Shown here in pieces: positions 1 through 64,000 of a stretch of 64,000 nt of DNA. The DNA is from Thermoproteota archaeon (GTDB lineage Archaea > Thermoproteota > Thermoprotei > Gearchaeales > Gearchaeaceae). The notes below the pieces were generated by a model. The model made no database searches and was not told where the DNA came from. It saw only the letters and a list, made by a program, of their open reading frames with translations. The stretch is taken from contig JAVVGF010000003.1 in the NCBI GenBank assembly GCA_032249235.1, positions 96,001 to 160,000 of the forward strand, read 5' to 3'. The position numbers were made by a program, and so were the translations under genes. Each line of letters starts with the position of its first letter. The first letter of the stretch is position 1.

Positions 1-343
1 GGTCTTTGAAGAAGTTTGTAGACAATTTTTGATAAGAAATAGAGAGAAAATTTTTCCATTCACAAAAATAGGTAAATGGTGGTATAAGGATAAAGAAATA
101 GATATAGTTGCTTTTAATGAACAGTCAAAGGAAATCCTTTTTTGTGAATGCAAATGGAAAGAAGAAGTTAACGCTAAAGAAATTTTGCAAGAGTTAAAAG
201 AAAAAGCCCAATATGTTGATTGGAATAAAAACGAACGAAAAGAATATTATGCTATCTTTGCGAAGAACTTTAAAAAGAAAGCAGAAGATAAAAATGTTTT
301 TCATTTTGAACTGAACGATATAGAGGAATGTCTAAATAGTTAA
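1..343 (+). CDS. C-terminal part of an archaeal ATPase with DUF234 PD-(D/E)XK-like domain (5' truncated by the window edge)
   Basis: Frame is open from base 2 (VFEEVCRQFL...). Motifs IGKWW..EIDIVA..ECKW are typical of the DUF234 tail of archaeal AAA ATPases. Confidence 0.85.
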   Translation, partial: VFEEVCRQFLIRNREKIFPFTKIGKWWYKDKEIDIVAFNEQSKEILFCECKWKEEVNAKEILQELKEKAQYVDWNKNERKEYYAIFAKNFKKKAEDKNVFHFELNDIEECLNS

Positions 344-643
344 GTTGCATCTTAAAGTTTATTCCTATATCAAGATAAACTAAAGAAGTTAGGCATATCT
401 CAATGTCTAACCTTCTAAAATTATCCTCATCAAGAATTGTTTTTATTCAGAATGTTTTTCGCTTAATTTTTCTAATTCTTCAAAAATTTATAAATTCAAC
501 AATCATTATTATTTCTATTATTACAATTTTTATTATATATATTTCATAAAACTTTTAATTACTCTTATTTACATTTAAACTTATATTCAAATTAAAATAA
601 TAATCGATCGTAAAATAATTGAATGAAGTAAAGTATAGAGGAA

Positions 644-2326
644 TTAGAAGCTCATTGCAAGAGTTTGTTTTAAATTCAAAGGAGGTAAATCATTAGGATC
701 AATAACTAACTCAACGAGGTAAGATTCCTTTGCTTTCAGCAGTTTATTTATTGCTTCATCGATTTTATCATCATTATCAACTCTAATTCCTTCAATTCCA
801 AAAGAATTAGCTAAAGCAACGAAATCAGGATTTGTTAATAAAGTTTCGTAAATTCTTCCTTGTTTTTGTATTACTTGTCTTAAGTAAAGGACGCGATAGC
901 TATTATCATTCACTATGATGATTTTTATAGGAATTTTTTCTCTTTTTAAAGTCTCCAAATCTTGAACTGTCATCATGAATTCTCCATCGCCTAAAATTGC
1001 GATAACCTCATCATTCATGTTACATATTTTCGCTCCTATTGCTGCTGGAAAAGCATAACCCATTGCACCCAGGTTTGTAGAAGCTAGAAACGTTCTAGCT
1101 TTGTATATTTTAATGAAGTCATAAGCATAAAGAATATGAACGCCTTGGCCTCCTGTGACAATTCTATTTTTTGGAGCGAATTTATCTAGAAAATAGAAAA
1201 ATTTAGAAGGATTGACGGCATTGGAATATTTTCTGCTTAATGCTTCTTCAATCATTTTCATCCATTGTTTCTTCCATTCTAAAATCTTTGAATCCCATTC
1301 ATCATGCGAATATTTTCCTGATATTTGTTCATTCAATTCTTGTAGGAATGCTAATGGTTCATAGTTTAAAAGTTCATAATATTTAGGTCTCTTTCTTACA
1401 GAATCATCTTTACTTATTACAAAGACATCTCCTTTAGGCAATAAAGTATAAGCATAAGTCGTTGTATCATCGAACTCGTTACCCAAAACTAAAAGGAAGT
1501 CACAATTTTCTATTGCATTGTCTGCAACTATGTTTCCTCCTCCAAAGCCGCATCTACCTAAAGATCTTTCATGATCTTCAGAGCATGCACCTCTTGCATT
1601 TCCAGTTGTAACTATGTAAGAACCTGTTTTTTCTGCTAAATTAATTAAGTATTGAGATTCGAAATATTTATTATAAACCAGCTCTCCGCATGCCAAAATT
1701 AAAGGTCTTTTTGAATTAATTAGAGAATTTGTAATTTCTTTAACGATGTTTTGAGGAGGTCTTTCTGGAATGTTTTCTTTAATTTTTAATGATTCTAAAT
1801 CTTCAGCTTTTAACTCAAGCTTCTCGTTCCAGACATCTTCAGGAACTTCAATCACAATAGGCCCTCTTGGACATGTTGATAGATTTCTGAATGCTTCTTT
1901 CAATATTTCTAAAGCTTCACTTGATTTCGAGATTCTTAAATATTTCTTCACAATAGCCTTTGCTATATTTTCTTGATCGACTTCTAGCCAAGCATCTGTT
2001 CCTCTTAATCTTCTCCTAACACCTCCTGTTATAAGCAAAATCGGAACTCTGTCTTTCATTGCTATTGCAAGTGAAATTAAAGAATTCATAAAGCCAGGTC
2101 CTGCATGAACTGCTGCAACGCCGAAATGTGCTGTAATGCGAGCTTCTCCATCTGCTGCTGAAACAGCTACTTGCTCATGTCTTGTCGTTATGAAGTTTAT
2201 TCTATCTCTATAATCATACAACGCATCGATGAAATCTACAATGCTTGTTCCTATTATTCCATAAACTCTTTTTACATCGTTAATAAGTAAAGCTTCAGCA
2301 ATTAACTTAGCAACAGTTATTTGCAT
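644..2326 (-). CDS. Thiamine pyrophosphate-binding enzyme (acetolactate synthase large subunit-like)
   Basis: TRHEQ catalytic Glu, GPG motif, GAMGY and GDGEF..NDN TPP-binding motif. Confidence 0.9.
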   Translation of the reverse strand: MQITVAKLIAEALLINDVKRVYGIIGTSIVDFIDALYDYRDRINFITTRHEQVAVSAADGEARITAHFGVAAVHAGPGFMNSLISLAIAMKDRVPILLITGGVRRRLRGTDAWLEVDQENIAKAIVKKYLRISKSSEALEILKEAFRNLSTCPRGPIVIEVPEDVWNEKLELKAEDLESLKIKENIPERPPQNIVKEITNSLINSKRPLILACGELVYNKYFESQYLINLAEKTGSYIVTTGNARGACSEDHERSLGRCGFGGGNIVADNAIENCDFLLVLGNEFDDTTTYAYTLLPKGDVFVISKDDSVRKRPKYYELLNYEPLAFLQELNEQISGKYSHDEWDSKILEWKKQWMKMIEEALSRKYSNAVNPSKFFYFLDKFAPKNRIVTGGQGVHILYAYDFIKIYKARTFLASTNLGAMGYAFPAAIGAKICNMNDEVIAILGDGEFMMTVQDLETLKREKIPIKIIIVNDNSYRVLYLRQVIQKQGRIYETLLTNPDFVALANSFGIEGIRVDNDDKIDEAINKLLKAKESYLVELVIDPNDLPPLNLKQTLAMSF

Positions 2327-2328
2327 TT

Positions 2329-3333
2329 TTATGTTTGCATGTTAACAACAGCTTCAGGTTTTTCACCTTTTATTACTCTTATGACGTTTCTTATACTGAA
2401 TTCGATTATTCTAAATCTTGCATCAGTATTAGCTCCAGCAATATGAGGAGTAGTTATTAAATTTACATTTTTAAGCTTAAGCAAAGGGTTATCTTTGCTC
2501 GGAGGTTCTTGAGAATAAACATCTATAGCAGCACCCCAAATCCATTTTTCAGACAAAGCTTTTGCTAACGCTTCTTCATCTACGATTTCTGCTCTTGAAG
2601 GATTAATAAGTATGGCAGAAGGCTTCATAGATCTCAATTCTTCTTCTTTTATCATTTTTCTCGTTTCATCTGTTAAAGGTAGATGAATTGAGATGATGTC
2701 GCTTTCTCTTAATAATCTACTAAAGCTTCTATATTCTATGTTGTATTTCTTTTCGAATTCTTCTTGTCTTATCTTATCGTAATAAATAACTTTTACTTCA
2801 AAATTTACAAGCCTTTTAGCAAGCTCTTTACCTATTCTTCCTAAGCCTATTATTCCCCAAGTTCTATTTGCTAAATCAAATGTTCCTTTATCCATCAGTT
2901 CCCATTGCGGCCATTCGCCTTGTTGAACTCTATTGTGTGCTTCAAAAAGCCTTTTTAGCAGTGCTAATGCAACCATAATTGTATATTCTGCAACTGAAAC
3001 AGCATTTGCTCCTCCTGCATTAGCAACAGGAATGCCTTTTTCAGCACATGCAACAACATCAATATGATCATAACCTGTGCTGGGTTGCTGTATTAATTTT
3101 ACTTTTTTCATGTGCTCAACCATATTCCTTGTTATTTTCATCTTAAACGTATGATCTCCAATTACGATATCTGCTTGTTCAAGAGTTTCGAGTATCTTTT
3201 TTTCTTCTGCATCGTATAATCCGATAACTTCTATTTTCGCATTCACTTCATTCGAAAAGGGGGCGAAGAATCCTTCAATTACGCTTTCAGGTAAAGGTGA
3301 AAAAGATGCTATCAAAATTTTTCTAGGTTCCAT
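2329..3333 (-). CDS. D-isomer-specific 2-hydroxyacid dehydrogenase
   Basis: GLGRIG Rossmann motif, NPSR, DVYSQEP, TPHIAG. Ends 2 nt upstream of the TPP enzyme gene (operon). Confidence 0.92.
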   Translation of the reverse strand: MEPRKILIASFSPLPESVIEGFFAPFSNEVNAKIEVIGLYDAEEKKILETLEQADIVIGDHTFKMKITRNMVEHMKKVKLIQQPSTGYDHIDVVACAEKGIPVANAGGANAVSVAEYTIMVALALLKRLFEAHNRVQQGEWPQWELMDKGTFDLANRTWGIIGLGRIGKELAKRLVNFEVKVIYYDKIRQEEFEKKYNIEYRSFSRLLRESDIISIHLPLTDETRKMIKEEELRSMKPSAILINPSRAEIVDEEALAKALSEKWIWGAAIDVYSQEPPSKDNPLLKLKNVNLITTPHIAGANTDARFRIIEFSIRNVIRVIKGEKPEAVVNMQT

Positions 3334-3382
3334 GCATTTATATAACGTTTATCCTTTAATTTTTAAAATACAATAATTCTGT

Positions 3383-3754
3383 ATGGCTGAAATAAGCGAA
3401 GATGAGCTTTTAAAACAATTCGAAATAGCTAAAGAATTAATCGATAAAGATCCTAACGAAGCTGGAATGTTATTATATAAGATAGCTGAATCTTCTTTAA
3501 TCATACTCGCTAATAAATACGTTCCTTATTATTATGAGAAAATTATAAAAAGCAAAAATACTAAAATTTATTTATTATTTGAAATAGCAAACGAGTTGTC
3601 TAAAAAACTTAATAAAAACTTTAAGAAATATTGGTATGAAGCTTGGGAACTAAGAATAGAGAGCCATGAATATAATTTAACTTCTGATTTTTTAAAAGAA
3701 AGAATTAAGACTATTGAAAAAATTATAAATTTTATTAAGCACAAAAAGAAATAA
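3383..3754 (+). CDS. PaREP1-family protein (HEPN-like)
   Basis: EAGMLLYKIAESSLIILA and WYEAWELR resemble the PaREP1 consensus (KLYKAAEEAVKALA...W..AW.LH). Confidence 0.7.
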   Translation: MAEISEDELLKQFEIAKELIDKDPNEAGMLLYKIAESSLIILANKYVPYYYEKIIKSKNTKIYLLFEIANELSKKLNKNFKKYWYEAWELRIESHEYNLTSDFLKERIKTIEKIINFIKHKKK

Positions 3755-3799
3755 TTTTTATAAATCTTTATTAAGATTTTATTCAATAAAAATAATTTA

Positions 3800-3828
3800 T
3801 TGGACAAGTCCAAGTGCATATATTTAAA
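3800..3828 (+). promoter_or_regulatory. Palindromic operator (TTGGAC-AA-GTCCAA) plus TATA box upstream of the oxidase operon
   Basis: Perfect 6-2-6 inverted repeat at 3800-3813, TATTTAAA at 3821-3828, ATG at 3851. Confidence 0.5.
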
Positions 3829-3850
3829 TGATATTCATGTTCTCTAGCAT

Positions 3851-4006
3851 ATGAGCAAGAAAATGAATAGAATTACAGCATTGCTTTTAGATAATCTTTG
3901 GTTCTGGGCTATATTAGCTATGACGATAAGTCTAGTCTATGGTGCATGGGCTTTAATAGAGGCATCGAACATGCATATGCCTTCTTTAACTCCAAAGGGG
4001 TGGTAG
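3851..4006 (+). CDS. Small single-TM protein, probable accessory subunit of the heme-copper oxidase (not in the ORF track)
   Basis: Translated by hand: MSKKMNRITALLLDNLWFWAILAMTISLVYGAWALIEASNMHMPSLTPKGW (51 aa), one hydrophobic helix. The stop is 1 nt before the subunit II ATG. Confidence 0.8.
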   Translation: MSKKMNRITALLLDNLWFWAILAMTISLVYGAWALIEASNMHMPSLTPKGW

Positions 4007-4007
4007 A

Positions 4008-4526
4008 ATGACGCTCTTTCCAAGAAGTTTGGAAGAGTGGTATAAACCATTTACTAAAGAGGAAAAAACATGGTTTATTCTCGCTTTAATTGTAGCTATA
4101 ATACTTGCTGCCACAACAATTAGTTGGTTTTACATAGATCCATATCATCAAGTCCCTGCTAAAAGCTATGCCATAAGTCCTAGTGAGTTTGACAAATTAG
4201 CTACGACGTTCGCAAATTCATATAAAGATAAAATAGTACCTGAGGGCGTTGATGTATATATTGTTGCTCATCAATTCTATTTCAATCCTGCAAAAATTAT
4301 TTTGAAAAAAGGTGTTACTTATAGAATTCATGTTTCTAGTGCCGATGTGCTTCATGGATTCAGCATAATAGGAAAGGATGGGACCGTTTATAATTTAATG
4401 ATAATGCCAGGAATGGCATACATTATACATATAGTTTTCGATAAAGCTGGAATTTATGAATTACGTTGTAATGAATATTGCGGTTCCGGCCATCATTTAA
4501 TGATTGCTACTATAGAGGTGGTTTAG
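4008..4526 (+). CDS. Heme-copper oxidase subunit II (CuA), B-family/eNOR-like
   Basis: Single N-terminal TM helix; CuA motif DVLHGF...CNEYCGSGHHLM. Confidence 0.93.
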   Translation: MTLFPRSLEEWYKPFTKEEKTWFILALIVAIILAATTISWFYIDPYHQVPAKSYAISPSEFDKLATTFANSYKDKIVPEGVDVYIVAHQFYFNPAKIILKKGVTYRIHVSSADVLHGFSIIGKDGTVYNLMIMPGMAYIIHIVFDKAGIYELRCNEYCGSGHHLMIATIEVV

Positions 4527-4527
4527 T

Positions 4528-6201
4528 ATGACAGAAGCCGGTTTTAGACGTTGTATGGCAACTGGATTGCTAGTTCATTTAGCTTCCCAAAGGCTAATAG
4601 TATTTAACTTCTTGATGGGAATAATTTCTCTAATAATAGGAGGTATTGCAGCGATTTTCGTAGGTTTAACTAGGTCATCTTTTGTTCTCCTTGAGCAGTT
4701 AGGATTACAAAATACGTATTATTATTGGTTGAATTTGCATGGCTTTAATATGCTAATATTCTGGATATTATGGTTTGAAGTTGCATTGATATATTTTGTT
4801 GCTACAATTTTGCTCAATGCACCATTATATAGCATAAGAGTCGGCTGGTTGTCTTTCATTCTAATGTTGATTGGTTGGTTAATAATGAATGTAATGAATA
4901 TTGCAGGAGATTCGATTGTCTTATTCACTGCTTATATTCCTTTAAGCGCTCCTCCTATATTTTACATAGGTTATCTGCTTTTTGCATTAGGCGTAGCTGT
5001 AGCTGTAATTAATTTCTTTTTAACGTTATATAAAGCAAGAATAGAAGGTAGATATTCTGGTCATCTTCCTTTGGTTACATGGGGTGCAGGTATTGCAGCA
5101 ATAATTGGCTTAGTAGTCGTAGCATATGGAGCCTTTGCAATTACTTATGCTTTATTGTTCAGTTCAAATTATGGATTAAGCGGAGATGTAATGTTTTACA
5201 GATGGTTCTTCTGGGGGCTTGGACATTCTGCACAATATGTTAACGTTACTGCAATGGTTGCAGTTTGGTATGCTTTACTTGCTTTAGGAACAGGCTTTGT
5301 TGCAGCAAAATTTGTAAATGAAAGATATGCAAGAATAGCATTTGCGATGTATACTTTATTCGTAGTTCCTGGAATAGGACATCATATATTAGTTGATCCT
5401 GGATTCTCAGCAATCTTTAAGCAAGCAAGCGGAAGTGTCGGTTCTCACTTTTTATCTGTTCCTTCGATGTTGCATGCTTTAGCTTTACTTGGAGGTGTTG
5501 AAGCAACTTTAAGAGCTTCAGGTCATACAAGCCTTTTAGGTTGGCTAAAGAAAATACCATGGAGGAATCCTGCAATATCAGGTATGCTTCTATCTATGAT
5601 TTTGTTTGGAATTGGAGGAATAATAGCCCAACCACAAACTACACTTCAACCAAATCTCTTGTTCCATAATACGCTATGGGTTCCAGGTCATTTTCATTTA
5701 ACAGTTGTCGGAGGTACTACCTTAGCATTTATGAGCTTATCATATTATGTTGTTCCTTTGTTAACAGAGAAAAAATTAATTAGTAGTAAAATGTCTATCA
5801 TACAAATCTATCTCTTCTTCATCGGAATATTTATACTAACTTTAAGTATGGCTTGGTTAGGATGGTTAGGTTCTCCTAGAAGAACGTTCATTAGTTATGA
5901 GGAATTAATAGAAAACGGTTGGTACGTTCCTGCTACATTCCTAGGTATAGGTGCTTTATTGGCTATAGTAGCAGGGATTTTATTTGTTTTAAACATGGTC
6001 TTAACTGTTTTAATAAGCAAGAAAGCAAGTTCAGCATCTGAATTATTAGAAGGATTAGTAAGTCCAATCGAGATAAAAGACGAAAAGGCAGTAAGAAAAA
6101 CAGGTTCATTAGTTATAGTTATAATATTGCTAGTCTTTATTTTGTTAGCTGTTTACTTTGCAAGTTTTATACGTTTAGAAGGTTTGCCAAAGATTTGGTA
6201 A
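4528..6201 (+). CDS. Heme-copper oxidase subunit I, eNOR-like sequence with active-site Tyr retained
   Basis: Six His ligands: H71 (HGFNML), H233 (GHSAQY), H285/H286 (GHHIL), H388/H390 (GHFH). Polytopic membrane protein. Confidence 0.93.
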   Translation: MTEAGFRRCMATGLLVHLASQRLIVFNFLMGIISLIIGGIAAIFVGLTRSSFVLLEQLGLQNTYYYWLNLHGFNMLIFWILWFEVALIYFVATILLNAPLYSIRVGWLSFILMLIGWLIMNVMNIAGDSIVLFTAYIPLSAPPIFYIGYLLFALGVAVAVINFFLTLYKARIEGRYSGHLPLVTWGAGIAAIIGLVVVAYGAFAITYALLFSSNYGLSGDVMFYRWFFWGLGHSAQYVNVTAMVAVWYALLALGTGFVAAKFVNERYARIAFAMYTLFVVPGIGHHILVDPGFSAIFKQASGSVGSHFLSVPSMLHALALLGGVEATLRASGHTSLLGWLKKIPWRNPAISGMLLSMILFGIGGIIAQPQTTLQPNLLFHNTLWVPGHFHLTVVGGTTLAFMSLSYYVVPLLTEKKLISSKMSIIQIYLFFIGIFILTLSMAWLGWLGSPRRTFISYEELIENGWYVPATFLGIGALLAIVAGILFVLNMVLTVLISKKASSASELLEGLVSPIEIKDEKAVRKTGSLVIVIILLVFILLAVYFASFIRLEGLPKIW

Positions 6202-6209
6202 AGAATATA

Positions 6210-6218
6210 TTTTTTTTT
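6210..6218 (+). terminator. Oligo-T tract, possible archaeal intrinsic terminator
   Basis: Run of 9 T immediately after the subunit I stop. Confidence 0.4.
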
Positions 6219-6266
6219 ATAATTTTGTATAGATAAAATTTTATACTGCTTTTTTATTTAAATCAT

Positions 6267-6821
6267 GTGGCATTACAAGCTTATAGGGTATCTTTTAGAC
6301 CATGTCCATTTTTATTAGAAATTCTAAACAATGGTGAATTTATAGGATATAGATTCAATAATGAATCTTTACATTTATTAATAAAGTTAAAAGAGATAAA
6401 GCAGAATATAAATAAACCCTCTTATATAAAATTGTTTCGAAATACTAGCTCAAAATATTTAATTGTAGAATGTGGATATAATTGCCCTATAAAATATTTC
6501 ATGAAAAATAGCTATATCAATAAACTTATTATAACAAAGAAAAATATCAATCTATATATTATTAATAATGAGAATATTAAGATGAAGAATATATTATTTA
6601 ATGGTGTATGTTTGATAAAAGTAGAGAGAATGAATATTAAAGATTTGATCATATCCGATGATGAAAGAGAATTCATGAAAAAAGTCATTGCTTTAGGTTA
6701 CTTAGATTACCCGAAGAAAATAACCATAAGAGATCTTGCTAGGAGATTAAAGAAGTCCAAAACAGGGACGATGATGATGGTTAGAAGAATATTTAAAAAA
6801 CTAGCAAGAACTGCTATATGA
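6267..6821 (+). CDS. HTH_10 (bacterio-opsin activator-type) transcriptional regulator
   Basis: C-terminal ALGYLDYPKKITIRDLARRLKKSK matches the GY(F/Y)D.PR...ELA HTH_10 pattern. N-terminal CPF and CGYNCP. Confidence 0.8.
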   Translation: MALQAYRVSFRPCPFLLEILNNGEFIGYRFNNESLHLLIKLKEIKQNINKPSYIKLFRNTSSKYLIVECGYNCPIKYFMKNSYINKLIITKKNINLYIINNENIKMKNILFNGVCLIKVERMNIKDLIISDDEREFMKKVIALGYLDYPKKITIRDLARRLKKSKTGTMMMVRRIFKKLARTAI

Positions 6822-6844
6822 CGGCTTATAATTATTTAAGTCTA

Positions 6845-6884
6845 TTCTCTCTGCCCTAAAGGGCGAGGCTTTCAATTCTTGTAA
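6845..6884. mobile_element. Isolated IS200/IS605-type terminal hairpin remnant
   Basis: ttctctctGCCC-taaa-GGGCgaggctttc is a GC-rich hairpin in an AT-rich intergenic region, resembling archaeal IS605-family end sequences. No transposase nearby. Confidence 0.45.
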
Positions 6885-6985
6885 CTCACAGTGAAAATCA
6901 TTTTATAACAATCAAGCTTAATAAATAGGTATCATTTTTAAGTAACATATCAATGAATTTATATTGAATTTAAGAAAAGATAGGT

Positions 6986-7660
6986 GTGCATAAAGATAAG
7001 ATTGTAGTTTCTTGGAGTGGTGGAAAGGATAGCACCATGGCTCTTTATTACATACTTAAGCAATATAATTATGAAATAGCTTACTTAGTAACCACGATAA
7101 CTGAAGGATTCGAAAGAGTAACTATGCATGGTGTGAGAAAGGAACTAATCAAAAAGCAGGCAGAAAGCTTGGGTTATCAATTGTTAGAGGTTTACATCCC
7201 TCCATATGCAAGTAATGAAATATATGAAGAAAGAATGAGGAATATTGCTTTAAAGCTAATTTCTGAAGGAATCACAAAGCACGTATTTGGAGATATTTAT
7301 TTAGAAGATGTTAGAAAATATAGAGAAGAAAACTTAAAGAAGTTGAATTTGGAAGGAATTTGGCCAATATGGGGAAGAGATACGAAAGAATTAGCTTTGG
7401 AATTCATCAAATTAGGTTTTAAAGCGATTGTATGCGTAGTAGATACAAAGGTATTAGATGAGAGCTTTGTAGGAAGAGATTTCGATGAAGAGTTCATTTC
7501 TGATCTTCCTTCTAACGTAGATCCATGCGGAGAAAAAGGTGAATTCCATACTTTTGTTTATGATGGTCCGTTATTCAAGAGAGAAATTAGATTCAAGGTG
7601 GGAGAAAAAGTGTTAAGAGATAATAGATTCTATTTCATTGATTTAATCCCATTAAGTTAA
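6986..7660 (+). CDS. PP-loop ATPase, diphthine-ammonia ligase (Dph6/DUF71) family
   Basis: SWSGGKDS PP-loop, FGDI, DPCGEKGEFHT. Confidence 0.88.
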   Translation: MHKDKIVVSWSGGKDSTMALYYILKQYNYEIAYLVTTITEGFERVTMHGVRKELIKKQAESLGYQLLEVYIPPYASNEIYEERMRNIALKLISEGITKHVFGDIYLEDVRKYREENLKKLNLEGIWPIWGRDTKELALEFIKLGFKAIVCVVDTKVLDESFVGRDFDEEFISDLPSNVDPCGEKGEFHTFVYDGPLFKREIRFKVGEKVLRDNRFYFIDLIPLS

Positions 7661-9376
7661 TTGTTTCTTTAAGAACACAATAGCTGGGAAGAGTATTTTA
7701 TAAATATCCTCAACGCTAGTTATCACATGTCCCATGTCTGGGATTATATGTGCTTCAAAGGTTTTTCCATGCTCTAATAGCTTTTCAATATATTTTAGCA
7801 CAGGCTTTAATGGTGTTCTGCTATCATTTTGAGGATGTATAATACAAATTGGAGCTTTTAGTTTATCAACAAAATTTATAGCTGATCTATCCTTTTTCAA
7901 ATCATTCTTACTAGCAAACAATAAGTCTTGGAAGTGTTTGAAAGCTGCATCAGCTAGTTCATACATCATTTCCCAATCTACGACTCCTGCTCCTGCTACT
8001 GCAGCATCCCAAAGTTCTGGTGCTTTGACTGTTGCTAAATAACTCATGAAGCCTCCATAGCTATAGCCCATTATAGCGATTTTTTCTCCGAGCTTATTCT
8101 CTTTAGCAAAATTCCTTGCATAGATTATATCATTTAAATCGCCGCCTCCAGGATCGCCTATATCTAATGATCTAAATTCTTCACCGTAACCAGTAGAACC
8201 TCTGAAATTAGGCGCAACTACATTAAAGCCAGCTGTTACTAAAGAAATTATTGTAATATTCCAGAAATCTCCTATATGTGACCAAGGACCGCCATGAACA
8301 TATATTACCGCGTTCTTTTTTCCTTGAATATTCGTTTTGTATATAATGGAAGGAATTTCTAGCCCATCGAATGACTTATATTTTATTATTTCTACGTTTC
8401 CCAAAGCGCTTGCAATTTCTTCATCTATGTTTGAGCCTAATACTTTTCTCCATTCGCCATTGAGTTTTGTTTTGAATATTGAATAAGGTTCCTTTAAGCT
8501 TGAAAAGCTAACGAATATTTCATCATTTATTACATCAAGATATGTAGGTGTTCCTTCCGGATGGTTAATTTTAAAACCATTTAAAAAAGCATAGCCGCGA
8601 TAATCTTGCAATCCTATGAACCATATTCTTCCATCATCGGTAAATCCAAACGATAAATAGTCCTGAAAGTTATATTTCAAGTAATCTTTTCCTTCAAATT
8701 CTGGTTCATATAATTCGTTTGCAAAAATATCATAAACGAAAAGTCTTTTTGCTCCTTTAAGATTGGACTCGAGTATTATTTTATTGTTAAATATTGAGCT
8801 TGCTATATTATAGGTTCCTTCTTTTGGAGTATAAACTTTGTGCTCATTTTTATTCAAATCATAAATGAATATTTCCATAGATTTCGGATTTCCATGCAAT
8901 GTTCCCGAACCAATGATGAAAGATTCGTTGATATCCGTTACGAAAATCCATTTATTTGTGGAAAATATTTTCTCTTGTTCTTCATCTTTTCGAACTAAAT
9001 AAACAACATTTTCTTGCATTGTTGAGCCTGCATAAACCATAAAGTCCTTGAAATAAGATATCGAGAATATTCTCATCGGCTCCATATTAATTTCTTTTAT
9101 CTTTCCTTCTTCCCAGCTGAAAATCTTTGCAAGCTCTTTACCTTTGCTTACATCTAAAGCAAAATATATTTTATTCATATCCTTTCTTACTCTTGAACCT
9201 GTCAAAGGCCTTGAAGCAATCTTCATTTTATTGCTTCCATCATGATCAGAAACCCAAAGATCGTATGTTTCCTCTACGTTAGAAACATAATATAGCTTGT
9301 TCTTAGTTACTCCAACTAAGTTATAAGCAGGTATTTTTACAATCTTTTCTAGCTTTCTTAATAATTCCGAATACAT
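7652..9376 (-). CDS. S9 family serine peptidase (acylamino-acid-releasing enzyme-like)
   Basis: HGGP, GYSYGG nucleophile, NDSRT Asp and GH His; N-terminal beta-propeller region. Confidence 0.92.
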   Translation of the reverse strand: MYSELLRKLEKIVKIPAYNLVGVTKNKLYYVSNVEETYDLWVSDHDGSNKMKIASRPLTGSRVRKDMNKIYFALDVSKGKELAKIFSWEEGKIKEINMEPMRIFSISYFKDFMVYAGSTMQENVVYLVRKDEEQEKIFSTNKWIFVTDINESFIIGSGTLHGNPKSMEIFIYDLNKNEHKVYTPKEGTYNIASSIFNNKIILESNLKGAKRLFVYDIFANELYEPEFEGKDYLKYNFQDYLSFGFTDDGRIWFIGLQDYRGYAFLNGFKINHPEGTPTYLDVINDEIFVSFSSLKEPYSIFKTKLNGEWRKVLGSNIDEEIASALGNVEIIKYKSFDGLEIPSIIYKTNIQGKKNAVIYVHGGPWSHIGDFWNITIISLVTAGFNVVAPNFRGSTGYGEEFRSLDIGDPGGGDLNDIIYARNFAKENKLGEKIAIMGYSYGGFMSYLATVKAPELWDAAVAGAGVVDWEMMYELADAAFKHFQDLLFASKNDLKKDRSAINFVDKLKAPICIIHPQNDSRTPLKPVLKYIEKLLEHGKTFEAHIIPDMGHVITSVEDIYKILFPAIVFLKKQLT

Positions 9377-9503
9377 AATTTCGTAAGTAATGTAAATTTA
9401 AAAACTTATTGCTAAACAAGACCTCATGGTAAGAATATTTTTAGTGAACGCCTTAAATATTCGGGGGTTAAGTTTTTTAACGCTGTTAATCAGAGAAAAA
9501 GCG

Positions 9504-10826
9504 ATGCAAGCGTCTTACGAAACAAAACAAGAAAAAGGTATCGTGATCTCTAATCTTAAAAAGAACGAAAAGATTAGAATTTTAGTTTTAGGTAGTGGCT
9601 TTGCCGGTATGTCTTTCGTAAAATCCTTCATTAAAAACATAAGCGATGAGCTTTGCAACAAAATAGAGCTTATAATCGTTACAAAAAAGGCTTATCATTT
9701 GTTCACTCCTCTTCTCTATCAAGTAGCCACAGGCCTAGTGAACGAGTATCATATACTTGATCCGATTAGGAATAAAAATAAAAAAATAAATTACGAAGTC
9801 ATAGAAGCTGAAGTTTTAGATATTGATTTAATTCAAAAGATTGTAATAACCAACTCATTCGAAATTCCTTATGATTATTTGATAATCGCATTGGGTTCTG
9901 TAACGAATTATTTCGGTATAAAAGGAGCTAGTGAATATGCCATTCCTTTAAAAAATCCTGAAGATGCGATCAAGATTAGGAATAAAATAATCGAATCTTT
10001 TGAAAAAGCATCGCTTCTAGCAAAAAATGATAAAGAAAGAAGATTGTTATTAACATTCGTTATAATAGGTGGTGGGCCAAGTGGTGTTGAGCTAGCTGGA
10101 TCTATCAAAGATTATTTGCGTCAACTTTGCAAGAAATATTATCCTATTGATCCTAAAGAAACACGCGTAATAATTGTTGAGGCAATGAATAGATTGCTTC
10201 CTCAAGCTAGAGAAAAGACATCAGAAAAGTGCAAAAAATCTCTTGAAAAAGCTGGTATAGAAATTTTATTGAATACAAAAGTACTAGCGATTGAAGAAGA
10301 TGGTGTTATAACTAACGAAGGAGTAAAAATTGAGTCATATAATGCTTTTTGGACTGCAGGTATAAAGAGCAATCCAATTGTTGAAAGGCTCCCTGAAGAA
10401 TTGATCCCTAAGAAAAAAGGAAAAATCATTGTAGATGAATACTTTAGACTTCCAAGCTTTCAAAATGTTTTTGCAATAGGAGATAATGCATGGATTTCAA
10501 ATAAATCTAAAACTGATCCTGTTCCAGCAATGGCATCTGCTGCTGTTCAAGAAGGTAAATATTTAGGCGAATATTTGGCTAATCTGCTTTCTAAGAAAAG
10601 CAACTTAAAGCCATTCAAATATAAGGACTTTGGTATGATGTTTTCTTTGGGAAGATTTGATGGATTAGTAGAGTTTCCTAATGGTTTAGTTATATCAGGG
10701 TTCTTAGGATGGATAATTTGGAGAATGGTTCATTTAGTTAAAATAGCAACGATAAGAAATAAGCTTGGAGTTATGTTTGACTGGACAATGTCTTTATTTA
10801 AGAGAAGAATAATAACTAGAGTTTAA
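9504..10826 (+). CDS. ndh: Type II NADH dehydrogenase (NDH-2)
   Basis: Two Rossmann motifs (GSGFAG, GGGPSGVE), FTPLLYQVATG, WTAG, AIGD, FKYKDFG. Start moved to ATG 9504; the ORF is open from 9426. Confidence 0.88.
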   Translation: MQASYETKQEKGIVISNLKKNEKIRILVLGSGFAGMSFVKSFIKNISDELCNKIELIIVTKKAYHLFTPLLYQVATGLVNEYHILDPIRNKNKKINYEVIEAEVLDIDLIQKIVITNSFEIPYDYLIIALGSVTNYFGIKGASEYAIPLKNPEDAIKIRNKIIESFEKASLLAKNDKERRLLLTFVIIGGGPSGVELAGSIKDYLRQLCKKYYPIDPKETRVIIVEAMNRLLPQAREKTSEKCKKSLEKAGIEILLNTKVLAIEEDGVITNEGVKIESYNAFWTAGIKSNPIVERLPEELIPKKKGKIIVDEYFRLPSFQNVFAIGDNAWISNKSKTDPVPAMASAAVQEGKYLGEYLANLLSKKSNLKPFKYKDFGMMFSLGRFDGLVEFPNGLVISGFLGWIIWRMVHLVKIATIRNKLGVMFDWTMSLFKRRIITRV

Positions 10827-10841
10827 AAATTTAGAACTAAA

Positions 10842-11417
10842 CTAAGAAGATAGATTTCTAAATATTTGATATACTCTTTCTAGTTGATTCGGCAAAACAT
10901 ACTCTTTTTCAATTATATATCCTTGTTTATTAATGATATAATAAACATCAGGATATCCTTCAGGATCGTAAAGTTGTGTAGTCTTAGGATCGCTAACACC
11001 AATATACCAATTCTGCTTCATGCCTCCTATAAATCTTGAAGCAAATTCTTCCATAGACATTCCTGGCTGATTAAGATTGTTGTAAAGTTGAATTGTAATT
11101 ATGATCACACCCAACTCATAAAATTTAGGATAATAATTCTTCGCTAACAATTCTGCACCATTCCAACAAGAACTGCACCAAGTTGCTACAAACCAAATTA
11201 AAACGGGTTTTCCTTTAAAATCGCTTAGTTTAACTATTGTCCCATTTATCAATTTTAAAGAAAAGTCTTCAGCTAAGTTCTTATTTGAACTAATGGGTGT
11301 GATTGGATTCGATGGACTTGTATTTGATTGTAGGTTTATAAATATTAAAATTATAAAGAAAGCAAGAATAACTAAACCAATCAATAATGATTTTGATTTC
11401 TTCTTAGCTTTTTTCAT
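10842..11417 (-). CDS. Membrane-anchored TlpA/ResA-like thiol-disulfide oxidoreductase
   Basis: N-terminal TM helix, LSDFKGKPVLIWFVATWCSSC. Confidence 0.85.
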   Translation of the reverse strand: MKKAKKKSKSLLIGLVILAFFIILIFINLQSNTSPSNPITPISSNKNLAEDFSLKLINGTIVKLSDFKGKPVLIWFVATWCSSCWNGAELLAKNYYPKFYELGVIIITIQLYNNLNQPGMSMEEFASRFIGGMKQNWYIGVSDPKTTQLYDPEGYPDVYYIINKQGYIIEKEYVLPNQLERVYQIFRNLSS

Positions 11418-11735
11418 TAATTTTATTTATTCTTATTTCGCATTTAAAAAATATAGTATTAAAAAATATATTAAGTATAAAAGATTATAGTATAACGCAT
11501 TTAATTGTTAGGTTAAACTATATTATCACAAATTCCCAGATATAGCTCATGATATAAATAGTTTTAATTGCTTGCTTGTAATCCAAAAATTTATCGAAGT
11601 TATATTACCCCATGGTAATTATGTGCTCATAATGCTCAATTTTCAAACGTTAAACCTAAATGTTTACTTTTTGTCTAGATGGTTTGGAGTTTTTAAAATT
11701 CAATAAGGATTTATTTTCCAAAACCATTATTCTTT

Positions 11736-13331
11736 ATGAGCTATTATAAGTATGAGCTTACAATAGATAAGATTCTAGAAGCGGGCGTTACTGCTTTTCC
11801 TACGAGAGAAATAACTTACAGAGGAATCAGGAGATATACTTTTGAGAAATTCTCAGATTCTGTTAAGCGCTTGATTACAGGTTTAAGAAAATTAGGTGTG
11901 AATAAAGGCGATAGAGTTGCAATAATCGATTGGGATACTGATGTTTATCTACATGCATATTATGCAATACCAATGTTAGGCGCTGTAATGCATACTGTTA
12001 ACATAAGATATCCACCTGAATTAATATTGAAGACAATAATCGCAGCAGAAGATAAATGGATAATAGTTAGAGATGAATTTTTGCCTCTTATAGAAAAAGC
12101 TAAGAATCTTTTACCAAAAAATGTACAGATTATTGCATATAACGAAAATAAAGAACCTATAAAAGGTTACATAGATTTTTGGCAGCTTTTGCAAGAAGAA
12201 CCTACTGAGAACTTTGATTTGAACGAAAACATGCAAGCTACAATATTCTTTACAAGCGGAACGACAGGAGATCCAAAAGGTGTTTGGTTCACTCATAGAG
12301 ATATAGTTTTGCATACCTTAGGTGTTGCATTGACTTTCTCAAGACCTCCAACTTTCATAACTCCAAAGGATGTATTCATGATTCTGGTACCTATGTTCCA
12401 TGTTCATGCATGGGGTTTGCCTTATCTTTTCATGATGAACGGTAACAAATATGTTCTTCCAGGAAAATATGATTATGGTCTCTTATTGAAAATCATGCAA
12501 GATGAAGGTGTTACTTTTTCTGCAATGGTACCAACAATATTGCACATGCTCTTAAGTCATCCAGATGCAAGTAAATATACACATGTATTCAAGAGATGGA
12601 AAGTAGTTATAGGAGGATCTGCATTGCCAGAAGGATTGGCAAAGAAAGCTAAAGAGCTTGGGATTACAATACTTGCAGGTTATGGTCTTTCTGAAACTTG
12701 TCCTGTATTGACTGTAGGCTACTACAATAGTCTATTAGATAATGCTGATGAAGAAATAAAATTCAAAGAACAAATTACTGCCGGAGCCCCGATTCCTTTA
12801 GTTAATCTCAAAATTATGGATCCTTCAACAGGCGAAATACTTCCAAAGGGTAAGATAGGAGAAATAGTTGTTCGCGCACCTTGGCTTACGAGAGAATACT
12901 ATAGAGATTCTGCAAAAACTGAAGAATTATGGAAGTATGGATGGCTGCATACGGGTGATTTAGGTTATATTGATGAATATGGTTATATAAGGATTGTTGA
13001 TAGAACAAAAGACGCTGTGAAAAGCGGAGGAGAATTCATACCTACTTTGATACTTGAAAATATTATATCGTTGCATCCTTCTGTTGCACAAGTAGCGGTA
13101 GTAGGTGCTAAAGATGAAAAGTGGGGAGAAAGACCTGTAGCATTTATTGTCACGAAAGAAAAATTTGATGAAAAAGAAATTAGGGAATTTTTAAAGGATA
13201 TGGTAAGACAAGGGAAAATACAAGATTGGTGGATTCCAGATAAATTTATAGTTATAGATTCGATGCCTTTAACATCTACGAATAAGATTGATAAAAAAGC
13301 TTTAAGAGAAAGACTAGAAAAGCTAAGCTAA
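11736..13331 (+). CDS. Medium/long-chain fatty acid-CoA ligase
   Basis: FTSGTTGDPKG, PMFHVHAWG, GYGLSET, TGD, KIDK. Confidence 0.92.
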   Translation: MSYYKYELTIDKILEAGVTAFPTREITYRGIRRYTFEKFSDSVKRLITGLRKLGVNKGDRVAIIDWDTDVYLHAYYAIPMLGAVMHTVNIRYPPELILKTIIAAEDKWIIVRDEFLPLIEKAKNLLPKNVQIIAYNENKEPIKGYIDFWQLLQEEPTENFDLNENMQATIFFTSGTTGDPKGVWFTHRDIVLHTLGVALTFSRPPTFITPKDVFMILVPMFHVHAWGLPYLFMMNGNKYVLPGKYDYGLLLKIMQDEGVTFSAMVPTILHMLLSHPDASKYTHVFKRWKVVIGGSALPEGLAKKAKELGITILAGYGLSETCPVLTVGYYNSLLDNADEEIKFKEQITAGAPIPLVNLKIMDPSTGEILPKGKIGEIVVRAPWLTREYYRDSAKTEELWKYGWLHTGDLGYIDEYGYIRIVDRTKDAVKSGGEFIPTLILENIISLHPSVAQVAVVGAKDEKWGERPVAFIVTKEKFDEKEIREFLKDMVRQGKIQDWWIPDKFIVIDSMPLTSTNKIDKKALRERLEKLS

Positions 13332-13937
13332 ACCGATTTTAGCTTTAATAACTTTTATTTCTTCTTCAATTTTTCTAAATCTTTCATCTAAATAACTTTT
13401 AAGATCCAATCTAAGTTCTCGAATTTCTTTAACCGTTTCATCTTGCTTTTTAAGTACTTCCTTTACATCTTGCTTAATTTCTTTTATGTCAGTTTTCATT
13501 TCCTTAATATCAGATTTCATTTCTTTAACGTCAGTTTTTATTTCCTTAATGTCACTCTTCATCTCTTTGATATCTCCCTTCATTTCCTTAATGTCCATCC
13601 ACATTGCAGAAGCATATTTTACTGCTGTAGCCATTCTTTCACCTATTTCATCTTCTAAAGTACCGTACTTTATTTCGAAAAACTTGAATTCGCCAGTGGC
13701 ATCGCTTATGCTTTTGATTTGAACATCTTCAACTTCTATTAGCCCTTTCTTTATGTTGATTTCTGAAATAAATTTCTTAACTATTGCTTCTTCGCCTTCG
13801 CAAACGATTTTAACATTTCCATCCTTTAGGTTTTCAATAAATCCTACAATTCCTAGACTTCTTGCAACTTCTTCTACATAATCTCTATAACCAACTTTCT
13901 GAACTTTTCCTTTAGCTATTATTTCGAATCTCTTCAC
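13323..13937 (-). CDS. Acylphosphatase domain fused to a heptad-repeat coiled coil (paralog 1)
   Basis: GKVQKVGYR and ENLKDGNV keep the catalytic Arg and Asn; about 110-aa coiled-coil tail with DIKEMKx repeats. Confidence 0.85.
   Translation of the reverse strand: MKRFEIIAKGKVQKVGYRDYVEEVARSLGIVGFIENLKDGNVKIVCEGEEAIVKKFISEINIKKGLIEVEDVQIKSISDATGEFKFFEIKYGTLEDEIGERMATAVKYASAMWMDIKEMKGDIKEMKSDIKEIKTDVKEMKSDIKEMKTDIKEIKQDVKEVLKKQDETVKEIRELRLDLKSYLDERFRKIEEEIKVIKAKIGLA
13449..13595 (-). repeat. Imperfect 21-bp coding tandem repeat x7 (D-I/V-K-E-M/I-K-x)
   Basis: DIKEMKG DIKEMKS DIKEIKT DVKEMKS DIKEMKT DIKEIKQ DVKEVLK. Confidence 0.85.
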
Positions 13938-14153
13938 TATAGCTAATTATGAAAAAGCTATTTAAATATCTGACCTTAGCTTATAAATAAATCTTATTTT
14001 AAAATTTTTATAATTTATTTATTTCAAAAATATAAAATGATTTTATTAGAAAATTAAAAAGTAGATAAAAATTTAATAATCTATTGGATTGGTAAATTAG
14101 CTATCTTTGAACATGATCAAAAATAATTATTACTTAAAAATTATTGCTTATCG

Positions 14154-14666
14154 ATGGAAATAGTTTTTTCACAAGACTATGAGAGTGCAGTAGAAATAGC
14201 TAAAGAATCTTTAGATTTCTTTTCGCTTTATTGGTTTAAGTATTGGTTAAGGAGAAGTCGACTCGTTGAAGCGAAGATAAATGATGCAAAGGTAGCTGTA
14301 GCCCTAATATTCATAACTGATACCATTTGCGGCAAGACAGGAGTTATAGAATACATAATAGCCAAGAAAGAATTTAGAAGAAAAAGGATAGCTTCAGAGA
14401 TGATAAAATGGATAGAAAATTATTTTAAAAATAAAAACTGTGATTTTGTATTTGCTTCTACTAGAGAGGATAATTTTGCTTCGATTATGCTTTTCGTAAA
14501 AAACAATTACAAAGTTCTATTTTTAGATTGTATAGCCAGGAAAATTCAAGGAGGTTTTGAAATAATTAGAAAGTTACAAGCTTATGAAGATGATTTGCTT
14601 TTTATAAAGAAAATAAAAGATAAAGATTGTATATTATTTAAATTAGAAGATTGTTTTTATGTATAA
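14154..14666 (+). CDS. GNAT family N-acetyltransferase
   Basis: IEYIIAKKEFRRKRIASEM (motif A-like) and NFASIMLF (motif B-like). Confidence 0.8.
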   Translation: MEIVFSQDYESAVEIAKESLDFFSLYWFKYWLRRSRLVEAKINDAKVAVALIFITDTICGKTGVIEYIIAKKEFRRKRIASEMIKWIENYFKNKNCDFVFASTREDNFASIMLFVKNNYKVLFLDCIARKIQGGFEIIRKLQAYEDDLLFIKKIKDKDCILFKLEDCFYV

Positions 14667-14766
14667 TGTGATTTATTTAGATAAAAGCCTTATGTGTTTT
14701 ACAAATTGAACGATAGGAATATTTATTCTCAATGTTTTTAAGCAACTTTTTCAATGTGCTATCCTA

Positions 14767-16020
14767 ATGAATGTATTCGAAAACAAATTCAAAAATCATA
14801 TTAGCAAATACGCACTCTATCTTAAATGTAGGGATTGTGGTAAAGAGTTTGAATTTAAGCCTATGTATATATGTGATGAATGCTTTGGAGCTTTAGATGT
14901 AGTTTATGACTTGGAAAGAATAGAGTTGAATAAAGATGAATTAAGAGATAGAGAGGATGTAATGTGGAAATATGAAGAACTTCTTCCTTTTAAACCTATT
15001 GAAGAAATATATTTGCTAAAGGTCGGTTTCACACCTTTGATTAAAGCAAAGCGTTTAGCCAGAAAGCTAGGATTAAAAGAGTTGTACATAAAAAATGATT
15101 GCTTAAATCCTACTTATTCGTTTAAAGACAGACCTGCAGCTTTAGGAGCTACAGCAGCAATATCTTTTAGAATGAAAGCATTAGGTTGTGCTTCTACTGG
15201 TAATTTAGCAAGCGCCACAGCTGCATATGCTGCAAGACTTGGCTTGCCTTGTTACATATTTGTTCCGAATGGAATAGAATATGCAAAGATTTCTCAAGCC
15301 CAAACTTATGGAGCGAAGATAATTATGGTTGAAGGAACTTATGATGACGCAAATCGCTTAGCCATGCAAGTTGCTGAACTTTTCAATATAGGAATGGTAA
15401 ACATAAACTTAAGACCATATTATGTTGAAGGTTCCAAAACATTAGCTTTCGAAATTGCAGAACAACTAAATTGGGAAGTTCCTGATGTAATAATAGTTCC
15501 TACAGCTAGTGGAGCACTTTTCAATGCAATATGCAGAGGATTTGAACAATTGCTTAAAATTGGCTTAATTAAAGAATTGCCTGAAAAGCCTGTTGTAGCT
15601 CAAGCAGAAGGAAGTAATCCAATTTCTAAAGCTTTCAAAGAAGGAAAGGATCATATCGAAATAATAGAATATCCTAAAACTATTGCACATAGTTTAGCAA
15701 TAGGAAATCCTGGCGATGGAATCTATGCACTCAAAAGATTAAAGCAAAGAGGTGTCGCTGAAGATGCTAGCGATGAGGAAATATTAGAAGGAATGAAGTT
15801 ACTAGCTGAATGCGAAGGAATATATGCAGAACCTGCAGGAGGTGTTGTGATTGCTGTGCTAAAGAAACTTGTTGAAGCAGGCAAAATAAAAGAAGATGAA
15901 AAAGTTGTTTGCTTGATAACAGGAAGTGGTTTGAAAGCGCCTGAAGCATTAAAATGTAAGCTTGAAGAACCTATATTGATAAAGCCTCAAATTAAATATC
16001 TAGAAAAATGGCTAAAGTAG
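14767..16020 (+). CDS. thrC: Threonine synthase-like PLP enzyme with N-terminal Zn ribbon
   Basis: CRDC..CDEC, NPTYSFKDR (PLP Lys), ASTGN, EGSKT, ITGSGLK. Confidence 0.88.
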   Translation: MNVFENKFKNHISKYALYLKCRDCGKEFEFKPMYICDECFGALDVVYDLERIELNKDELRDREDVMWKYEELLPFKPIEEIYLLKVGFTPLIKAKRLARKLGLKELYIKNDCLNPTYSFKDRPAALGATAAISFRMKALGCASTGNLASATAAYAARLGLPCYIFVPNGIEYAKISQAQTYGAKIIMVEGTYDDANRLAMQVAELFNIGMVNINLRPYYVEGSKTLAFEIAEQLNWEVPDVIIVPTASGALFNAICRGFEQLLKIGLIKELPEKPVVAQAEGSNPISKAFKEGKDHIEIIEYPKTIAHSLAIGNPGDGIYALKRLKQRGVAEDASDEEILEGMKLLAECEGIYAEPAGGVVIAVLKKLVEAGKIKEDEKVVCLITGSGLKAPEALKCKLEEPILIKPQIKYLEKWLK

Positions 16021-16274
16021 AAGTTTTCATACCTTCATCTATGAGGAAAGATAAAAGTATTTCAAAAATTCAAATCGAAGCATCAAATTTAAGAGAATTA
16101 ATTGAAGAATTGAATAAAAATAAGATAATAGAAAAAGAAAGATTACTCGATGAAAAAGGAGAAATTAAAAGGTTAATTAACATATATATTAACGGCAAAA
16201 TAGAAAGAAATCTTCATGCTAAGTTGAATGATGGAGATGAAGTTAGCTTCATCCCTATTGTAACAGGTGGTTGA
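16008..16274 (+). CDS. Ubiquitin-like MoaD/ThiS/SAMP sulfur carrier
   Basis: 88-aa beta-grasp protein: INIYING, LNDGDEVSFIP, C-terminal GG. Confidence 0.92.
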   Translation: MAKVEVFIPSSMRKDKSISKIQIEASNLRELIEELNKNKIIEKERLLDEKGEIKRLINIYINGKIERNLHAKLNDGDEVSFIPIVTGG

Positions 16275-16275
16275 A

Positions 16276-17325
16276 ATGGAGCGAAACCTAGAAAGATACG
16301 CTAGGCAAATAATGCTTTCAAGCATAGGTATTGAAGGTCAAGAAAAGATTTTCAAAGCAAAGATATGTCTTATAGGATTGGGAGGTTTAGGATGTCCTAT
16401 TTCACAACAATTAGTTGCAATGGGAATAGGATTTTTAAGGATTGTAGATAGAGATGTTGTTTCAATAACTGATCTGCATAGACAGCATCTTTATAAGCCA
16501 GAAGATGCAGGTAAGATGAAAGTAGAAGTAGCATTTGAAAGACTTAAGGCATTAAATCCTGAAGTAGAAATAGATCCTAAGCCAATTGCAATAACTGAAT
16601 ACAATGTTGAAGAAACAATAAAAGACTTTGATCTTGTTATTGATAGCACAGATTCTATAAAAGCAAGGTATTTAGTTAATAGGGCTTGTTTAAAGCTAGG
16701 TATACCTTATATTTATGGTGCAGCCATAGAGAATCAAGGAAGCGCTTTCACTGTTTTGCCAGGTAAAACAGCATGTTTAGAATGCATATATCCAGGTCTT
16801 AAGGATGAAGATTTACCTAAATGTGCAGTTGTTGGCGTCCATCCATCTGTTCTTGGCATAATAGCTAGTATTCAAGTAAGTGAAGCAATTAGATTAATAA
16901 CAGGAAAAGAGCCGATATTAGCGAACAAGCTCCTTCTTGTAGATTTGAATAACCTTTCTTTCGATATTTTGAATTTAAGGAGATCAGAACAATGCCCTGC
17001 TTGTAGCAATTATCCTAATGTTGAATTAATTAGTTATACAGAAAGTTATGAAATAGGTTGCGCAAGAGAGGGTCAAGGAGTATTTTATTTATATCCTTCG
17101 AGCAAAATTAGTTTGAATTTAGTAAAGCTTTATGATAAATTAAACAATGAAGGATATAAGGTTTTGAGTAAAAATAAGCTCTCAATAAATTTTGAACCTG
17201 AAAAAGGAATTAAAATGAGCATCAGTAGCGAGGGATTCTGCGTCGCACAAGTAAGTTTTGAACTGGCTTCACAGAAAGATATTGAAGCTAAATTAATAGG
17301 AATTTATAAAAAAGTCCTTCTTTAA
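16276..17325 (+). CDS. ThiF/MoeB/UbaA E1-like adenylyltransferase with C-terminal extra domain
   Basis: RYARQ, GLGGLG, DRDVV..LHRQ, CLEC/CPAC Zn site, CAVVGV. ATG 16276 follows aggtgg; GTG 16267 is an alternative start. Confidence 0.9.
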   Translation: MERNLERYARQIMLSSIGIEGQEKIFKAKICLIGLGGLGCPISQQLVAMGIGFLRIVDRDVVSITDLHRQHLYKPEDAGKMKVEVAFERLKALNPEVEIDPKPIAITEYNVEETIKDFDLVIDSTDSIKARYLVNRACLKLGIPYIYGAAIENQGSAFTVLPGKTACLECIYPGLKDEDLPKCAVVGVHPSVLGIIASIQVSEAIRLITGKEPILANKLLLVDLNNLSFDILNLRRSEQCPACSNYPNVELISYTESYEIGCAREGQGVFYLYPSSKISLNLVKLYDKLNNEGYKVLSKNKLSINFEPEKGIKMSISSEGFCVAQVSFELASQKDIEAKLIGIYKKVLL

Positions 17326-17327
17326 GA

Positions 17328-18266
17328 ATGAAAAGGCTAAGAATAATTACTCCTGCTTCAAGTGCTAATCTAGGTCCTGGTTTCGATGTATTTGCAATCG
17401 CTTTAGAAGAGCCTTTCGATGTAGTTGAAGTTGAATACCAAGAGTCTGAAAGAGTAAAGATAGAACTTCAAGTAGAAGGTAAATATCCTGTTCCAAGAAC
17501 ATTAAGCGAAAATGTGTTGACTGCTTTATTGTTAAACATCATGGATGAACACGATTTGAAAGGAAATCTCAAAATAAGATTGCAGAAAAACATACCTGTA
17601 GGAATGGGGCTTGGAAGTAGCGGAGCTTCATCTGTTGCTTCAGTCTTGATAGCATGTAATATATTTGATTTAAAACTAAGCCAAAAGGAAATTATCCATT
17701 TAGCCGGAGAAGGAGAAAAAATGATAGCAGGCTCGCCGCATTATGATAACGTTACTGCATCGTTATTAGGAGGATTTGTAATCGTGCCGAGTAAAGATTC
17801 GGAACCTATTAAATTAGATCTTGATAATAATTTGAGACTATGTATAGCTATGCCTAAGATTAATTTACCTCTTAAGAAAACAGAATTTGCTAGGAAAATA
17901 TTACCCCAAAGTGTTTCTTTAAAACAAATGTGCGAAAATATTTCTAAAGCAAGTAGGATCGTTTACGCCTTTATTTCAAAAGATTATTCACAATTAAAGA
18001 GCGCAATAAATGATGAAGTGATAGAAATCCATAGAACTAAGTTCATTCCTGCTTATGAAGAAGTAAGAAATGCTGCATATGAAAATGGTGCCTTAGGAGT
18101 TTGTCTTAGCGGAGCAGGCCCTTCTATTCTTGCAATTACATCTGAGAAAGCCAATCCTGAGCTGGTTTTGGAAGCTATGCTTGATACTTTCAATAAAGCG
18201 GGTATAAAAGCTGAAGGTTTTATAACAAGAGTAGGAAACGGATCGAAAGTAGAGCTTTTGGCTTAG
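17328..18266 (+). CDS. thrB: Homoserine kinase
   Basis: PASSANLGPGFD, PVGMGLGSSGAS, HYDNV, SGAGP. Confidence 0.93.
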   Translation: MKRLRIITPASSANLGPGFDVFAIALEEPFDVVEVEYQESERVKIELQVEGKYPVPRTLSENVLTALLLNIMDEHDLKGNLKIRLQKNIPVGMGLGSSGASSVASVLIACNIFDLKLSQKEIIHLAGEGEKMIAGSPHYDNVTASLLGGFVIVPSKDSEPIKLDLDNNLRLCIAMPKINLPLKKTEFARKILPQSVSLKQMCENISKASRIVYAFISKDYSQLKSAINDEVIEIHRTKFIPAYEEVRNAAYENGALGVCLSGAGPSILAITSEKANPELVLEAMLDTFNKAGIKAEGFITRVGNGSKVELLA

Positions 18267-18286
18267 TTTTATAACTGCAGGTTCAG

Positions 18287-18691
18287 TTATTTCAATTGAT
18301 TCGGCTCAATTCTAGGAATTTCCAAATTATCAAAATGTTTATCAAAGGATATTATTCCTTTAACATTCAAACTTTTAGCGGCTGAATATTGGATTGCATC
18401 ATCTATATCTAATTTTTTCTTTTCAACAAACTCTAATGCTTTTAATAAATCTGATATTTTGCTACGATAGATCTTAATGCCTTTGTATGAAGAAAGACTT
18501 AATAAAAAAGTCTTCAAACCGTTTATTAAATTGTAATTAGAAAGTATGATCATTATCGAATATATTGAAAAATCTGTTATCGCTACTTTTATTTCTTCAT
18601 TCTTTATTTTATTCAGCAATACCTCGCATTCTTCACTTCTAGCTTGTGCAAGCATTACTTCTAAAAAAATATTTGTATCGATCAAATACAT
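18287..18691 (-). CDS. vapC: VapC PIN-domain toxin
   Basis: LIDTNIFLE, DDA, SFDKHFD. Confidence 0.9.
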   Translation of the reverse strand: MYLIDTNIFLEVMLAQARSEECEVLLNKIKNEEIKVAITDFSIYSIMIILSNYNLINGLKTFLLSLSSYKGIKIYRSKISDLLKALEFVEKKKLDIDDAIQYSAAKSLNVKGIISFDKHFDNLEIPRIEPNQLK

Positions 18692-18692
18692 C

Positions 18693-18944
18693 TCATTTAG
18701 TCCAAATCTTTTTTGCTAGATGTTGCAATTCCACAGAGTTCATCTTAACTTCAGATAGTAATCCTTTTATTGCTTTAACAGGATCTTCCTCAAACTTCAA
18801 ATCTTCAATACTATTTAGCCAGTTCTCTATAGCTTCTTCTGCAGCTTTGCTCAAAGCTCCTTTCATATAACCAAATCTTTTCATAGCAGCTTCCCTAAAT
18901 CTTTCTTCTAGCTCCTTTCTTATCTGTACTCTTAATCCTGACAT
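18693..18944 (-). CDS. Putative antitoxin (ribbon-helix-helix-like)
   Basis: 83-aa ORF ending 1 nt upstream of vapC; LEERFREAAMKRFGY..GALSKAAEEAI. Confidence 0.75.
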   Translation of the reverse strand: MSGLRVQIRKELEERFREAAMKRFGYMKGALSKAAEEAIENWLNSIEDLKFEEDPVKAIKGLLSEVKMNSVELQHLAKKIWTK

Positions 18945-19050
18945 AAGTTATTATGGATTAATTAAAATAAATACTTTTTACCATATTTCCTTTTTATCAA
19001 ATCTAAACTTTTTCGCTTATGTGTAGAATCAAATCTTAAAAATTTTCAAT

Positions 19051-19899
19051 TTAGAAAATCGTTTTGATATTAGTTAATTTTTCGCTAAATTCCCAAAGTT
19101 TTTTCGCTAATTCCCTATCATAACTTATTTCAGACGATCTCTCTTCTTTTTTGTCAAAGAAATATTTGCCTGTAATATTAGCTACTTCTTCTGAGCTTGC
19201 TAAATAAATAATAGTTTCGGCTCCTTTTTCTGGGCTTCTCATGAAAGGATAAGCAAAGATTATAAGTCTGCCCAAAATTCCTGCATTCTTCCATATTCCA
19301 GTTCTCACAAAGCCCGGATGCATACAATTAACCGTTATTCCTTTTCCTTCAAGTCTTCTCGCTAGTTCATAAGTGAAAATTATCAAAGCTAATTTAGATT
19401 GCGCATAAGCTTTTATTCCATTATATTTTCCTTTACAAAATACGCTTTCAAAATCTATTCCTTTTACAATGGTATGTGCATCTGAAGCTACATTTATTAT
19501 CCTTGAAGGTTTACTTGCTATTAACTTATCTAAGAGCAAGTTAGTCAGTAAGAAAGCGGCCAAATAATTTACAGCGAAAGTGCTTTCTATTCCATCTTCA
19601 GTTAAAGTACATTTTGGAAAGTACGTTCCTGCATTGTTTATTAAGACATCTAATCTACTTAGCTTTGAATTTATTTCATCAGCCAATTTCTTAATAGATT
19701 TTAGGGAAGATAAGTCTGCGATAAACGATATTATTTCAGTATTCCCAGTTTTTTTGACTATTTCATTTAGAGTTTGCTCACATTTTTCTCTATTCCTGCA
19801 AACAATAGCTATTTTTGCTCCTAATTTTGCTAAGCCCATAGCTGTAGCCTTACCTATTCCTGAACTTGCACCTGTGATTAAGCAAACTTTATCTTTCAT
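19051..19899 (-). CDS. Short-chain dehydrogenase/reductase (retinol dehydrogenase-like)
   Basis: TGASSGIG, NNAG, YAQSK, HPG. Confidence 0.92.
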   Translation of the reverse strand: MKDKVCLITGASSGIGKATAMGLAKLGAKIAIVCRNREKCEQTLNEIVKKTGNTEIISFIADLSSLKSIKKLADEINSKLSRLDVLINNAGTYFPKCTLTEDGIESTFAVNYLAAFLLTNLLLDKLIASKPSRIINVASDAHTIVKGIDFESVFCKGKYNGIKAYAQSKLALIIFTYELARRLEGKGITVNCMHPGFVRTGIWKNAGILGRLIIFAYPFMRSPEKGAETIIYLASSEEVANITGKYFFDKKEERSSEISYDRELAKKLWEFSEKLTNIKTIF

Positions 19900-19950
19900 T
19901 TATAGTTCAAAATATTTGAAGACTAAAAAATTTGAGAGATAATAGATTGA

Positions 19951-21108
19951 TTAAACTATAACTTTCAATCTTGATTTGGCAAAAAATGCGATGTATAAAG
20001 ATATAGCTGAAATAGATATCGATAGTATTGAAATACTAGCTAATTCAGCAAGAGAACCGATTAGCGATGGAAAAGCTGCGGAGCCTGAATCACCTATGAA
20101 TTGCCAAAATGCTAAAAATGAAACGCCTTTTTCTTTACCCATTTTGTTGCTTATATCTCCGCCTATAGTAATTAGCAATCCTGAGCCAAAACCATTTCCT
20201 AAACCTATTATCATAGAAGCGAAGAAAAAGCTAATTTGGTCATAAGACAAAGCCAATAACACAAAACCTACAGCAACTATTGAAAAACTTATCAAGGCAT
20301 TTACATGTCTTCCTTTCCTATCCATTATGTATCCTGAAGGATATGAGCTAATAACATCGAGAAAACCTGAAAGGCTTATTGCTAATGCTACTTCGTTATC
20401 TTTTAAGCTTAACAAATATTTTCCTACTAAAGGTAATAGGATTGTTCTGCTCGATCTAATTCCTTGAATCAATATTTGCATTGAAAGTAAAGATAACAAG
20501 GAACTAAGGTTTAATTTTATTTCTTCTTGTTTACTAGTTTTTTCTTCAAGTTCGACTCTAATTAAGCTACTAGCTACGTTTAATAGGGAAGCTATTAAAG
20601 TTATTATAAAACAAACCAAGAAAACTTCATCATAGCTTGAGAAAGAAAGTATTGTTGCAGCTAAGCTAGGACCTAAGAATGTTCCCAATCTTTCAGAAGC
20701 TCCTATAAGTGCTGAAGCTCTTCCACGAACTTCGTATTCCAAATAATATGAAATTACGTATCTTCTTGAAAATAACCAAAGACTTCTCCCTGCTCCATAT
20801 AACATAGCAAGAAATATAACTAGATAGGATTCGAGATAAATCATCAATACTGCAAAAGAACTCAATATTAATGAGATATTCATTAGCTTTCTTTCTCCAA
20901 TTTTCTTTGCAAGCTTTCCTGCAGGCAAATCTAGAATTAAATTACCTATCGCTATCGCAGCTGTTCCAATACCTACATAAGTTGAACTATATCCTAAAGA
21001 TATTAAATATAAGGGAATAGTTGTAATCATTGCACCTCTTGCTATAGCAGCAAGCGTAGAAGGAATATAAACATCAAATACGAGCCAAGACCAAAGTGAA
21101 TTTTTCAC
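19951..21108 (-). CDS. MFS transporter
   Basis: About 12 TM segments; loop motifs GKLAKKIGERK and GYIMDRKGR. Confidence 0.88.
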   Translation of the reverse strand: MKNSLWSWLVFDVYIPSTLAAIARGAMITTIPLYLISLGYSSTYVGIGTAAIAIGNLILDLPAGKLAKKIGERKLMNISLILSSFAVLMIYLESYLVIFLAMLYGAGRSLWLFSRRYVISYYLEYEVRGRASALIGASERLGTFLGPSLAATILSFSSYDEVFLVCFIITLIASLLNVASSLIRVELEEKTSKQEEIKLNLSSLLSLLSMQILIQGIRSSRTILLPLVGKYLLSLKDNEVALAISLSGFLDVISSYPSGYIMDRKGRHVNALISFSIVAVGFVLLALSYDQISFFFASMIIGLGNGFGSGLLITIGGDISNKMGKEKGVSFLAFWQFIGDSGSAAFPSLIGSLAELASISILSISISAISLYIAFFAKSRLKVIV

Positions 21109-21495
21109 CAGGGAGTCTTAAGTCAAGCCCTAATATATTCTTTGTTTCGAAATTAGCCATTAATGAGATTGAGGTATGCTGAGATTTAATCCTAGACCTG
21201 AAATAACATGAATCGCTCAAAGCTGACCTAAAGATTTGAATGATGATAAGATTTGAAAAGAATAATTGAAATCAAATACCACTCTTTGAATAGTTTAGTT
21301 GAAGACTTCATTAAAGAAGTAAGAAAATCAAAATTTATTTAACTGAATTGTAGAAATCGATTCAATCTTTATCTGTTATGCTATACGTTTGAAAAATTTC
21401 TAATTTTAAAAAATTATTCGAACATAAAATAATCAGCAAACCATAGAATCAAATAGAACATTCAGTTAAATTTATATATATGTGCTAATTCTGTT

Positions 21496-21939
21496 ATGAA
21501 TAGATTGGTGCTATATTTGATGTTAGCAATATTGCTCGTAGCAGCACAAAATTCAACGACAACAACACAAATTACTCAGCATGAGCTAAGTTCTAATAAA
21601 CATTTTATAAAAACTAATGAAGAGATATACCCTTATTGGGTTAGACTTATCTATTACGTTCCTTATGTGGCGAATGGTACTGGGAATGGAACAGGTAAGA
21701 CTGAACATTGCGGTGCGATTTTCTTTTCATATACAATCTTTAACTGGGCTTCAGAAATTGGATTCACAAGTTGGAAAGGTCCACAAAAAACTATGGCACC
21801 GGATAATTGCGCTAACCCTGCAGATTTTGCCTATTTTGATTTCCTGGTAAATGAAACAGTTTATATTCCTGGCTACGGTTACTATACTTCACAGGTTTAT
21901 AAGTATGAATGTTATTTTCAAACCTGTTATGAAGGATAA
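21496..21939 (+). CDS. Hypothetical secreted Cys-containing protein (possibly truncated by an in-frame TAA)
   Basis: Signal peptide, Thr-rich linker, N-x-S/T sequons, 4 Cys. The frame stays open for 39 codons after the stop, to 22059. Confidence 0.65.
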   Translation: MNRLVLYLMLAILLVAAQNSTTTTQITQHELSSNKHFIKTNEEIYPYWVRLIYYVPYVANGTGNGTGKTEHCGAIFFSYTIFNWASEIGFTSWKGPQKTMAPDNCANPADFAYFDFLVNETVYIPGYGYYTSQVYKYECYFQTCYEG

Positions 21940-22028
21940 GTTTCATATCATCCTAATTTACTACATAATGGTATTCCTGTAAAATTGACCTATGATCTTG
22001 CTTGGGAATACCTCTATACATTAAATAC

Positions 22029-23429
22029 ATGTTCTATAGAAAACTCATCAAGAGTTTAAATTTTTTTACTTTACTTTTTTTCATAATCCTTTCTTTTTTA
22101 ATAATCACTTATATAATTGAAATATTCATTTTTGGTTATCCCTTAATGTTCTTACCACTAGCACAGATTCGGTATCATAGTGGCGAAAACATTTTTTATA
22201 CTTATTTTATAATTTTAAATACATTATTTATTATAATTAGTTTTTTTATAATTCTTGATTTTTACTATGATACGATAGGAAATAGAACTTATATTATGTC
22301 ATCAATCTTATCTCCTTTTCTTGGCATCCTTGTTGTCTTAATAAGATATATTAAAGAAAATAAAAATGTTAAAATATTTTATTTATATTTAATAGTTTCT
22401 ATTATTTCAACAGTACTACTCTTTATAACTATAAATTCACTATTTCCAATACCTATATTGATTATCACAAATCCTATATTTGGAAAGTTCCCTTATAATC
22501 AGTTCCCTTTTAATAAACCACCCATAATTAACGTTAGTATTTATGAAATAATTTTCTATAACCTTATTACTCCTTTTCAAATATTTACATATATATCAAA
22601 TTTTATTTTGTTTTATATATTATATAAATTCCAAAATAACTTACTTGAAAATAAAGTTGCTTTAAAATATATTCGATTTTTACCAATACCATTCATCATA
22701 TTTTTAGTTTTCGTAGGAATAACAAACATTTATGATACCATTCCTGATATATTTAAGGTTACTGATTTTGCTTGGAAATTTTATCCTTATAGATATAATG
22801 ATCTTGATATCTGGAAAAATATTATTACTTTTAATTTAAATAACCAATTGTTTCTTAGTGATTTCATTATATTTGTTTCAATTATACTTTTATTAGTAAG
22901 CTTGTTTATTTTGAAAAAAGAAGGAAAAGTGATACTATGTGCAGTTTCTTTGGTTTTACTAGCTATTTCCAGATATTTCGCCTATAACCCATTTACAGGA
23001 ATTTCTCTTAATTCAAAGTATTTTTATTTTTTAAGTTTTCCTTTTATTTTAGATTTGCAATATCAGAACTTTATATTTATTGTTTATTTGATTTACTTAA
23101 TTTTGTTAATAATATACACAAGATATAGAAGATTGGCAAAAATGATATTTATAGCTAATACATTATTACTGGGATTAATATTAATATTAGGTTATAAAAA
23201 ATATGCAAATTTAGCCAGTCTTAATCTATCTCACATGCTTGCCTTGTTGGATTATTCTCTCGGTGTAGGATTCAATGGAATAATTACTCAGCTCCCTGCA
23301 TATTTATTAGTCAGAATTTCTTATTTCTCTTATACCTATTATTCAATGTTTTTTACGATGGGCATTTTAATCTTCTCGACTGCAATACTCTATTTAATTG
23401 ATAGTATGAAAAATGAATTGTTCATTTAG
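22029..23429 (+). CDS. Hypothetical polytopic membrane protein, very AT-rich
   Basis: 466-aa ORF from ATG 22029 with many hydrophobic segments; no family recognised. Confidence 0.65.
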   Translation: MFYRKLIKSLNFFTLLFFIILSFLIITYIIEIFIFGYPLMFLPLAQIRYHSGENIFYTYFIILNTLFIIISFFIILDFYYDTIGNRTYIMSSILSPFLGILVVLIRYIKENKNVKIFYLYLIVSIISTVLLFITINSLFPIPILIITNPIFGKFPYNQFPFNKPPIINVSIYEIIFYNLITPFQIFTYISNFILFYILYKFQNNLLENKVALKYIRFLPIPFIIFLVFVGITNIYDTIPDIFKVTDFAWKFYPYRYNDLDIWKNIITFNLNNQLFLSDFIIFVSIILLLVSLFILKKEGKVILCAVSLVLLAISRYFAYNPFTGISLNSKYFYFLSFPFILDLQYQNFIFIVYLIYLILLIIYTRYRRLAKMIFIANTLLLGLILILGYKKYANLASLNLSHMLALLDYSLGVGFNGIITQLPAYLLVRISYFSYTYYSMFFTMGILIFSTAILYLIDSMKNELFI

Positions 23430-24126
23430 TTTCTAAGATGAGATAATTGTACATTAATGAAGCAATTATCGCTCCTAATATAGGTCCAATCCAATATACG
23501 TACCAATCTTTAAAGAACATCGCCGCTAACTCGGGTCCAAATGCTCTAGCAGGATTCATTACTGCACCAGTTAAAGGCCCTCCTATGAATACGTTAGCAG
23601 TAACTGTTAAACCTATCGCAAATCCTGCAACCTTAGGAGCTCTTTTATCTATTGCTGTAGCAAAAATGACATAAACTAAGAAGAAAGTCAAGATCGTTTC
23701 TAAGAATATTCCTTGATAAATGCTTATCGAAGAATCTAGCGAAGGTGCTCCGTAATGAACAGATTCTGCTACTTTCTTTGGAGTTAAAGCGAATAAGAAT
23801 GCTCCTGCTAGAGCAGCACCTATAAGTTGAGCTACTATATAAGAGATTGCATCTATGAGTTTTATTCTTCTTGTTACCAAAGCTCCGATCGTTACAGCAG
23901 GATTGATATGTCCTCCAGAAATATTCATTGTCACAGTGACAGCGAGAGCTAAAGCTAAGCCATTTGCAAAAGCCGCGATGAAAAGATTTGAAAATAGTTG
24001 TAAAGACATTGCAGCTCCTATTGCTGATCCAGCGCCTGCAAAAACGAAAAATAAAGTACCAATTAATTCGACTAACGACCTTTTAAAAAGACTTGCTTGG
24101 TTTGAAGAAGAATTATTGGATCCCAT
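23422..24126 (-). CDS. MIP family channel (aquaporin)
   Basis: SGGHINPAVT and MNPARAFGP, two NPA boxes. Confidence 0.95.
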   Translation of the reverse strand: MGSNNSSSNQASLFKRSLVELIGTLFFVFAGAGSAIGAAMSLQLFSNLFIAAFANGLALALAVTVTMNISGGHINPAVTIGALVTRRIKLIDAISYIVAQLIGAALAGAFLFALTPKKVAESVHYGAPSLDSSISIYQGIFLETILTFFLVYVIFATAIDKRAPKVAGFAIGLTVTANVFIGGPLTGAVMNPARAFGPELAAMFFKDWYVYWIGPILGAIIASLMYNYLILETK

Positions 24127-24335
24127 ATTATATCAGATAATAATTCATATAAAAATATATCTTGGCGTTCAGTCTTCTTTTAATTTGAAAAATAAAGTAT
24201 ATTGCGAAGATTTTTTTAAGGGAAATTAAAGAATTTTTTAATAAAAATAAAATACTGTTTAGAAGGAATTTGCTACATTCTAAATTATTTCATAGAAATT
24301 AAGAATAAAAATTAATTAAATTAAAAACTTATCCT

Positions 24336-26114
24336 TTACTTCATTTCCTTAAGTTCTGGAAAGTCTGTATAGAAGTATTCCTTTTCTCTTCTACCTTGCC
24401 CCTTCCTTAACCTTTCCTCTTCTTCTTTACGGAGTTGGCTTCTTCTTATCTTTTGTCCAGTACTTAAAGGAAGTGTGGATACGAACTCTATAATTCTGGG
24501 AACTTTGAATTTAGGAAGAATTTTAATGCAATGTTTGAATAATTCCTTAGCCATATCAGCTGAGGCTTCATATCCTGCTCGAAGGACAACAAAAGCTTTT
24601 ATTATTTGATAATATTCTGGATGAGGAACACCAATTACAGCGCTTTCAGCTACTGCTGGATGTTCAAGTAAAGCACTTTCTACCTCAAAAGGACCAATTC
24701 TATAATCGGAGGATTTGATCACATCATCTGCTCTACCTATGAACCACAAATAGCCATCTTCATCACGCATAGCTTTATCACCTGTGTAGTAATAGTTTCC
24801 TCTGAAGACTTCTTTATCTCTCTCAGGTTCACCCATGTAACCAATGAATAGTCCGATAGGCCTCCATTTATTTAATCTGACCACTATATGCCCTTCTTGA
24901 TTAGGAGTGGTGATTTCTCTTCCTTCATCGTCAACTAGTATTATGTCATACATGAAACTTGGGAAGCCGAAAGAGCCTGGCTTTACTCTATCTACATGCC
25001 ATGGGAAATTGCCTATCATCAACGTAGTTTCTGTTTGTCCGTAACAATCACGAACAACTATTCCAAAATGCTTCTTAATTATTTGGATTATTTCAGGATT
25101 AAGAGGTTCTCCAGCGCTTATAAGCTCTTTAAGTGCACCGAAATCATATTTGGAAGTGATCTCCTCAAGATTCAATTTTATAATCCTTCTCCAAGCAGTA
25201 GGAGGTGCACAAAAGCTATTAACCCTTATTTTAGCGATATATTCTAGATACTTTTCATAATTCAAAGATCCCTTCCAATAAAAGCCTGATGTCGTTGCTC
25301 CAACGTTAAGCGGTGAGAAGAAATTGCTCCAAGCCCATTTCGCCCACCCAGGAGCGCTCAAATTATTATGAATCCATCCAGGTCTTACACCTATTCCAGC
25401 CGCTGTGCTAAGATGACCTACAGGATATGAAAGATTTGTGTGGAGCACGCGCTTTGGCAAAGCAACAGTTCCTGAAGTGAAGAAACAAAAAGCAGGATCT
25501 ATTCTAGCATTCGTTTTCGCAGGTTCGGCATATTCTGATGCGTGACTTGCTTCATCATAACTAATCCATCCTTTCTCTCCTTTACCTATGACTATCTTAA
25601 CTTTTGGAGTTTTTCCGGCTTCTCTTAAAGCTTGGTCGATTACGCTAGCAACATCTTCATGTGCTAAGACAATATCTGGAGGATAAACTTCGAATCGATA
25701 TTTAAGATCATTCACTTTCATCGTCATAGCTGTAGGAATAGCAATAATTCCTCCTCTTAAAGCAGCTAAGGTAGTGAACCACATTTCTGGAATATTCGGT
25801 ATCATCTGGTAGATGCTATCTCCTTTTTTAACATTATGTTCGCGCATGAAATTGAGAAACTTATTCGCATTAATTTTACATTCTTTATAAGTGAAGCTTC
25901 TTACTTCGTCATTATCAAGATTAACCCAAATTAAGGCTTCTTGATTTGGTCTTTCATTACAATGCAAGCCTTCAAATATCTCATCCTCCCAGTTGAAGTA
26001 TTCAGGCAATGGCATATGATTCAGTTTGTTGAAAAATTCTTTCATTTTAGCTTCTCTTAGCTTTAAATCATCCAAGTCCTGTATTCTTATAAATTCTTCA
26101 AATATCTCTTTCAT
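24336..26114 (-). CDS. Acetyl/short-chain acyl-CoA synthetase (AMP-forming)
   Basis: FTSGTVALPK, PGWAKWAW, YGQTET, TGD, GRADD, KIRR. Start placed at ATG 26114. Confidence 0.88.
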   Translation of the reverse strand: MKEIFEEFIRIQDLDDLKLREAKMKEFFNKLNHMPLPEYFNWEDEIFEGLHCNERPNQEALIWVNLDNDEVRSFTYKECKINANKFLNFMREHNVKKGDSIYQMIPNIPEMWFTTLAALRGGIIAIPTAMTMKVNDLKYRFEVYPPDIVLAHEDVASVIDQALREAGKTPKVKIVIGKGEKGWISYDEASHASEYAEPAKTNARIDPAFCFFTSGTVALPKRVLHTNLSYPVGHLSTAAGIGVRPGWIHNNLSAPGWAKWAWSNFFSPLNVGATTSGFYWKGSLNYEKYLEYIAKIRVNSFCAPPTAWRRIIKLNLEEITSKYDFGALKELISAGEPLNPEIIQIIKKHFGIVVRDCYGQTETTLMIGNFPWHVDRVKPGSFGFPSFMYDIILVDDEGREITTPNQEGHIVVRLNKWRPIGLFIGYMGEPERDKEVFRGNYYYTGDKAMRDEDGYLWFIGRADDVIKSSDYRIGPFEVESALLEHPAVAESAVIGVPHPEYYQIIKAFVVLRAGYEASADMAKELFKHCIKILPKFKVPRIIEFVSTLPLSTGQKIRRSQLRKEEEERLRKGQGRREKEYFYTDFPELKEMK

Positions 26115-26228
26115 ATTCCTACATGAAATTATCTCGATCCAATCTATAAAATATAATATAGGTACACAGGAGTCATTACAATAAAATGTAGAAAATCCAG
26201 TTTTATTTCCATACAAGATTTAATACAT

Positions 26229-26732
26229 ATGGAAATATACAGAGGTAAAAAGTTCAACGTATATTTAGATAAAGTTATTCTTCCTAATGGAAAAGAAAAA
26301 ATCATAGAGAAAATAGAACATAAAGGTTCTGTAGTAATCATTCCAATTTTAAATAGCAAAGTTATATTACTTAAACAGTATAGACCAGTTATTAATAAAT
26401 GGCTATACGAGCTTCCTGCAGGAACTTTAGAAAGCGATGACATAATTGAAGAAGCTAAAAGAGAATTATTGGAAGAAACAGGTTATGAAGCGAGCGAAAT
26501 GAAATATCTTTTTAGATTTTATGCATCACCAGGAATTTCTTCTGAAATTATGTATATTGTCTTGGCTAAAGATTTAAATTACAAGGGAAGAAAAGCTGAA
26601 GAAGGAGAAATTATAAATGTCGAAATTAAAAGTCTTGAAGATGTTAAAGACATGATTTTTAAAGGCGAAATTATAGATGGAAAAACCATATCAGCGATAC
26701 TATTTTATTTAAATTATTTCAATAAGATTTAG
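26229..26732 (+). CDS. Nudix hydrolase (ADP-ribose pyrophosphatase-like)
   Basis: ELPAG...AKRELLEETG Nudix box, KQYRP, SPG. Confidence 0.92.
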   Translation: MEIYRGKKFNVYLDKVILPNGKEKIIEKIEHKGSVVIIPILNSKVILLKQYRPVINKWLYELPAGTLESDDIIEEAKRELLEETGYEASEMKYLFRFYASPGISSEIMYIVLAKDLNYKGRKAEEGEIINVEIKSLEDVKDMIFKGEIIDGKTISAILFYLNYFNKI

Positions 26733-26857
26733 AACTTTTTATATTCTTTTAAATTAAGTCAGCTAAACCTAATTCGAAAGATAAAATTCTTCGTTAAAAT
26801 CGAAGAAGAAAAGAAAATATTTTGTGAACAATATTAATAAATTAAAATTTAATTCTC

Positions 26858-27601
26858 CTACAAACCTAGTTTAGCTTTAATCATTGCTATGTCTTCTTCT
26901 ATTTTTCTCAATCTTTCATTTAATAATGCTCTGATATCTCTTCTCAGTCTTCTAAACTCAATCTTAATATCTTTCCTCATATCTTTTATGTCATTTTTCA
27001 TACCTTTAATTTCGTTTAAAGTTTCTTCTTGTAAGCTTATAACTTGTTTAAAATTGTTATCTGTTTTATTAACGAAGTCTCTAAATTCGTTTCTAAAATC
27101 TGTAAATTCCTCTCTAAAATCTCTGAACTCTTGCCTGAAGTCTCTAAATTCGTTTCTAAAATCTGTAAATTCTTTTCTAAAGTCTCTAAACTCCTGTCTA
27201 AAGTCTCTAAATTCTTGTCTATAATCCCTGAATTCTTTTCTAAAATCTCTGAATTCTTGCCAATAATCCATGAATATACTTTGCATGGAGCCAAATCCCT
27301 CTTGTAATTCTTCTGCTAAATCGCCATATTTTATAGTGAAGTACTTTATACTAGCATCATAAGAAGCAGGTTCTTTCTCTATTTTCGTAACAACTATAGG
27401 AAGAGGAGCTTTAGTTATAGCTTCGATGAATTTTTCGATCTTGTTTTCTTCTCCTTGAACGAAAATACTTACGGAACCATCCAATTCATTCTTAATATAG
27501 CCTTGTAATGATAAAGCCTGAGCGTTATCTAAAGCATATCTTCTAAATCCAACTCTTTGAACCCTTCCGTAAACCTTTATGTTGTAAGCTTTTAATTCCA
27601 C
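26858..27601 (-). CDS. Acylphosphatase domain fused to a Phe-zipper heptad coiled coil (paralog 2)
   Basis: GRVQRVGFR and KNELDGSV; nine EF(R/T)D(F/Y)Rx heptads; C-terminus similar to paralog 1. Confidence 0.85.
   Translation of the reverse strand: MELKAYNIKVYGRVQRVGFRRYALDNAQALSLQGYIKNELDGSVSIFVQGEENKIEKFIEAITKAPLPIVVTKIEKEPASYDASIKYFTIKYGDLAEELQEGFGSMQSIFMDYWQEFRDFRKEFRDYRQEFRDFRQEFRDFRKEFTDFRNEFRDFRQEFRDFREEFTDFRNEFRDFVNKTDNNFKQVISLQEETLNEIKGMKNDIKDMRKDIKIEFRRLRRDIRALLNERLRKIEEDIAMIKAKLGL
27068..27256 (-). repeat. 21-bp coding tandem repeat x9 (EFRDFRx) with 63-bp higher-order duplication
   Basis: An exact 36-bp copy occurs at 27074-27109 and 27137-27172. Confidence 0.92.
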
Positions 27602-28020
27602 AAATACTCTAAATGATACAAATATTAAAGCTTATTCATGCATGTAGTCAGCTTAAGTTTTTATAATGTCTTATTTGGCTCTAAATTTTTGGGAATAATA
27701 TCTCTATATTAAAAGCAATTATTAAATAAAAATAAAGATTAAGTGTGCACAATGATCTGTTGGATATCTGTTATTTTTTTATTCTTAAATTTTCTTAATA
27801 AATAAATAAGATTTGATGTTAATAACACTATTCCATTAGAAGAAAGAAATTAAATATGTAACGATAGGATAGCGAGAAAGATTAATTCGATTTGCTGTAT
27901 TTTACTTAATTAATTTTTTTATTAAACCATTTAGCTAACTTGCTAGATATTTTGCTTTTGCTACTGTTTTCAAGAGACATAAATCGTATTAGTCTCACAT
28001 ATTTTTTATCTCAATTTAGT

Positions 28021-28329
28021 TCAAACCTTCTCTTCTCGAAAAACTCCTAAACCGTCATATAATACTTTCTTGTCTTTTAACATCGACTTTATTATTATAT
28101 TATTAAGCTTATTAGGTGTTATTACGATGATATCAGCTGAGAATCCTCTTTTCATATTATATAGTTTTGATGCTTCTTCAATTTCATCTTCAACCTTTTC
28201 TAGGATAACTAGAATATCGTAATCGCTTGACGGCCAAAAATCTCCTCTAGCTCTAGAACCAAAAAGTGCTATGCTCACTTTGCCATTATAGTAATTAATT
28301 ATCTTTTTTATGAATTCCTCAAATTGCAC
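28021..28329 (-). CDS. Minimal nucleotidyltransferase (MNT)
   Basis: LFGSRARGD..SDYDILV. Confidence 0.88.
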   Translation of the reverse strand: MQFEEFIKKIINYYNGKVSIALFGSRARGDFWPSSDYDILVILEKVEDEIEEASKLYNMKRGFSADIIVITPNKLNNIIIKSMLKDKKVLYDGLGVFREEKV

Positions 28330-28359
28330 ATTTAAAAATCATTTTAACATCATAAAAAT

Positions 28360-28746
28360 ATGGTTGAGAAATTTTGGTTTGAAAAGTCTAAAGAATTTTT
28401 AGAAATTGCTAGAAATAATAAGGAGAGTCATCCTTGGTTATCATGTTTTGCATCTCAACAAAGCGTAGAATTAGCGCTAAAAGGAATACTAGTTAAATAT
28501 AAAGGTTCATATCCCTTAACGCATGACTTAGGAGAATTGTTGAATTTGATAGGAAAGGAATTCTCAATAACGATATTACCAGAGATATTGAAGGAGTGTG
28601 ACTTCTTAACACCTCATTACACGCAGGCAAGATACTCAATGATTACTAACTATAATTCAAGAAAGGCTGAAAATTGCATTAATTCAGCTGAACGAATTTT
28701 GAGTTGGCTAAGTAGTTTTTTCAAAGAAATTAAAGAAATTCTTTGA
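28360..28746 (+). CDS. HEPN domain protein
   Basis: CFASQQSVELALKG, THDL, LTPHYTQARY. Confidence 0.88.
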   Translation: MVEKFWFEKSKEFLEIARNNKESHPWLSCFASQQSVELALKGILVKYKGSYPLTHDLGELLNLIGKEFSITILPEILKECDFLTPHYTQARYSMITNYNSRKAENCINSAERILSWLSSFFKEIKEIL

Positions 28747-28840
28747 GGATTTCTTTATAGATAAAGAATTCATCAAACACAATCTCACTGTCGATTATTA
28801 TGATGTAAAATTTTTATTGTCTTTCTTCATCCTTTATTCT

Positions 28841-29473
28841 ATGAAGATTCTGGCTATATATAATCATTTTGCTGAAACATTGGGTACACTGAAACAATTT
28901 TTGAAAGATGTTGAAGAAGAACACGCTGAAAATATAAAGGGTGATGAAGAATTCGATGCACTAATCATAATGGGTGGACCAATGGGAGTTTATGAAGCTG
29001 ACAAGTATCCATTCCTTGCAAGAGAAATGGAATTAATCAAAAAAGCCTACAAACAAAGAAAGAGAATTTTAGGTATTTGTTTAGGTTCGCAATTGATTGC
29101 CGAGACATTAGGGGGAAAGGTGATGAAAGGACAATTTGGATGTGAGTTAGGACTACAGAAGGTTAAATTACTAGATGAAATGAAGGAGTTCTTTGGTCAA
29201 GAGGAACTCGATGTTTTTCAATATCACTGCGATACTTTTACATTACCACCTAATTCAAAATTATTAGCCTACAGCGAGAAATATTATCAAGCTTTCAGAA
29301 TAGAAAAGATCTTAGGCCTCCAGTTCCACATAGAAGTTGATTCGAATATGGTTAAGAGATGGTCAGAGGTTTACGGTTTAGATATTAAATTCGTCGAGGA
29401 AGTTAAAAGGTATGAAAATGAACTTAAAAAGAAGGCTGAGAGCATGATAAACTATTGGCTTTCTTTAAAATAA
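28841..29473 (+). CDS. Class I glutamine amidotransferase (GMP synthase GATase-like, standalone)
   Basis: MGGPM, GICLGSQ, QFHIE triad. Confidence 0.88.
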   Translation: MKILAIYNHFAETLGTLKQFLKDVEEEHAENIKGDEEFDALIIMGGPMGVYEADKYPFLAREMELIKKAYKQRKRILGICLGSQLIAETLGGKVMKGQFGCELGLQKVKLLDEMKEFFGQEELDVFQYHCDTFTLPPNSKLLAYSEKYYQAFRIEKILGLQFHIEVDSNMVKRWSEVYGLDIKFVEEVKRYENELKKKAESMINYWLSLK

Positions 29474-30444
29474 CTTTTCAGCGATATAATTTTATCATTT
29501 TAGTTTGTATGCAATTCATTTCTGAGACTAGATCCTGTTTCGCGTGACCTCCATTTAATCTTAGATGATTCCCATTCGATATAAGTTAAATCTTCCTCAT
29601 TAAACCGCTAAAGATTGAAACGTTCCATTATCAATTAAGTTGAAAATTGATATTTATATCCATTTTCAGTCATAATGAAAATCCCCAATTTGGATAAAAT
29701 TAAGGAATACCGCATGAATGAGCTATATTTTCTAATATAAGTATTACTATTCCTCTAGACTACAGGAGAAATAAGATGTAAAAATCAAAAAGAGACCAAG
29801 CATACTAGTAAAAGATTTGCAGGACATACCATTGGTAAGAGGATTCAGGTGATATTTAATCAAAAATACTTATGTAATCTATAATTCTGATTTACGATAT
29901 ATAAGTATAGAAAAATATCAGAGGGCATCTAATTGTAATTACATATTAAAGCAATATGATGTAACCAATTTACAAATAACCATTATTAATTGATATACTA
30001 GGTAATCATTTTCAGTCGACCCCTCATCTAGAGTCATTTATCACAGAATAAAATCTAGATCCGAACAAATAAGAACATGACTTTTAGAGGCTCTTGCTAC
30101 TTACTAATTTTTATATTTTTATTAAATAAAGATAAATACATAATAGTATAATTTTACATTTAAGATATAAGAATCTCATTAAAATCTCGCTTCAAAGTTC
30201 GTTTAATCTCCAGTTATGCGAACCGAAGAAAATAAACTAAAATTAGGTTACCAACCTGTCATAGAGAACTGGAATATGATTAGAACTTGTTTTTGAATAT
30301 GATGTCTTAGTTCAATCTTAGTTGATATAATTATGATAAAATTTGTAAATATATAATGATGAAATGTTACTTATTTGTATTAAAGATTAAAAATATTTGT
30401 TGCGAACTCATGTCTTGCATCTTTTTGAAAACATATATATTAAA

Positions 30445-30834
30445 ATGAATTATTTAATGACTATGGTTAGAAAAACAATTATTTTAGTAGCTCTAGTTGT
30501 AAGCATAATTCAAGTAGGAATAGGTTTGACCATTTATCTTACCAAAAATTACTCAATTGTATGGCTTCATGCAATATTTGGAACTTTGTTGGGTATACTT
30601 ATAATAGCAGGCTTGATTTTGGGTTGTAATTCAAGATTATTAAGAACTCATTTCCTTTCAGCTTTAATATTGATAGTAATTCAGTCTTCTATTTTCTTGA
30701 ATGTAATAGCGAACATTGATCCTTGGTACTTCTTAGGTGGTTTGAAAGGCATGATTCATTTAATCCTAGGCTTTTTAATAATGTTTATAATGATAGGTGC
30801 TACTGCTGTAGAATTTTTTGTTAAGAAAAAGTAA
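30445..30834 (+). CDS. Hypothetical 4-TM membrane protein with intramembrane His residues
   Basis: Four hydrophobic helices; WLHAIFG, RTHFL, MIHLILG. Start uncertain (30445/30457/30463). Confidence 0.65.
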   Translation: MNYLMTMVRKTIILVALVVSIIQVGIGLTIYLTKNYSIVWLHAIFGTLLGILIIAGLILGCNSRLLRTHFLSALILIVIQSSIFLNVIANIDPWYFLGGLKGMIHLILGFLIMFIMIGATAVEFFVKKK

Positions 30835-30864
30835 CTATTGACATGATAAATAGCGCTCACTTAT

Positions 30865-31296
30865 TTATGGGTCTATATTCTTCTCTTTAAAATAATTTAT
30901 TACATTGTTCATTATTTTGATTAAAATATTAGTTAAGTCGCTTATTTTATTATAAATTTGTTTTGGATTTAAATAAACATAATTATGAACAAGTATATTC
31001 CTAAGTTCTATTGCTTCTATGAATTTACTATTTAAAAATTCGTCTATGATTTTATTTTCTAATAGTATAAGGCTAATTTCTCTATATGAGTTAGGTGTTC
31101 TCCATTTCATATAAGAGATTAGAGCTTCGCATACATCTAATGTTGCTTTAATTGCTATTTGCAAATTTCTTTCGCATGTGTCTATCAAATTTTCATCGCT
31201 TAAGAATCTATTCAAATCAACTTCGGATATTTCCCTAAGTCTTCTTATTGCTCTCCAGAATCTATCTATTCTAGCTTTGACTCCTGGAGGCGGCAT
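30865..31296 (-). CDS. HEPN (DUF86/HepT-type) RNase toxin
   Basis: RNILVHNY matches the RX4HXY motif; ERNLQIAI. Confidence 0.9.
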   Translation of the reverse strand: MPPPGVKARIDRFWRAIRRLREISEVDLNRFLSDENLIDTCERNLQIAIKATLDVCEALISYMKWRTPNSYREISLILLENKIIDEFLNSKFIEAIELRNILVHNYVYLNPKQIYNKISDLTNILIKIMNNVINYFKEKNIDP

Positions 31297-31693
31297 CTTT
31301 TATTTCTTTAACAATTCTTTCGTAAAATTTATTAAAGATATGCTCAAAATCCAAATATTCATCTATTGCATTTATATAATCGTCCATATATTCATTGTAA
31401 TCCTTGCAGAAAAGCAAAATTCCATTTGAATAAATTTCATATTTAATTATCGTATTGGCTATATTTAAAGGAATTATATCTATATCTATATTCAATTTAA
31501 TGCTTAAATTAGACATAATCCTTAAGGTTTTATTTATATAATCGTTATTTTTTTTAAATTTTAAAGCTATATCTATATCGCTATATTCTTTAGCCGTTCC
31601 ATGCGCCACTGAACCGAAAAGTATCGCATATATGCAATCTTCTTTTTCGCAGATTTCTATGATGGCTTTCTTTATCTCCTCTAAATTCAGCAC
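31271..31693 (-). CDS. MntA-type minimal nucleotidyltransferase antitoxin
   Basis: LFGSVAHG..SDIDIA; overlaps the DUF86 gene. Confidence 0.9.
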   Translation of the reverse strand: MLNLEEIKKAIIEICEKEDCIYAILFGSVAHGTAKEYSDIDIALKFKKNNDYINKTLRIMSNLSIKLNIDIDIIPLNIANTIIKYEIYSNGILLFCKDYNEYMDDYINAIDEYLDFEHIFNKFYERIVKEIKDAASRSQS

Positions 31694-31873
31694 ATATTAT
31701 TAATCTCAATTGGGCTAATATACTTAAGTATTTTTTTACTATCTTATTTGAAGTTCACATTTTTACATTTCTAATATCATGAATTATTCTTAAATAAATG
31801 TCTAATTTTGTTGAAATTAAAATAGTTAAATTAATTAAACAATATCATTTAGCGTTTCAAAAATGAGTTTAAA

Positions 31874-32716
31874 TCAGCGCTGGTAAGAAACTACCGTATA
31901 TATCTTTTTCTTGCTTGCTTCTTCTGCAGCATCAGGATAAATAAGAAAACCAAATAAGATGCCAATGCATTTAATCTTCAAGTAATCCTTTAATTTGTTA
32001 AATTTTTTGTCAAAAGTTTCTACATCTTTTTTCCTTATTCTGTTTTTCACTTCAGCTATAACTGCAATACTTTCTCCCTTGATCTTCGTTTCAGCATAAA
32101 GATCAACCTCAACTAACTCACGATTAATATTGAAAAATTTTCTTTCCATCTCAGGAACTTTAATTTTAAGATGTCTCTCTATCCAGCCAGGTAAAACTAC
32201 TCTAGCTATGTCTTCAAGACTGAATCCTACTGTTTCTTTAAGACCCTCAAATTCCTCGCTCAAACGCTTTAAACTCATTGCTAATTCATTTAATGTTTTC
32301 TCTGTTCTTTCTTGAGCCTCTGCTAATCTTATAACAGCTTCCTCTAATCTTGAAAGTCTTTCTTCAGTCTTTATTTGAGCTTCTTCTAACTTAGCAAGTC
32401 TTTCTTCAAATTTAAGCTGGGCCTCTTCTAACTTAGCTAATCTTTCTTCAGCTCTTATGAAAGCTTCTTCTAACTTAGCTAATCTTTCTTCAGTCTTTAT
32501 TTGAGCTTCTTCTAACTTAGCAAGTCTTTCTTCAAATTTTTTCTGAATTTCAATCAACTCCTTTATGCTATTTTTCAAATCCTCAATAGCTTTAGTAAGT
32601 TCTAAAACTTGCTTTGTAAGTTTATCAAATTCTTCCCTAGTTACTTTTATCTCCTTAACTCTTTCATCAACTATCTTTAGTATCAGTTCGTAAAGCTCTG
32701 GTGTAAGTGATGCCAC
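31874..32716 (-). CDS. Coiled-coil repeat protein with C-terminal PD-(D/E)XK nuclease-like domain
   Basis: EERLAKLEEAQ repeats followed by GFSLED, EVDLY and AEVKNR. Confidence 0.8.
   Translation of the reverse strand: MASLTPELYELILKIVDERVKEIKVTREEFDKLTKQVLELTKAIEDLKNSIKELIEIQKKFEERLAKLEEAQIKTEERLAKLEEAFIRAEERLAKLEEAQLKFEERLAKLEEAQIKTEERLSRLEEAVIRLAEAQERTEKTLNELAMSLKRLSEEFEGLKETVGFSLEDIARVVLPGWIERHLKIKVPEMERKFFNINRELVEVDLYAETKIKGESIAVIAEVKNRIRKKDVETFDKKFNKLKDYLKIKCIGILFGFLIYPDAAEEASKKKIYTVVSYQR
32340..32540 (-). repeat. 42-bp coding tandem repeat (about x5; EERLAKLEEAxxxx)
   Basis: An exact 57-bp copy starts at 32357 and at 32483 (126 bp apart). Confidence 0.9.
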
Positions 32717-32983
32717 TAAATAATAAATTCCAAATAACTATAAATTAATATGACGAGCATGTTCCTTAAAAATAAGCTTAGAACAAACTTGCGCTGTATA
32801 ATTTCGTTAGTATTTACACAATGAATACTCAAGTAGAGGGATATTTTGATTCGAATAGCACCCGCTTTATCAATAACATGAGCGATCATTAAATGACATA
32901 ATGAAATCGGCTAGTATTAAATTAAAGAATTTTTCATCTCGTTAAAAAAATTAGAATTATAACATAAGTGAATAAAATAACTC

Positions 32984-35788
32984 GTGGAGTATTTCAAAAT
33001 TGCTTATAGAAGTGTCAGAAGAAAAATTTTACTTTTCAGCTCACTTTTTATAATTTCTTGCTTAATCTCTATAATTTTCACAGCATCAAACATAGGTGGG
33101 TATGTAGCTGTATCGGAAGCAATTAGCGAAATAGCAGAAAGAGGAACGGATATTGACATGATAGTTAGGATTAACAAACTTTATGGAAATACTAGTTTTG
33201 ATATAATTGAGGGGACTCTATTTAAAAGTAGAGTAGCGCAAATTCAGGATGTAGTCTTAGTTGATTTCCTCTTCGGAATTTCTTCTCCATTTTATTTCAT
33301 TACCCCCACGTTGGTGCCAATGGAAAGCTATCCAAATACAAGTGTTCCTCCAAAGCTAATCCCACCAATTTATTTTGTCCCAGAAAATAGCAGTATTTAC
33401 AAGGAAATCGGCTTTAAGCCCAATGAAGGAGAAGCCCTTATGGTATGTTATAACCAATGCTATGATATTGGAATGGATAAATTAGATTTTGGAAACTATT
33501 CGTTTAAAATTGTAAAGATCAGCTTTGTTAAATCTTTAGATAAATACTATTTATTTAGCTTTGGTCAAATCCTCATGTTAAATTATAACACATTAGATTT
33601 AACAATATTAAATAAAATAAATATAAATGAAATGGACTTATACGTATATATTAATCATAGCAGAGTAATTAAACCAAATGATTTAAATAAAACCATAGAA
33701 ACATTAAATCAAATAGAAAATAAAATAATGAATTTATATAATATAATCTTTAGCTTTAATGACAAATATATAATCTCTATTATTGATATTTTAAAAAATA
33801 AAATTGAATCGATTAGAAACCAGTATAGTTCATTTTTATTTGGATTTATATTTTTATCGCTTCCTTTAATCTTTATAACAATATACTTAGCTTCATCTTT
33901 AGGAGATTTTGTATTTAGTTTTAAACTTAGAGATATAGCATTATATAAAATTAGGGGCTTTAATATAAGAAAAATTTTTATAATTAACTTGCTAGAGCTT
34001 ATTTTTATAATTGTTTTAGGCTCTTTGCTCGGATACTTTTTATCTCCGCTATTAGTAGCCTTTTCCTTTAATTACAAGTATTTAAAAAGCTTAGAGATCG
34101 CTGTGAATAATGTTTATGCGTTCTCCTTTGCAATTTTGATAGGATTTATAGTTGCACTTTTGGCATTCATTAAGCCTTTGAGAGAAAACTTGAAGAAGCC
34201 TATAATATATGCTTTACAACCCTTACAAAGTAGTGGCGATAAACCTTATAAAAAAATAAGAGTCTGGGCCTCTTTTGTATTGGGGACTTATAAAATAGCG
34301 ATTTGGATATTTAATGTTAAAACCTTAGATTGGCTATTTTATGCAATTCAAACACAGAATTTTGCGTTAGCAATATTTTTTTACGTGTTGAACATTATAG
34401 ATTTTCCTTTGAATTTGTTGGGCCCTTTTTTATTTATATATGGTGTTTCTAAGTTGATTTCTTATCATGCACCTAAGTTAATCGAGAAACTTGTTTCTTC
34501 ATTAAAGCTTTTCATTAAAGATTTCTCAATTTTAGCTGCGAAGAACATTTCTAGAAATAAAGCAAGAAATTCTTTAGTGATATTCACAATTTCTTTGATT
34601 GTATTTTATAGCCTTTTCAATATTACTATTTTATCAACTGTAGAAGATTATGCAATAAGACTGGCTTATTACAGTAGCGGTTCAGATATAACGCTAGTAT
34701 TAACAAATTCATCAAATATCGATGTAGCACTTAACAAAATTAAGAATTTTGAAGAGGTGAAAATGGCTTCTTTAGCATATCTGATTAGAACCAATATCAG
34801 CGATATACTTGCTGTGAACACAGAAGAATTTTTGAAAGTCTGTTATTATGAGAATGAATGGTTCAAGGGTGGCAGTCCAGAAGAGCTTATGAAAAAACTA
34901 GATGCGAATTCTATTATTCTCAACGAAGCTTACGCAAAGAATGGGTTTATTAAAATTGGGCAAAAAATTAATGTGCGCTTGGTAATCGGTAATGCTTATA
35001 ATCTCACATTTACAGTTATAGGCTTCATTGCGGGTTCAACGGATCATACTTCGTTATATCTTGATCTAGAGAAAAAAAATTTAGATTATGAATATTCGCT
35101 TATATCAACAAATAACCTTTCTAGTTTACAAGAACAAATTTCAATATACAATTCAGATTTGCCTTTTAGATTTGGTTTTATTTCTATAATTAACATAGAT
35201 TCTATTAAAAATCTAAATTTAACTTCTCAACCAATTATTTTAATAAAACTTAATTCAATTGAATTGACAAATGTTGTAATTAATAAAATACAAAATGAAA
35301 TTAAAAACGTATTGTCAATAATAACTTTTAAGGATAAATATAATTCAATTAGAGAACAATACTCATCAACGATATTTAGACAAGAGTATATCAATTTTCA
35401 AACTATTATCTCTATTATTTTAATAGCACTTGGGGTGTCATCAGTAGCATTGATAACTTTGTATGAGAAATCTCGAATAATATCTTTGCAATATATTAGA
35501 GGTATAAATAGAAAACAATTATTCATCGTGAACTTTTTTGCAATGTTTGGTACATTGATCATTTCGATCTTAATAGGCGCTTTAGCTGCGTATGCTACTG
35601 TTTTAGGCTATACAAACATTATACCTTTCATTGATTTAAGTTATGGCTTAATAAAAATGAGAATAATAATTTTACCATCCTTCTATATTTACGTAGCATC
35701 AATAATAATTGGAACTTTTTTAAGTTTAATAATTCCTTTGATTTTATTTATTAAAAGAATTCAAGCACAGGTTGAAGAGTTGATATGA
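32984..35788 (+). CDS. Large FtsX/MacB-like ABC transporter permease (duplicated architecture)
   Basis: Two FtsX-like halves (RDIALYKIRG, ISLQYIRG) with large extracellular loops; 4-nt overlap with the ATPase gene. Confidence 0.82.
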   Translation: MEYFKIAYRSVRRKILLFSSLFIISCLISIIFTASNIGGYVAVSEAISEIAERGTDIDMIVRINKLYGNTSFDIIEGTLFKSRVAQIQDVVLVDFLFGISSPFYFITPTLVPMESYPNTSVPPKLIPPIYFVPENSSIYKEIGFKPNEGEALMVCYNQCYDIGMDKLDFGNYSFKIVKISFVKSLDKYYLFSFGQILMLNYNTLDLTILNKININEMDLYVYINHSRVIKPNDLNKTIETLNQIENKIMNLYNIIFSFNDKYIISIIDILKNKIESIRNQYSSFLFGFIFLSLPLIFITIYLASSLGDFVFSFKLRDIALYKIRGFNIRKIFIINLLELIFIIVLGSLLGYFLSPLLVAFSFNYKYLKSLEIAVNNVYAFSFAILIGFIVALLAFIKPLRENLKKPIIYALQPLQSSGDKPYKKIRVWASFVLGTYKIAIWIFNVKTLDWLFYAIQTQNFALAIFFYVLNIIDFPLNLLGPFLFIYGVSKLISYHAPKLIEKLVSSLKLFIKDFSILAAKNISRNKARNSLVIFTISLIVFYSLFNITILSTVEDYAIRLAYYSSGSDITLVLTNSSNIDVALNKIKNFEEVKMASLAYLIRTNISDILAVNTEEFLKVCYYENEWFKGGSPEELMKKLDANSIILNEAYAKNGFIKIGQKINVRLVIGNAYNLTFTVIGFIAGSTDHTSLYLDLEKKNLDYEYSLISTNNLSSLQEQISIYNSDLPFRFGFISIINIDSIKNLNLTSQPIILIKLNSIELTNVVINKIQNEIKNVLSIITFKDKYNSIREQYSSTIFRQEYINFQTIISIILIALGVSSVALITLYEKSRIISLQYIRGINRKQLFIVNFFAMFGTLIISILIGALAAYATVLGYTNIIPFIDLSYGLIKMRIIILPSFYIYVASIIIGTFLSLIIPLILFIKRIQAQVEELI

Positions 35789-36678
35789 AAGGTGTTAGCG
35801 TTAATGTAAAAAATTTGGTCAAAATATACAAAACAGGTAGCATAGAAGTGCAAGCTCTTAGAGGTGTTGATCTAGAAGTAGAAGCAGGAGAATTCATCTC
35901 GATTATTGGTCCTAGTGGAAGCGGCAAAACAACTCTTTTGAATATAATAGGTGGATTAGATTATCCTACTGGAGGTTATGTAAAGGTTGGAGAAATAATT
36001 GTTTCGAATTTAAGTGCCAGACAATTAGTAGAGTACAGGAAAAAATATGTAGGATTTGTATTTCAATTCTTTAATTTAATACCTGAACTTAATGTTGAAG
36101 AAAATATAGAATTGCCTATGATAGCATTGGGCATTAATAAAAAGAAAAGAATGGAAACTATCGAAAGTTTACTTGATATTCTCGGAATTAAGAATAAAAG
36201 ATATAATTTTCCTCATGAGTTGAGCGGAGGCGAACAACAACGGGTGGCGATTGCAATAGCTCTTGCAAACGATCCTCCATTATTATTAGCTGATGAACCA
36301 ACTGGTGAGCTAGATAGCTACAATGCAAAGATTTTGATAAATTATTTCGCTAGAATAAATTCAGAGCTCGGGAAAACGGTGATTGTAGTAACGCATGATC
36401 CAAACGTAGCTTCTGCTACTAATAGAATATACAAGTTAGAAGATGGTATGATAAAAGGTAGCTTTTTACCTTCTTCACTTGCGTCAGATGCTAACGTTAA
36501 ATATTCAGATATTCTCAAACGAAGAATCACTGAAATAGAAGAAGCTATAAAGAAACTAGATATTGAATTTAAAGAAGGAAAGATCAGCCCAGATAAGTTT
36601 GCTGAAGAAAGAATAAGACTTCAACAAAAGAAGCAAACACTGAAAGAAGAACTGGCACACTTGGGGCTTACTTCGTAA
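35785..36678 (+). CDS. ABC transporter ATP-binding protein (LolD/MacB-type) with C-terminal helical extension
   Basis: [30 protein letters not shown]. Confidence 0.93.
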
Positions 36679-36863
36679 ATAAAGATTAAAATTTTAGCCA
36701 TTAACTTGAAATTATTATTTATCTACATGATCAATAAAATTTTGTAAAATTAACCTTACAACTGGTAAAGATCACATAGGAATTATTCTGTACTCAGCAC
36801 TATTCGATTTGGATTCAAATCAATACTTTGCACAATTAAATTTTCAGTTATCTTAATAATCTT

Positions 36864-37250
36864 GTGGTTGGTAGAGCTAAAGATTGGTTAAAGCAAGCTG
36901 AAAGGAATTTGAAATCAGCAGAAGTGAATTTAATTAACGAAATATATGAAGAAGCATGTTTTGAAGCTCATCAAGCTGCTGAAAAGGCGATAAAAGCACT
37001 TTTGAATGTTTTTCATAAAGAAGTAAGAGGTCATTCGATAATCTATTTGGCAAGAACTTTGAATATTGAAATTCCAGCTGAGATTTATTCTTGCATGCAA
37101 TGGCTTGATAAGCACTACATACCCAGCAGATATCCAGATGTTTATGACCAAGGAATTCCTGCAGATTACTATAATAAAGATGATGCAGGTAAATGCTTAG
37201 ATTGTGCCAAGAAAATAGTTAACTGGGTTAAAAATGTTGGAAATTTGTAA
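36864..37250 (+). CDS. HEPN domain protein
   Basis: ACFEAHQAAEKAIKA, GHS, LDKHYIPSRYP. Confidence 0.9.
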   Translation: MVGRAKDWLKQAERNLKSAEVNLINEIYEEACFEAHQAAEKAIKALLNVFHKEVRGHSIIYLARTLNIEIPAEIYSCMQWLDKHYIPSRYPDVYDQGIPADYYNKDDAGKCLDCAKKIVNWVKNVGNL

Positions 37251-37602
37251 ATTATATAAGGACTTGAAGCCTAAATTGGTAATCCTTTTTGGATCCTATG
37301 CTAGAGGAGATTATACAAATGAAAGCGATATAGACGTGCTTGTTGTATCTGATAATCTGCCTTTAGATCCTAGAGAATCTTTTGCAATAACTTACAATCC
37401 TGAATATCCAAAGATTATGCCAGTAGCTATGCATACTTCTGTTTTTATAAAAAAATTAGAAAGCGGTGATACTTTCATCCTAGAAATTTTAGAAGACGGT
37501 AAAATTATTTGTGGAGATGAAGAATTCATAAAAGAAACTCTTATAAAATATAAAGAGGTTAGAAAGAAATTCAAGAGAGAAGGAAAAGTTTGGTCATGGT
37601 AA
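37234..37602 (+). CDS. Minimal nucleotidyltransferase (MNT)
   Basis: LFGSYARGDY..SDIDVLVV; overlaps the HEPN gene. Confidence 0.9.
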   Translation: MLEICKLYKDLKPKLVILFGSYARGDYTNESDIDVLVVSDNLPLDPRESFAITYNPEYPKIMPVAMHTSVFIKKLESGDTFILEILEDGKIICGDEEFIKETLIKYKEVRKKFKREGKVWSW

Positions 37603-37763
37603 CTTAGAGCTAATTCTATGAGAACGAAATGAAAGTCTTACATCAAGTTCGTTCAGAAATTTGAGTTTTACTCAGTTTTCTGGTTTATAACATATAACAC
37701 TTCTGGCTTTCTTAATTTCCGTAGATTAAACAACAATATATAGCATAGCTTATTTTAAGAATT

Positions 37764-38669
37764 GTGGAAATTAGAAAAATAATAACGCTTGAGCCTTCAT
37801 CTACTGAAGTAGTTTCATTCCTGGATGGAGATACATCTAGAATAGTGGGTGTTAGTGATAAGTGTGATTATCCTCCAGAAGTTATCTCTAAACCAAAGAT
37901 TGTTAAAAGTCTTATCAATGTTAGTGAGGAGATGTCTTCTTTAGAAATAGATAAGGAAGTGAAGAAACATCTTGCTAGCGGAAAGCCTATTTATGAAATC
38001 GATTGGAATGCTATTAAAGAGATTAAGCCAGATTTATTAGTCGGACAGTCAATTTGTGGTGTCTGCGCCTTTCCAATCAACTCTTTATTATCTCATCCAC
38101 ATAATAGAATACCGCTTGAGGAATTTTTGATATATGATTATAGTCCAAGAAATTTTTACGAAATCTTTCTACAAATTTATGAATTAAGCAAAATAATAGG
38201 AAGAAAAAATAAAGCTGAGGAGCTTCTAGAATATCTTTATTTCTTTGAGAAGGAACTTAAGTATTTAGGTAAATCTAGAAGAATAGTAATGCTTGAATGG
38301 ATAATGCCCATCTATGTAGCAGGACTTTGGATATCTCAAATTATAGAAATGTGTAATGCCAAAACGTTAATAGCTTCAGGTGAAGAAGGAAGACATGTAG
38401 ATTGGGATGTGATAAGAAACTTCGATCCAGATATTATTCTTATATCACCTTGCGGATTTGGAGTTAAAAGAACGCTAAAAGAGATTGATTTGCTTTATTC
38501 TCTTCCAGGTTGGAAGGATACAAGAGCATTCATAAAGAAAAACATTTACGTAGTTGATTCCGTATACACTTCAAGAGCTACCCCTAGAATAGTTGAATTC
38601 GTAAAAAACTTCATGGAAATACTTAACGAAAATGAACCTAGAAGAGAAGTTATGATAAGATTGGAATAA
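37764..38669 (+). CDS. BtuF/Fe-siderophore-type substrate-binding fold protein lacking a signal peptide
   Basis: IITLEPSSTE, VGVSDKCDYP, IKPDL, LEW, SPCGF, SRATPR. Confidence 0.78.
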   Translation: MEIRKIITLEPSSTEVVSFLDGDTSRIVGVSDKCDYPPEVISKPKIVKSLINVSEEMSSLEIDKEVKKHLASGKPIYEIDWNAIKEIKPDLLVGQSICGVCAFPINSLLSHPHNRIPLEEFLIYDYSPRNFYEIFLQIYELSKIIGRKNKAEELLEYLYFFEKELKYLGKSRRIVMLEWIMPIYVAGLWISQIIEMCNAKTLIASGEEGRHVDWDVIRNFDPDIILISPCGFGVKRTLKEIDLLYSLPGWKDTRAFIKKNIYVVDSVYTSRATPRIVEFVKNFMEILNENEPRREVMIRLE

Positions 38670-38741
38670 TTGTTTTTTTGTAGTTTTATGCTAGTATTAT
38701 CCTTAATTTTTTGCAAAATAACTATTAATTACTTGATTATT

Positions 38742-40013
38742 TTAATAGATTAAACTTATTATTTTAGTGTAATAATTTTCAATAAACGAATTATAATATC
38801 GTCTTAATTTAATTATCATATAATCATTAATAGATATATAAATGTCTTTAAAATAACTAATTAAACTTATTTGTGACTTAATATTTGGTTTTAACTTTAC
38901 TATTTTGTCATCGTCTTGTTTAGGTGTACCTCTTCCATCCATGTTGCTCGTGGCTAAATAAATATAACCTTCTTTATCTACTGCAATATCTCTTATTCTG
39001 CCTAAAGTTTTACTTAAAATAGTGTAGTAGTTAACCACTTTCTTAGGATTGTTTTTATCAAAATCTACAACTAGGACCTGTTCGCCTCTTAGACATGCTA
39101 CAAGCAGCTTTCCTTTAAGTTCAGGATAAACATCTCCTTTGTAGAAAACTATTCCTGAAGGAGCCCATGTATCGCTTCCACTTTCTAATATAGGATTTAT
39201 GTAATTATTATCATTTCCAACACCTACGATAAGAGGCCAACCATAATTCCCACCTGCAATTATCACATTTATCTCATCATGTGCAAATCCTTTTTCTCCA
39301 CTAGGCCCATGCTCGCTTTCATACATAATGATACCATTCCAATCTATTCCTTGAGGATTCCTATGACCATAGCTATAAATGATAGAAGCGAATGGATTAT
39401 CTTGCGGTATTGAACCATTTGGATTTATCCTCAAAATTTTACCTGCTAAGCTATTCAAATCCTGTGCTAAATTTGGCTGAGCTGCATCACCTGTGGTAAT
39501 GTATAGTTTTTTGTCAGGACCGAACTTAATTCTTCCTCCATCATGAATGCTAGCCCCAGGTATTTTATCTACAAGTATCTTTTCTTCGATTAGAGAATCG
39601 TTAACTAATTTGAACATAGAAACTCTATTCCAAAGCCTATCATTTTCTTGATAGGTGTAATAAAGATAAACATATGGCAAGTTAGGAAAATCTGGATGCA
39701 AAGCCAAGCCTAGAAGACCTCCTTCACCAATTTCTTTAACATTGATATTAACTTTGAGTTCAATCAATTTTCCTTCATAAAAAACTTTAACTTTGCCCGG
39801 TCTTTCAGTGAAAAAGAGCTTTCCGTTCTTATCGAAGGCTAATGACCAAGGCGTATCTAAATTGGAAACAACTATTTCATAGCTATATTCATTGTTCTTT
39901 CGAGGAATTTCTCGAAATATGATAGGGTATACAATAATTGCGACGATAAGAAAGACAATAATAAATGTTAAAAGCATAAGCAATAGCTTAAATCTACTCA
40001 CTACAAGATTCAT
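38742..40013 (-). CDS. PQQ-dependent aldose sugar dehydrogenase (GSDH family), membrane anchored
   Basis: PWSLAF, TERPG, GLLG, HDGGRI, GHRNPQG, GGNYGWP, GRIRD. Confidence 0.92.
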   Translation of the reverse strand: MNLVVSRFKLLLMLLTFIIVFLIVAIIVYPIIFREIPRKNNEYSYEIVVSNLDTPWSLAFDKNGKLFFTERPGKVKVFYEGKLIELKVNINVKEIGEGGLLGLALHPDFPNLPYVYLYYTYQENDRLWNRVSMFKLVNDSLIEEKILVDKIPGASIHDGGRIKFGPDKKLYITTGDAAQPNLAQDLNSLAGKILRINPNGSIPQDNPFASIIYSYGHRNPQGIDWNGIIMYESEHGPSGEKGFAHDEINVIIAGGNYGWPLIVGVGNDNNYINPILESGSDTWAPSGIVFYKGDVYPELKGKLLVACLRGEQVLVVDFDKNNPKKVVNYYTILSKTLGRIRDIAVDKEGYIYLATSNMDGRGTPKQDDDKIVKLKPNIKSQISLISYFKDIYISINDYMIIKLRRYYNSFIENYYTKIISLIY

Positions 40014-40150
40014 CCTTAAACAAGTTGATATATTTTTGGATCATTCTATGTTTTAACAAGTATGAAAATCGAAACCCTTAATCATCTTACTTGACCGAAA
40101 TTATTGTGAATAAATTCTTATAAAAGATGTGTTCTTACTAAAATTGAAGC

Positions 40151-41179
40151 GTGAAGTTCCAGCGCAAGTATTTCATCAGAATAAATGAAGATGTTGATTT
40201 ACCTTTAATAGGATGCATAGCATTTGGTGTAATTGATCGAGGAACAAACGTAGTTGAATTGAGATCGAATAGCTATTGTCCTTTAAATTGTATTTTTTGC
40301 TCAACCGATGCAGGACCATTTTCTTGTAGCAGACAAAGTGAATATAGAGTTAATAGAGAATTACTAGTTTCTTATGCGAAGGAGATGGTTAAGCTAAAAG
40401 GGAAAGATGTAGAATTCCATTTGGATAGTGTTGGTGAACCTCTAGCATATGATGAACTTCCTGAATTAATACATGACTTGAAGTCTATAGAAGGAGTTAA
40501 AGTAGTAAGCCTTCAAACACATGGAGCTTTGCTTTCTTATAAGCTTGCAGAACGATTAGCTGCAGCGGGATTGGATAGGATAAATCTTAGCATTGATACA
40601 ACTGATCCTGAAAAAGCGAAATTCTTGCAGGGAATGCCTTGGTATGATGTGAGAAAAGTTATGGAAGTTACTGAATGGATTGTAAAAAATACAAATATAG
40701 ATGTTTTACTTGCACCTGTCTTATTACCTGGCTTAAATGATAAGGATATTGAAGATGTTATTGAATGGGGTAAAAAGATTGGTGTAGGAAAAAGATTTCC
40801 AGGATTCGGGATTCAATTATTCTTAAGACATAAGCATGGCAGAAATCCTGAAAATTTAAGGAAAATGAGCTTCGAGGAATTCAAATCATTATTGAGATAT
40901 TGGGAAAAGAAACATGATGTGAAGCTAATATATAGCGAAGAAGATTTCGGAATGCATAAAGCGCCTAGCTTGCCTATTTTGTTCAAGATAGGTGAGAAAG
41001 TAAGAGTAAAAATTATGGCTCCAGGATGGCTTAAGAATGAATGGCTCGCTGTACCTTTAGGTAGATTTGAAGGAAGCAGGGTAATAACTGTTATAGCTGA
41101 AAAGCTTGATATAGATGTGAAAATACCTGTGAGAATAATAGAAAATAAGCATAATATATATTTAGCAAGACCTATATAG
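40151..41179 (+). CDS. Archaeal radical SAM protein with C-terminal TRAM-like domain
   Basis: CPLNCIFC (CX3CX2C), FGVIDRGTN, GEP. Confidence 0.88.
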   Translation: MKFQRKYFIRINEDVDLPLIGCIAFGVIDRGTNVVELRSNSYCPLNCIFCSTDAGPFSCSRQSEYRVNRELLVSYAKEMVKLKGKDVEFHLDSVGEPLAYDELPELIHDLKSIEGVKVVSLQTHGALLSYKLAERLAAAGLDRINLSIDTTDPEKAKFLQGMPWYDVRKVMEVTEWIVKNTNIDVLLAPVLLPGLNDKDIEDVIEWGKKIGVGKRFPGFGIQLFLRHKHGRNPENLRKMSFEEFKSLLRYWEKKHDVKLIYSEEDFGMHKAPSLPILFKIGEKVRVKIMAPGWLKNEWLAVPLGRFEGSRVITVIAEKLDIDVKIPVRIIENKHNIYLARPI

Positions 41180-41270
41180 ATTGCCTAATTTTAGACGTAA
41201 TTAAACTTTATATTTAAGTTGGTGAAGTATTCATTAAGGTGCTATTAATAATTACTTTGAGCTGTTAAAC

Positions 41271-42791
41271 ATGAATATTCCTAATACTTCTTTTAGTAGT
41301 TTAAAGAATTTCATAAATGAGTTATCTATAATTATGCCCCATATTGAAAATGGTAAGGTTGTGAATCCAACACCTCTGATCGATCTTACTGAATTGATCG
41401 CTGAGTGTGCAAGGAGAGAATATAAAATCAATGTCGATGCTAAAAAGATTAAAGTCTATGGAAAGCTTGAAAGCAAACTACCTGCAGGCTCTGTTAAGAC
41501 TAGGCCTGCATATTATATTTTAAAAAACGCAATAGAGAATGGTCTTTTGAAAGAGGATACAATAGTATTCGAAGCTACATCAGGAAACTTTGGCATTTCT
41601 TTATCATTATTAACTAAATTGGGAATAAAGGTTGTAGCGCTTGTATCTAGAAAACTTCAAGAAGGAGTTCTTGAAGAATTGAGCAGAAGTGGTGTTAAGA
41701 TAATAGACTTAGATATTGATATATGCCCAGCACCCGGCCTAAAAGTGAGTTTGGATACCTTAAGTGCTAAGCTTGCATTCGATAAGATCAAGGAATCATT
41801 AGAGGAAATTGGTTTAGACACAAGAAAATTAGAGCATTTCGAAAATGAAATAGAGAGTTTGCTTATTAAACAAGATGTTATAAATCTAGCCAAACTTCTT
41901 GCTAAGATTTACAATGGCTTTTGTCCAGAACAATATGATAACGAATGCAATCCTAAAGTACATGAAGAAATAACAGCAAGAGAAATAGAGCAACAATTAA
42001 ATGAGTTAGGAGAAAATATTAATGAATTCACAATTGTATGCACTTTCGGTACAGGCGGAACTGCTACAGGATTGAGCAATTATTTTCTAAAGACTTTAAA
42101 TTCAAAGAAAGTTCGTGTAATATATCCCTTATCAAATCAAGATGTAGCAGGCATAAGAACAAAAGAAAAAGCGTTTGGTCTTCGTTTTTATAAGCCCGAA
42201 CTTTATCTTGGAGAGCATGAAGTAGATTTTGAAGAAGCCAAAAAGTTATTGATATTCTTTAATGAAAGAGGCATTAATATTGGTGAAAGCAGCGCATTAG
42301 CGCTTTATGCAACAATCCAAATGATCAACTTTGGTTTAGGAAACAAATTCTTAGTTATATTGCCTGACGATTTTGAGAAATATTCGAAGAAATATGAAAT
42401 CAGACCAATCAGGCTTAGCGTAAACTATGAAGAGATAAAAGAAAGAATAAATGAATACGAAGCAATAATATGGACGCATGGAGCATTCGTTCCAAATGAA
42501 GAAGCAATTGAATTAATTAGCAAACAATTCAACGTCGATAAAAGCAAGATAGAAATAGCAAATAGAGAAGAAATGATACAGCTAACATTGAAATCTCAAA
42601 TTCCTGATAGGATTAAAGCTAAGAAGAAAATTCTTTTGATGTGTGTAGGCGGTGGTACTTCATTAAAGATTGCAGAGTTTCTTTCTAAAAACGGAATTGT
42701 GGCTCAAAGCTTGGAAGGAGGAATAATTCCTTTAGCAAGCAAGCTAGGTAAAAAAGTAGAAGAATTATTAAGACCATTCCCAAAAAATTAG
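41271..42791 (+). CDS. Cysteine synthase-like PLP enzyme fused to a C-terminal rhodanese-like domain
   Basis: GSVKTR (PLP Lys), EATSGNFG, GTGGT, GESS; C-terminal CVGGGTS loop and SLEGG. Confidence 0.78.
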   Translation: MNIPNTSFSSLKNFINELSIIMPHIENGKVVNPTPLIDLTELIAECARREYKINVDAKKIKVYGKLESKLPAGSVKTRPAYYILKNAIENGLLKEDTIVFEATSGNFGISLSLLTKLGIKVVALVSRKLQEGVLEELSRSGVKIIDLDIDICPAPGLKVSLDTLSAKLAFDKIKESLEEIGLDTRKLEHFENEIESLLIKQDVINLAKLLAKIYNGFCPEQYDNECNPKVHEEITAREIEQQLNELGENINEFTIVCTFGTGGTATGLSNYFLKTLNSKKVRVIYPLSNQDVAGIRTKEKAFGLRFYKPELYLGEHEVDFEEAKKLLIFFNERGINIGESSALALYATIQMINFGLGNKFLVILPDDFEKYSKKYEIRPIRLSVNYEEIKERINEYEAIIWTHGAFVPNEEAIELISKQFNVDKSKIEIANREEMIQLTLKSQIPDRIKAKKKILLMCVGGGTSLKIAEFLSKNGIVAQSLEGGIIPLASKLGKKVEELLRPFPKN

Positions 42792-42833
42792 GGTATACCT
42801 AAAATTTAAATAACTTCTGGCAAGTATAAGTAT

Positions 42834-43595
42834 GTGGATAAGAAAGTAGTATATGTTTCTCTAATGATTTCTTTTGGAATCATCATAGCTATTCTTTCAA
42901 TGCCCGAAATAATGGAAAATCTCGCTTCTAACATTCTTAATCAATTTGGGATCGGTCTTATATTCTTAGCATTACTATTTATAGGTTTTATACATGGCAT
43001 AAAACCTGATGAACATACATGGCCTATTACGATCCCTTATGCTTTAGTTCAAAAAAATCTTAAGAGAGCTGTACTAGCTTCGTTTGTATTTACAGGCGCT
43101 TTAACACTTGTATGGACGATTTTGAGTTTAGTAATATCACAAATACTCTCTCTATTAACAAATCCTGAGATGCTAACACCTTATGCAGATGTCATAGCAG
43201 GCTTAACGATGATAGGTGTAGCCCTGTTGTTTATTCTCAAGACTAAAAAGAACGAAAATAAAATCGGAACAGATCATCTCGTACCTGATTATAGGTATAT
43301 ATGGATTCATGGTTTAGCTGCTTCATTCGGAGGAGATTTCTTCGTAGTTTTAATATTGAGTAGTGTATTAATAGGAAGTGCAATACCTGCAAGCTTAGGA
43401 TTTTCAATAGGGTTTTTGTTTGGGGTAGGTTCAATGATTGCTCAAAGCATTGTAGTTATAGCAGCATACAAAGGATTCAATTTATTGATAAAGAATGCTA
43501 ATCTAATGGCTAGAAGTGGAATGCTATCATTACTATTCTTAGGAATTTTTCTATTCAGCCTAGGTATTATAAACTTTATAAATCTAATTATTTAA
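42834..43595 (+). CDS. Membrane protein, NiCoT/UreH-like metal permease candidate
   Basis: Several TM helices; GFIHGIKPDEHTW resembles the HAxxxDH motif; second motif WIHG. Confidence 0.55.
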   Translation: MDKKVVYVSLMISFGIIIAILSMPEIMENLASNILNQFGIGLIFLALLFIGFIHGIKPDEHTWPITIPYALVQKNLKRAVLASFVFTGALTLVWTILSLVISQILSLLTNPEMLTPYADVIAGLTMIGVALLFILKTKKNENKIGTDHLVPDYRYIWIHGLAASFGGDFFVVLILSSVLIGSAIPASLGFSIGFLFGVGSMIAQSIVVIAAYKGFNLLIKNANLMARSGMLSLLFLGIFLFSLGIINFINLII

Positions 43596-43629
43596 AAAAA
43601 TATATAAGCGAGAATAAAAATTCTTAATT

Positions 43630-44280
43630 ATGAATTTATTAGAAATATTATATGCGGCTGTATTATCTATTTGGGTATATTTTGTAGCATTCCATTTAAC
43701 AAAATGGCTTTATAATATATTGAAAAATAAGGGTTTGAAAGATAACGTGATAGTTTATTTCAATAGAAAAATAATTCATATCTTAGCAGGTGGTCTTGTT
43801 GCTCTATTAGTTCCTTTAATATTTACTTCTTATATAATACCCCTTATCCTTGGTTTATTGTTTGCTTTAATAACTTACATACCTCATAGAACTGGCAAAT
43901 TGTTGTATTGGTTCCAAGATCCTAACAACTATTATGAGGTTAATTTTTGCATCATGTGGGCAATAATAATTACAATTGGTTGGATTTTATTCAACAACCC
44001 TTGGATTGCAGTCGTGCCTGTTCTATTCATGGCTTTCGGAGACGCTACAACAGGTTTCGTGAGAAACTTGATCTATAAAAGAAGAACAAAATCTTGGATA
44101 GGTAACATAGCAATGGGAATTGTTAGTGTTCCTATTGGAGCAATAATAGGAATTGCAGGCATAGTTGCAGCTTTAATCTCTAGCATAATTGAGCATTTTG
44201 AATTTAAATACATAGATGATAACATAACCATTCCTTTAGTTTCATTTATAGTTATTTATTTGATTGGATTATTTTTCTAA
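43630..44280 (+). CDS. Dolichol/phytol kinase family membrane protein
   Basis: RKIIH, FGDA, KSWIG, DDNITIP. Confidence 0.85.
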   Translation: MNLLEILYAAVLSIWVYFVAFHLTKWLYNILKNKGLKDNVIVYFNRKIIHILAGGLVALLVPLIFTSYIIPLILGLLFALITYIPHRTGKLLYWFQDPNNYYEVNFCIMWAIIITIGWILFNNPWIAVVPVLFMAFGDATTGFVRNLIYKRRTKSWIGNIAMGIVSVPIGAIIGIAGIVAALISSIIEHFEFKYIDDNITIPLVSFIVIYLIGLFF

Positions 44281-44959
44281 TATTGACATTCCAAATGAAA
44301 TACTTTATTCACTTGAAAGAATCGTAAACACTTATGAGAAGGTCACACACTCGATAACTTTAAATCTTGATTCATTACTAAGGAAACAATTGGTGAAAAT
44401 AGTCGATAAGGAACCAATAATGGATGTAGGTTCAGGAACCGGAGCACTAGTTGAGGAATTGAATAAACTAAAACCTAGCATGTATGTAGTTATGGTTGAA
44501 CCTATTGAAGGTTATACGAGGATTCTTAAGTATAAATTTAAAGGTTATAATTTTGAAGTTATAAGGGCCTTTGCAGAGTATTTACCTTTCAAACAGAATT
44601 CTTTCGAATTTCTAATGACTAGCTATATGCTTAGAGATTCAATGGATCTAGGAACAGTCATTAAAAATTTTGAAACAGTTTCAAAAAGAATATTAATTTT
44701 AGATTTTTGGAAGCCTGATAATTTTATTGTTTTATTTCTTGAATTATTATATATGTATACTTTTATGCCTTTGTTAGTTGCTATTCATGATCCATGGAAT
44801 TTAAAATATTACTTAACAATTCCAAAAACAGTCTTAAGAGTCCCTAAGTTTAAATATTTGATAAAGATGTTTAAAAAATCAAAAATACAAAAAGTTAAAA
44901 AATGGTTTGGCGGTATATTCTTTCTAATTTATGCCAAATCTACTGACCTTTCCAAATAG
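44264..44959 (+). CDS. Class I SAM-dependent methyltransferase (UbiE/MenG-like)
   Basis: MDVGSGTG, AEYLPF, YMLRD, ILDF. Confidence 0.78.
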   Translation: MDYFSNIDIPNEILYSLERIVNTYEKVTHSITLNLDSLLRKQLVKIVDKEPIMDVGSGTGALVEELNKLKPSMYVVMVEPIEGYTRILKYKFKGYNFEVIRAFAEYLPFKQNSFEFLMTSYMLRDSMDLGTVIKNFETVSKRILILDFWKPDNFIVLFLELLYMYTFMPLLVAIHDPWNLKYYLTIPKTVLRVPKFKYLIKMFKKSKIQKVKKWFGGIFFLIYAKSTDLSK

Positions 44960-46892
44960 GCATTCTTTTATCGATGAATGCTTTCATGCCTTCTTTGAAA
45001 TCTTCACTAGCTACTAAACTTGCGAGCTCATTAGCTCCAATAATTATAGAATTCAAGAAAATACTTTTATAAGAATTGAAGCTTCTTTTAATAGCTTTGA
45101 CAGAAAGTGGTGCTAATCTCTTAATTTTATCTATAAATTCGATCGCTACAATATCTAGCTGTTCTTTAGCGACAACGAGATCAACTAAACCTAATTCTCT
45201 TGCTTCCTCAGCGCTAAATTGTTCACCTGTTAGGCAATATCTCATTAATTTCTTATTAAGCATCGATAAACCTAGTGTAGAAGCTAATGGTGGCATTGCA
45301 CCTATCAATCCTTCTGGTAAAGCGAAAGAAGCATCTTCACTAGCTATGACTATGTCGAAGAATAAATTTATTTCTAAACCTCCCCCGAATGCTATACCAT
45401 TGATTAAGGAAATAATTGGCTTTTCATAATTCATCAAATTCATCACCAATGGACCAATAGTTCTTTCAAAAAACTCTCTTCCTTCATTTAAAGATTTCCA
45501 TTTACTCATGACATTAATATCATCACCTGAAGAGAATGCTCTTCCTTCACCTGTTATTAGAACTACTCTAATAGCTTTATCTTGTGCCGCTTTATTAAAT
45601 GCTTCATTCAAATTCCTCCACATTTCTTCATCTAAGGCATTCAATCTTTTTTCTCTTCTCATCGTTATCAATGCATAGTCATGTCTTTTTTCATATCTAA
45701 TATTTCCTAAATCGATCTTTTCATATTGCCATTCATAGAAACCTTTACCTGTTTTCTTACCTAAATTTCCATTCGATACCAATTCTTTAAGCAACTCATT
45801 AGGCTCATATTCTACAGATCCTGTATTCCTTTTTTCTTGCTCGAGTACTTCAACGATCCTATCTATTCCAACATCATCTGCATATTCTAGCGGTCCTTTA
45901 GGTAAATTTAAACCTTTTTTCATAGCTTTATCTATATCATAAGCATTGGAAACATCATTCTTTATAAGCCAAGCTGCTTCATTAATTGTGGTTGAAAGCA
46001 AATTAAGAGGATTTATTTCGTAAATTCTTTTCACATCTACTTTAGGAGTTTTAATTCCGAAGCCATATTCATAAAAACCTGCACCGCTCTTTATCCCGAA
46101 TCTTTTATTAGCAATCAGTTCTTCAAGAATTCTAGGCATGTTTATTTTTAAACCTTCTTTTATCATTTCATTAATTACCCCATATATAATATCTAGACCT
46201 ACGAAATCAGCTAGTTCAAATATTCCCATCGGATAGCCAAGCCTTATCTTAGCAAGCGCATCAATTTCTTCATATTTGAAACCTTTTTCAGTTAACTTTA
46301 TTGCTTCAAGAAATGTCCTAATAGCTAATCTGTTTACTATAAAGCCTACGACATCCTTTCTTAGCACAACGTATTCCATCTCTAAACTGCTAGCGAATTC
46401 CTCCAACTTTTTTATCGTTGTATTAGAAACTTTATCATGACCAACTATTTCTACGAAACGAATTAATAAAGGAGGATTGAAAAAGTGAAGACCTGCTACT
46501 TTATCACTTCTCTTCGTAACTTTAGCTAGTTTAGATATAGGTATAGAAGAAGTATTGCTAGTAAGTATTGTATTTTCATTACAAATCGAGTCCAATTCTT
46601 CAAATAGTCTTTTCTTAAGCTCATAATTCTCTGGTATAGCTTCAATTACTAAATCTACAAATGGCGCTACTTCTTTTAGATTCGTTAATGTCTTTATCCT
46701 CGCTAAAACTTCATCTATGCTTGAAATTTTACCTTTAGCAAGCAGTTGCTCAAGGCTCCATTTAATATTAGCTATTGCTTGTTTCAATATTTCTTCCTTA
46801 ATATCAACAAGATATACTTCATGCTTTGCAAGTGCAACAACTTCAGCAATTGCATGCCCCATTGTACCAGCTCCTACGACGAGAACTTTCAT
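44940..46892 (-). CDS. Bifunctional 3-hydroxyacyl-CoA dehydrogenase / enoyl-CoA hydratase
   Basis: GAGTMG, NTSS, HFFNP, GFIVNR; C-terminal crotonase (AFSSGDD, GGGLE, LPE). Confidence 0.93.
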   Translation of the reverse strand: MKVLVVGAGTMGHAIAEVVALAKHEVYLVDIKEEILKQAIANIKWSLEQLLAKGKISSIDEVLARIKTLTNLKEVAPFVDLVIEAIPENYELKKRLFEELDSICNENTILTSNTSSIPISKLAKVTKRSDKVAGLHFFNPPLLIRFVEIVGHDKVSNTTIKKLEEFASSLEMEYVVLRKDVVGFIVNRLAIRTFLEAIKLTEKGFKYEEIDALAKIRLGYPMGIFELADFVGLDIIYGVINEMIKEGLKINMPRILEELIANKRFGIKSGAGFYEYGFGIKTPKVDVKRIYEINPLNLLSTTINEAAWLIKNDVSNAYDIDKAMKKGLNLPKGPLEYADDVGIDRIVEVLEQEKRNTGSVEYEPNELLKELVSNGNLGKKTGKGFYEWQYEKIDLGNIRYEKRHDYALITMRREKRLNALDEEMWRNLNEAFNKAAQDKAIRVVLITGEGRAFSSGDDINVMSKWKSLNEGREFFERTIGPLVMNLMNYEKPIISLINGIAFGGGLEINLFFDIVIASEDASFALPEGLIGAMPPLASTLGLSMLNKKLMRYCLTGEQFSAEEARELGLVDLVVAKEQLDIVAIEFIDKIKRLAPLSVKAIKRSFNSYKSIFLNSIIIGANELASLVASEDFKEGMKAFIDKRMPIWKGQ

Positions 46893-46928
46893 AAAAATAA
46901 ATAGTTTAAAATAATAAAAATAAAAAAA

Positions 46929-47525
46929 CTATTTAACTGGAGCTTGTAGATGTCCTATTGTAAACGTTGAAGCCATGAAAAGCCACGTAATACCGAAAAT
47001 CAATGCTACTATTATGAAAGCCCATCTCGTTGCTTTGTTATTTATATGTGTTAGAGGAACTGAAAGAATTGCAGTTAGACCGAACATTAAATAAGCGAAA
47101 GCTGCTAGTTCTGGCGTTCTTGAAAGTCTATTCGCTAGTATTGCAAATACGTCGTTGAAGGAATATAAAGCTGCTATGAAAGCAAAATAGGATATTGCTC
47201 TTAATCCTGTATTCAAATAAAGTGAAAATGCTATGCCAAGTAGTAAAATGCCTCCTATAGCTGAAGAACCGCCATAGAGAACATCATAAACTCCTCCGCC
47301 TATATTTCCAAAAGGCCATATTATTATTATAAGAAGACCGTTGATCAATAGATAAAGACCTAGTAGCCCAAAAGCTATTGCGAAGCTCTTTGCTTTAGTT
47401 GTATCTTGGAATGTATCTTTTGAAGCGTCATAAGGTAATCTCCAGAATAAAAGAGCTAGTAATATGCCTGCTGCACCAACAACCCATGCCATGCTATCCA
47501 AAGTATCATGAGGTGGAACTGCCAT
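46929..47525 (-). CDS. DUF981-like membrane protein
   Basis: About 6 TM segments; WPF..GVYDVLYG, LSRTP, C-terminal GH. Confidence 0.65.
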   Translation of the reverse strand: MAVPPHDTLDSMAWVVGAAGILLALLFWRLPYDASKDTFQDTTKAKSFAIAFGLLGLYLLINGLLIIIIWPFGNIGGGVYDVLYGGSSAIGGILLLGIAFSLYLNTGLRAISYFAFIAALYSFNDVFAILANRLSRTPELAAFAYLMFGLTAILSVPLTHINNKATRWAFIIVALIFGITWLFMASTFTIGHLQAPVK

Positions 47526-47769
47526 CGTTTTTTATTAAATGATTATCAATATATAAAGGTATGTATTTTTCATAATATATTATTATTTTCAAATATGTAT
47601 AATAAAATATTTAGAAATATTTGTATACATTTGTATTTATTTAAGAAAAGTTAACTAAATTTTACCAATTAATTTTATTATGATTTGCCTTCATTTTCAT
47701 TTATTTCTTTATTAGCAAGCATTATATCTTCTACTCCAAATCTTATATATTTGATTTAGAACTAATCAT

Positions 47770-48228
47770 ATGGCAAGAAAAATTTATTTAGTTCAACATG
47801 GAGAATCTTATACTGAAAACATTGATCCTGAAAGGAAGCTAACGCCTAAAGGAATAGAAGAAACTAAAGTTATCTCAAAGTACTTATCTAAGATTGGAAT
47901 AAAGATAGATGCGATTCTACATAGTACAAAACTGAGAAGTAAACAAACAGCAAACATAATTTCTTCTGAATTGAATGTGAGGAATGTTTTCGAAGTTAAG
48001 GATCTGGAACCTCTTTCTGATCCTAAAGCTACTCTTCAAATTATTAATCAATATGAAGGTGATATAATGCTAGTTGGTCACCTGCCTAATTTATCCAAGT
48101 TAGTAGAACTACTCACAGGTTCAGAATCTGTTCTATTTAGGTATTCAGGAGTTATATGCTTGGAAGAAGTAGAAAAGGATAAATGGAAAATTAAATGGTT
48201 CATTATCCCAGATATTATAAAAGATTGA
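47770..48228 (+). CDS. sixA: Phosphohistidine phosphatase SixA-like
   Basis: YLVQHGE, RKLT..G, HSTKLRSKQTA, LVGHLP. Confidence 0.85.
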   Translation: MARKIYLVQHGESYTENIDPERKLTPKGIEETKVISKYLSKIGIKIDAILHSTKLRSKQTANIISSELNVRNVFEVKDLEPLSDPKATLQIINQYEGDIMLVGHLPNLSKLVELLTGSESVLFRYSGVICLEEVEKDKWKIKWFIIPDIIKD

Positions 48229-48548
48229 TCATTATTTATGGAATAAACTTAGTACAAATAACAGAGAGAAATCGAAATGTTAAAAAATACCTCTAATTTG
48301 CTCACCTGCTCTATTTCGTAAAACTGGCTTCATACCAGCCTTGAGAAGCTCCAGAATTCCTTTTCAAAGTATTTCATCGTTATTCTCATTAATTCGTAGC
48401 TACATCTAGCATTTGAGTGCAATAAGATATGCAAGGAATCACCTTAATTATTTAAACTAATCCTCTTTGAGGCATGAACTCTCTGTTTTATGGCAACTGG
48501 ATAATCGTGTTTAAATACCCTTCTTATTATTTTAGAATCGGTGAGTTA

Positions 48549-48902
48549 ATGGGTCATGTATGGGCTGATGTAAAGTTAATAAATGTTGTTACAGGTCAAG
48601 AAATTAAAGTTACAGCTTTGATTGACACTGGAGCAACTTTTACAGTCTTGCCTTGGTGGATTCATGAAAAATTAGGACTTAAGATAATAGGTAGAAAGAA
48701 AATTGAGACAGCTAAAGGCTATACAGAACTTGATGAAAGCTTTGTATTGATTGAATTAGAAGGTAGATCAGGAATAACCCCAGTTCTAATTTCAAAAGAA
48801 TTGAAAGATGTTTTAGTAGGTGTTTTAACATTAGAAAGTTTAGGTCTAATGGTAGATCCAACATCAGGTAAGCTTAAGGAGACGAGAATATTGTTGTTAT
48901 AA
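48549..48902 (+). CDS. Clan AA (retropepsin-like) aspartic protease
   Basis: ALIDTGAT, LVGVLTLESLGL.VDP. Start placed at ATG 48549, after a ggtgag SD-like sequence. Confidence 0.85.
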   Translation: MGHVWADVKLINVVTGQEIKVTALIDTGATFTVLPWWIHEKLGLKIIGRKKIETAKGYTELDESFVLIELEGRSGITPVLISKELKDVLVGVLTLESLGLMVDPTSGKLKETRILLL

Positions 48903-49022
48903 TTATGCTTATCGCCTTTTTAATAAACCCTGAAGAATATTAATAAAATAGAAACGTAAGAACATAAAATGCTAGAATTAAGAGAAAATTAACTTTAACA
49001 ATTTTAGTTTTAAATTATTTAT

Positions 49023-49484
49023 TCATGGTATTGTCATTACTTTTCCTTCAGTTAAATTCAGTATATCCATAGGTTTAATTTTCAACGTAGTGTTTACAGC
49101 ACCTCCACCACCATAAACATATTCTTTCTTCATTACTTCTTCATCTATTAAACATGTAACCTTCTTTTTATGTCCAACAGGAGGTATTCCTCCTGCTTCA
49201 TATCCTGTATGCTCGATCACTTCATCTTCTCTAGCAAGTCTTAATTTTTTAAAGCCTAAAATATTTGCCAGCTGTGTTTGATTTACTCTTTTATTTCCTG
49301 GAACGATTACTAAAATAGGTTCACCTTTTTCATTCATGAACAATAAAGACTTTATAATATCTGAGATAGCAATCCCTAGAACTTGACTAGCTTTACCTGC
49401 GCTATATGTCTCTTCATGATATTTCAATTCAAATTCTACACCTTTTTCCTTTAGATAATTCTCCAAATCTTTTGGTCCTAACAT
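49023..49484 (-). CDS. YbaK/EbsC aminoacyl-tRNA deacylase family
   Basis: IIKSLLF, TGYEAGGIPPVG, GGG. Confidence 0.9.
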   Translation of the reverse strand: MLGPKDLENYLKEKGVEFELKYHEETYSAGKASQVLGIAISDIIKSLLFMNEKGEPILVIVPGNKRVNQTQLANILGFKKLRLAREDEVIEHTGYEAGGIPPVGHKKKVTCLIDEEVMKKEYVYGGGGAVNTTLKIKPMDILNLTEGKVMTIP

Positions 49485-49546
49485 AAGAAGAATTTTGGAT
49501 ATGGCTAAATAAATTATATTTTAATTTCAAGGAAAATGTAGATTTT

Positions 49547-50692
49547 GTGTATGATTTTTTAGCCACAGTAAACATTGGACTTGAGAAAATTGCTTCAAAA
49601 GAAATTTCTAACTTGCTGGATGCCAAAGTTTTTGAAGATGTAGGTAGCGTTAGTTTTTATGCTGATTTGAATGCTATCTTCAAGCTAAACATGTATTCGA
49701 GAACCATCAATAAGTTAATCCTTGTTCTTGGGAGATCATACTTTGAGAACCTTCAAGATATTTACAAGCTTGCAAACTACATAAGATATTCAGATTTCAT
49801 CACAAGAGAACAAACTTTTGCAGTAAGAGTTGAAAGAATAGGAAAACATAATTTCACCAGTATTGACGCAGCTGAAAGGATTGGACAAGCTATTATCGAT
49901 AGCTACATAGAAGAAACAGGTTTTAGGCTTAAAGTCAATCTAGATGAACCTGATGTTGAAATCTATTCAAGAATAAAGGATGATCGGGTGATAATTGGAA
50001 TAAACACAACTGGTATATCTCTTCATAAAAGAGGCTACAAGAAATATAAGCATCCATCAGCTATTAGTCCAACTATTGCAGCTTCAATGCTTTATCTTGC
50101 AAATTGGAATGAAGAAGATTTCTTAATAGATCCTATGTGCGGTGGTGCAACTATACCCATAGAAGCTGCTCATATAAAACTTAAAATCCCAATTTCAATT
50201 TTCAGAGAAAGATCAAAAATAAGCTATGCTTTTAAGAAGTTAAAATTTTTGGATATTGAGAAATATGAAACGATGATGGATCAAGCTTTGAATTATTACT
50301 CAGAAGAAAATTTTAGAATAATAGCATGCGATATTTCTCCTAGGCATATTAAAGGAGCTAAGCAGAATGTATCAAATGCTTTAGTAAGTAATTTTGTCGA
50401 TATTTTGAATTCTGATGCAAGAAATATCGATAAGATTTTTTCTCATTTCGATATAGCAGTGTTGAATCCTCCTTATGGCAAGCGTTCAGGAGATATAGGT
50501 TATATAAGGAAATTGTATGATGCTTTTTTAAGTTCCTTAAGAAAAAGTTATTTTAAAAATGCGGTAATCATAACTGCAGCACCTAAAATTTTCAAAAGCT
50601 ACGTCATAAAGAATGGATTTTCAATTGCTGAAGAATATGTTGCTTTTCATGGAGGTTTGATCACAAAAGTATTTAAGATTATTCCAGCTTAA
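49547..50692 (+). CDS. trm14: THUMP-domain tRNA (guanine-N2) methyltransferase (Trm14-like)
   Basis: THUMP region, SLHKRGY, DPMCGGATI, NPPYG. Confidence 0.85.
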   Translation: MYDFLATVNIGLEKIASKEISNLLDAKVFEDVGSVSFYADLNAIFKLNMYSRTINKLILVLGRSYFENLQDIYKLANYIRYSDFITREQTFAVRVERIGKHNFTSIDAAERIGQAIIDSYIEETGFRLKVNLDEPDVEIYSRIKDDRVIIGINTTGISLHKRGYKKYKHPSAISPTIAASMLYLANWNEEDFLIDPMCGGATIPIEAAHIKLKIPISIFRERSKISYAFKKLKFLDIEKYETMMDQALNYYSEENFRIIACDISPRHIKGAKQNVSNALVSNFVDILNSDARNIDKIFSHFDIAVLNPPYGKRSGDIGYIRKLYDAFLSSLRKSYFKNAVIITAAPKIFKSYVIKNGFSIAEEYVAFHGGLITKVFKIIPA

Positions 50693-51224
50693 AGCTTATT
50701 TCCATCGCATCATACCCGAAATCGATCGATGAACTCTTATATTTCCCGCTATTTCTTACATATTCCAAATAATCTTTCATACTATTTTCGAACATTTTAA
50801 CGTTATCTGCAACTACTATTGCACCTTTTTTCAGCTTAGCTTCTGCTAACTTCAAATATGTGAGATATTCTTCTTTTTTTGCATCAATGAATAGCATATC
50901 AATTTCTGCATTCAATTTAGGTATTATTTCTTTTGCATCACCTGCAATCACTTCAATTTTATTCGCTAAACCAGCTTTAGATATATTTGATTTTGCAATT
51001 TCTGCTCTATTAGGATCTATTTCGATCGTGATTAACTTTCCTTTCTTTAGCTTAGATGCCATTATAATAGCTGAATATCCAACCAAAGTACCTATCTCAA
51101 GAATAACGCTTGGCTTATATCTTGAAACTAATTCAGCCAACACTTTACCTTTAGCTTTGCCAATTATAGGTAAGTCTTTTTGCTCAGCTTCTTTTTCTAT
51201 TTCTCTTAATACTTCTAAATTCAT
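50679..51224 (-). CDS. O-methyltransferase (COG4122-type)
   Basis: LEIGTLVGYS, FIDAKK, VADN. Confidence 0.88.
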   Translation of the reverse strand: MNLEVLREIEKEAEQKDLPIIGKAKGKVLAELVSRYKPSVILEIGTLVGYSAIIMASKLKKGKLITIEIDPNRAEIAKSNISKAGLANKIEVIAGDAKEIIPKLNAEIDMLFIDAKKEEYLTYLKLAEAKLKKGAIVVADNVKMFENSMKDYLEYVRNSGKYKSSSIDFGYDAMEISFKLE

Positions 51225-51279
51225 ATCTTTTTAAATAAATGTCAACTTATAAATTTTTAATCTATCAATATTTTGAAGT

Positions 51280-51774
51280 TTATTTATCCTTAATTTTCTT
51301 TAAATTATTTATTTCGAAATTGAGAAGCCATTCCTTTATTTTGATGCCATAAGAATATCCTCCAAGAGAATTTTTTCCTACAACCCTATGACAAGGTATG
51401 AATATTGGAACAGGATTTCTCGCCATAGCCATACCAACGACTCTAGGATGTGTATTAGTCTTCAAAGCCAATTCTGAATAAGTAATAGTTTTGCCATATT
51501 CTACTTTCAGAAGTTCTTCTAAGATTTTGTTAAATACATAACTATTTGTAAGGATAAAACTTTCTATAGGCAAAGGTTTTTGTAATTCTCCTTGAAAATA
51601 ATTTATGAGCCAAGTAGAAAATTTTTCTCTTTCTCCTTTTAATATATCAGCTTTTCCTTTTTCTTCATGATCTATCAAATCTACTGAATAAAGTCTTTCA
51701 TCCTTAATTTTTAATTCAAAAATGCCTAAAGGAGATATTACTTTTGTTATTCTATTATTTGCCACATTTTTCAT
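51280..51774 (-). CDS. ogt: Methylated-DNA-protein-cysteine methyltransferase
   Basis: TYSELA, RVVG, IPCHRVV. Confidence 0.93.
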   Translation of the reverse strand: MKNVANNRITKVISPLGIFELKIKDERLYSVDLIDHEEKGKADILKGEREKFSTWLINYFQGELQKPLPIESFILTNSYVFNKILEELLKVEYGKTITYSELALKTNTHPRVVGMAMARNPVPIFIPCHRVVGKNSLGGYSYGIKIKEWLLNFEINNLKKIKDK

Positions 51775-51802
51775 ATTCTTTATTGAAATTTAAAAACTAG
51801 AA

Positions 51803-51888
51803 AGAAAAGATTTATAAATCCTTATGCAATAGTAAAGGAAGAGGGTGCTATGGCCCGCCAATGGAATTTGGCCGTAAGGCCAGAATAA
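51803..51888 (+). promoter_or_regulatory. trpB2 promoter and structured leader with overlapping u[15 protein letters not shown]
   Basis: BRE-like purine run plus TTTATAAA (51811-51818); GC-rich leader from 51841; uORF at 51850-51888; competing stems. Confidence 0.5.
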
Positions 51889-53213
51889 GAGCAAGCCAAA
51901 GTGAAGATATTGTACCCAAGTTCTGGTATAATATCGTTCCAGACCTTCCAAAACAATTGCCTCCTCCTAGGTTAATAGATGGTTCGATACCACCAAAAGA
52001 AATGTTCGAAAGGCTATTTCCAAAAGAGCTAGTTAATCAAGAAATGAGTAAAGAACGTTACATACCGATTCCTGAAGAAGTAAGAGAAAAACTAATAGAG
52101 CTTGGAAGACCGACTCCATTAATAAGAGCAAAAAGACTTGAGGAATTCCTCAATACTCCTGCAAGGATTTACTTCAAATACGAAGGTGTTTTACCTACAG
52201 GAAGCCATAAAGTGAATACAGCAATTGCCCAAGCTTATTATAATTCCAAGCAAGGTATTGAAAGATTATCAACTGAAACAGGTGCAGGTCAATGGGGTTC
52301 TGCTTTATCTTTAGCTGCAAGCATGTTTTCTTTAAAAGCAAGAATATTCATGGTAAAGTCAAGTTATTACCAGAAACCTTATCGGAGAATTCTAATGGAA
52401 ACTTATGGAGCAGAAGTAGTACCTAGTCCTTCAAAAATAACAAAGTTTGGAAGATCAATAATTGAAAAAGATCCTGAAAATCCTGGAAGTTTGGGAATAG
52501 CCATTTCTGAAGCAATTGAGGATGTACTTAGTGACGAAAGAGCTCGCTACAGCTTAGGAAGCGTTCTAAATCATGTTTTGTTACACCAAACTATAATAGG
52601 TCTTGAAGCAAAACAACAATTAAACGAGCTAGGAGAAGAATATCCCGGTTACATAATCGGTTGCGTAGGAGGCGGATCTAACTACGCAGGTTTGGCATAT
52701 CCTTTTGTTTATGAGAAATTGAAAAACAACGTTGATATTCAATTCATTGCTGTCGAACCTAAAGCATGTCCATCGTTGACCAAAGGAATATATACTTACG
52801 ACTTCGGTGATACAGCTGGAATCACACCGCTCTTAATGATGTATACTGTAGGACATAAATACAGAGTGCCACCAATCCATGCAGGTGGTTTAAGATATCA
52901 TGGAGATGCTCCTACACTTTGTTTATTAGTAAATGAAAAAATCGTTAGCGCAGTTGCATATCACCAAACTGAAGTATTCGAAGCAGGAAGATTGTTCGCA
53001 AATCTTGAAGGCATAGTACCAGCTCCTGAAAGTGCACATGCCGTTAAAGCTGCTATCGATATCGCTAAAAATGTAAAGGATGAAAAAGTTATACTATTTA
53101 ACTTAAGTGGACATGGTTTACTTGATCTTCTAGGATATAGCGAGTATCTTGAAGGAAAATTAAAAGATTACGAACCAGAATTTATAGATCTTTCTTATTT
53201 ACCTAAAATATAA
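51861..53213 (+). CDS. trpB2: Tryptophan synthase beta chain, type 2 (standalone)
   Basis: [44 protein letters not shown]. Confidence 0.95.
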
Positions 53214-53223
53214 TTTTTTAAAT

Positions 53224-54081
53224 TTATTTTTTTGAAAATACCAAAAAAGCAGACAATATTATAAATGCTGAACCTATAAGTTGTAATATATTAAAACTTT
53301 CATAGAAGATATAGAAAGCTAATAAGGTTGAAGTCAATGGCTCTAAAAGGCTTATTATTGACGATCTTGTAGGACCAATTAATCTTAGACCCATAAAAAA
53401 TGTGGATATTGCTAAAGCAGTACTTATCATAGCCATTGCTATGCAAAACAATAAAGCAAAATAATTGAACCGAATAACTTCATTTTGAACCAATGAAGCT
53501 ATGAAAAAGCTCATAGAAGCTGAGCTCATAACGAAGAGAGAAGCTAGTTCACCTTTAATATTCTTTAATATCTTTGAGCTGGTAACTATATAGATGGAAT
53601 AGACTATCGCTGCACTGAACGCTAACGTTATCCCATAAACATTTAAGTTATAGCTCGGATTAGCTATTAAGAAAACACCGATGAAACCTAAAAATAAAGC
53701 AATTATAATCCTTGAAGTTATTTTATCGATATTTAATAAAGAAGCCATTAAAGAAACAATCGGAGGATAAGAATAAAGCAACAGAACTGCTACTGAGATT
53801 GGAATGTAATTTATAGAACTTAAGTAGAGAAGCGATTGGGAAAAATATCCTATACTACCTAAAAGAATCAGGCTTATTAAAATATTAAACTTAGGTATAT
53901 AAAACTCTTTTCTTATATACAAATATAAGAAGATTATAACTGATGCAATTGAAAATCTAAAAAACAACATGTTATATACACTAAAACCATATAAATATAC
54001 AAATTTAGCAAAAATCGGTAAAAATCCAAAAGATATTGCAGAAATCGAAACTAAAAGGGATCCTTTCAAGCTCTTATTCAT
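53224..54081 (-). CDS. EamA/DMT family transporter
   Basis: About 10 TM in two repeats, FFRF, LEP. Start placed at ATG 54081. Confidence 0.88.
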   Translation of the reverse strand: MNKSLKGSLLVSISAISFGFLPIFAKFVYLYGFSVYNMLFFRFSIASVIIFLYLYIRKEFYIPKFNILISLILLGSIGYFSQSLLYLSSINYIPISVAVLLLYSYPPIVSLMASLLNIDKITSRIIIALFLGFIGVFLIANPSYNLNVYGITLAFSAAIVYSIYIVTSSKILKNIKGELASLFVMSSASMSFFIASLVQNEVIRFNYFALLFCIAMAMISTALAISTFFMGLRLIGPTRSSIISLLEPLTSTLLAFYIFYESFNILQLIGSAFIILSAFLVFSKK

Positions 54082-54145
54082 CTTAATATAAGATAAAAAA
54101 GAGGTTAAAAACAAAATCTTTTATTTAAGATGAGAACTTATTAAA

Positions 54146-54457
54146 ATGATGTCTGAAGAACCTAAAAAAGAAGAAGTATTGGAGGCGCTTAAGAATTGCT
54201 ACGATCCAGAGATACCTTTTAATATAGTTGATCTAGGCTTGATATATGATTTGAAAATAGAGAACGGAATAGTTAAAATCAAAATGACTTTAACTACGCC
54301 TTTTTGTCCTGTAGGTCCTTTGGTAATTGAACAAGTTAGGCAAGAAGTTATGAAAGTTAAAGGAGTAAAGGATGTCGAGGTTGAATTGGTTTGGGAACCA
54401 AGATGGACTCCAGATAGGATGAGCGAAGAAGCAAAATTAGCATTAGGGCTAATGTAA
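54146..54457 (+). CDS. DUF59/SufT Fe-S cluster assembly protein
   Basis: DPEIPFNIVDLGL, TLTTPFCP, VWEPRWT. Confidence 0.92.
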   Translation: MMSEEPKKEEVLEALKNCYDPEIPFNIVDLGLIYDLKIENGIVKIKMTLTTPFCPVGPLVIEQVRQEVMKVKGVKDVEVELVWEPRWTPDRMSEEAKLALGLM

Positions 54458-54487
54458 CTTTATTACATACTAAATGTTTAAGTTTTC

Positions 54488-56062
54488 GTGAAAAATAAAG
54501 AAGACTACGAAACTAATTTAGAAATAATATCAAGTAAAGAAAAAATTGAGAATTATTTAACTGATGAATCTAGAATAATAAAAGGATATGCAGAAGAACT
54601 TATACTGGTCAAATCAGAACAAGATGTAATCAATGCTATAAAATACGCAATTTCTCAAAGAAAAAGAATAACAGTTTCAGGTGCGGGAACAGGTATAACT
54701 GGTTCACGGGTGCCTTTAGGCGGTATTATTTTGTCGATGGAGGATTTTACAGAAGTTTATAAAAAGCCAAATTACAATGAAGAATTCATTACTATTGAAG
54801 AATACGGTAAGAAATATTCAATAATCATCGGTAAAGATGAAAAAGACGAATGCTATGCGATTGCTTCACCTGGAATTCCTTTAAAGATTTTTAAAAAGCT
54901 AGTTGAGAGTAAAAATCTTTTCTATCCTCCTGATCCTACTGAAACTTCTTCATTTCTTGGAGGAAATGTAGCTACTAATGCATCAGGATCAAGAACTTTC
55001 AAATATGGCTCTACAAGAGATTATGTAAGAAGACTAAGAATAGTGTTGCCGACAGGAAACGTTTTAGATATAAGAAGAGGAGAACGTTTCTTTAATAGGA
55101 AAAGATTTGAGCTCAAAGTTGAAGATCGTGAAATTATATTAGAACTTCCTGATTATAAAATGCCAAACGTCGAGAAGAATGCTGCAGGATACTATATTAA
55201 AGAAAATATGGATCTTATAGATTTGTTTATAGGCTCTGAAGGAACGCTAGGTGTAATAACTGAAATAGAAGTTAAGTTAATTAAAAAACCGAACTTTATC
55301 AATGCGATTTTCGTTTATTTCGATGAAGAAATAAAGGCTGTGGAGTTCGCTAAGCTTATCAGAGCTAAAGCTAAAAGGGAAGAATTACCAATAAGTGCAA
55401 TTGAATTCTTTGATGAAAATTCCGTTAATTTCATAAGGGACAAATATTCAGAGAAAATTCCTTCTAACGCGAAAGCTATAATAGATTTAGAAATAGAATC
55501 AGAAAGTATTGATGAAAGAGATAGATATTTTGAAAAATTATTGAAGCATGTTGATGAATTCAAAGCAGAAGCTTACTTATTGGAAATAAATGAAGCGAAA
55601 GAAATTAGGCATGCACTACCTCAATCTGTAAACAATTTCATAAAGATTCATGGTACAAGGAAAGTAGCTACTGATATTGCTGTTCCTGAGGAAAACTTCT
55701 TTGAAATGTATAAATACTATCATGAAATTGGCAAGGCCTCTCAAATCAAATATGTTTTATTTGGTCACATTGGAAACTTTCATCTGCATTTCAATTTTTT
55801 ACCCAGCAACAAAGATGAATTAGAAAAAGCTGAACGATATGTAGTTTTATTATGGAAGAAAGGAGTTGAACTAGGAGGAACGATAAGTGCTGAGCATGGA
55901 GTGGGAAAAAAATATTATGTTGAAAATGGCATTAAGAAACCTTTAATAAGCTTAATGTATAATGAAGAAACAATGCTAAAACTTATAGAATTGAAAAAAA
56001 CAATAGACCCATATTTGATTCTTAATATTGGAAACATAATACCAGAGGAATATTTTAGATAA
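54488..56062 (+). CDS. FAD-linked oxidoreductase (GlcD/D-lactate/D-2-hydroxyglutarate dehydrogenase family)
   Basis: GAGTG, PPDP, GGNVATNASG, GSEGTLG, GHIGNFHLH, AEHGVG. Confidence 0.88.
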   Translation: MKNKEDYETNLEIISSKEKIENYLTDESRIIKGYAEELILVKSEQDVINAIKYAISQRKRITVSGAGTGITGSRVPLGGIILSMEDFTEVYKKPNYNEEFITIEEYGKKYSIIIGKDEKDECYAIASPGIPLKIFKKLVESKNLFYPPDPTETSSFLGGNVATNASGSRTFKYGSTRDYVRRLRIVLPTGNVLDIRRGERFFNRKRFELKVEDREIILELPDYKMPNVEKNAAGYYIKENMDLIDLFIGSEGTLGVITEIEVKLIKKPNFINAIFVYFDEEIKAVEFAKLIRAKAKREELPISAIEFFDENSVNFIRDKYSEKIPSNAKAIIDLEIESESIDERDRYFEKLLKHVDEFKAEAYLLEINEAKEIRHALPQSVNNFIKIHGTRKVATDIAVPEENFFEMYKYYHEIGKASQIKYVLFGHIGNFHLHFNFLPSNKDELEKAERYVVLLWKKGVELGGTISAEHGVGKKYYVENGIKKPLISLMYNEETMLKLIELKKTIDPYLILNIGNIIPEEYFR

Positions 56063-56066
56063 AAAA

Positions 56067-56651
56067 TTATTTTGTTTTAGGAGTAGGTAATATTCCTCCT
56101 AAAAAGAAGACCACTAATATGTTTACAAATCCAGAGATTGTGATGAAAATTCCTTGTGGTATAGCGCCTATAAGACCGTGTGTAAAAGCGTAAAATCCAA
56201 ATTCAACAAGTAAATAAAATACCATATTGATTTGAAGGATTAGATACGGATAAGCAGTATAGCCTCCTAATGCATTAGCCCATGGTTTCATAAAGAAAAT
56301 TAAAAATCCTATCAAATTAAAAATGAATAAAATTAATGCAGCTCCTCCAACAATACGAAAATCAAGGTTGAATATCACAGCAATTGAAAATCCTAGCCAC
56401 ACAAATGAGAATAAAGCAGTAAGTAAAGCAAAAAGCTGTTGAATATTTACTGCGATTCCTTGATTTCCTAAAGGTGATTGGAAAATAAAGGAAAGCGAAT
56501 TAAGGAATAAGGCTAAGAAAGCTATGAACGCATATATACTTAAAGTAAGCAATACTTTTTCTCCTGTCTCTATTCCTAAAAGCCAAAATCCTGTTAGTAT
56601 TGCAGCAACAGAATATGCTCCAAAACCTAAAGTAACGGCACTTAGACCCAT
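56067..56651 (-). CDS. 6-TM membrane protein, AmiS/UreI-like channel candidate
   Basis: All-hydrophobic 194 aa; the N-terminal GFWLLG helix resembles AmiS/UreI. Co-oriented 32 nt downstream of the HOT gene. Confidence 0.55.
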   Translation of the reverse strand: MGLSAVTLGFGAYSVAAILTGFWLLGIETGEKVLLTLSIYAFIAFLALFLNSLSFIFQSPLGNQGIAVNIQQLFALLTALFSFVWLGFSIAVIFNLDFRIVGGAALILFIFNLIGFLIFFMKPWANALGGYTAYPYLILQINMVFYLLVEFGFYAFTHGLIGAIPQGIFITISGFVNILVVFFLGGILPTPKTK

Positions 56652-56683
56652 TATATAAAAATAAAAAATAAATTTATTTAAAT

Positions 56684-57985
56684 TTAACCTAAAGCTTCTA
56701 AAAATATTTTTTCCAAATCTTTTTTTGTTACGTTTTTAGGAGATTGAGCTAATAATCTTTGTTGTTTTAATGTTCCCTCTACTAAAGCATCTAAATCTGC
56801 CTTAGTAAATCCTATATCTTTAAGATTAGTCGGAACATTTAAATCTTCTAAAAGTTTTATATAATATTCGAATAAAGATTCCCCTATTTCTTTTATACTT
56901 TCCACATCTTTACCTGTCAATATTCTTACAACTTCTTTGAATTTTCCAAAATTATATGATGCTACATATCTAAATGCATATGCTGCAGGGATAGCAGTTG
57001 AAATTCCATGAGGTGCTATAGGATAACCGAATTCATAATCTTGAGGATAGTAATTCCTTACCATACCTGCTATAGGATAGGCCATTGAATGTGGTATATG
57101 CACGCCGACATGGCCAAATCCTATACCAGCGATGCTTGCACCTAACATCATATAGTATCTTGCTTCTAAATCATAAGGATCCCCAAAAGCCCTTCTAAGA
57201 TATTTATGAACCCATTCAATTGCTTGTTTAGCGAGCATATCACCTAAAGGTGTAGCCCCTGCATAAACAGGCCTTTCAGCAGGATTTTTTATTGCTGGCT
57301 TAGCAGTATAAGGTCTCGAAGTAAAAGATTCAATAGCATGATTTAATACATCCAAGCCAGAAGAAGCTGTAACCATAGGAGGCAGGCTAACAGTGGTGAA
57401 AGGATCAATTAGCGCTACAGTAGGTCTCATATAAGGATTACTAATGCCTGTTTTAACTCTCAAATGCTTAACATCTACGACTGCAACAGCTGTTCCCTCA
57501 CTTCCAGTCCCGGCTGTGGTGGGTATAGCGATCAACGGCTTTAATGGTCCAGGCGGCAACATCCCTTTTCCAACAGGCTTATTGATGTAATCTTCTATCG
57601 GTCTTGGATATGTATGAAGAAGATTTAAAACTTTAGCAGTATCAATTGTAGAACCTCCTCCCAATGCAACGAAACCGTCTATATCTTTATCTTTAATCTC
57701 TTTATAAGCCTCAATTAATTCTTCATCCTCAGGCTCTATTCTAACTCTTGTAGTTGTTTCAACATGAATTCCTTCATTTTCTAACGAATATTTTATTTCT
57801 TCATATAGTTTGCTTTCAACAAGCTTTTTGCCTACTACTATTAAAACTCTCTTAAGACCAAGTCTTTTTGCTTCAAATCCAACTTCTTTACTAACTCCGA
57901 ATCCAAATTTAATAGTTTGTGGTAAAGATAGAACGAAAACAGGGTCGTTCGCTAAAGAGTAGGTTATATATGGATTTGTTGACAT
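56684..57985 (-). CDS. Hydroxyacid-oxoacid transhydrogenase (HOT/ADHFE1-like iron-containing ADH)
   Basis: GGGSTID, YINKPVGKG, PTTAGTGSE, KTGIS, DVLNHAIES, RPVYAG, GVHIPH, PHG. Confidence 0.88.
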   Translation of the reverse strand: MSTNPYITYSLANDPVFVLSLPQTIKFGFGVSKEVGFEAKRLGLKRVLIVVGKKLVESKLYEEIKYSLENEGIHVETTTRVRIEPEDEELIEAYKEIKDKDIDGFVALGGGSTIDTAKVLNLLHTYPRPIEDYINKPVGKGMLPPGPLKPLIAIPTTAGTGSEGTAVAVVDVKHLRVKTGISNPYMRPTVALIDPFTTVSLPPMVTASSGLDVLNHAIESFTSRPYTAKPAIKNPAERPVYAGATPLGDMLAKQAIEWVHKYLRRAFGDPYDLEARYYMMLGASIAGIGFGHVGVHIPHSMAYPIAGMVRNYYPQDYEFGYPIAPHGISTAIPAAYAFRYVASYNFGKFKEVVRILTGKDVESIKEIGESLFEYYIKLLEDLNVPTNLKDIGFTKADLDALVEGTLKQQRLLAQSPKNVTKKDLEKIFLEALG

Positions 57986-58027
57986 CGATTCAATAATGTT
58001 TATATACTTATAAAGGTTTCTTATGTC

Positions 58028-58840
58028 ATGAGCGTTGTAAAAAAGATATTCTTGTTTGATTTTGGATGGCTTGCAGGCGATGGCGGATGGTTTCTACCAG
58101 GCTGGGGAGCAGTAACTTATAGCCAAAAAACACCCGAGCGAGCTTGGGTAGAAATTCCAGTAACGGGAGTACTATTGGATACCGATATAGGTTATATTGT
58201 ATTCGATACAGGTGTAGCACCTAACGCATGGCAAACGCATACAAAAGCTGTAATGGAAGCATTTCCTTTAATAAAATTCAATGATAACAATAGAATTGAA
58301 AGACAGCTAGCTAATTTGAATTTAAAACCAAGCGATGTCGCATATATTATACATTCACATCTACATTTTGATCATGTAGGTCAAACAAACGTATTCAAAG
58401 ACCATAAAACCCCAATAATTGTGCATAAGAAAGAATTGCAATCTGCATTAATGCTATTATGGATGGGAAAAGAAGGTGCATATCAATCAGCTAACTTAAA
58501 TGAATTAAAAGGAGCTAACTGGTTTATTGTTGATCTTCCTGCATTTGAATTAGCTGAAGGAATTAGATTGTATTTCTCAGGAGGACATACAAGCGGTCAT
58601 ATGGTTCTTAGTGTTAAAACAAAGAATGGAAACACTTACTTCTTTACAGGAGATCATATACATCTACCAAGAGAATTGGAAATCGAATCAAAAGGATGGC
58701 TCCTTGCTGATTATGATGAATGGCTAACCTTTGTAAAACAGCTTAAGCTTTGGGAAAGAGCCAATAATGCAAAGATAATTATTTGCCACGATCCAGATTT
58801 CTGGAAGAAATATCCTTCTATTCCTAAATATTTAGAATAA
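58028..58840 (+). CDS. Metallo-beta-lactamase-fold lactonase (AiiA/AttM-BlcC family)
   Basis: FDTG, SHLHFDHVG (HXHXDH), GHTSGH, TGD, HD. Confidence 0.88.
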   Translation: MSVVKKIFLFDFGWLAGDGGWFLPGWGAVTYSQKTPERAWVEIPVTGVLLDTDIGYIVFDTGVAPNAWQTHTKAVMEAFPLIKFNDNNRIERQLANLNLKPSDVAYIIHSHLHFDHVGQTNVFKDHKTPIIVHKKELQSALMLLWMGKEGAYQSANLNELKGANWFIVDLPAFELAEGIRLYFSGGHTSGHMVLSVKTKNGNTYFFTGDHIHLPRELEIESKGWLLADYDEWLTFVKQLKLWERANNAKIIICHDPDFWKKYPSIPKYLE

Positions 58841-58842
58841 AT

Positions 58843-59154
58843 TTATTTTTTTCTATATATAAAGAAAATTAAAATAGATATCACTATAAGATATATTCCA
58901 ATTATTAAAAATAAATTTATGAAAAAATATGACAATATATAAATTCCAATAAAAAATAATGTAATGCCCCATATCAAATAATAAAGTAGATCCTTTGTAG
59001 TGCTACCTATTAAAATAATTGTTACTGAAATAATCATTAAGAAATAACCTAAGAATTCAATAATATTGAAAGTTCTCAGACCAAGACCGTATATTATCAT
59101 CAGAAAGCCGAGTGCCAAAAAGAAAAAAAGGTAAGTATATCTTTGATCAATCAT
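58843..59154 (-). CDS. Small 4-TM hypothetical membrane protein
   Basis: Hydrophobic ORF; ATG 59154 overlaps the SPFH gene stop (ATGA). Confidence 0.7.
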   Translation of the reverse strand: MIDQRYTYLFFFLALGFLMIIYGLGLRTFNIIEFLGYFLMIISVTIILIGSTTKDLLYYLIWGITLFFIGIYILSYFFINLFLIIGIYLIVISILIFFIYRKK

Positions 59155-60170
59155 TGTAATTTCTCTCCGCAATTTGAACAGAATTTTTGTCCTTGTGTAT
59201 AACTAGCTCCACATTTAGGACATTTCAATTCTTGAGCAATTCTAACACCGCATTCGGGACAGAATTTAGCTCCTGCAGGAACAATATGCCCATTAGGACA
59301 TTTCGTCATTTGTTGTTGCAAAGGCTTTCCGCAATTTGAACAGAATTTAGCTCCTTGTTGGTTGCTAGCACCACAATATGGACATGCTATTAGAACTTGT
59401 GTTTGTGGTTGTTGGAATAATGGAGGAATTATTGCAACACCTGTTGCAACTCCTGCACCTGGACTTTTGCTCAATTCTTCAGCTGCTTTCTGAACAGTTT
59501 GCATTCTTAAAACTTCTGAAGCGCTCACTCCTGATTGAAGAAAGAAAATTCTATCCCTCCATTCGGGAGTCGTATCAATACCTTCAAATTTTACATCTAT
59601 TAATTCTAAGCCTATTCTCTTGAAAGCAGCTAAGAGCATATTTTTTGCTAAAAAACTAGTCTCATCAAGCTTGTTATAAACATCTCTTAAGCTATATTTG
59701 CTTATTCCTTCGATGAAATTTTGATTGAAATAACCTCTTAAAAATTCTTGAAGTTTAACTGTATCATATACCGCTTGACCTCCTACAACTTCATTTACGA
59801 AAAGATTTGGATCTTCAATTCTAAACCAGAAGCTTCCATGGAACATTAGAGGAGCTAATTCAATTGTTTGAGCTTGGCCTCCAAATTTTCCTTGGAATTG
59901 CTTTAAAGATACGAATATCACTGTAGCTGTGAAAGGAACTTTTTCATAACCTGCAATTCTCGCTAATACTTTTGTAAGTAAAGGTAAATTCGCAGTCGTA
60001 ATTGTATGCCTTCCAGCCCTGAATATATCATAAACCTTCCCATCCCTATAAAAAACAGCGGCTTCAAATTCCTTGACGATTAGCTGACTACCCCATTCAA
60101 TTGTATTAACAGGATATCTATAAACAATTTCTTTTTCGTCAGGATTAACCCATTCAATTACTTTAGGCAT
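59151..60170 (-). CDS. SPFH/Band-7 (YdjI-like) protein with three C-terminal zinc ribbons
   Basis: GSQLIVKEFEAAVFYRDGK, GRHTITTANLP; CPYC/CSNC, CPNGH/CPEC, CPKC/CSNC. Confidence 0.88.
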   Translation of the reverse strand: MPKVIEWVNPDEKEIVYRYPVNTIEWGSQLIVKEFEAAVFYRDGKVYDIFRAGRHTITTANLPLLTKVLARIAGYEKVPFTATVIFVSLKQFQGKFGGQAQTIELAPLMFHGSFWFRIEDPNLFVNEVVGGQAVYDTVKLQEFLRGYFNQNFIEGISKYSLRDVYNKLDETSFLAKNMLLAAFKRIGLELIDVKFEGIDTTPEWRDRIFFLQSGVSASEVLRMQTVQKAAEELSKSPGAGVATGVAIIPPLFQQPQTQVLIACPYCGASNQQGAKFCSNCGKPLQQQMTKCPNGHIVPAGAKFCPECGVRIAQELKCPKCGASYTQGQKFCSNCGEKLQ

Positions 60171-60669
60171 TTTTCTCACCTATACCATGAATAAACTTAT
60201 TCCTCTCATCAATCTTCTCTTCCAAATCCTCTAATAAAGATATGATTTTTCTCATTTCTCCTTTTATCGAATTTGCATCCAAGATCTTATTGTTTAGCTC
60301 TTTAGTTTCATTCTTTATCTTTTCTGCTGAATCTATTAAAGATAAATCATACTTAGTTATTTGATCCAACTCTTCTTCTCTTATTTTAATGATATCAAAA
60401 AATCCAGAATAGCCTGCTTCAGCTTTATCTATCTTTTGCCATATTTTATCGAACATAAAACGAATATTATCATATAACATGCGTAAATCTTTATCCTTGC
60501 TTATTGTTTCTAGGTTGCTAATAGAAAAGCTTTCGAAATTTTCTTTGCCCTCTCTTATTAAAGCAGAAACTTTCATCCTTATTAAACGATCACTTTCTCT
60601 TCTCAGTTCCTTTTGTTTATATCCTCGATATCCTGGAACATAAGATACAATTCTTTCAACTAAACTCAT
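60163..60669 (-). CDS. Conserved helical hypothetical protein
   Basis: PGYRGYKQKELRRESDRLIR and AEAGYSGFFD motifs, coiled-coil character; translationally coupled on both sides. Confidence 0.75.
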   Translation of the reverse strand: MSLVERIVSYVPGYRGYKQKELRRESDRLIRMKVSALIREGKENFESFSISNLETISKDKDLRMLYDNIRFMFDKIWQKIDKAEAGYSGFFDIIKIREEELDQITKYDLSLIDSAEKIKNETKELNNKILDANSIKGEMRKIISLLEDLEEKIDERNKFIHGIGEKNA

Positions 60670-61796
60670 TCTTCACTCTTTTTAAAAATTGAAGATATAT
60701 TAAATTTAACTAAAGGTCTTGTTCCTGCAATAACATTTCCAGAAGATTTATCAATCGCAACGAAATATTCTTTTTTATCCCAATTATACTTAACCACTAC
60801 TATAGGAACGTATATGAGCTCTGGACTTCCTACAATGTTAGCGTTTACATTGAAAGTCACTATGTTTGAATATCGCTTCTTTACATGCTCCAATGCCTTG
60901 CTAATTGCTATTGACGAAGCTTCTTTCTCATCTAATTCTACTGAAAGCATGTTAGGAACATATTTCAAAGGTTGTTTAGAGCTTAAAGGTAATTTGTATT
61001 TCTCTAAATCTGGCTGAAACTCTGAATTTGCTCTTGCTATTATAGGAACTTCATATGTTTCAGCAATTTGAAATCTTTGCCTTATTTGTCTAGTTATTAC
61101 TTGCTTACCTATCGTCTCTGTAACATATCTTAGAGTCTCTACATAACCATTCAAGCTAACAACGATATGCCAAATTGGTACATAATTATCTTGAACAACT
61201 CTCATGTTTGCGCTTTTTGCAGCTCCTCTTGTTACGAAAATACCTTTAGCTATGAAATCTTCTGCAATTTTAAATGCATCTATATCTGAAGCATTCAATA
61301 TGCCTATTTGAGGTATTGGTTTTGAAGCATCTGCGTTATTCACAAATCCACAATATTCGCAAATTATCAGCCAAGGTAATGTTTCACCACCAATATTTAA
61401 AGGAGCTCCACAATTTTGACATTTCTCTAATTTAATTCTTTGAGGTGCTTGAGTTTGTTGTTCAGCTTGAGCTTTCTCTTCTTCCTTCTTCTTTATATTC
61501 TCTAAATTGAGCTTTTCTTTATAGGGAACAAATTTTGATTTATCAGGAAATGCTTCATACAAAGTTTCATCAAGGAAAGGTATTATTTCATCCTCAATAT
61601 AACCTTGAACGATTAAATCATCATTCTCACTAGATAAAACAACTGTACCTTTTTTGAAGAGACCCTTTTTCCAATGAACTATGCTCGTGATCTTGCTCGT
61701 TTCTAATTCTGTTTTATAACCGTTTTGAGCAAGCTTATCTGCTAAAATTTTAGCTACATAAGCATGATCAATTCCTACTCCTTGATATCTTACCAC
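60666..61796 (-). CDS. Zinc-ribbon protein (YdjG-like)
   Basis: CQNCGAPL..CEYCG, YVPIW, YVPIVVVKY..AIDKSSGNVIAG. Confidence 0.7.
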   Translation of the reverse strand: MVRYQGVGIDHAYVAKILADKLAQNGYKTELETSKITSIVHWKKGLFKKGTVVLSSENDDLIVQGYIEDEIIPFLDETLYEAFPDKSKFVPYKEKLNLENIKKKEEEKAQAEQQTQAPQRIKLEKCQNCGAPLNIGGETLPWLIICEYCGFVNNADASKPIPQIGILNASDIDAFKIAEDFIAKGIFVTRGAAKSANMRVVQDNYVPIWHIVVSLNGYVETLRYVTETIGKQVITRQIRQRFQIAETYEVPIIARANSEFQPDLEKYKLPLSSKQPLKYVPNMLSVELDEKEASSIAISKALEHVKKRYSNIVTFNVNANIVGSPELIYVPIVVVKYNWDKKEYFVAIDKSSGNVIAGTRPLVKFNISSIFKKSEE

Positions 61797-61832
61797 ATGC
61801 TTTATTAAACTAAAAAGATTTAAATTTTGAGC

Positions 61833-62375
61833 TTAAATGTTCTTCAAATATTCACTGAAATATTTTTCTAATTTAACTAATTTTGGAGAAATAACAAATA
61901 TACAATATGGATTATATGGATTTTTATCATAATAATCTATATGGTAATCTTCTGCTCTATAAAAAGCTTTTAATTCTTTTAATTCTGTTACTATAGGCTT
62001 TTTATATATTTTCTCAGCTTCTTTAATTTCTTCTTCAGCAATCTTCTTTTGTTCCTCATTCGTATAAAGGATAATTGAACGATATTGCGTACCTATATCA
62101 TTTCCTTGCCTATTAAGAGTTGTAGGATCATGAATGCTGAAGAATATTTTAAGCAGTTCCCTATAAGATATTACATTCGGATCGAAAGTTATTCTTACTA
62201 CTTCAGCATGACCAGTTTCTCCTGTGCAAACCTCTTCATATGTAGGATTTTCTTTCCAACCTCCTGCATAACCAGGTTCAACTTTGATAACTCCTTTAAT
62301 CCTCTTAAAGACAGCTTCAGTGCACCAAAAACATCCACCTCCTAAAACTGCGATTTCAAGGTTCTCATTTTGCAT
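61833..62375 (-). CDS. msrA: Peptide methionine sulfoxide reductase MsrA
   Basis: GGGCFWC, YEEVC, GHAE, HDPT, QYRS, AEDYH. Start placed at ATG 62375. Confidence 0.95.
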
Positions 62376-62414
62376 AGGTATATTTATTTCACAAAATTTA
62401 TTTAATTTCAAGAA

Positions 62415-62963
62415 ATGAATTTTAAAAAAATAATATCTTACACATGTTTCTTGGGAATTGCATCATTCATAATTACTGTTGCCTTATCAACATATTATAA
62501 CCCATGGTTTAGTATATTTAAAAATGCTTTCAGCGATTTAGGAGCACCTTCAGCAAATCTTCCTTGGATATATAACTACGGTTTAATCGTTACTTCAATA
62601 TTCATAATCCTCTATTCTATCTTCATAATTTTATCAGCAAGCAATAAACTCGAAGTTATAAGCGGGGCTTTCTTCTTTGTAGCAGGCATATTTCTTTCTT
62701 TAATTGGCATATATCCTGCAGGAACCAGACCTCATGTTTTCGTTTCAACTTATTTTTTTATACAAAGCGATATTGCAATATTAAGCTGGAGCCTTGGAAT
62801 TCTAAATAAAAACAGAAAAATCGGCTTAGTATTCTTGATAATAGCTATAGTTTCTCCTTTAATAGGCTTCATCATTGAATGGCCTTCTGTAGCATTACAA
62901 GAAAGTTTCGGGATAATCATAATAACTATTTGGGCAATAACAGTCTTTTTTATTTATAAATGA
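62415..62963 (+). CDS. DUF998 membrane protein
   Basis: [22 protein letters not shown]; about 5-6 TM segments. Confidence 0.8.
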
Positions 62964-63039
62964 AAAGTATGAACATAATAAAACATGTTAAAAATTCGCA
63001 ATTTAAAATAAAATAAAATTTTGATCTTTATTCATTTAT

Positions 63040-63528
63040 ATGAAAGAAGTCAATTGGGATTCTGAAGGCCCTTATTTCGAAGATCTAGAAATAGGTATGA
63101 AAATTAAATCTTGGCCTAGAAGAACATTAAGCAATATTGATAATTTATTTTGGCTTTCGCTTAGTGGTGATCAAACAGCGATATATACTGATGAGAATTT
63201 TGCAAGGAGTCTAAGATATAAAGAGAGACCGATCAACAATAATTACTTAATAAATTTAGTCTTAGGGATGAGCATTAAAGATACTAGCAAGAACAGTTTA
63301 GCTTTAGTGAATATAGATTATGCAAAAGTACTTAAACCTGTTTATAGCGGCGAAACTATTGAAGTTGAATCAGAAGTTATCGAGAAGAGAGAATCGAAAA
63401 CTCGAAAAGAAGTAGGAATCGTGACATGGATACATAGAGGTCTTAATGAAAGAGGAGAAATCGTTGTTGAAATAAGGAGAACAAACCTCGTATATAAGAA
63501 AATGTACTCACCTTTTAAAAATGAATGA
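63040..63528 (+). CDS. MaoC-like hot-dog fold dehydratase subunit
   Basis: YFEDLEIG, KPVYSGETI, KRESKTR. Confidence 0.85.
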   Translation: MKEVNWDSEGPYFEDLEIGMKIKSWPRRTLSNIDNLFWLSLSGDQTAIYTDENFARSLRYKERPINNNYLINLVLGMSIKDTSKNSLALVNIDYAKVLKPVYSGETIEVESEVIEKRESKTRKEVGIVTWIHRGLNERGEIVVEIRRTNLVYKKMYSPFKNE

Positions 63529-63994
63529 AGAATTTGGTTATTTAGGTAAGTTCTTTGAAGATTTAAAGGTAGGTGAAATAATAGTTCATAAGTATGGTCG
63601 TACTGTAACGTATGATTTAAATTTATTATTTACTAACTTTTTGCTAAACGACTCTCCTTTGCATTCAGATTCGAATTACATGGAAAAGACCGAGTTTAAA
63701 CAAATTCTTTTGTTATCTAGTATGACATTAGCTGTTGCAATAGGTATTGCATCGCTCGATTTCAAGAATATAGTATGGGATGAAGGAATTTATAATGTAA
63801 AGTTTTTGAAACCAGTTTTCAACGGTGATACTTTAAGAGTCATCACAGAAATAATGGAATTAAGAGAGCATGAAGAAAGAAAAGAACTAGGAATCGTAAA
63901 ACTAAAGCATGAAGTATACAAAAATGGATATGAAGAAAAAGTATGTGAATTTGAAAGAGTTATTTGGTTATTAAAGAAAGAATATTTCAAATGA
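63521..63994 (+). CDS. MaoC-like hot-dog fold dehydratase subunit
   Basis: FFEDLKVG, NDSPLH, KPVFNGDTL. Confidence 0.85.
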   Translation: MNEEFGYLGKFFEDLKVGEIIVHKYGRTVTYDLNLLFTNFLLNDSPLHSDSNYMEKTEFKQILLLSSMTLAVAIGIASLDFKNIVWDEGIYNVKFLKPVFNGDTLRVITEIMELREHEERKELGIVKLKHEVYKNGYEEKVCEFERVIWLLKKEYFK

Positions 63995-64000
63995 AATGAA

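Follow-up and report, generated by a model that had tools for sequence, protein, structure and literature searches.

Does the heme-copper enzyme encoded in this archaeal DNA reduce oxygen, as the tyrosine in its active site suggests, or nitric oxide? Its nearest characterised relative by sequence is eNOR, which is a NO reductase and not an oxidase, while among enzymes of solved structure it comes closest, in sequence as in fold, to the Thermus ba3 enzyme, a B-family O2 reductase. The operon lies in the window, the whole stretch of 64,000 nucleotides analysed here, and its features are collected in Table 1. The evidence makes it highly probable that its product is a heme-copper O2 reductase of the B type and the B9 subfamily, with three subunits and a CuA site.

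Table 1. Features of the oxidase operon and its surroundings (positions are those of the window).
Feature	Position	Strand	Basis or remark
Palindrome TTGGA-N4-TCCAA, candidate operator	3800..3813	.	Just upstream of the TATA-like box; tentative
TATA-like box, ATATATTTAAAT	3819..3830	+	Read from the sequence; kept in L001
Three-gene operon, tightly packed	3851-6201	+	1 base between neighbouring ORFs; frames intact
51-aa single-helix protein, motif LLDNLW..W	3851..4006	+	ORF list
Subunit II, 172 aa: N-terminal membrane helix and cupredoxin domain with CuA site	4008..4526	+	Pfam COX2, 6.6e-07
Subunit I, 557 aa, 13-helix heme-copper catalytic subunit	4528..6201	+	Pfam COX1 (PF00115), 1.2e-58
H233-S-A-Q-Y237 codons, cat tct gca caa tat	5224..5238	+	cat 5224-5226, tat 5236-5238
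HTH_10 transcription regulator, 184 aa	6267..6821	+	Pfam HTH_10, 1.8e-08; adjoins the operon

Subunit I carries six histidines (H71, H233, H285, H286, H388 and H390), the conserved ligands of helices II, VI, VII and X, which, together with the COX1 fold, place it in the heme-copper oxidoreductase superfamily. In a 16-row alignment the first five never vary and H390 hardly does; in a 247-row alignment the six are kept in 33-36 of the 36 rows of the query's archaeal clade. By analogy, H71 and H390 would bind the low-spin heme, H388 the high-spin heme, and H233, H285 and H286 CuB. In the helix VI string FWGLGHSAQY the His is residue 233 and the Tyr is residue 237, and both align with His233 and Tyr237 of Thermus thermophilus ba3. 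In O2 reductases this pair of His and Tyr is a cross-linked cofactor. Tyr at the fourth position after the first CuB His, the mark of the A- and B-type O2 reductases, is present in all 36 rows of the clade, and Tyr occupies position 237 in 76 of 247 aligned relatives. The AF2 model of the subunit (pLDDT 81, pTM 0.86) finds its best fold match in Thermus ba3 subunit I, with a TM score of 0.80 for the predicted structure.

The CuA ligands of subunit II (H116, C154, C158, H162 and M165) are invariant in seven of seven archaeal orthologues. The six His ligands, the helix VI string and the CuA site, all read in the first-pass annotation, are borne out. Residues 18-171 of this subunit align to residues 14-166 of Thermus ba3 subunit II (E 1.2e-14), with E19 pairing with ba3 E15 at the channel entrance; the position is E or D in 7/7 rows. 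The B family is typified by a subunit II that binds CuA and by one K-channel analogue only, represented here by Y237, S313 and Y248 with E19 of subunit II. The K-channel-like residues of subunit I are Y248, S313 and H316, and the analogue in ba3 consists of Y237, S309, T312, Y248 and E15 of subunit II (Dataset S1 of PMC11214002). Two departures from the ba3 channel are seen, T312 to H316 (as in eNOR) and Y244 to V244.

The position of subunit I relative to its neighbours is closer to eNOR than to ba3, with a median identity of 41% to 131 Gln-bearing eNOR-type proteins vs 28% to 16 ba3-like proteins. In the careful IQ-TREE analysis (71 rows, 549 columns) support is 100/100 both for the archaeal clade of the query (13 rows) and for the eNOR clade. 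A Heimdall-type clade that keeps the Tyr joins eNOR (96/92), the archaeal clade joins this pair (91/83), and the superclade of Gaiella-type, archaeal, Heimdall-type and eNOR proteins separates from the outgroups at 98/91. Rooting on the 'H..HY' outgroup rows is shaky because two canonical His ligands are missing there; ba3-like rows as outgroup give the same ingroup order. The first-pass annotation, which had called for a subunit I phylogeny and for an alignment of helix VI and the proton channel, had proposed an O2-reducing sister of eNOR: the grouping with eNOR, away from the ba3-like rows, is upheld, but in this tree the Heimdall-type clade stands closer to eNOR.

Twelve columns of the 247-row alignment are specific to the superclade and absent from ba3-like rows; they include E84, Q236, N239 and H316, which all four groups have in common. 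The eNOR-like motifs that the first-pass annotation named (FR.C..TGL, HG.NMLIFW..FE.A, SM[IL]H, GHFH.TVVGGT and GHSSQQ) do occur in real sequences, but are ancestral traits of the superclade and not specific to eNOR. Position 237, by contrast, is Tyr in 36/36 archaeal-clade, 4/4 Heimdall, 29/29 Gaiella-type and 16/16 ba3-like rows, and Gln in every one of the 131 eNOR-type rows, as had been claimed for eNOR. It is the only column that cleanly splits eNOR from every Tyr-keeping clade in these 216 aligned proteins, and by this mark the operon is in the O2-reductase state. About six further columns in helices VII and VIII mark eNOR (283 S, 304 Y, 306 M, 307 Y, 309 A and 310 V). The query's clade has a non-eNOR residue at each of them, and the earlier suggestion of an intermediate between O2 and NO chemistry accordingly gains no support.

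The characterised eNOR, the Rhodothermus marinus enzyme, is a NO reductase that does not reduce O2 and contains heme As at both sites (PMC11214002). Its Gln, Q245 in Dataset S1 of that paper, is also used as the inclusion rule for the family (PMC8756737), and the present protein with Tyr237 falls outside it. The resemblance to eNOR comprises 38-45% identity to most members, a CuA subunit II, the residues E84, Q236 (H+3) and N239, the N-terminal motif R.C..TGL, a one-helix ORF with a DN[LP]W motif upstream, and the S/H/Y channel residues with the Glu of subunit II. In the channel alignment S313, H316, Y248 and E19(II) correspond to S318, H321, Y256 and E(II)21 of eNOR (Dataset S1 of PMC11214002); these residues do not discriminate eNOR, because they are common to the whole superclade.

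The same channel residues, with E84, Q236, N239 and the small subunit, can be read as signs that the enzyme is mainly or partly a NO reductase in the cell, bifunctional for O2 and NO despite Tyr237 and a stepping stone towards eNOR. In vitro, B-family oxidases show slow NO reduction (PMC11214002), Dataset S6 of the same paper gives zero for every NOR family in the genome of like name, and the two genomes with the closest orthologues (G011, 90%; G009, 82%) each contain a NirS-like gene that joins a cupredoxin to a cytochrome d1 domain. These two genomes belong to one genus, however, and are not independent; the ORF, a putative NirS-like protein, is devoid of any CXXCH heme c site. No match to NirS-like, NirK or NarG proteins was found in the 91%-complete host genome, tblastn included. 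With Tyr237 invariant in all 36 clade members and the eNOR-marking substitutions all absent, such a role in NO reduction is improbable. The broader proposal that archaeal B9 enzymes are dual-purpose, serving O2 respiration and the removal of NO in vivo, is likewise improbable. If it were true, the sister genus would possess a two-step route from nitrite to N2O with an unusual membrane-anchored cupredoxin-plus-cytochrome-d1 'NirS', and the clade would be a living functional intermediate between oxidase and eNOR, with H316, E84, Q236, N239 and the small subunit in place and only the Tyr-to-Gln change and a few changes in helices VII and VIII missing.

An ordinary ba3-type oxidase of the B1 subfamily, with a superficial likeness to eNOR, is a considerably poorer explanation. 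The best solved match is indeed the Thermus thermophilus ba3 enzyme (PDB 1EHK, 1XME), with which the protein has in common, besides the fold, 13 helices, identical residue numbers for H233, Y237 and Y248, a CuA-bearing subunit II whose entrance Glu lies in EK.W, and an upstream gene for a small one-helix subunit. Constraining the archaeal clade to join the ba3-like rows makes the tree only slightly less likely (delta lnL 26, p-AU 0.07; LG+F+G4, fast searches), and this topology is not rejected at 0.05. Identity to ba3, however, is only ~25-30%, T312 and Y244 of ba3 stand against H316 and V244 here, and ba3 does not have E84, Q236 and N239. The difference in median identity, the twelve superclade-specific columns, the superclade support in the careful tree and the small DNLW subunit common to eNOR operons all speak against this explanation, as does a separate ba3-like gene in the same genome (L082, GHPLVY), only 32% identical to the present one. 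The B1 assignment is thus very unlikely.

An artefact behind the Tyr codon or the whole gene, be it misassembly, a chimeric contig or pseudogene decay, can be set aside almost entirely. The assembly is admittedly a draft (18 contigs), and two genus-mates (G005 and G006) carry the other paralogue type only. Yet the three frames are uninterrupted and follow one another closely, an orthologue 91% identical (L001) has the same HSAQY, and contigs from four other runs (X3, X4, X5 and X7), none marked as a possible source of the sequence, agree on TAT, the codon whose assembly the first-pass annotation had flagged as a possible error. The variant closest to the codon, a synonymous C>T at 5244, occurs in X7. 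X7 alone covers the whole stretch; the cover of X3, X4 and X5 ends at about 5352, apart from short high-depth pieces of X3.

The placement in B9, a Tyr-retaining subfamily of the B-family O2 reductases, agrees with the suspicion of the first-pass annotation that a subfamily of this kind had already been proposed. The lineage is listed as B9 by Murali et al. (2024, PNAS, PMC11214002, Datasets S4 and S6). Dataset S6 gives the AG1 genome one A, one B1 and one B9 enzyme, and B9=1 for all three Gearchaeales genomes. The L003 genome, equated with AG1 by name, contains exactly three heme-copper oxidase genes, one A-like, one ba3-like and the orthologue of the query (67% identity), which is neither A-like nor ba3-like and belongs to the same 100/100 clade. 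The assignment thus runs through the per-genome counts and the match of the AG1 name, and not through a labelled sequence; one genome (G001) has two B9-like genes vs one in Dataset S6 for the genome of like name.

The B9 members listed in PMC11214002 include a protein of Heimdallarchaeote LC_2, and this entry matches the HTAQY clade of the present analysis. Both types keep the active-site Tyr and have a subunit II with CuA. They differ in an archaeal signature of eleven residues (W226, I283, Q299, A300, S301, S306, H307, S310, A367, Q368 and P369), which is invariant within the archaeal clade and absent from the Heimdall type. In the maximum likelihood trees the Heimdall clade is not sister to the archaeal clade and lies nearer eNOR, as described above; forcing archaeal and Heimdall-type B9 into one clade costs a delta lnL of ~12, and in fast searches the AU test does not reject it (p-AU 0.14 and 0.18). 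The Gaiella/Actinomycetes HTLQY clade likewise keeps the Tyr, the superclade residues and the small subunit, at 40-46% identity, but is bacterial, is ~520 aa long, does not have the C-terminal helix and branches one node deeper; it is probably B6 of PMC11214002, judging by organism name only (B6 lists Gaiella occulta). The literature searched yielded no biochemical data on any B9 member, and nothing relevant on these B-family subfamilies beyond Murali et al. (PMC11214002). The present enzyme is an uncharacterised member of a known subfamily and not a new enzyme class.

The first gene of the operon has no match among Pfam or NCBIfam families at E up to 0.1, and is not tied to ba3 subunit IIa by any sequence match to a known family. 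Homologous small ORFs are nevertheless present upstream of subunit II in nine of nine aligned Tyr-type loci. An HMM finds the small ORF in 76/80 loci, eNOR operons included, although 15 of its 16 seeds come from those loci and therefore match by design. In complex prediction the 51-aa protein scores 0.93 with the oxidase vs 0.28 for the best of three controls; the mark for this score is reached by 116/157 solved complexes and 2/215 mismatched pairs. Between runs at least 92% of contacts are the same, with a partner pLDDT of at least 82, and the predicted contacts involve residues 137-301 of subunit I and also subunit II. A one-helix protein that is encoded directly upstream of subunit II and is predicted to pack on both large subunits resembles IIa, and probably serves the oxidase as a third, small subunit. 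The complex score itself may stem from similarity to the I-II-IIa complex of ba3, whose structure is solved.

The B9 enzyme, judged by its conserved Tyr and by homology, is most likely an O2 reductase. By homology to ba3, electrons would enter at the CuA of subunit II and pass through the low-spin heme (H71/H390) to a binuclear site formed by the high-spin heme on H388 and CuB on H233/H285/H286, where O2 would be reduced to water. The H233-Y237 pair could supply the fourth electron and one proton. Protons would arrive through the K-channel analogue made up of E19 of subunit II, Y248, S313, H316 and Y237, in which H316 would stand for the Thr of ba3 in the proton path, as it does in eNOR. The one-helix subunit probably packs on helices V-VIII of subunit I and on subunit II. 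The sequences themselves show the genes, the ligands, the family placement and the lack of eNOR's Tyr-to-Gln change; we infer the reduction of O2 and the cross-link, as well as the kind of metal and of hemes, the pumping of protons and the source of electrons.

Upstream of the operon, the TATA-like box is located ~25 nt before the first ATG, a spacing that would fit a leaderless or short-leader archaeal transcript. The palindrome beside it has the same TTGGA/TCCAA half-sites at the corresponding place in L001, with a different spacer. It occurs twice in the 1.43-Mb genome, a count that is not significant by itself because ~1.4 copies are expected from base composition, by estimate. HTH_10 genes also adjoin the orthologous operons in the three loci checked (L001, L002 and L004), and the HTH_10 protein is likely to be a local regulator of the oxidase operon.

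The operon belongs to an archaeon with a small genome, in the same family as SCGC AAA471-B05, under the GTDB order 'Gearchaeales' in the table of PMC11214002. The host genome contains three terminal oxidases (A-type, ba3-like and B9), the same set as the L003 genome. A SoxE or plastocyanin-type electron donor was not found in the 91%-complete assembly. Heme A synthase (PF02628) was not found in the host genome either, a result that says little because the Sulfolobus control was silent too.

Murali et al. (2024; PMC11214002) argue for repeated origins of NO reductases among the oxygen reductases. The operon is useful for evolutionary work as a close, Tyr-keeping relative of eNOR, in which the step from oxidase to NO reductase is visible at close range, a single column splitting the aligned proteins. 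As a thermophilic B9 enzyme with the channel residues and small subunit of eNOR, it would offer a natural scaffold for Y237Q and Q-to-Y swaps, which would ask what else changes the substrate and whether proton pumping survives. For the organism, three terminal oxidases in a genome of 1.4 Mb suggest that it is finely tuned to the oxygen of its hot-spring mats.

The oxidase operon comprises three ORFs, each neighbouring pair being separated by a single base (window 3851-6201). As reported in the first-pass annotation, the ORFs, the DNA and the alignments contain six His ligands, an HSAQY string with Tyr237 and a subunit II with a CuA site. In subunit I, H71, H233, H285, H286, H388 and H390 vary little or not at all, both in a 16-row alignment and across clades in a 247-row alignment, and the CuA-site residues of subunit II (H116, C154, C158, H162 and M165) are unchanged in 7/7 archaeal orthologues. 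Residue E19 of subunit II (E or D in 7/7) aligns with E15 of its Thermus ba3 counterpart. Helix VI reads FWGLGH233SAQY237, where H233-S-A-Q-Y237 is encoded by cat tct gca caa tat. An assembly error in the Tyr codon (TAT, 5236-5238) had been considered, and contigs from four sequencing runs, none of them flagged as a possible source of the window, give no other letter there: those of X3, X4 and X5 show 0 differences from the window over 4755-5309/5325, and those of X7 show 4 over 4852-5325, the nearest to the codon being a synonymous change at 5244. The 91%-identical orthologue in archaeal locus L001 also has HSAQY.

Features of the oxidase region (window positions) and of the NirS-like ORF in relatives' genomes
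Feature	Position	Strand	Description
PaREP1/PaREP8-family gene	3383-3754		6e-08; directly 5' of operon
Palindrome TTGGA-N4-TCCAA	3800-3813		directly 5' of TATA-like box (both within 3800-3830)
Small ORF	3851-4006	+	51 aa; matches no Pfam or NCBIfam family
Subunit II	4008-4526	+	172 aa; Pfam COX2 6.6e-07
Subunit I	4528-6201	+	557 aa; Pfam COX1 1.2e-58
Type II NADH dehydrogenase	9426-10826		Pyr_redox_2 plus NDH2_C
Thioredoxin-like redoxin	10842-11417		membrane-anchored; motif WCSSC
NirS-like ORF	L084:937-2664 (G001 = G011); also G009:C13:7050-8180		575 aa; PF02239 1.1e-54

Each of the 9 Tyr-type loci has a homologue of the small ORF 5' of subunit II, and the HMM of this ORF matches 76/80 loci, eNOR operons included, partly by construction since 15/16 seeds were drawn from those loci. 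The predicted complex of the 51-aa protein with subunits I and II scores 0.93 (best control, 0.28), passing a mark reached by 116/157 solved complexes and 2/215 mismatches, with contact agreement between runs of at least 92% and partner pLDDT of at least 82. The predicted contacts involve subunit I residues 137-301 and subunit II. This modelled result may reflect likeness to the ba3 I-II-IIa complex, because the latter is already solved. An HTH_10 regulator gene adjoins the operon in the window, L001, L002 and L004, and the upstream palindrome may be its site. The half-sites are kept in L001 (~5250-5300) with a different spacer, and CCTAA-N4-TTAGG occupies a like place in L003, L004 and L005; the copy count of the palindrome is not significant. 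The NADH dehydrogenase and redoxin genes, 3-5 kb 3' of the operon, may encode partners in the respiratory chain and in copper-site maturation.

A word-indexed protein search returned 1111 proteins at E <= 1e-10 among 8000 scored candidates. Among the 120 matches listed, helix VI carries H..QY in 58 and H..QQ in 57, the pattern falling on a wrong site, nearer the start, in the other 5. In the genome collection, relatives are encoded in 588/599 candidate stretches. The best 80 loci include nine with H..QY, from archaea (L001-L005), Heimdallarchaeota (L007) and Actinomycetes/Gaiellaceae (L006, L009, L037), and 71 with H..QQ, from many bacterial phyla. The H..QQ rows are assigned to eNOR on sequence grounds, because 130-131 of the 131 carry the residues matching Q245, S318, H321 and Y256 of R. 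marinus eNOR (listed there with E(II)21; Murali et al. 2024, PMC11214002, Dataset S1), and because the eNOR inclusion rule in PMC8756737 uses the same Gln. Median identity to the query is 63% in its own archaeal clade (35 rows), 43% for Gaiella-type (29 rows), 40% for Heimdall-type (4 rows), 41% for H..QQ (131 rows) and 28% for ba3-like H..VY rows (16 rows), the ba3-like gene of the same genome standing at 32%. Thermus ba3 is the best solved structure both in sequence (1.8e-46) and in fold (TM 0.80, using an AF2 model of subunit I with pLDDT 81), and no eNOR structure appears among the matches by either route.

FastTree (247 rows) and a careful IQ-TREE analysis (LG+C20 PMSF, 71 rows by 549 columns) give one branching order, unchanged in a fast LG+F+G4 search. 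The following supports are ultrafast bootstrap/SH-aLRT from the careful analysis. eNOR forms a single clade (100/100), implying that Tyr changed to Gln once. Its sister is the Heimdall Tyr clade (96/92); the 13-row archaeal clade containing the query (100/100) joins these next (91/83), followed by the Gaiella-type clade (83/88). This superclade stands apart from ba3-like and other outgroup rows (98/91), so that subunit I groups with eNOR rather than among the ba3-like enzymes, the placement that the first-pass annotation had set against it. Constraining the archaeal clade to join the ba3-like rows gives a poorer tree (delta lnL 26, fast LG+F+G4) that still escapes formal rejection (p-AU 0.07), and the eNOR link thus rests on the tree and shared characters together. 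A constraint uniting the archaeal and Heimdall clades is not rejected either (p-AU 0.14 and 0.18). The root is best taken from ba3-like rows, because the H..HY outgroup set lacks two canonical His ligands.

Two other groups were encountered. One, a divergent HCO-like clade with F-H-x-x-H-Y on helix VI (15 representatives in all, among them P0132, P0129, P0178, P0152 and P0201), has Tyr in place of two canonical His residues: 'LYH' replaces the CuB His-His pair and 'GYFH' the heme-ligand GHFH. The other, a clade at the superclade base, comprises the H..QF representatives P0151, P0212 and P0240. To these is related a second HCO-like ORF of L014, a Pseudomonadota MAG (500 aa, from ~3685; helix VI WGGGHVLQV, without Tyr), which lies immediately 5' of the eNOR subunit I gene.

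Twelve columns, including E84, Q236, N239 and H316, are at least 95% conserved in the superclade and rare in outgroups. These columns are the motifs that the first-pass annotation described as eNOR-like, which makes them traits of the superclade's ancestor rather than marks of eNOR itself. Position 237 is the only column in which all Tyr-keeping clades and the ba3-like rows share a residue (Y) while eNOR has another (Q in 131/131). eNOR is further marked by S283, Y304, M306, Y307, A309 and V310, none of which is the residue of the query's clade at that position. Invariant in the archaeal clade are W226, A367-Q368-P369 and, on helix VIII, the polar residues Q299, S301, S306, H307 and S310. The helix VIII polar run (residues 299-316, continuing through S313 and H316), absent from the Heimdall, Gaiella and eNOR clades, may form an extended proton path; in the K-channel analogue, Thr would be replaced by His316.

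The window's genome (91% complete) has no match to nirK, nirS or narG models, and tblastn with the relatives' NirS-like gene finds no homologue in it. Together with the lack of eNOR markers and a Tyr that never varies, these absences make O2 reduction by the ba3 mechanism the most likely role. B9-like genes with more than 50% identity occur in 7/9 family genomes, the window's own included, and in none of 32 other genomes of the class searched. These paralogues fall into type A, which includes the query and the genes of G011 (90%) and G009 (82%), and type B (53-58%). The window's genome has only type A, and its genus-mates G005 and G006 only type B (57-58% identical), so either differential loss or transfer has taken place, or the binning is at fault. 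A NirS-like gene occurs in G011 and G009, the two relatives with the closest orthologues, and in none of G005, G006, G010 and G012. Its product combines a membrane helix at the N-terminus with a cupredoxin domain (copper motif C...C...H..M) and a beta-propeller of the cytochrome-d1 type; it has no CXXCH heme c site. This co-occurrence, confined to one genus, is the only hint of a link to NO.

Nine B subfamilies are distinguished in Dataset S4 of PMC11214002; among the B9 members are a protein of Heimdallarchaeote LC_2 and sequences from hot-spring metagenomes. Dataset S6 (PMC11214002) records A1, B1 1 and B9 1 for genus SCGC-AAA471-B05 and for one AG1 genome, A1 and B9 1 for Heimdall LC-2, and B9=1 for the other two Gearchaeales genomes. 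Since the genome behind L003 (AG1), paired with its Dataset S6 row by name, contains three HCO genes and no more, the B9 entry must be the L003 orthologue, which shares 67% identity with the query. The window's genome likewise encodes an A-type enzyme (788 aa, SoxM-like), a ba3-like one (540 aa) and the query. In G001, the genome of L001, two of the four HCO genes are B9-like, whereas Dataset S6 counts a single B9 for the like-named genome; the assemblies may differ. B9 is not discussed in sections 5-8 and 10 of the main text of PMC11214002, and a full-text literature search returned no other paper on it. The enzyme is uncharacterised and belongs to a subfamily that a published supplement already lists, and the earlier reading of a Tyr-keeping eNOR relative within a proposed B-related subfamily was correct. 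Its value is as a near, Tyr-keeping comparator for eNOR.
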